From a virus (Duplodnaviria > Heunggongvirae > Uroviricota > Caudoviricetes): DNA of 15,083 nucleotides. The stretch lies in the IMG/VR virus record IMGVR_UViG_2571042690_000010. One strand, given 5' to 3'. The first letter of the stretch is position 1, and each line of letters begins with the position of its first letter. Below the pieces are notes generated by a model that was given only the letters and a program-made list of their open reading frames with translations, made no database searches and was not told where the DNA came from. Both the position numbers and the translations under genes were made by a program. Shown here one piece after another: positions 1 through 15,083 of the stretch.

Positions 1-40
1 AGAGAGGACCGTCGTAAGGCGGCACGGGGAGAGTAATTCA

Positions 41-391
41 ATGACTCAAAACTATGAACTGATTGTGAAAGGGATCCGCAATTTTGAGAATAAAGTTACG
101 GTAACTTTAGCGTTACGGGACAAAAAACGCTTTGACGGTGAAATTTTTGACCTGGACATCTCGCTGGACCGTGTTGAAGGTGCCGCGCTGGAGTTTTATG
201 AGGCAGCAGCCAGAAGGAGCATCAGACAGGTCTTCCTGGATGTTGCTGCCGCGTTATGTGAAGGGGATGAGCAGTCGCCGGAAAAGCGCCCCGTAATTTT
301 AGAGGCGCAGAATGTATGGATAACCTACAAAGGAAAGCTACCGGGAAGAATTACTGGTTCTCTGAAGACTCCTCCGGAATCACAACCTTAA
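41..391 (+). CDS. Hypothetical phage protein (116 aa), immediately upstream of the endolysin; function unknown
   Basis: Complete ORF with ATG at 41 preceded by GGGGAGAG about 8 nt upstream. No hydrophobic transmembrane stretch, so it is not a holin. It sits where Qin-type prophages carry ydfR between holin and lysozyme, but that is a positional guess from memory only. Confidence 0.55.
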   Translation: MTQNYELIVKGIRNFENKVTVTLALRDKKRFDGEIFDLDISLDRVEGAALEFYEAAARRSIRQVFLDVAAALCEGDEQSPEKRPVILEAQNVWITYKGKLPGRITGSLKTPPESQP

Positions 392-454
392 GTCACTGAC
401 CGGAACAGATAAACCTGTCCGTGGGCAGAAACCGATAAATCCTGATAAATATCC

Positions 455-988
455 ATGAACGCAAAAATCAGATACGGCCTGTCGGCTGCCGTTCTGGCAC
501 TGATTGCCGTCGGTGCGCCCGCGCCTGATATTCTCGACCAGTTTCTGGATGAAAAAGAAGGTAACCACACAACGGCATACCGCGATGGGTCCGGCATCTG
601 GACCATCTGTCGGGGGGCCACGATGGTGGATGGAAAACCCGTTTTTCCCGGTATGAAACTGTCGAAGGAAAAATGCGACCAGGTCAACGCCATTGAGCGT
701 GATAAGGCGCTGGCATGGGTGGAGCGCAATATTAAAGTACCACTGACCGAACCACAAAAAGCGGGTATAGCGTCATTCTGTCCCTATAACATTGGCCCCG
801 GTAAGTGTTTCCCGTCGACGTTTTATAAGCGGCTGAATGCCGGTGATCGTAAGGGCGCATGCGAGGCGATTCGCTGGTGGATAAAAGATGGTGGGCGCGA
901 TTGCCGCATACGTTCAAATAACTGCTATGGACAGGTTATTCGTCGTGACCAGGAAAGCGCATTAGCCTGTTGGGGGATAGAGCAGTGA
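455..988 (+). CDS. Phage endolysin, T4-lysozyme-like (GH24) with N-terminal signal-anchor-release (SAR) domain
   Basis: 177-aa ORF. The N-terminus [18 protein letters not shown] is a weakly hydrophobic Gly/Ala-rich segment typical of SAR domains. It is followed by [16 protein letters not shown], which fits the Glu-Asp-Thr catalytic spacing of T4-type lysozymes. It closely resembles the 177-aa R lysozymes of lambdoid E. coli prophages as I recall them. Confidence 0.9.
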
Positions 989-1446
989 GCAGAGTCGCCG
1001 CGATTATTTATGCTTTGGTTATCTGCATCATCGTCTGCCTGTCGTGGGCGGTCAATCATTACCGTGATAACGCCATCGCCTACAAAGAACAGCGTGATAA
1101 AAAAGTCAGTGAGCTGAAGCAGTCGATCGCCACCATCGCTGACATGCAGCAGCGTCAGCGTGATGTTGCTGCACTCGATGCAAAGTACTCGAGAGAATTA
1201 GCCAATGCGAAAGCTGAAAATGAAACTCTGCGCGCTGATGTTGCCGCTGGTCGTCGTCGGTTGCACATCAAAGCAGTCTGTCAGTCAGTGCGTGAAGCCA
1301 CCACCGCCTCCGGCGTGGATAATGCAACCAGCCCCCGACTGGCAGACACCGCTGAACGGGATTATTTCACCCTCAGAGAGAGGCTGATCACTATGCAAAA
1401 ACAACTGGAAGGAACCCAGAAGTATATTAATGAGCAGTGCAGATAG
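985..1446 (+). CDS. Rz: Rz i-spanin (inner-membrane spanin subunit)
   Basis: GTG at 985 overlaps the endolysin stop (GTGA). The product [30 protein letters not shown]... has an N-terminal TM helix and a coiled-coil periplasmic part, near-identical in pattern to lambda Rz (153 aa). The ORF track's TTG at 970 is a less likely start. Confidence 0.9.
1205..1387 (+). CDS. Rz1: Rz1 o-spanin lipoprotein, fully embedded in the +1 frame of Rz
   Basis: 60-aa [27 protein letters not shown]... with a lipobox (VVGC) and a PPPPP proline tract, as in lambda Rz1. It lies entirely inside Rz in another frame. Confidence 0.9.
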
Positions 1447-1449
1447 AGC

Positions 1450-1467
1450 TGCCCATATCGATGGGCA
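1450..1467. terminator. Hairpin in the 31-nt gap between convergent Rz and bor; possible bidirectional terminator
   Basis: TGCCCAT-ATCG-ATGGGCA forms a perfect 7-bp stem with a 4-nt loop between the Rz stop (1446) and the bor stop (1478). No clean U-run follows, so terminator function is uncertain. Confidence 0.3.
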
Positions 1468-1477
1468 ACTCATGCAA

Positions 1478-1771
1478 TTATTGTGAGCAATACACACGCG
1501 CTTCCAGTGGAGTATAAATGCCTAAAGTAATAAAACCGAGAAATCCATTTACGAATGTTTGCTGGGTTTCTGTTTTAACAACATTTTCTGCGCCGCCACA
1601 AATTTTGGCTGCATCAACAGTTTTCTCCTGTCCAATTCCCGAAACGAAGAAATGATGGGTGATGGTTTCCTTTGGTGTTACTGCTGTCGGTTTGTTTCCA
1701 ACAGTAAACGTCTGTTGAGCACATCCTGTAATAAGCATTGCCAGAGCGGCAGAAAACAACATTTTTTTCAT
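1478..1771 (-). CDS. bor: Bor/Iss-family outer-membrane lipoprotein (serum-resistance moron)
   Basis: Minus-strand ORF MKKMLFSAALAMLITGCAQQTFTV...EARVYCSQ has a lipoprotein signal with lipobox ITGC and matches the lambda Bor / E. coli Iss pattern as I recall it. The ATG at 1771 has an AGGA Shine-Dalgarno 7 nt upstream. An upstream in-frame ATG at 1786 (MQDNKMKKML, 102 aa as in Iss) has no Shine-Dalgarno. Confidence 0.9.
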   Translation of the reverse strand: MKKMLFSAALAMLITGCAQQTFTVGNKPTAVTPKETITHHFFVSGIGQEKTVDAAKICGGAENVVKTETQQTFVNGFLGFITLGIYTPLEARVYCSQ

Positions 1772-1787
1772 CTTATTATCCTGCATT

Positions 1788-1816
1788 GTTAAAAACGGCA
1801 GAATCCTATGTGACAA
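1788..1816 (-). promoter_or_regulatory. Candidate sigma70 promoter for bor
   Basis: On the minus strand: TTGTCA (-35, complement of 1811-1816), a 17-nt spacer, then TTTAAC (-10, complement of 1788-1793), placing the transcript start just upstream of the AGGA Shine-Dalgarno of bor. Hexamer match only. Confidence 0.35.
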
Positions 1817-1951
1817 CAATTAAACGATAGTTAAATGGATTGATGAAAATTAAAACTATATAGGTGGATGCTCAGCCTATCGGAGGTAGTCAGGATTTGA
1901 ATGTCAGTCTGTTGTCGGCATTCTGGCAATGCAATTTGGATAAAGCGGGGA

Positions 1952-2074
1952 TTAAAAAGATAGAGGCGAGCCGGTCAGGTAGAAATGAATCAGGCTCAAA
2001 GTGAAGCGGAAAAGGTCTGTGGCACAAGCTGATGCAGCCATAATTACAGCCTGATGATTTGTGGAATGAAACAT
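1952..2074 (-). CDS. Small hypothetical protein (40 aa) with a near-perfect Shine-Dalgarno, upstream of bor on the same strand
   Basis: Minus-strand ATG at 2074 preceded by AAGGAGG with a 6-nt spacer; stop TAA at 1952-1954. Product MFHSTNHQAVIMAASACATDLFRFTLSLIHFYLTGSPLSF. Absent from the ORF track because it is under 60 aa. No homolog recognised. Confidence 0.4.
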   Translation of the reverse strand: MFHSTNHQAVIMAASACATDLFRFTLSLIHFYLTGSPLSF

Positions 2075-2154
2075 GTTGAACCTCCTTAATTGATGTTATT
2101 CGAGTGATGAAGGCATTCTGTCCTTCTATAGTGTCCAGTAAATCAAACAGGAAA

Positions 2155-2176
2155 CTTGTCCAACGTGTTGGACAAG
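2155..2176. repeat. Perfect 10-bp inverted repeat (CTTGTCCAAC gt GTTGGACAAG)
   Basis: Read directly from the sequence. It lies about 80 bp upstream of the small minus-strand ORF and about 120 bp upstream of the HNH start. No U-run follows on the + strand, so it is more likely a protein-binding site than a terminator. Confidence 0.5.
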
Positions 2177-2296
2177 CCTCTCCATTAGTGAGTTGTATTG
2201 ATCACAACTCTACAAAGAATTCATTACTGGGTAGATGAAAATAGTTTCACTATGAATGGAGGAGGCTATGTCGGTGGCTTCTTCATTGGAGTACAT

Positions 2297-2647
2297 ATGC
2301 CCCCACGAATCCCACGCGCCTGCCGTAAGCGTGGATGTGCAGGTACAACCACAGACAGTTCTGGTTACTGCGATAAACATCGTGGCGAAGGATGGGTACA
2401 GCATCAACGCGGACTGAGCCGCCACCAGCGTGGCTATGGCTCGAAATGGGATGCCATACGTGCGCGCATACTGAAGCGTGATAATCATCTGTGTCAGAAC
2501 TGCCTGCGCAATGGGAGAGCCGTTGAAGCCAGAACTGTGGACCACATCATTCCGAAAGCTCATGGTGGCACGGATGCAGACAGTAACCTGCAGAGTCTGT
2601 GCTGGCCCTGTCATAAAGCAAAAACAGCGCGCGAACGCATCAATTGA
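2297..2647 (+). CDS. HNH homing-type endonuclease associated with the terminase (packaging accessory)
   Basis: ATG at 2297 with GGAG 5 nt upstream. The product has a Cys-rich N-terminus (CRKRGCAGTTTDSSGYCDKHR) and an HNH core (VDHIIPKAHGG...N...LCWPCH). It sits immediately upstream of the terminase genes, as in HK97-like phages. The ORF-track start at 2198 (TTG) and the ATG at 2252 lack a Shine-Dalgarno. Confidence 0.85.
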   Translation: MPPRIPRACRKRGCAGTTTDSSGYCDKHRGEGWVQHQRGLSRHQRGYGSKWDAIRARILKRDNHLCQNCLRNGRAVEARTVDHIIPKAHGGTDADSNLQSLCWPCHKAKTARERIN

Positions 2648-2794
2648 TAACAGTTCCCATCTGTAGGGGAGGGGCAGGCCAAATCTCTGCAACCCTGGCT
2701 GCTCAGTACCGCCGCCTGACCTTTCCTCGCATCGCCGCAGGTTCGAAAACTTTTTTTTGGAATGTGATTAAATGATTGATAGGTAAAACCGATT

Positions 2795-3277
2795 ATGTCT
2801 GGACCCCCGAAAACCCCGCCACGCCTGCATTTGATACGAGGCAACCCCTCAAAGCGGCCAGTTAAAGACCTCAAAAAAACCGCTAAAAAGGATGAAAAAG
2901 GTCTCCCTAAAATTCCGCAACATTTAGGGGCGCAGGGGAAGTACTGGTTCAGGCGAATGGCGGAAGAGCTGAATGCGGAAGGGATCATTTCTCAGCTTGA
3001 TGCGCGTGCGCTTGAGCTACTGGTGGAAGCCTATACCGAATACCGGCATCACTGCGAAACACTCGATGTTGAGGGGTACACCTACCGCTCGAAAACGCAG
3101 AACGGTGATGTGCTGATTAAGGCACACCCGGCTGCTGCGATGAAAGCGGATGCCTGGAAGCGGATCCGGGCGATGCTTGCAGAATTTGGTATGTCACCGG
3201 CAAGCCGGGCAAAAGTAAATACCGCCGGACCGGATAATGTTGATCCGCTGGCAGAGCTTTTAAAAGCGAGAGACTGA
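2795..3277 (+). CDS. Terminase small subunit, P27 family
   Basis: 160-aa ORF with a basic N-terminus (GNPSKRP...KKTAKKDEKGLPKIP) and a family-typical body (YTEYRHHCETLDVEGYTYRSKTQNGDVLIKAHPA). Positioned between the HNH gene and the large terminase. Confidence 0.85.
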   Translation: MSGPPKTPPRLHLIRGNPSKRPVKDLKKTAKKDEKGLPKIPQHLGAQGKYWFRRMAEELNAEGIISQLDARALELLVEAYTEYRHHCETLDVEGYTYRSKTQNGDVLIKAHPAAAMKADAWKRIRAMLAEFGMSPASRAKVNTAGPDNVDPLAELLKARD

Positions 3278-5034
3278 TGGCAAAAGTGGCTGACGGGATC
3301 CGCTACGCCGAACGTGTTGTTGCAGGAGAAATTGTTGCTGGCGAATTTGTCCGCCTGGCCTGCCAGCGTTTTCTTGATGATCTGAAGTACGGCGAAAAGC
3401 GGGGGATTTATTTCAGTGAACCCCGTGCGCAGCACATCCTGAATTTCTACAAATTTGTGCCTCATGTAAAAGGGGCACTGGCAGGCCAGCCCATTGAGTT
3501 GATGGACTGGCATGTATTTATCCTCATTAATATTTTTGGTTTTGTCATTCCGCTGGTCAATGAAGAAACCGGGGAAGTTGTCATGCGCAGCGATGGCAGC
3601 GGACGTCCGGTGATGGTGCGCCGGTTCCGGACGGCGTACAACGAAGTCGCCCGTAAAAACGCAAAATCAACCCTGTCATCGGGTATCGGCCTGTATATGA
3701 CGGGGGCAGATAGTGAAGGCGGAGCTGAGGTGTATTCAGCCGCAACCACGCGTGACCAGGCCAGAATCGTGTTTGAAGACGCCAAAAATATGGTCAGAAA
3801 AGCCCGGTCGACACTCGGGCGGTTGTTTGATTTCAACAAGCTGGCGATTTACCAGGAGCAGAGCGCATCAAAATTTGAACCGCTTTCCTCGGATGCAAAC
3901 AACCTGGACGGTCTGAACATCCACTGCGCCATTATTGATGAGCTGCATGCACATAAAACCCGCGACGTGTGGGACGTTCTGGAAACGGCAACCGGTGCCC
4001 GTCTGCAGTCCCTGTTATTTGGTATCACCACGGCTGGCTTTAACAAGGAAGGGATTTGTTACGAGCAGCGTGATTACGCCATCAAGGTATTGCGAGGCTA
4101 TAACAGCGACGTGGAGGGCGCTGTAAAAGACGACTCTTACTTTGCGATCATTTACACGCTTGATGAGGGAGATGATCCGTTTGATGAAACGGTCTGGCAG
4201 AAAGCGAATCCTGGCCTGGGCATCTGTAAACGCTGGGATGATCTGCGTCGTCTGGCGAAAAAAGCGAAGGAGCAGGTCTCTGCGCGGGTGAATTTTTTTA
4301 CCAAACACATGAATGTGTGGGTCACTGCCGAATCTGCCTGGATGGATATGATTAAGTGGGAGAAGTGCGAATACATTGCTCCACAACATGAGCTGAAAAC
4401 ATATCCCATGTGGGTCGGCGTCGACCTTGCTCATAAGATTGATATCTGTGCGGCGGCAAAACTCTGGCGAACCGATAACGGACATGTTCATGCTGATTTT
4501 AAATTCTGGCTTCCGGAAGGACGGCTGGAACGATGCTCGCGGCAGCAGGCAGAACTTTACCGGAAGTGGGCGGAGATGGATAAGCTCATCCTGACGGATG
4601 GTGATGTTATCGATCATGCTCAGATAAAAAGTGACTTACTGGAATGGATTGGCGGTGAAAACCTCAGGGAACTGGGATTTGACCCGTGGAGCGCAATGCA
4701 GTTCAGTCTGGCACTGGCTGAAGAAGGGATACCGCTGGTGGAGGTTCCGCAGACGGTCCGCAATCTGTCAGAGGCCATGAAGGAAACGGAATCACTGGTT
4801 TATGCCGGGCGTTTCCATCACAGCAATCATCCGGTCATGAACTGGATGATGTCTAACGTTACTGTAAAACCGGACAAAAACGACAACATCTTCCCGAATA
4901 AATCCACGCCGGAAGCCAAAATCGACGGCCCTGTTGCGCTTTTTACAGCCATGAGCCGCTTTCTGGTAAATGGCGGGGGCGTGAATGACTTTCTGTCCAC
5001 GCTTGATCCTGATGAGGACCTGTTAATTCTGTGA
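3277..5034 (+). CDS. Terminase large subunit (HK97-like, Terminase_1 type)
   Basis: 585-aa ORF whose ATG overlaps the small-subunit stop (ATGA). Size, position before portal, and ATPase/nuclease-like motifs (for example AIIDELHAH) support the call. Confidence 0.9.
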   Translation: MAKVADGIRYAERVVAGEIVAGEFVRLACQRFLDDLKYGEKRGIYFSEPRAQHILNFYKFVPHVKGALAGQPIELMDWHVFILINIFGFVIPLVNEETGEVVMRSDGSGRPVMVRRFRTAYNEVARKNAKSTLSSGIGLYMTGADSEGGAEVYSAATTRDQARIVFEDAKNMVRKARSTLGRLFDFNKLAIYQEQSASKFEPLSSDANNLDGLNIHCAIIDELHAHKTRDVWDVLETATGARLQSLLFGITTAGFNKEGICYEQRDYAIKVLRGYNSDVEGAVKDDSYFAIIYTLDEGDDPFDETVWQKANPGLGICKRWDDLRRLAKKAKEQVSARVNFFTKHMNVWVTAESAWMDMIKWEKCEYIAPQHELKTYPMWVGVDLAHKIDICAAAKLWRTDNGHVHADFKFWLPEGRLERCSRQQAELYRKWAEMDKLILTDGDVIDHAQIKSDLLEWIGGENLRELGFDPWSAMQFSLALAEEGIPLVEVPQTVRNLSEAMKETESLVYAGRFHHSNHPVMNWMMSNVTVKPDKNDNIFPNKSTPEAKIDGPVALFTAMSRFLVNGGGVNDFLSTLDPDEDLLIL

Positions 5035-5192
5035 AACAGCTTATTACTGATATGACCGGGCTGATCGGTTTCGGTCTGCTCACTGCTGGCGTTTATCTGT
5101 ATGCAGGTCTGCCAGCGTCTCTGATGCTGTCTGGCTGTTTGTTGCTGCTTTATGCACTGGTGGTGTCCATGAGGAGAAAACATGCTTCTTGA
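5031..5192 (+). CDS. Small hypothetical membrane protein (about 46-53 aa, two predicted TM helices)
   Basis: ORF starting at GTG 5031 (overlapping the large-terminase stop) or ATG 5052, ending TGA 5190-5192 and overlapping the portal start. Product ...MTGLIGFGLLTAGVYLYAGLPASLMLSGCLLLLYALVVSMRRKHAS has two hydrophobic segments and a basic C-terminus. Not in the ORF track (under 60 aa). Weak Shine-Dalgarno. Confidence 0.35.
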   Translation: MKQLITDMTGLIGFGLLTAGVYLYAGLPASLMLSGCLLLLYALVVSMRRKHAS

Positions 5193-6408
5193 TGCTCTGT
5201 TTCGCAGTGAGCCTCTGGAAAATCCCTCGGTTCCGGTAACCGGAGAGGCCGCAGAGACGGATAATATTTTTGCCCGGGATGTGTATGTCAGTCCGGAAAC
5301 GTCCATGAGGCTGGCTGCTGTCTATGCCTGTATTTATGTTATTTCATCCAGTGTGGCTCAGATGCCCCTGCATGTGATGCGAAAAACGAATGAGCATGTT
5401 CAGCCGGCACGCGATCACCCGTTGTTCTGGCTCGTTCATGATGAACCGAATGCCTGGCAGACCAGCTATAAGTGGCGGGAACTGAAGCAGCGTCATGTGC
5501 TGGGGTGGGGCAATGGTTATACGTGGGTGAAACGTAATCGTCGTGGCGAGGTTACCAGTCTTGAATGCTGTATGCCATGGGAAACCACGTTACTTAACAC
5601 CGGAGGGCGTCATACCTACGGTGTGTATAACGAAGAGGGTGCATTTGCGGTAAGTCCGGACGACATGATCCATATCAGGGCGCTGGGAAACAATCAGAAA
5701 ATGGGACTGAGTCCGATCATGCAGCATGCTGAAACCATTGGTATGGGAATGAGTGGTCAGCAGTATACCAGTGCTTTTTTTAACGGTAATGCCCGTCCTG
5801 CCGGGATTATTTCTGTGAAAAATGAACTGAACGAACAGAGTTGGAGCAGGCTCAAGAATATGTGGCAGCGGGCGGTGACAGCGCTTCGCAGCCAGGAAAA
5901 TAAAACCATGTTGCTGCCTGCGCAACTGGATTACCGCGCTCTGACAGTTTCTCCGGTGGATGCTCAGATCATTGATATGACCAAGCTGAACCGGTCGATG
6001 ATTGCCGGGATTTTTAATGTCCCGGCGCACATGATTAATGACCTGGAAAAAGCCACATTTTCGAATATTACGCAGCAGGCGATTCAGTTTGTTCGCTACA
6101 CGATGATGCCCTGGGTTGCGAACTGGGAGCAGGAGCTTAACCGTCGCCTGTTTACCCGTACAGAACGGGCTGCCGGGTATTACGTTCGTTTCAACCTCAC
6201 GGGGTTGCTCCGTGGGACCCCACAGGAGCGTGCGCAGTTCTATCACTTTGCCATTACAGATGGCTGGATGAGTCGGAATGAAGCCAGGGCATTTGAGGAT
6301 ATGAACCCGGTTGACGGTCTGGATGAAATGCTGGTCAGCGTAAATGCAGCAAATCCGTTGAATAACTTTAAAGATACGAAAGGCAAAGAGGAAAAGAACG
6401 ATGAATGA
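5182..6408 (+). CDS. Portal protein, HK97 family
   Basis: 408-aa ORF with a strong Shine-Dalgarno (GAGGAG, 5-nt spacer), in the canonical position after the large terminase and before the prohead protease. Confidence 0.9.
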   Translation: MLLDALFRSEPLENPSVPVTGEAAETDNIFARDVYVSPETSMRLAAVYACIYVISSSVAQMPLHVMRKTNEHVQPARDHPLFWLVHDEPNAWQTSYKWRELKQRHVLGWGNGYTWVKRNRRGEVTSLECCMPWETTLLNTGGRHTYGVYNEEGAFAVSPDDMIHIRALGNNQKMGLSPIMQHAETIGMGMSGQQYTSAFFNGNARPAGIISVKNELNEQSWSRLKNMWQRAVTALRSQENKTMLLPAQLDYRALTVSPVDAQIIDMTKLNRSMIAGIFNVPAHMINDLEKATFSNITQQAIQFVRYTMMPWVANWEQELNRRLFTRTERAAGYYVRFNLTGLLRGTPQERAQFYHFAITDGWMSRNEARAFEDMNPVDGLDEMLVSVNAANPLNNFKDTKGKEEKNDE

Positions 6409-7000
6409 CCGTGAAACGCGCTGTTACAGCGGGGAGGTGCGGGCGGAACAATATGATAATGCCCCGACCCACATTCTGGGCTATGGCTCGGTATTTAACA
6501 GTCGTTCAGAACCTCTGTGGGGATTTCGTGAAATCATCAAGCCGGGGGCTTTTGATGATGTACTGAATGATGATGTACGTGGCTTGTTTAATCATGATCC
6601 TAATTTCATTCTCGGACGAAGTTCTGCCGGCACGTTGTCATTGTCGGTGGATGAACGCGGTTTACGTTATGACATTGTTGCACCGGATACTCCGACTATT
6701 TGTGACCTGGTGCTATCTCCAATGTTGCGTGGTGACATTAATCAGTCCTCGTTCGCGTTTCGTGTCGCCCGTGACGGAGAGAGCTGGTATGAAGACGACG
6801 AGGGGATTGTTATCCGGGAAATCACGCGCATTTCTCGTCTGTATGACGTCAGCCCGGTGACATATCCGGCCTATCAGGACGCAGACTCTGGTGTCCGCTC
6901 AATGAAAGCCTGGCAGGAAGCGCGGGCGAGTGGTGCGCTGAAGAAAGCTGTTAACGAACGAATGGCGCGTGAGCGTCTTTTGACCCTTCTTAATGCATAA
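6401..7000 (+). CDS. Prohead maturation protease, HK97 family (S78-like)
   Basis: 199-aa ORF overlapping the portal stop, with a Shine-Dalgarno AAGAGGAAAAG. Sits between portal and major capsid; the motif around LGYGSVFNSRSEP...GLFNHD fits the HK97 prohead protease pattern. Confidence 0.85.
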   Translation: MNDRETRCYSGEVRAEQYDNAPTHILGYGSVFNSRSEPLWGFREIIKPGAFDDVLNDDVRGLFNHDPNFILGRSSAGTLSLSVDERGLRYDIVAPDTPTICDLVLSPMLRGDINQSSFAFRVARDGESWYEDDEGIVIREITRISRLYDVSPVTYPAYQDADSGVRSMKAWQEARASGALKKAVNERMARERLLTLLNA

Positions 7001-7014
7001 GGATACTACTGACG

Positions 7015-8232
7015 ATGAAACTTCATGAGATGAAGCAAAAACGAAACACCATTGCAAAGGATATGCGTGCACTGCATGAAAAAATTGGTGATAACGCATG
7101 GACTGATGAGCAACGGGCAGAGTGGAACAGGGCGAAAGCTGAGCTGGATGCGCTGGATGAGCAAATCGCCCGTGAAGAAGAGTTGCGCCGTCAGGATCAG
7201 GCATATGTGGATGAGTCCGGGCCGGAAGAGCGCCAGAATAATGAGGCGGAGAACGGGAAAAAGGCGGTGGAAGAGAAGCGCGCTGCGGCATTTAACCGTT
7301 TTCTGCGTGCCGGATTTGCAGAACTGAATGCTGAAGAGCGTAATCTGATGCGTGAACTGCGGGCTCAGAGTGTAACAACGGATTCTCAGGGCGGATATAC
7401 GGTGCCCACGCAGATGCGTAACAAAATCATTGACACCATGAAGGCTTATGGCGGGATTGCCAGTGTGGCGCAACTTCTGACCACATCAACCGGGCAGGAT
7501 ATCACCTGGTCAACGTCTGATGGCACGACTGAAGAGGGCGAACTGCTGGCGGAAAATACAGCCGCAACGGAACAGGATGTGACGTTCGGGACCGCTATTC
7601 TGGGGGCTAAAAAGCTGTCATCAAAAATAATTCGTGTGTCCAATGAGCTGCTCCAGGACAGTGGGGTGGATATTGAATCTTATCTGGCAAACCGTATTGC
7701 CCAGCGTATTGGTCGTGGAGAGGCAAAATATCTGGTTCAGGGGACCGGAACGGGATCACCGTTACAGCCAAAAGGGCTGGCAGCGTCGGTGACGGGAACC
7801 ATCCAGACTGTAGCCTCTGCCGCTTTCACCTGGAAAGAAATGAATGCCCTGAAACATGCCATTGATCCGGCATATCGTGGTGGGCCGAAATACCGCTGGG
7901 CATTCAATGATGCCACATTGCAGACTATTGAAGAGATGGAGGATGGACAGAAACGCCCGTTATGGCTGCCGGATATTGCAGGCGGTACGCCGGCTACTGT
8001 GCTGGGGATCCCTTATGTTATTGATCAGGCTATTGACGGGATTGGTACCGGAAAAAAATTCATTTTCCTGGGGGATTTCAACCGCTTTATCATTCGCCGC
8101 GTTACTTATATGGAACTGAAACGTCTGGTTGAGCGTTATGCTGAGTTTGATCAGGTGGCATTTCTGGCTTTCCATCGTTTTGACTGTGTGCTGGAAGATG
8201 TGGCAGCCATCAAGGCGCTCACTGGCAAATAA
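7015..8232 (+). CDS. Major capsid protein, HK97 fold, with N-terminal coiled-coil delta (scaffolding) domain
   Basis: 405-aa ORF. The N-terminal ~100 aa are highly charged and coiled-coil-like (DEQRAEWNRAKAELDALDEQIAREEELRRQDQ), followed by a capsid body. There is no separate scaffold gene between protease and capsid. Confidence 0.9.
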   Translation: MKLHEMKQKRNTIAKDMRALHEKIGDNAWTDEQRAEWNRAKAELDALDEQIAREEELRRQDQAYVDESGPEERQNNEAENGKKAVEEKRAAAFNRFLRAGFAELNAEERNLMRELRAQSVTTDSQGGYTVPTQMRNKIIDTMKAYGGIASVAQLLTTSTGQDITWSTSDGTTEEGELLAENTAATEQDVTFGTAILGAKKLSSKIIRVSNELLQDSGVDIESYLANRIAQRIGRGEAKYLVQGTGTGSPLQPKGLAASVTGTIQTVASAAFTWKEMNALKHAIDPAYRGGPKYRWAFNDATLQTIEEMEDGQKRPLWLPDIAGGTPATVLGIPYVIDQAIDGIGTGKKFIFLGDFNRFIIRRVTYMELKRLVERYAEFDQVAFLAFHRFDCVLEDVAAIKALTGK

Positions 8233-8252
8233 CCACTCGTTGTTCAGTTACA

Positions 8253-8276
8253 GACCGCGCCGACGCGGTTTTTTTA
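8253..8276 (+). terminator. Rho-independent terminator after the major capsid gene
   Basis: ACCGCG-CCGA-CGCGGT stem-loop followed by 7 T, about 20 nt after the capsid stop. Confidence 0.7.
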
Positions 8277-8308
8277 TGCCCGCACAGTGTTGCGGGCAGG
8301 AGTTTCTG

Positions 8309-8626
8309 ATGGCAGCAATAGTGGAAAAACTCAGGGCGCAGTGCCGTATTGATACAGATGATGCAACTGATGATGAGTTACTGATGCTGTATTTCCGGGC
8401 TGCCTGCCGCAAGGCAGAAAATTTTATCAACCGTAAGCTTTATGAGGAGACGGTGCCGGAAGGTGATCCTGAAGGGGTGCTTATAGCTGATGATGTTTTG
8501 CTGGCGCTCATGTTGCTGGTCGGGCACTGGTACGAAAACCGGGAAAATTCCTCAGATGTCAGCAAGGCACCAGTCCCGTTTGGTTTTTCTTCTCTGCTGG
8601 AGCCTTATCGTTTTATTCCTTTGTAG
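8309..8626 (+). CDS. Head-tail connector protein (gp6-like, Phage_connect_1 type)
   Basis: ATG at 8309 with GCAGGAG 6 nt upstream. The product MAAIVEKLRAQCRIDTDDATDDELLMLYFRAACRKAENFI matches the gp6-like pattern LRxxxRID-acidic-L...A. The ORF-track start at 8129 would overlap the capsid gene and the terminator. Confidence 0.8.
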   Translation: MAAIVEKLRAQCRIDTDDATDDELLMLYFRAACRKAENFINRKLYEETVPEGDPEGVLIADDVLLALMLLVGHWYENRENSSDVSKAPVPFGFSSLLEPYRFIPL

Positions 8627-8634
8627 GAGGAGAC

Positions 8635-8973
8635 ATGCAGGCGGGCAGATTACGTGATCGCGTAATTATTCTGAATGTCACCACCGCCCGCTCTCCGTCA
8701 GGGCATCCGGTGGAGACGGTGACGGAGGGAGCTACCGTATGGGCAGAAGTTAAGGGTATCAGCGGGAGGGAGATAATCTCAGGCGGAGCAGAAACCGCTC
8801 AGGCTACGGTCAGAGTCTGGATGAGATTCCGGCGCGATGTGACAGCGACTTCACGTCTGAAAGTGCTGACCGGTGCATTTAAAGGGGCCATTCTGGGTAT
8901 AGAAGGTCCACCAATACCGGATGCACGCGCTACCCGGCTTGAAATACTCTGCAGCCTGAAGGGGAATGTGTGA
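8635..8973 (+). CDS. Head-tail adaptor / head closure protein (SPP1 gp16-like)
   Basis: 112-aa ORF with an excellent Shine-Dalgarno (AGGAGGAG). The pattern GRLRDRV...VWAEVKGISGREI...RVWMRFRRDV is typical of this family. Confidence 0.8.
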   Translation: MQAGRLRDRVIILNVTTARSPSGHPVETVTEGATVWAEVKGISGREIISGGAETAQATVRVWMRFRRDVTATSRLKVLTGAFKGAILGIEGPPIPDARATRLEILCSLKGNV

Positions 8974-9419
8974 TGGATTTCAGTCTTGATTTTTCCGGCC
9001 TGGCGGATATTGCACGGGATTTGGAGACGCTCAGCAGGGCAGAAAACAATAAGGTTCTGCGCGATGCCACCCGTGCCGGTGCTGAAGTTATGCGGGATGC
9101 AGTTGTTGAACGTGCGCCGGAGCGAACCGGGAAACTGAAGAAAAATGTGGTTGTTCTCACTCAGCGTTCAAAGCGTCGGGGGGAAATTATCTCGGGTGTC
9201 CACATTCGCGGACGGAACCTGCGAACCGGAAACAGTGATAACAGCATGAAAGCCAGCGATCCCCGAAATGCATTTTACTGGCGCTTTGTGGAGCTGGGAA
9301 CGATAAACATGCCCGCGCATCCATTCATTCGCCCGGCTTTCGATACGACAGAGGAACTGGCAGCACGGATTGCCATACAGCGAATGAATCAGGCTATTGA
9401 TGAGGTCTTAAGTAAATGA
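8973..9419 (+). CDS. HK97 gp10-family protein (tail completion / neck)
   Basis: ATG at 8973 overlaps the upstream stop (TGATG); a GTG at 8970 is also possible. About 148 aa, in the conserved position; family assignment from gene order and general sequence character. Confidence 0.7.
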   Translation: MDFSLDFSGLADIARDLETLSRAENNKVLRDATRAGAEVMRDAVVERAPERTGKLKKNVVVLTQRSKRRGEIISGVHIRGRNLRTGNSDNSMKASDPRNAFYWRFVELGTINMPAHPFIRPAFDTTEELAARIAIQRMNQAIDEVLSK

Positions 9420-9760
9420 GAGAGGCCACACTGTATTCCCTGTTGTCTCAGCTGGCCGGAGGACAGGTTTATCCTTATGTGGTCCCACTGACGGAGGGAA
9501 AGCCTGCGGTATCTCCGCCGTGGCTGGTGTTTTCTGTGGTGTCTGACACGGCATCTGATGTGCTTGATGGGCAGGCTGAATCCAGAATTACCGTGCAGAT
9601 CGATGTCTGGGCGACAGTACCTGATGACGCAGATAATATTCGTGAGCAGGCGCTTGATGCGGTAAGAAAACTGGCACCCTCCGTTATTTCTAAAACGCAG
9701 GGTTATGATCCTGACTCCCGTCTGAGCAGAGCCACGCTTGAATTTCAGGTAATAGCCTGA
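9416..9760 (+). CDS. Tail-component protein (probable tail terminator/completion protein, lambda gpU position)
   Basis: 114-aa ORF whose ATG overlaps the upstream stop; the last gene before the major tail protein. Called from gene order; the specific family is not certain. Confidence 0.6.
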   Translation: MREATLYSLLSQLAGGQVYPYVVPLTEGKPAVSPPWLVFSVVSDTASDVLDGQAESRITVQIDVWATVPDDADNIREQALDAVRKLAPSVISKTQGYDPDSRLSRATLEFQVIA

Positions 9761-9780
9761 GGTCATTAATGATTTTACCC

Positions 9781-9803
9781 ACCCGCCGCTGGCGGGTTTT
9801 TTT
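9781..9803 (+). terminator. Rho-independent terminator upstream of the major tail gene
   Basis: ACCCGCC-GCT-GGCGGGT stem followed by 7 T, then ATTTT, then the Shine-Dalgarno and start of the major tail gene. Confidence 0.7.
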
Positions 9804-9820
9804 ATTTTCAGGAGACGAGT

Positions 9821-10525
9821 ATGTCCTCTAATTTTGAGCGTTCGCAACTGACGAAAATTATGATTTCGTCTGCACCGGTAACAGCAGAAACCCTGGATTC
9901 TGCCAGCTATCTTGGCCTGAGCTGTACAATCAAAGAGGTGCAGTTTACCGCAGGACAAAAGCAGGATATTGATGTCACCACGCTGTGTTCTGTTGAGCAG
10001 GAAAATATTAACGGTCTTGGTGCCGCGTCAGAGATTTCCATGTCAGGCAACTTTTATCTGAATGCTGCCCAGAACGCGTTGCGCAGTGCCTATGACAATG
10101 ACACCACGTATGGCTTTAAAGTTATTTTTCCGTCAGGCAACGGATTTACCTTTATGGCAGAGGTGCGTCAGCATACCTGGTCTGCAGGAACCAATGGTGT
10201 TGTGGCTGCAACGTTTTCCTTGCGCCTGAAAGGTAAACCTGTGCTGACGACAGAGCCGCTGAAAGTGAAGGCCGATTTAAAAAGCACGCTGCGGGTTGCT
10301 TCCGGAGCGAAACTTGAAATGGCGGTTGAGGCTGCGGGTGGTGTGCCGCCTTATTCTTATGTCTGGAAGAAAGGTGGTTCTCCTGTTTCCGGACAGACGG
10401 CGGCAACGTTCAGTAAGGCATCGGCAGTATCCGGTGATGCGGGTGCATATACCTGCGAGATTTCTGATTCAGCAAGCCCGGTTAACAAAGTGACCTCCAC
10501 TTCCTGCACTGTAACCGTCAGTTAA
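9821..10525 (+). CDS. Major tail (tube) protein with C-terminal Ig-like domain
   Basis: 234-aa ORF with Shine-Dalgarno AGGAGACGAGT. The C-terminal ~95 aa (PPYSYVWKKGGSPVSGQTAATFSKASAVSGDAGAYTCEISDSASP) show the Y-x-C Ig-like signature, as on lambda gpV and other tube proteins. Confidence 0.8.
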   Translation: MSSNFERSQLTKIMISSAPVTAETLDSASYLGLSCTIKEVQFTAGQKQDIDVTTLCSVEQENINGLGAASEISMSGNFYLNAAQNALRSAYDNDTTYGFKVIFPSGNGFTFMAEVRQHTWSAGTNGVVAATFSLRLKGKPVLTTEPLKVKADLKSTLRVASGAKLEMAVEAAGGVPPYSYVWKKGGSPVSGQTAATFSKASAVSGDAGAYTCEISDSASPVNKVTSTSCTVTVS

Positions 10526-10539
10526 TGAGGATGGATGTG

Positions 10540-10911
10540 ATGACTAAAAATATCCGTAATCTGGCACTGGCAACGATGTCGGGGTTTCGCCATAAAACCG
10601 TTGATGTGCCTGAATGGGAGGGAGCAACGGTTGTGTTACGGGAACCTTCTGCAGAAGCCTGGTTGCGCTGGCAGGAGATCGTTAAAGCAAAAGATGATGA
10701 GACACCGTTATCCGTTGCGGAGCGCGCCCGCCGAAATCTGGAGGCAGATGTTGAACTGTTCATTGATGTTCTGTGTGATACCGGACTGCAACCCGTATTT
10801 TCAGAGGATGATCGTGAACAGGTGATTGCCGTGTATGGCCCGGTGCATGCGCGGCTTCTTCGGCAGTCTCTGGAACTGATCAGTGATGCCGGCGAGGTTA
10901 AAAAAAAGTAG
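10540..10911 (+). CDS. Tail assembly chaperone (lambda G analogue); zero-frame product ending at the slippery site
   Basis: ATG at 10540 is preceded by GAGGA with an 8-nt spacer; the ATG at 10525 overlapping the tail-gene stop is an alternative. The product ends GEVKKK at the A8G tract. Confidence 0.75.
   Translation: MTKNIRNLALATMSGFRHKTVDVPEWEGATVVLREPSAEAWLRWQEIVKAKDDETPLSVAERARRNLEADVELFIDVLCDTGLQPVFSEDDREQVIAVYGPVHARLLRQSLELISDAGEVKKK
10902..10908 (+). promoter_or_regulatory. Programmed -1 ribosomal frameshift slippery heptamer A_AAA_AAG
   Basis: An A8G run sits at the last two Lys codons of the chaperone ORF. The downstream ORF is in the -1 frame (start coordinate mod 3 is 1 for the chaperone, 0 for the extension) and has no Shine-Dalgarno of its own. 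Confidence 0.8.
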
Positions 10912-11213
10912 CGCTTCCGGGGATGCGTTTTCTGATGATGCTGGCGCTCAGGATGGGGCGCACATTGTCAGAGTTACGCCGGGAAATGTCCGCATCAGAA
11001 ATCATGATGTGGGCAGAATTTGACAGGTTCAGCCCGCTGGGGGACGAACGGGCTGATATCCGGGCTGCCCAGATTGTTTCAGCTGTTTACGGTGCGCAGG
11101 GGGTCAAAGTGCCACTGAATGATGCGCTTCTTCAGTGGGAGACGGAGCAGACAGAAGGCGTATCAGATCCATTTGCCGGACTGGAAAACGCGCTTTTAAT
11201 AGTGTCTCAGTGA
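10908..11213 (+). CDS. Tail assembly protein T-like extension, expressed as a G-T fusion by -1 frameshift
   Basis: The -1 frame is open from 10908 (GTA) through 11213. The ORF-track ATG at 10923 has no ribosome-binding site. The product ...LSELRREMSASEIMMWAEFDRFSPLGDERADIRAAQI resembles the T domain of enterobacterial prophages. Confidence 0.7.
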   Translation, partial: VALPGMRFLMMLALRMGRTLSELRREMSASEIMMWAEFDRFSPLGDERADIRAAQIVSAVYGAQGVKVPLNDALLQWETEQTEGVSDPFAGLENALLIVSQ

Positions 11214-11221
11214 GTCAACAT

Positions 11222-11243
11222 AACCGCTTCGGCGGTTTTTTTT
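11222..11243 (+). terminator. Rho-independent terminator (UUCG tetraloop) before the tape measure gene
   Basis: AACCGC-TTCG-GCGGTT stem followed by 8 T. Confidence 0.65.
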
Positions 11244-11253
11244 CGTCCGGAGA

Positions 11254-14200
11254 ATGAGTGTGGCGACATTACGTGAACTGATTATTAAAATCTCGGCAAA
11301 TTCCCGGTCATTCCAGTCAGAGATCTCCCGGGCTTCGCGTATGGGGCAGGATTACTACCGTACCATGCAGAACGGAGGCCGGCAGTCCGCTGCTGCATCC
11401 CGTGAAATGCGGCGTGCACTGGCAGAAGTGACGGATCAGATAAATACAGCTAAATCTTCGGCACTGAATATGGCGGGGGCATTTGCCGGGGCTTTTGCTA
11501 CCGGTCATCTTATTTCTTTCGCCGATGAGTGGAATTCAGTAAATGCCCGTCTGAAGCAGGCCTCACAGTCCAGTGATGATTTTCAGGCATCACAGCGTGA
11601 ATTAATGGCGATCAGCCAGAGAACGGGGACGGCGTTTTCTGATAACGCCAGCCTTTTTGCCCGTTCTGCAGCTTCCATGCGGGAGTATGGTTACAGTTCT
11701 GAGGAGGTACTGAAAGTCACCGAGGCGATCTCCACGGGCCTGAAATTATCCGGTGCCAGTACAGCAGAAGCCAGTTCGGTGATCACGCAGTTCAGTCAGG
11801 CACTGGCGCAGGGAGTGCTGCGCGGTGAAGAGTTTAACTCGGTGAATGAGAACGGCGATCGTGTTATTCGTGCGCTGGCTGCGGGAGTGGGGGTTGCCCG
11901 TAAGGATCTGAAGGCCATGGCGGATAACGGAAAGTTGACCGCCGATAAGGTTGTTCCTGCACTGATTAGTCAGCTTGGGGCATTACGTGATGAATATGCG
12001 GCAATGCCTGATACGGTTTCATCCTCTGCAACCAAAGTTGAAAACGCCTTTATGGCCTGGGTTGGTGGTGCGAACGAGGCAAGCGGAGTGACGAAGACGC
12101 TCTCCGGTGTGCTGAATGGTATTGCAGGCAATATTGACACTGTGGCAACCGCTGCCGGTGCTCTGGTTGCCGTCGGGGTAGCCCGATATTTTGGCAATAT
12201 GGCGTCTTCTGCTGGATCTGCAACTGCCGGATTAATTACTGCAGCCAGAAACGAAGTGGCTCTTGCGGAAGCGCAGCTCCGGGGGACACAGATAGCAACA
12301 GCCAGGGCGCGTGCGGCGGTTTATCGTGCGCAACAGGCGGTTGTTGCTGCTCGCGGTACCGAAAGGCAGGCAGCCGCAGAAGCGAAACTGGCTGCTGCCC
12401 AGGCATCACTTACCCGTAATATTGCGGCCAGAACAGCAGCACAGACAACGCTGAATACTGTCACGTCAGTGGGAAGTCGTCTGTTAAGTGGAGCACTGGG
12501 ACTGGTTGGTGGGGTGCCGGGGCTTGTCATGCTGGGGGCCGCGGCCTGGTACACGATGTATCAGAATCAGGAGCAGGCCAGAGAATCTGCACGCCAGTAT
12601 GCCGCAAAAATCGACGAAATTCGCCAGAAAACGTCGGCAATGTCGCTTCCTGAAGCGTCAGATAATGAGGAAAAGACGCGGCAGGCACTTGATGAGCAAA
12701 ACAGGTTAATTGACGAGCAGAAAAGTAAGATTAAATCCTTACAGGAAAAAATTGCTGGCTATCAGTATGTGCTGGCAAACCCGGGCTGGACAACCGATAA
12801 CGGTTTTATGATTAACCACATGACGTCGGTAAAAACAGTCACAGAAGGGCTTGCAGAAGCAACAAATCAACTGGCAGTTGAACAGTCCCGTCTCACACAA
12901 ATGCAGGGCAAAGCGCAATCCATTCAGGATGTGCTTGCCGGGCTGGAGGAGCGGCGGGTTGCGTTGATCCGTCAACAGGCGGCGGAACAAAACAAAGCGT
13001 ATCAGTCCCTGTTGATCATGAATGGGCAGCATACCGAGTTTAATCGCCTTCTTGGGCTTGGTAATGAATTACTTCAGCAGCGACAGGGGCTGGTGAATGT
13101 ACCGTTACGGCTACCACAGGCAACCCTGGATGATAAACAGCAGACCGCACTGAATAACAGCAAGCGCGAACTGGCTCTGTCCCGCCTTAAGGGGGAAGCG
13201 CGTGAGCGTGCCCGACTGGGCTATGCTGCGGATGATCTCGGCTTTGTGGGAGAGGCGTATCAGACAGCCAGACAGAATTATATCAATAACTCACTGGATG
13301 CCTGGCGAAATAACCAGGCAAATAAACCCAAAGCGCATAAAAAGACCGAAGCGGAAAAAACAGAAGATATTTATAAACGGCTGATTAAACAGCAAAAAGA
13401 ACAGATAGCACTGGCAGGGCAGAATACTGAACTGGCTAAGATGAAATATCAGGTCAGTCAGGGCGAATTATCAACCCTGTCAGAAGCGCAGAAAAAAACG
13501 CTTTTGCAGAATGCAGCACTCATCGACCAGAAAAAGATTCGTGAGCAGCTTGCTGCGTATGAAAGCAGCCTGGCGGACAGTAATGCCAGTACCCGGGCGT
13601 CTAACGACGCGCAGTTACTGGGATATGGTGAAGGCTCACGGATGCGTGAACGACTCCAGGAAATGTGGAGTATCCGGCATGAGTTTGAGCAGAAAAATAA
13701 CGAGCTGCTGAGACAGTATCAGGCCGGAGAAATTGAAGAAGCCCTGTGGAAACAGGAGAAAGAACTGAATAAAAAATATCTGGAAGAGCGTCTCAGCGAT
13801 CAGCAGGATTATTATGCAAAGGCCGATGCTTTACGTAATAACTGGAATGCAGGACTCCAGGAGGGGCTGACCAACTGGGCAGACAGTGCCACCGATTATG
13901 CTTCGCAGGCGGCAGATGCTGTCGTTTCCACTATGGACGGGCTGGTATCAAATATTTCCGATGCGCTGGCCGGAAATGTTGTGGACTGGAGAAACTGGGG
14001 GAGTTCAATTCTCCAGGAAGTTTCAAAAATTCTGATGAATGCGGCCATTGTTAACGGACTGAAGTCACTCTCCGGTGCCGGAGGGTGGCTTGGTACGGTC
14101 GGCGGATGGATTTCGGGGGCGGTGGCAAACGCAAAAGGTGGTGTTTACACATCGGCAAATCTGAGTGCTTACAGTAACACTATTGTGGATACACCGACGT

Positions 14201-14487
14201 ATTTTGCTTTTGCGAAAGGTGCCGGGCTGATGGGCGAGGCCGGGCCTGAAGCTATCATGCCACTGACACGGGCAGCGGACGGCTCTCTTGGGGTCAGAGC
14301 CATTGGCAATGTGAATAGTGGCGGGGGGGTTGTTTATTCTCCCGTGTATCACATCAGCATTCAGAATCAAGGGAGCAATGGCGAGATAGATGCGCGCTCA
14401 GCCAGGGGACTGGTGGATCTGATCGACAGCAGGGTTGTGTCAATTATGCAGTCATCGCGTCGGGATGGAGGATTGTACAGTGCCTGA
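11254..14487 (+). CDS. Tail tape measure protein
   Basis: 1077-aa ORF, Ala/Gln-rich with extended coiled-coil character and a Gly-rich C-terminal region, directly downstream of the G/GT pair. The start is ATG 11254 or GTG 11258; the latter has better spacing to GGAG. Confidence 0.9.
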   Translation: MSVATLRELIIKISANSRSFQSEISRASRMGQDYYRTMQNGGRQSAAASREMRRALAEVTDQINTAKSSALNMAGAFAGAFATGHLISFADEWNSVNARLKQASQSSDDFQASQRELMAISQRTGTAFSDNASLFARSAASMREYGYSSEEVLKVTEAISTGLKLSGASTAEASSVITQFSQALAQGVLRGEEFNSVNENGDRVIRALAAGVGVARKDLKAMADNGKLTADKVVPALISQLGALRDEYAAMPDTVSSSATKVENAFMAWVGGANEASGVTKTLSGVLNGIAGNIDTVATAAGALVAVGVARYFGNMASSAGSATAGLITAARNEVALAEAQLRGTQIATARARAAVYRAQQAVVAARGTERQAAAEAKLAAAQASLTRNIAARTAAQTTLNTVTSVGSRLLSGALGLVGGVPGLVMLGAAAWYTMYQNQEQARESARQYAAKIDEIRQKTSAMSLPEASDNEEKTRQALDEQNRLIDEQKSKIKSLQEKIAGYQYVLANPGWTTDNGFMINHMTSVKTVTEGLAEATNQLAVEQSRLTQMQGKAQSIQDVLAGLEERRVALIRQQAAEQNKAYQSLLIMNGQHTEFNRLLGLGNELLQQRQGLVNVPLRLPQATLDDKQQTALNNSKRELALSRLKGEARERARLGYAADDLGFVGEAYQTARQNYINNSLDAWRNNQANKPKAHKKTEAEKTEDIYKRLIKQQKEQIALAGQNTELAKMKYQVSQGELSTLSEAQKKTLLQNAALIDQKKIREQLAAYESSLADSNASTRASNDAQLLGYGEGSRMRERLQEMWSIRHEFEQKNNELLRQYQAGEIEEALWKQEKELNKKYLEERLSDQQDYYAKADALRNNWNAGLQEGLTNWADSATDYASQAADAVVSTMDGLVSNISDALAGNVVDWRNWGSSILQEVSKILMNAAIVNGLKSLSGAGGWLGTVGGWISGAVANAKGGVYTSANLSAYSNTIVDTPTYFAFAKGAGLMGEAGPEAIMPLTRAADGSLGVRAIGNVNSGGGVVYSPVYHISIQNQGSNGEIDARSARGLVDLIDSRVVSIMQSSRRDGGLYSA

Positions 14488-14821
14488 GCCTGAAGTTTTT
14501 AACTGGATCCCCCGTGAGGGGATGGAGACGACACGAAAGCCATCAGTTATTACGGTAAAGTTTGGTGACGGATATGAACAGAGACGGGCTGGTGGTCTGA
14601 ATGCGGATCTGAAAACGTTTAAACCGGTATTTCGTGTCACAGATGAATATTCCCGTGCCGCGCTGGACAGTTTTTTATCCCGTCATGCCGGGATTCGTGC
14701 TTTTTTGTGGCGTCCGCCAAAACACAACAGGACTGTCCGGGTTGTCTGCAGGGAGTGGAGCATTTCGGATAATGCCATGTATACCGATTTTAACTGTACC
14801 TTTGAAGAGGTCACTCACTGA
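14480..14821 (+). CDS. Minor tail protein, lambda M-like
   Basis: GTG at 14480 with GGAGGA 7 nt upstream gives 113 aa, comparable to lambda M (109 aa). It shares VxFGDGYxQRxxxGLNAxLKT and FLWxPP motifs with lambda M as I recall it. The ORF-track start at 14435 lies deep inside the tape measure gene. Confidence 0.85.
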   Translation: MPEPEVFNWIPREGMETTRKPSVITVKFGDGYEQRRAGGLNADLKTFKPVFRVTDEYSRAALDSFLSRHAGIRAFLWRPPKHNRTVRVVCREWSISDNAMYTDFNCTFEEVTH

Positions 14822-14833
14822 TGCAGGATATAC
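14821..14833 (+). pseudogene. Truncated 5' end of a lambda L-like minor tail gene, interrupted by an insertion sequence
   Basis: ATG overlapping the M-like stop (TGATG) encodes MQDI, the same opening as lambda L. The reading frame then enters IS-like sequence and stops after 27 codons. Confidence 0.55.
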
Positions 14834-15083
14834 GTAAGCGTAAACTGACCGCCGTATGTAGCCATCAGACGAGAATTGGTAACTTAGACGCCCATCTGAT
14901 ATAGACGGACATCTAAGTATGGAATTACAGGACTGGCGAAAAGAACCTCGTAAAAACTATTCGAATGAATTCAAACTTCGTATGGTGGAACTGGCATCAC
15001 AACCTGGAGCTTGTGTTGCACAGATTGCACGTGAAAATGGCGTCAATGATAATGTTATTTTCAAATGGCTCAGGCTCTGGCAG
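14834..15083 (+). mobile_element. Left end of an insertion sequence, probably IS66 family (partial; continues beyond the window)
   Basis: Homology to the tail gene breaks at a terminus beginning GTAAGCG; IS66-family inverted repeats characteristically start 5'-GTAA. A transposase-accessory-type ORF begins 85 bp inside. The right end is outside the window, so inverted repeat and target duplication cannot be verified. Confidence 0.6.
14919..15083 (+). CDS. IS transposase accessory protein OrfA/TnpA, N-terminal fragment (helix-turn-helix); IS66 family likely, IS3 family not excluded
   Basis: ATG at 14919; MELQDWRKEPRKNYSNEFKLRMVELASQPGACVAQIARENGVNDNVIFKWLRLWQ is open to the window end. The YSxEFK...VAQIARExGV...WLR pattern is the HTH of IS OrfA proteins, and I recall near-identical IS66-family TnpA sequences in E. 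coli. Confidence 0.7.
   Translation, partial: MELQDWRKEPRKNYSNEFKLRMVELASQPGACVAQIARENGVNDNVIFKWLRLWQ

Follow-up and report, generated by a model that had tools for sequence, protein, structure and literature searches.

The closest described counterparts of the locus analyzed here are the enterobacterial islands that Chen and Schneider are said to have reported in 2006, in which two or three tandem T7-group promoters occur without a cognate RNA polymerase (RNAP) gene. Their scan reportedly yielded 12 clusters. The promoters, spread across 150-620 bp, are said to face short heterogeneous ORFs which an infecting T7-like phage would activate, and the islands, 4-13 kb in length with an integrase upstream and bounded by direct repeats, were reportedly proposed to be satellites. 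As in those islands, our locus has two tandem predicted promoters, with starts 57 bp apart, and no RNAP gene (none was found in the window or in the whole genome of Shigella phage SfIV). The window is the 15,083-nt stretch of caudovirus DNA that was analyzed; it belongs to an E. coli prophage. Unlike the islands as reported, the element is an insert of ~325 bp between the lysis and packaging genes of complete temperate phages of 40-50 kb; it combines one promoter from each of two subfamilies with a podophage-type hairpin between them, and carries a single conserved gene of 37-40 aa. In the literature on prophage-borne SP6/T7 promoters, searched also with the exact promoter string, no description of this element was found.

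The arrangement also resembles the units of SP6-like phages (K1-5, KpnP_VR702, Kp7), in which a hairpin, a promoter, a structured leader, a Shine-Dalgarno (SD) sequence and a gene follow one another. The same 21-nt promoter and the same palindrome are found, a stem-loop follows +1, and the hairpin-promoter spacing is 11 nt here versus 2-15 nt in those phages. It differs from them in lying in a temperate phage without RNAP gene, behind a promoter of the other subfamily and with a non-podophage cargo. Like the lambdoid morons bor and lom, it is an insertion (between lysC and the HNH gene), is oriented opposite to the late operon and includes a hairpin resembling a terminator; classical morons, in contrast, are transcribed within the prophage from a sigma-70 promoter of the host type, whereas here none was detected and the predicted promoters are those of foreign phage polymerases. 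Engineered phage-triggered suicide systems, with a phage-inducible promoter placed before a lethal gene, date from work on Lactococcus in the 1990s. They and the pET T7 cassettes share with this locus a promoter that only the invader can read and a payload behind a strong SD and a stabilising stem-loop at the 5' end, but are man-made, while the present cassette is natural and the lethality of its payload only putative. Finally, a product of 37-40 aa with a single predicted helix, some hydrophobicity and a strong ribosome-binding site recalls type I toxins and other small membrane toxins such as Hok, TisB and Ldr; unlike them, it has no antisense RNA partner or Rfam family, borderline hydrophobicity and no sequence similarity, and its control would lie in promoter specificity instead of an antitoxin RNA.

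Mosaic structure of the bor-HNH interval

The interval between bor and the HNH gene (1772-2296) is a mosaic of a bor upstream region, a dead lysC remnant and the ~325-bp insert (Table 1). The bor flank has 99.1% identity to that of lambda and many lambdoid phages, with the match ending at query base 115, and also occurs upstream of chromosomal and plasmid iss. The lysC remnant aligns with the ends of SfIV gp53 and E. coli lysC (...SLDLNVSLLSA.GQCNLDKAGI..IEASRSGR.ESGSK*), has a weak match to Pfam LysC (profile positions 40-68 of 69) and, over its last ~50 nt, runs antisense to the 3' end of the small ORF. As for the insert, the HNH gene follows lysC by 26 bp in SfV and E. coli TF5, and SfIV, locus L064 and the window carry ~325 bp extra. 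The region had been placed in a moron hotspot by the first-pass annotation, which agrees with the absence of the insert from SfV-like phages: like a moron, it separates two genes that stand side by side in related phages. SfIV is a viable phage.

Table 1. Coordinates and strands of the features in and around the bor-HNH interval; promoters and their start sites are predictions
Feature	Positions	Strand	Remarks
Working spanins, lambda-type Rz/Rz1	970-1446		
bor	1478-1771	-	Pfam Lambda_Bor, 3.7e-30
lambda/iss-type bor upstream region (bor 5' flank)	1772-1886	-	Outside the cassette; joined by recombination at ~1886
Dead 3' remnant of LysC-type o-spanin gene	1885-2004	+	~40 codons + TGA
Small gene	1952-2074 (2074 to 1952)	-	MFHSTNHQAVIMAASACATDLFRFTLSLIHFYLTGSPLSF, 40 aa + TAA
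Insert relative to SfV-like phages	1972-2296	-	~325 bp, extent approximate; SfIV, L064 and the window aligned against SfV and E. coli TF5
5' leader, 52 nt	2075-2126	-	Stem-loop GAAGG-N8-CCUUC (2126 to 2109), SD, 6-nt spacer
Molineuxvirinae promoter, K1-5/Vectrevirus class	2123-2143 (2143 to 2123)	-	ATTTACTGGACACTATAGAAG; predicted +1 = G2126
Perfect palindrome	2155-2176	-	CTTGTCCAACACGTTGGACAAG, then UUUCCUGUUUGAUUU; extended stem 2180 to 2151
T7-supergroup promoter (Studiervirinae, Berlinvirus-like)	2178-2200 (2200 to 2178)	-	CAATACAACTCACTAATGGAGAG; predicted +1 = G2183
Right end of insert	2201-2296	.	83% identity to SfIV
HNH gene	2297-2647	+	Pfam HNH, 1.9e-16

The cassette has outlived at least three independent lysis-module replacements on its left side, with different joints in the window and L063, in L067 and in Klebsiella. 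The earlier suggestion that the small ORF and bor might form one accessory unit does not hold for the ancestral arrangement. The joint at ~1886 is the mark of a recombination, SfIV and L064 have the cassette but no bor, and lambda has bor but no cassette.

The right end of the insert contains the SD of the HNH gene (GGAG, 2288-2291, + strand), and the late operon presumably reads through the region on this strand. A function of the + strand, for example in HNH translation or in processing signals of the late transcript, with the minus-strand features being incidental, is nevertheless the least probable of the readings that we considered, given that HNH is expressed without the insert in SfV-like phages, that Klebsiella cassettes have no HNH gene adjacent, that the most conserved blocks are the minus-strand SD, leader and promoters, and that the + strand ORFs found here are not conserved in SfIV. 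Two related candidates were discarded. A pairing of CCTCCTT (2081-2087) with GGAGGAGG (2257-2264) as SD and anti-SD in a + strand mRNA has a right arm that is not conserved in SfIV, and a role of the cassette as a general companion of HNH genes is excluded by the HNH-anchored loci of 58 other species, where the gap DNA is not conserved and no phage-type promoters were found. No further phage-type site of at least 12 bits, which would make a third promoter, was detected in 2201-2296.

Phage-type promoters and the hairpin between them

The inverted repeat is flanked by two phage-type RNAP promoter sequences, the most informative content of the interval, which had been overlooked in the first-pass annotation. 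The downstream one, ATTTACTGGACACTATAGAAG, has zero mismatches to the K1-5 consensus and scores 35.8 bits, compared with a natural range of 24.4-35.2 and 6.3 for the next best site in the window; it is the sole consensus match there, with 0 expected by chance. In phage K1-5 itself, the consensus has 11 sites (4 exact and 7 with 1-3 mismatches), all on the coding strand, and BLAST of the K1-5-type promoter hit Vectrevirus genomes mainly between genes or in stretches that lack annotation. On the same strand, the G after ...CACTATA is followed by the leader of 52 nt with its SD and then by the start codon of the ORF, as in Molineuxvirinae, and we assign 2123-2143 as a predicted promoter for a Molineuxvirinae (SP6/K1-5-type) single-subunit RNAP.

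For the upstream site, a T7-type matrix was built from 13 annotated promoters of Yersinia phage Yepe2. With it, CAATACAACTCACTAATGGAGAG reaches 29.0 bits, within the range of the natural promoters (22.1-36.5, leave-one-out), the next best site in the window having 9.5 bits and the background lying at -31.6 +/- 9.0. AATACNACTCACTA is seen once in the window versus 0.01 expected, and 18 contiguous bases of the site are common to Yepe2 phi9. Short-query BLAST returned almost exclusively T7-like phages, where some of the sites are annotated as promoters; against T7 proper there was no match within 3 mismatches. Bases of the site differ from the consensus at -17, -11, -2 and +3 to +6, with each of these bases found in natural Yepe2 promoters except those at +3, +5 and +6, and in about a quarter of the loci an A-to-G change at -6 cuts the score to 24 bits. 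The SfIV copy scores 32.7 bits and is one base off phi17. On these grounds 2178-2200 qualifies as a predicted Studiervirinae (T7-supergroup) RNAP promoter, and both promoters are oriented toward the small ORF.

The inverted repeat between them consists of the arms CTTGTCCAAC (2155-2164) and GTTGGACAAG (2167-2176), which are 100% complementary with 2 nt between (10+2+10). As minus-strand RNA, it folds into a 13-bp stem of -18.3 kcal/mol (z = -3.85; 0/200 shuffles fold as well), and the 13 pairs with a 4-nt loop followed by CUGUUUGAUU have the form of an intrinsic terminator with an interrupted U tract; on the + strand the repeat is not terminator-like. Its position between the upstream promoter and the ORF is one in which it could stop part of the upstream-promoter transcripts. 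The first-pass annotation had described the repeat as looking like an operator or a protein recognition site. As an operator private to this phage it does not stand, the palindrome being present in 6-9 copies per SP6-like (Molineuxvirinae) genome, with 0 in Yepe2 and K11, and the copy after the RNAP gene in SP6-like phages being read as a rho-independent terminator. The sequence GTCCAACACGTTGGACAAGTT is identical to the hairpin that precedes a promoter (at 14450) in Klebsiella phage KpnP_VR702, and lies 11 nt upstream of the K1-5-type promoter, as arranged in the SP6-like phages. The lineage-specific palindrome variants of these phages are mirrored in the cassettes: relatives with the K1-5 variant GTCTCACNNGTGAGAC carry the change on both arms.

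The cassette was followed across 182 locus entries, which represent 47 distinct versions (some contigs were fetched twice). All 182 ORF-bearing entries have at least one sense-oriented phage-type promoter of at least 20 bits, and 179 have one of Studiervirinae type together with one of Molineuxvirinae type. The promoter class follows the host. The K1-5 type is found in E. coli, the SP6 type in SfIV (31.3 bits versus 22.4 with the K1-5 matrix), the Kp7 type in Klebsiella cassettes (28.8-33.4 bits) and the K11 type, with 28.8 bits, in a single Klebsiella locus; the promoters of the window and of SfIV differ at the specificity triplet. As controls, 335 kb of prophage DNA contained 0 phage-type promoter matches of at least 18 bits, and in the whole SfIV genome the strong phage-type sites are confined to its cassette. 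Sequence comparison shows to which phage classes the predicted promoters and the hairpin belong, that the DNA is an insertion, and that promoter classes are swapped in step with the host.

The hairpin-plus-promoter unit is clearly related to those of SP6-like phages, and this kinship makes a podophage capture its likely origin. That the unit is nothing else, a functionless scar left when illegitimate recombination picked up a piece of podophage regulatory DNA, seems to us very unlikely. Promoters of two subfamilies cannot come from one capture, and in homologous cassettes the same slots hold promoters of five or more classes, each within its natural score range. Moreover, conservation of the regulatory parts far exceeds that of the HNH gene next to them, podophages were found to lack the cargo ORF, which varies with a coding pattern, and the cassette was kept through the lysis-module replacements mentioned above.

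The leader and the 40-codon gene

The first-pass annotation had reported a 40-aa minus-strand ORF, an AAGGAGG SD and the inverted repeat, all of which are present, and had considered the SD unusually strong for a chance ORF. The comparison bears out that these features are not due to chance: the ORF is open in 47/47 distinct versions, with SD and ATG conserved. The identity between the window and SfIV is 95.8% for the leader, 93.7% for the C-terminal half of the ORF and 91.3% for the T7-type promoter versus 68.9% for the adjacent HNH gene. The SD (2087 to 2081) is separated from the ATG by the 6-nt spacer TTCAAC, and the capsid-gene leaders of K1-5 and KpnP_VR702 likewise start with a stem-loop. 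In the Klebsiella type, the 5' half of the ORF is unalignable, yet SD and ATG have been re-created.

The two halves of the ORF evolve differently. In the N-terminal 20 aa, which vary freely, 22 variable sites are nonsynonymous versus 2 synonymous, and no amino-acid constraint is seen there. In codons 21-40, almost all of the variation falls on synonymous third positions, and is nonsynonymous in the overlapping lysC frame. L173 has 2/17 residues changed in the peptide motif and 5/14 in the lysC tail. The C-terminal motif LSLIHFYLTGSPLSF does not vary among the E. coli, Shigella and Klebsiella versions and is almost unchanged in two distant relatives. Protein-level constraint on the C-terminal half is thereby demonstrated by comparison of the versions, and the ORF, always open and with its SD and start kept, behaves like a genuine protein-coding gene. 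What appeared as an unannotated gap becomes a real micro-gene that was skipped by the RefSeq annotation.

AlphaFold predicts a single helix for residues 2-34 (mean pLDDT 83). The hydropathy is moderate, with GRAVY values of 0.45-1.26 and a best 19-residue window of 1.40 here and 1.83 in the Klebsiella version; the product may possibly be a toxin-like peptide. It has no family match in Pfam, NCBIfam or PHROG, and none of three peptide variants matched the defence models of PADLOC-DB v2 at E <= 10. An HMM search of 1.84 billion representatives gave 5 matches, which are small ORFs of the same kind except for one repetitive 662-aa protein, and when the peptide alignment was run against viral contigs once more, close relatives alone came up, which left the diversity unchanged. 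Since tblastn against phages gave temperate relatives alone, with the peptide absent from Autographiviridae genomes, the cargo appears not to be podophage-derived.

Expression and possible function

A scan for sigma-70-like promoters in 1400-2900 on both strands returned 0 sites; the scan was a crude one that also missed the own promoter of bor, and weak promoters could escape it. In Rfam, the only match at E <= 1 in the same range is to a plant miRNA, inside bor, with 18.4 bits against a gathering threshold of 60, and is considered a chance match. The antisense RNA expected of a type I toxin-antitoxin pair was seen neither in Rfam nor as a promoter-like site on the opposite strand. Downstream of the ORF, no terminator is predicted before bor. 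Our best reading is that the small ORF would be driven by promoters of virulent-phage RNA polymerases and by no host promoter, a point that had gone unseen in the first-pass annotation.

The earlier alternative was a host-transcribed moron encoding a toxin-like or regulatory peptide, perhaps with bor and with the repeat as its operator, or else an sRNA locus. It is right about a real ORF in a moron hotspot, and palindromes can be protein sites, with the conservation of the repeat sequence across phages allowing for protein binding. We nevertheless regard it as improbable. No sigma-70-like promoter was found; the repeat is common to virulent SP6-like phages and not to any repressor-bearing relative, and lies 11 nt before a phage promoter just as it does in the SP6-like ones; the linkage to bor is a secondary recombination joint; and two consensus phage-polymerase promoters with a host-dependent class are left unexplained. 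For the sRNA locus, Rfam was negative and nothing was found in support.

The reading that we favour, with a probability somewhat above even, is that of a self-contained expression cassette in a temperate phage, wired to the RNA polymerases of virulent Autographiviridae, silent until a podophage infects and probably serving defence. On the minus strand, the order would be T7-type promoter, terminator-like hairpin, K1-5-class promoter, stem-loop leader with SD, and 40-codon gene. In a lysogen, the cassette would be silent, as we infer from the lack of a detected host promoter and from the hairpin, which would block read-in from upstream. Upon infection by a K1-5/SP6-like or T7-like phage, the polymerase of the invader would transcribe the cassette strongly, in the manner of a pET vector, and the transcript would continue into bor, given that no terminator is predicted in between. 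The helical, moderately hydrophobic 40-aa protein would then harm the infected cell or the invader, through abortive infection or exclusion, so that sister lysogens, and with them the prophage, would be protected.

The same features could also serve another purpose, with the prophage using the invader polymerase for read-through into co-oriented morons (bor/iss here) or more distant leftward genes, or with the tandem promoters acting as a T7-type, transcription-primed replication origin; similar logic has reportedly been proposed for T7-dependent satellite islands. The primary origin of T7 is a pair of tandem promoters. Such hitch-hiking is in line with tandem phage promoters lacking an RNAP gene, which parallel those reported for the enterobacterial islands, with the lack of a predicted terminator before bor and with the several lineages that have co-oriented genes after the small ORF (bor/iss, or ORFs of 125 aa in Klebsiella and 112 aa in L173). 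These downstream genes, however, vary by lineage, and the small ORF, with a strong SD and a constrained C-terminus, is the sole cargo that is always there. In the ancestral arrangement (SfIV, L064, L173) no co-oriented gene lies downstream and the transcript would run antisense into the lysis genes, while packaging and structural genes are encoded by the other strand. Hitch-hiking is thus rather unlikely in our view.

Within the defence reading, we tentatively put forward, as a possibility short of probable, a natural transcriptional tripwire in the temperate phages of E. coli, Shigella and Klebsiella: a minimal cassette controlled by nothing but two host-tuned decoy promoters for the polymerases of competing virulent podophages, one of the T7 and one of the SP6 supergroup, which would trigger a conserved 37-40-aa infection-aborting effector. 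To our knowledge, anti-phage systems sense invaders via proteins or nucleic-acid modifications; in a tripwire of this kind, sensing would be achieved by promoter mimicry, with no protein sensor. If this is true, a sensor made of the invader's promoter would be very cheap, and hard to evade since escape would need a change of the polymerase together with all of its promoters, and the host-wise swaps of promoter class would be a readable record of podophage pressure on lysogens. As K1-5-, SP6-, Kp7- and K11-like phages are favoured candidates for therapy, the cassette could also affect therapeutic host range. The element is present in 750/5426 complete E. coli genomes, O157:H7 included, and is widespread in K. 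pneumoniae.

Podophage-type promoters and hairpin in the bor-HNH gap

The window spans the junction between lysis and packaging genes in an E. coli prophage of lambdoid/HK97-like type (see table). BLAST of positions 1886-2296 against phage genomes returned unexpected short matches to virulent podophages over 2115-2173, namely to K1-5, other Vectrevirus, and Klebsiella and Salmonella SP6-like phages. The K1-5-class promoter of the gap, ATTTACTGGACACTATAGAAG, occurs once in the window, where none is expected by chance; the K1-5 genome has four exact copies and seven that deviate at one to three bases, each on the coding strand, and one of these sites precedes the capsid gene. With a matrix of K1-5 sites, natural promoters score 24.4-35.2 bits (leave-one-out) and the runner-up site of the window 6.3, both below the window promoter. 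Located 57 bases upstream, the T7-supergroup promoter has an 18-base contiguous stretch in common with phi9, an annotated promoter of Yersinia phage Yepe2; with a matrix of the 13 annotated Yepe2 promoters, the natural range is 22.1-36.5 bits, the runner-up site 9.5 and the background -31.6 +/- 9.0.

Features of the junction, with the gap elements discussed in the text
Feature	Position	Strand	Remark
Lysozyme	455-988
Rz, Rz1 embedded	970-1446
bor	1478-1771	-	Pfam Lambda_Bor, 3.7e-30
bor-HNH gap	1772-2296
46-aa ORF	1864-2004	+	'DUF4347 (fragment)' in some GenBank records
o-spanin remnant	1885-2004	+	weak Pfam LysC match
40-aa ORF	2074->1952	-
Shine-Dalgarno (SD) AAGGAGG	2087->2081	-	six bases 5' of ATG
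K1-5-class promoter	2143->2123	-	matrix score 35.8 bits
Perfect inverted repeat	2155-2176		10+2+10
T7-supergroup promoter CAATACAACTCACTAATGGAGAG	2200->2178	-	29.0 bits, Yepe2 matrix
53-aa ORF	2256-2417	+	preceded by GGAGGAGG; overlaps HNH start out of frame
HNH	2297-2647	+	Pfam HNH, 1.9e-16
Terminase subunits, small and large	from 2795

The inverted repeat, present as described in the first-pass annotation, separates the two promoters. The corresponding RNA folds into a 13-bp stem (-18.3 kcal/mol, z = -3.85) with a U-rich tract behind it; by score the repeat is terminator-like on the minus strand only. The hairpin, GTCCAACACGTTGGACAAGTT, is identical to one preceding a promoter in Klebsiella phage KpnP_VR702, and this palindrome or its K1-5 variant GTCTCACNNGTGAGAC is present in 6-9 copies per SP6-like genome examined, often just 5' of a promoter; it was not found in the T7-like genomes Yepe2 and K11. 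Being common to SP6-like podophages, the repeat is not private to this prophage, and the operator first proposed is not supported. In SP6-like phages, the hairpin after the RNAP gene has been interpreted as a rho-independent terminator (PMC4837284). In these phages the palindrome is 16-22 bp long and sequence-specific (GTCTCACNNGTGAGAC in K1-5, GTCCAACNNGTTGGAC in KpnP_VR702 and Kp7), with some copies inside genes, and the conservation of the stem sequence itself, not just of its pairing, hints that a specific factor recognises it and that it is more than a terminator.

Mosaic origin and distribution of the cassette

Over its first 115 bases (1772-1886) the gap matches the bor flank found in lambda and many lambdoid phages at 99% identity, but no further. 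Positions 1885-2296 are 85% identical to the Shigella temperate phage SfIV between its LysC-type o-spanin gene and HNH gene. Judged by this match, 1885-2004 is the dead 3' remnant of a LysC-type o-spanin gene (...DLNVSLLSAFWQCNLDKAGIKKIEASRSGRNESGSK in the window versus ...DLNVSLLSALGQCNLDKAGIRRIEASRSGRSESGSK in SfIV), a relic of the exchange of the SfIV-type module for a lambda-type lysis-bor module. In SfV and E. coli TF5 the lysC-HNH spacing is only 26 bp; compared to them, SfIV, L064 (another locus of our collection, as are all L-numbers) and the window have ~325 additional bases (~1972-2296 in the window), replacing the last ~14 lysC codons, and thus the interesting part of the gap is an insert.

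Loci were collected independently of promoters by scanning IMG/VR for a 31-nt anchor placed in the lysC remnant, by the peptide family, and by BLAST matches in complete genomes, giving 182 entries with 47 distinct upstream-plus-peptide versions (some contigs are present twice). All 182 have at least one sense-oriented phage-type promoter of at least 20 bits 5' of the ORF, and in 179 a Studiervirinae-type and a Molineuxvirinae-type promoter stand in tandem; the control, HNH-anchored prophage loci of 58 other species totalling 335 kb, had no site reaching 18 bits. Across the whole SfIV genome, strong sites are confined to the cassette. A lone Berlinvirus-type promoter-like site in the SfIV gtr region (22705-22727, +; 18.2 bits) is partnerless and under the natural range.

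The promoter class varies among homologous cassettes, and the hairpin variants follow the same logic. The downstream slot holds the K1-5 type (ATTTACTGGACACTATAGAAG) in E. coli, the SP6 type in SfIV (ATTTAGGTGACACTTTAGAAG; 31.3 bits with the SP6-type matrix, 22.4 with the K1-5 matrix), with a specificity triplet different from that of the window, and the Kp7 type in Klebsiella (CAATAGTGGCGAGTATAGAAC, consensus TAATAGTGGCGAGTATAGAAG; 28.8-33.4 bits, natural range 22.7-35.9). In the Klebsiella locus L166, the upstream slot is of K11 type (AATTAGGGCCCACTATAGAGACC; 28.8 bits, natural range 25.5-38.7). Identity between the window and SfIV is 68.9% in the HNH gene, 73.3% in ORF codons 1-20, 81% in the downstream promoter (differences mainly in the specificity triplet), 91.3% in the T7-type promoter, 93.7% in the C-terminal half of the ORF and 95.8% in the leader plus SD. 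At the sequence level, the comparison shows a predicted promoter-hairpin-promoter-leader-SD-ORF unit inserted into temperate phages, its promoters being of virulent Autographiviridae type and matched to the host genus. That these promoters are genuine and kept by selection we consider very likely; a neutral recombination scar is an unlikely reading. Of 5426 complete E. coli genomes, 750 carry the element (625 at >=80% coverage), and the Klebsiella version is listed in 563 blocks of the assembly index.

Klebsiella cassettes also carry a weak third SP6-like motif, AAGTTACACAATAGAAA (9.6 bits), ~40 nt 5' of the ATG (L068 2699->2679; equivalents in L137, L148 and L166-L169), roughly in the K1-5-type promoter slot of E. 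coli cassettes; the motif is possibly a promoter that has decayed or is tuned differently.

The first-pass suggestion of an accessory unit of bor and the small ORF did not hold, since each also occurs alone (cassette without bor in SfIV and L064, bor without cassette in lambda), and their linkage is, from these arrangements, evidently a later recombination joint. The left-hand lysis module was swapped at least three times independently with differing breakpoints (window, L063, L065 and L066, joint ~1886; L067, ~1913; Klebsiella L068 and L166), and in every swap the whole small ORF and at least 39 nt of the lysC remnant are still joined to the cassette. In E. coli O157:H7 (L063, MB9-1, 2912-4575) the cassette is intact and 96% identical, and the neighbouring HNH gene is broken by the IS3-family element IS1203.

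The small ORF

Under the gap stretch, the NCBI RefSeq annotation of E. coli genomes has no feature; among GenBank phage records, some enter the 40-aa ORF as a 'hypothetical protein' and others label a plus-strand fragment there DUF4347. This 46-aa fragment is the truncated LysC-type o-spanin C-terminus. The 53-aa plus-strand ORF is probably due to chance, because neither it nor its SD-like run is kept in SfIV. A plus-strand function of the insert is unlikely.

On the minus strand, the ORF and its SD are as first described. The leader after the K1-5-type promoter is 52 nt long; its 5' end folds into a GAAGG...CCUUC stem-loop, and the capsid leaders of the podophages themselves likewise start with a stem-loop. 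The ORF is open in every version; its length is 40 aa, falling to 38 or 37 in divergent ones and rising to 54 through an in-frame 5' extension after loss of a leader stop codon. The latter reflects a TAA-to-TCA change (AATAACATC to AATCACATC) in L102, L152 and ~20 other IMG/VR loci, which frees an in-frame upstream ATG (MPSSLESHQLRRFN-MFHS...) and leaves the normal SD and ATG in place. The 5' half of the Klebsiella ORF is unalignable, yet here, too, an SD (AAGGAG) goes with an in-frame ATG.

A comparison of 20 distinct E. coli-type ORF sequences gave 24 variable sites in codons 1-20 (9/10/5 at codon positions 1/2/3; 22 nonsynonymous, 2 synonymous), hence no amino-acid constraint there. Of the six in codons 21-40, four are third positions with synonymous change, one switches the stop codon between TAA and TGA, and one is a replacement seen in a single sequence. 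The search anchor fixed part of this stretch, and the sites outside it show the same pattern. In the overlapping lysC frame, the four third positions fall on second positions, and the changes there alter the lysC tail. In L173, a distant relative with intact lysC, the peptide motif differs at 2/17 residues and the lysC tail at 5/14. Based on both comparisons, the C-terminal motif LSL[IT]H[FY]YLTG[SY]PL[ST]F appears to be under protein-level selection. The ever-open frame and the mostly synonymous C-terminal variation support the earlier hunch that the ORF is a genuine small gene; the suggestion of an sRNA locus is not supported. AlphaFold models the peptide as a single helix (residues 2-34, mean pLDDT 83), in which D20-R23-S27-H30-T34, read from the sequence, would share one face; hydrophobicity is moderate. 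No family match was obtained against Pfam, NCBIfam, PHROG and PADLOC, and no podophage genome searched encodes the peptide.

Proposed working, precedents and neighbouring genes

We propose that the cassette would be off in the lysogen, since no sigma-70-like promoter was found in a scan of 1400-2900 and the hairpin would insulate against upstream read-in. Infection by a K1-5/SP6-like or T7-like phage would supply the RNA polymerase that switches it on, and the small protein, then produced in quantity, would harm the infected cell or the invader. In this scheme as a whole we place moderate confidence, the defence reading being its least certain step. The main rival, in which the prophage turns the invader's polymerase to its own ends through origin mimicry or read-through into bor or other downstream morons, has to be weighed against the apparent selection on the peptide, and we consider it rather improbable. 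An ordinary host-driven moron with an operator, to which the repeat once pointed, is likewise unlikely: a classical moron has a host promoter, whereas none was detected here. Nor was the cassette recognised as a type I toxin-antitoxin system, for which an antisense RNA would be needed (none was found), or as any catalogued defence system.

As proposed, the cassette would resemble in its working pET expression cassettes and engineered suicide systems triggered by phage. The closest precedent is that of Chen and Schneider (2006), who reported T7-like promoters standing in tandem in the genomes of enterobacteria that have no RNAP gene to go with them. These promoters reportedly lie in integrase-bearing islands of 4-13 kb proposed as T7-dependent satellites. 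The principle is common, but scale, context and content differ, as the cassette takes 325 bp inside complete temperate phages, between lysis and packaging genes, and combines promoters of two subfamilies, a podophage hairpin and one conserved micro-gene. A full-text literature search, including the exact promoter string, returned no description of this element. A defence function, once confirmed, would make the cassette a new sensing principle. The finding is of more interest than first supposed.

In the Klebsiella prophages L166 and L168 (4510-4887, +) a co-oriented 125-aa acidic Cys-rich ORF, for which the search gave no family match, follows the small ORF, and L173 has a 112-aa ORF in the equivalent position (3573-3911, +). 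Transcripts from the phage promoters would run into these ORFs, just as they would into bor in the window. In the divergent lineage of L171, a DUF4145 protein gene (3299-3982, -) adjoins the cassette, convergent with the small ORF; its match to the PADLOC model of the anti-T7 defence gene PD-T7-4 (E = 8.5e-12) suggests that the site gathers anti-podophage functions.

Follow-up and report, generated by a model that had tools for sequence, protein, structure and literature searches.

In lambda genetics, the L gene is required for tail assembly and is not dispensable. Its product, gpL, is a trimeric tail-tip hub protein with a C-terminal [4Fe-4S] domain, whereas the side tail fibre of lambda is dispensable and its stf gene is naturally frameshifted (PMC10721106). 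Three ORFs (tnpA, tnpB and a DDE transposase), imperfect terminal repeats and an 8-bp target-site duplication are hallmarks of the classic IS66-family elements (PMC12888890). One element of this family, ISEc23, is common in E. coli, where it is found complete as a 2,532-bp copy with tnpA, tnpB and DDE transposase genes and flanking 8-bp duplications, and copies of it lie in the tail genes of lambdoid prophages. In strains 1446, 1447, AZ189 and AZ190, ISEc23 sits in the late-gene orientation 120 nt into K (target ATATCTCC), and in the MEI strains it sits in the same orientation 151 nt into the tape-measure gene H (target TGAAATGC). Both copies are complete with duplications. A BLAST search of INPHARED also revealed an identical 250-nt left end of the element in tail fibre or side tail fibre features of the phages 4A7, Lambda_4C10, D2, 1W and 3W (records LR595861, LR595864/NC_049946, OM475427, OM475428 and OM475430). 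Their deposition as phage genomes suggests that these IS-bearing lambda-like phages remain viable. It appears that ISEc23 travels inside phage genomes when it is in a gene that is dispensable in lambda, unlike the L gene disrupted in the locus described here.

The stretch of DNA analysed in this study (15,083 nucleotides, called the window below) is the entire contig AYNG01000026.1 of the draft genome of E. coli LAU-EC7 (GCA_000506465.2), an ESBL-producing stool isolate from Lebanon whose draft is an A5-pipeline assembly of 250-bp MiSeq reads (PMC3931373). Apart from a single SNP, bases 1-14833 are the same as in a prophage found in many ST131 strains, among them EC958, JJ1886 and 4/0. At the SNP (11143), the window has C against A, so that tail assembly protein T carries the substitution K70T, which also appears in the G-T fusion. 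An exact look-up of this rare T protein led to the source contig. The rest of the contig is the left part of an ISEc23 copy whose 250 bases equal one read length. Since the IS is a repeat, the assembly broke there and the contig stops inside it. It is likely that ISEc23 transposed by simple insertion into the start of a lambda-L-type hub gene, that tail function was thereby lost, and that the event belongs to the decay of the prophage. The features are collected in Table 1.

Table 1. Features of the window, with positions counted from its first nucleotide
Feature	Position	Strand	Support or remark
YdfR-family protein, lysozyme and Rz genes, intact			
bor/iss lipoprotein gene	1478-1771	-	Pfam Lambda_Bor, E 3.7e-30
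HNH endonuclease, TerS and TerL genes, intact			
Portal, prohead protease, major capsid protein, connector and head-closure protein genes, intact			head
gp10-like protein and tail-completion protein genes, intact			
Genes for the tail tube/Ig protein, for G (PF06222) and T (PF06223), and for a tape-measure protein of 1,075 aa, intact			tail
M-like distal tail protein gene, intact, 118 aa	14465..14821	+	Pfam PF05939 Phage_min_tail, E 1.2e-31
L-like tail-tip hub gene, 5' stub ATGCAGGATATAC, 13 nt	14821..14833	+	4 codons + 1 base
Chimeric 27-codon ORF, MQDI + RKRKLTAVCSHQTRIGNLDAHLI	14821..14904	+	translation, ORF list
Predicted left copy of the 8-bp target-site duplication, GGATATAC	14826..14833	.	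prediction from ISEc23 8-bp duplications
ISEc23 (IS66 family), left 250 bp, late-gene orientation, cut by the contig end	14834..15083	+	
Left terminal inverted repeat, begins GTAAGCG	14834..14857	.	20/24 match to the right end, measured on complete identical copies
tnpA (IS66 accessory HTH protein), first 55 of 141 codons	14919..15083	+	HTH_Tnp_1, E 6.6e-12

The prophage is lambdoid, with an HK97-type head and a lambda-type tail, and is located at tRNA-Ser/mtfA of ST131-type E. coli. Translation shows that none of the 20 genes ahead of L is damaged in the window; their names follow the annotations of EC958 and MEI2B. The window genes follow the order of a lambda-type tail module (V-G/GT-H-M-L-K-I-J), and L-K-I-J come next in the relatives. 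In these relatives, M is followed by L, K (a C40 peptidase), I, J, lom, IS200C and tail-fibre genes, and M-L-K-I-J is intact in EC958 and JJ1886. The name 'Phi4' from the EC958 genome paper was considered for this prophage and rejected, as it denotes a different prophage at about 1.48 Mb.

Some further traits of the prophage were noted. The bor/iss gene separates the lysis cassette from the HNH/terminase genes; it is annotated in relatives as 'increased serum survival lipoprotein Iss' and is thus a virulence-associated gene aboard the prophage. The G-like gene ends with ...GTT AAA AAA AAG TAG, and T lies in the -1 frame (10540-11213, with the A-run at 10899-10906). The A_AAA_AAG sequence looks like the slippery site for a programmed frameshift of the lambda-type G/GT kind, and re-reading one base at the A-run gives an open G-T fusion of about 224 aa. 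Towards its 3' end, the tape-measure gene has seven consecutive G residues (14323-14329), a tract of the same length in all close relatives.

As for the left junction, the stop codon of the M-like gene (TGA, 14819-14821) overlaps with the start codon of L at 14821 (ATGA). The M product is WP_001330090.1, as in EC958 and strain 1446, and an exact look-up of this protein gave about 9,756 blocks of the searched collection. The preliminary description, made from the window alone, had read an overlapping ATG encoding MQDI, an L-type gene cut after about four codons, and an abrupt end of homology at a GTAAGCG terminus. The first reading is exact, the second is correct to the base (four codons and one nucleotide), and the third agrees with the alignments. 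The stub agrees at every base with the opening 13 nt of L, a gene of 699 nt in the otherwise identical prophage. In uninterrupted relatives, ATGCAGGATATAC runs into AGCAGGAAACAC (in strain 4/0, ATGCAGGATATAC runs into AGCAGGAAACACTC), whereas in the window ATGCAGGATATAC runs into GTAAGCGTAAACTG. Thus, the match to L stops at its nt 13 (14833), and foreign DNA follows from 14834. Moreover, in a megablast search of 5,426 complete E. coli genomes, the phage-type matches end precisely at 14833 in thousands of genomes.

The chimeric 27-codon ORF is the sole translatable product from the L start codon. Its fifth residue (R) spans the junction, with C from L and GT from the IS. The resulting MQDIR resembles the opening of the lambda protein, but the likeness is accidental, since the native L protein of this prophage starts with MQDIQQE. 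An intact L encodes a full-length hub with an N-terminal beta-sandwich and a C-terminal four-cysteine [4Fe-4S] domain. The L allele of the relatives is of this full-length gpL / Phage_tail_L (PF05100) type; it was aligned end to end with lambda gpL (PDB 8IYK, E 1.5e-151) and matched Pfam Phage_tail_L with E 6.5e-99. With 13 nt left, what remains in the window is a disrupted remnant of L rather than an L gene.

The inserted DNA (14834-15083) is identical at 250 of 250 positions to the left end of the 2,532-bp ISEc23 copy of strain 1446, which bears out the earlier assignment to the IS66 family. The name ISEc23 rests on the PGAP label 'IS66-like element ISEc23 family transposase' for this identical copy. 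The IS boundary was fixed by an alignment in which the flanks of five independent copies diverge precisely at GTAAGCG. A boundary 12-24 nt further upstream, taken from a plasmid BLAST, was rejected; the alignment shows merely loosely similar target sites there. The OrfA-type HTH ORF that had been placed 85 bp into the element is tnpA, whose ATG at 14919 lies at exactly this distance inside the IS end and whose product is identical to the start of WP_000422741.1. ISEc23 in RefSeq E. coli genomes has the same 250 nt, the same terminus and the same position of tnpA. Over the part that the window contains, this copy differs from ISEc23 elsewhere solely by its insertion site.

In the complete strain 1446 copy, which is flanked by the duplication ATATCTCC, three ORFs match the Pfam families HTH_Tnp_1, TnpB_IS66 (tnpB, PF05717, E 1.1e-36) and DDE_Tnp_IS66 (DDE transposase, PF03050, E 9e-98), and zinc-finger, leucine-zipper and C-terminal IS66 domains were also found. 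Shortened forms of the element exist as well. A 256-bp miniature ISEc23 consists of just the two ends and is flanked by a perfect 8-bp duplication, ACCATCAC (locus L026, minus strand, from 2667), and an internally deleted derivative of 1,539 bp also has a perfect 8-bp duplication (locus L053). This suggests that the deleted derivatives are non-autonomous copies mobilised in trans.

A simple insertion predicts a right junction reading ...GTTGACGCTTAC-GGATATAC-AGCAGGAAACACTC. Among 18 independent ISEc23 copies with both ends visible, 14 are flanked by perfect 8-bp duplications and four have none; thus, rearranged ISEc23 copies are not rare. In the annotation of LAU-EC7, there is a 211-aa 'tail protein' (ETE29630.1; P0001 in this study) that equals residues 22-232 of the L type of this prophage. 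Therefore, the 3' part of L is present in the LAU-EC7 genome. The contigs displayed with this protein (L013 and L014) run into a full-length K (247 aa), I, J, lom and stf; for 10.6 kb, their identity with EC958 is 100%. The LAU-EC7 contig was grouped with them as a 'similar place', and the contigs with intact K-I-J-lom-stf seem to belong to the same sublineage.

The displayed contigs L013 and L014 begin at nt 62 of L. This start was considered as an IS boundary and rejected, because nt 61 is the first variable site among related L genes and ST131 genomes have 3-5 M/L-like regions. For the same reason, it was attributed to an assembly fork between paralogues. On the side of the element, LAU-EC7 contigs begin 250 nt inside the IS right end, and the predicted 72-aa TnpC fragment (P0047) is annotated there; the ten listed places with P0047 are other IS copies. 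I infer that the L remainder adjoins the right end of the IS in LAU-EC7. Taken together, the proportion of ISEc23 copies with duplications, the L remainder in the LAU-EC7 genome and the intact downstream genes favour a simple insertion with an 8-bp duplication.

The main competing explanation is that the IS at L bounds a larger rearrangement, such as an inversion or recombination between ISEc23 copies, with the L remainder and K-I-J elsewhere and no duplication. The four copies without a duplication fit such an event, and so do the presence of several ISEc23 copies per ST131-type genome and the contigs that start inside the IS right end. In addition, the predicted right junction CGCTTAC-GGATATAC-AGCAGG was not found in GTDB representative genomes, JGI metagenomes or IMG/VR. 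Exact protein look-ups gave the same picture: a TTG-started L form of 234 aa was not on record, and neither was any of ten partial L forms that span the junction and are open to the edge. Residues 22-232 of L and an intact K-I-J are compatible with an inversion between IS copies. However, the majority of the independent copies (14 of 18) are simple insertions, and the L remainder and the downstream tail genes are found in LAU-EC7 in the normal order. A rearrangement is thus unlikely, although its probability is not trivial.

It was also considered that an adjacent deletion in an ancestor like 1446, 1447, AZ189 and AZ190 removed the segment from L nt 14 to K nt 120, so that L would be absent. 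These four strains were the only ones among the 5,426 complete genomes that matched the whole window at 100%, and their ISEc23 in K is located 812 bp downstream in the same orientation and in the same prophage. On the other hand, they do not have the window SNP at 11143, LAU-EC7 encodes residues 22-232 of the L type of this prophage, and the contigs with the 211-aa L protein carry the full-length K. Since the L remainder and a full-length K-I-J are seen, the deletion from a 1446-type ancestor is strongly disfavoured and I consider it very improbable.

That the L-IS junction is a chimeric assembly artefact, as might be suspected of a short-read draft contig ending inside a repeat, has next to no probability, because the break falls exactly at the IS terminus and three assemblies from different samples, with overhangs into the IS of 250, 77 and 54 nt that indicate different assembly settings or software, contain it. 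The second of these is NTOZ01000038.1 and the third is an ENA gut-metagenome scaffold; both have the K70T marker as well. As three independent assemblies share the junction, it is real and belongs to a small sublineage. Elsewhere, the L insertion site was absent from the 5,426 complete E. coli genomes searched by megablast, the left junction was not found by exact-pattern scans of GTDB representative genomes, JGI metagenomes and IMG/VR, and BLAST found no record with the junction among INPHARED phages or PLSDB plasmids.

Returning to the simple insertion, the event may be pictured as follows. An ISEc23 copy with its tnpA, tnpB and DDE transposase genes would have entered L directly after its nt 13, pointing the same way as the late genes. 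The 8-bp duplication GGATATAC would have been made, and beyond the 2.5-kb element L would continue, with K, I and J after it. L would no longer be produced, its start codon leading into the chimeric ORF. Without the trimeric gpL hub, functional tails could presumably not assemble from this prophage. Judged from the sequence, it is reasonable to conclude that L function has been lost. A tail defect of the prophage may soundly be expected, since lambda gpL is the tail-tip hub.

The preliminary description had also raised a possible polar loss of the K/I/J-type genes. This is doubtful. A Q-type antiterminator (PF03589, E 1.6e-54) is located upstream of the lysis genes in this prophage family, the IS is in the late-gene orientation, and terminator-like sites are not in excess in ISEc23, where a consensus scan gave 2 and the expected number is 2.8. 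Furthermore, K-I-J-lom-stf look intact in the contigs that are seemingly of the same sublineage.

The insertion may not fully kill L, although this is an improbable outcome. In the sequence predicted for a simple insertion, a reading frame stays open from the IS right end across into L, and it contains a TTG, preceded by GGTG, 19 nt beyond the stop codon of the transposase gene. If the insertion is simple, a start at this TTG would give MTLT-DIQQETLNE..., that is, an L protein with just its first two residues replaced. With such a start, translational coupling to the transposase on the antiterminated late mRNA could still provide a functional hub.

The prophage shows signs of earlier decay. 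In EC958, JJ1886, 4/0 and 1446 (loci L057 for EC958, L058, L059 and L060), four independent assemblies with an identical prophage, the annotation marks the tyrosine integrase gene beside tRNA-Ser as frameshifted. In EC958 (L057), the frameshifted integrase lies at 1510-2560, and an IS200C at 38133-38591 separates lom from the tail-fibre gene. As the integrase is frameshifted in these four relatives, the prophage was probably already cryptic and unable to excise before the insertion. The ISEc23 insertion would thus be a further step of decay in an already cryptic prophage.

Compared with the K and H copies, the window copy is found in another gene and at another target, only 13 nt into L. The three insertions arose independently in the tail module of one prophage family, all of them close to the start of a gene. 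Their positions are 17411 in H (locus L018), 14834 in L (the window) and 7246 in K (locus L001; the K insertion was also seen in L048 and L037). The K target ATATCTCC was hit twice, the second time in the opposite orientation in an IMG/VR contig. These sites hint at a preference of ISEc23 for the 5' parts of lambdoid tail genes and for the orientation of the late genes, in numbers too small to judge. As in lambda L mutants, an L gene is affected, whose native product is a full-length homologue of gpL, while here the loss is due to an IS in a prophage.

The event is of an ordinary and already known kind; a known IS has entered a known prophage, and the allele is present in public assemblies. 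The junction together with the K70T change of the T protein is a handy marker of a small sublineage comprising LAU-EC7, NTOZ01 and one gut metagenome. The annotation of such a contig should read 'L disrupted by ISEc23' rather than describe a prophage ending at M. The locus offers a clean example of a resident prophage that has had an essential tail gene inactivated by an IS, in an E. coli lineage of clinical importance.
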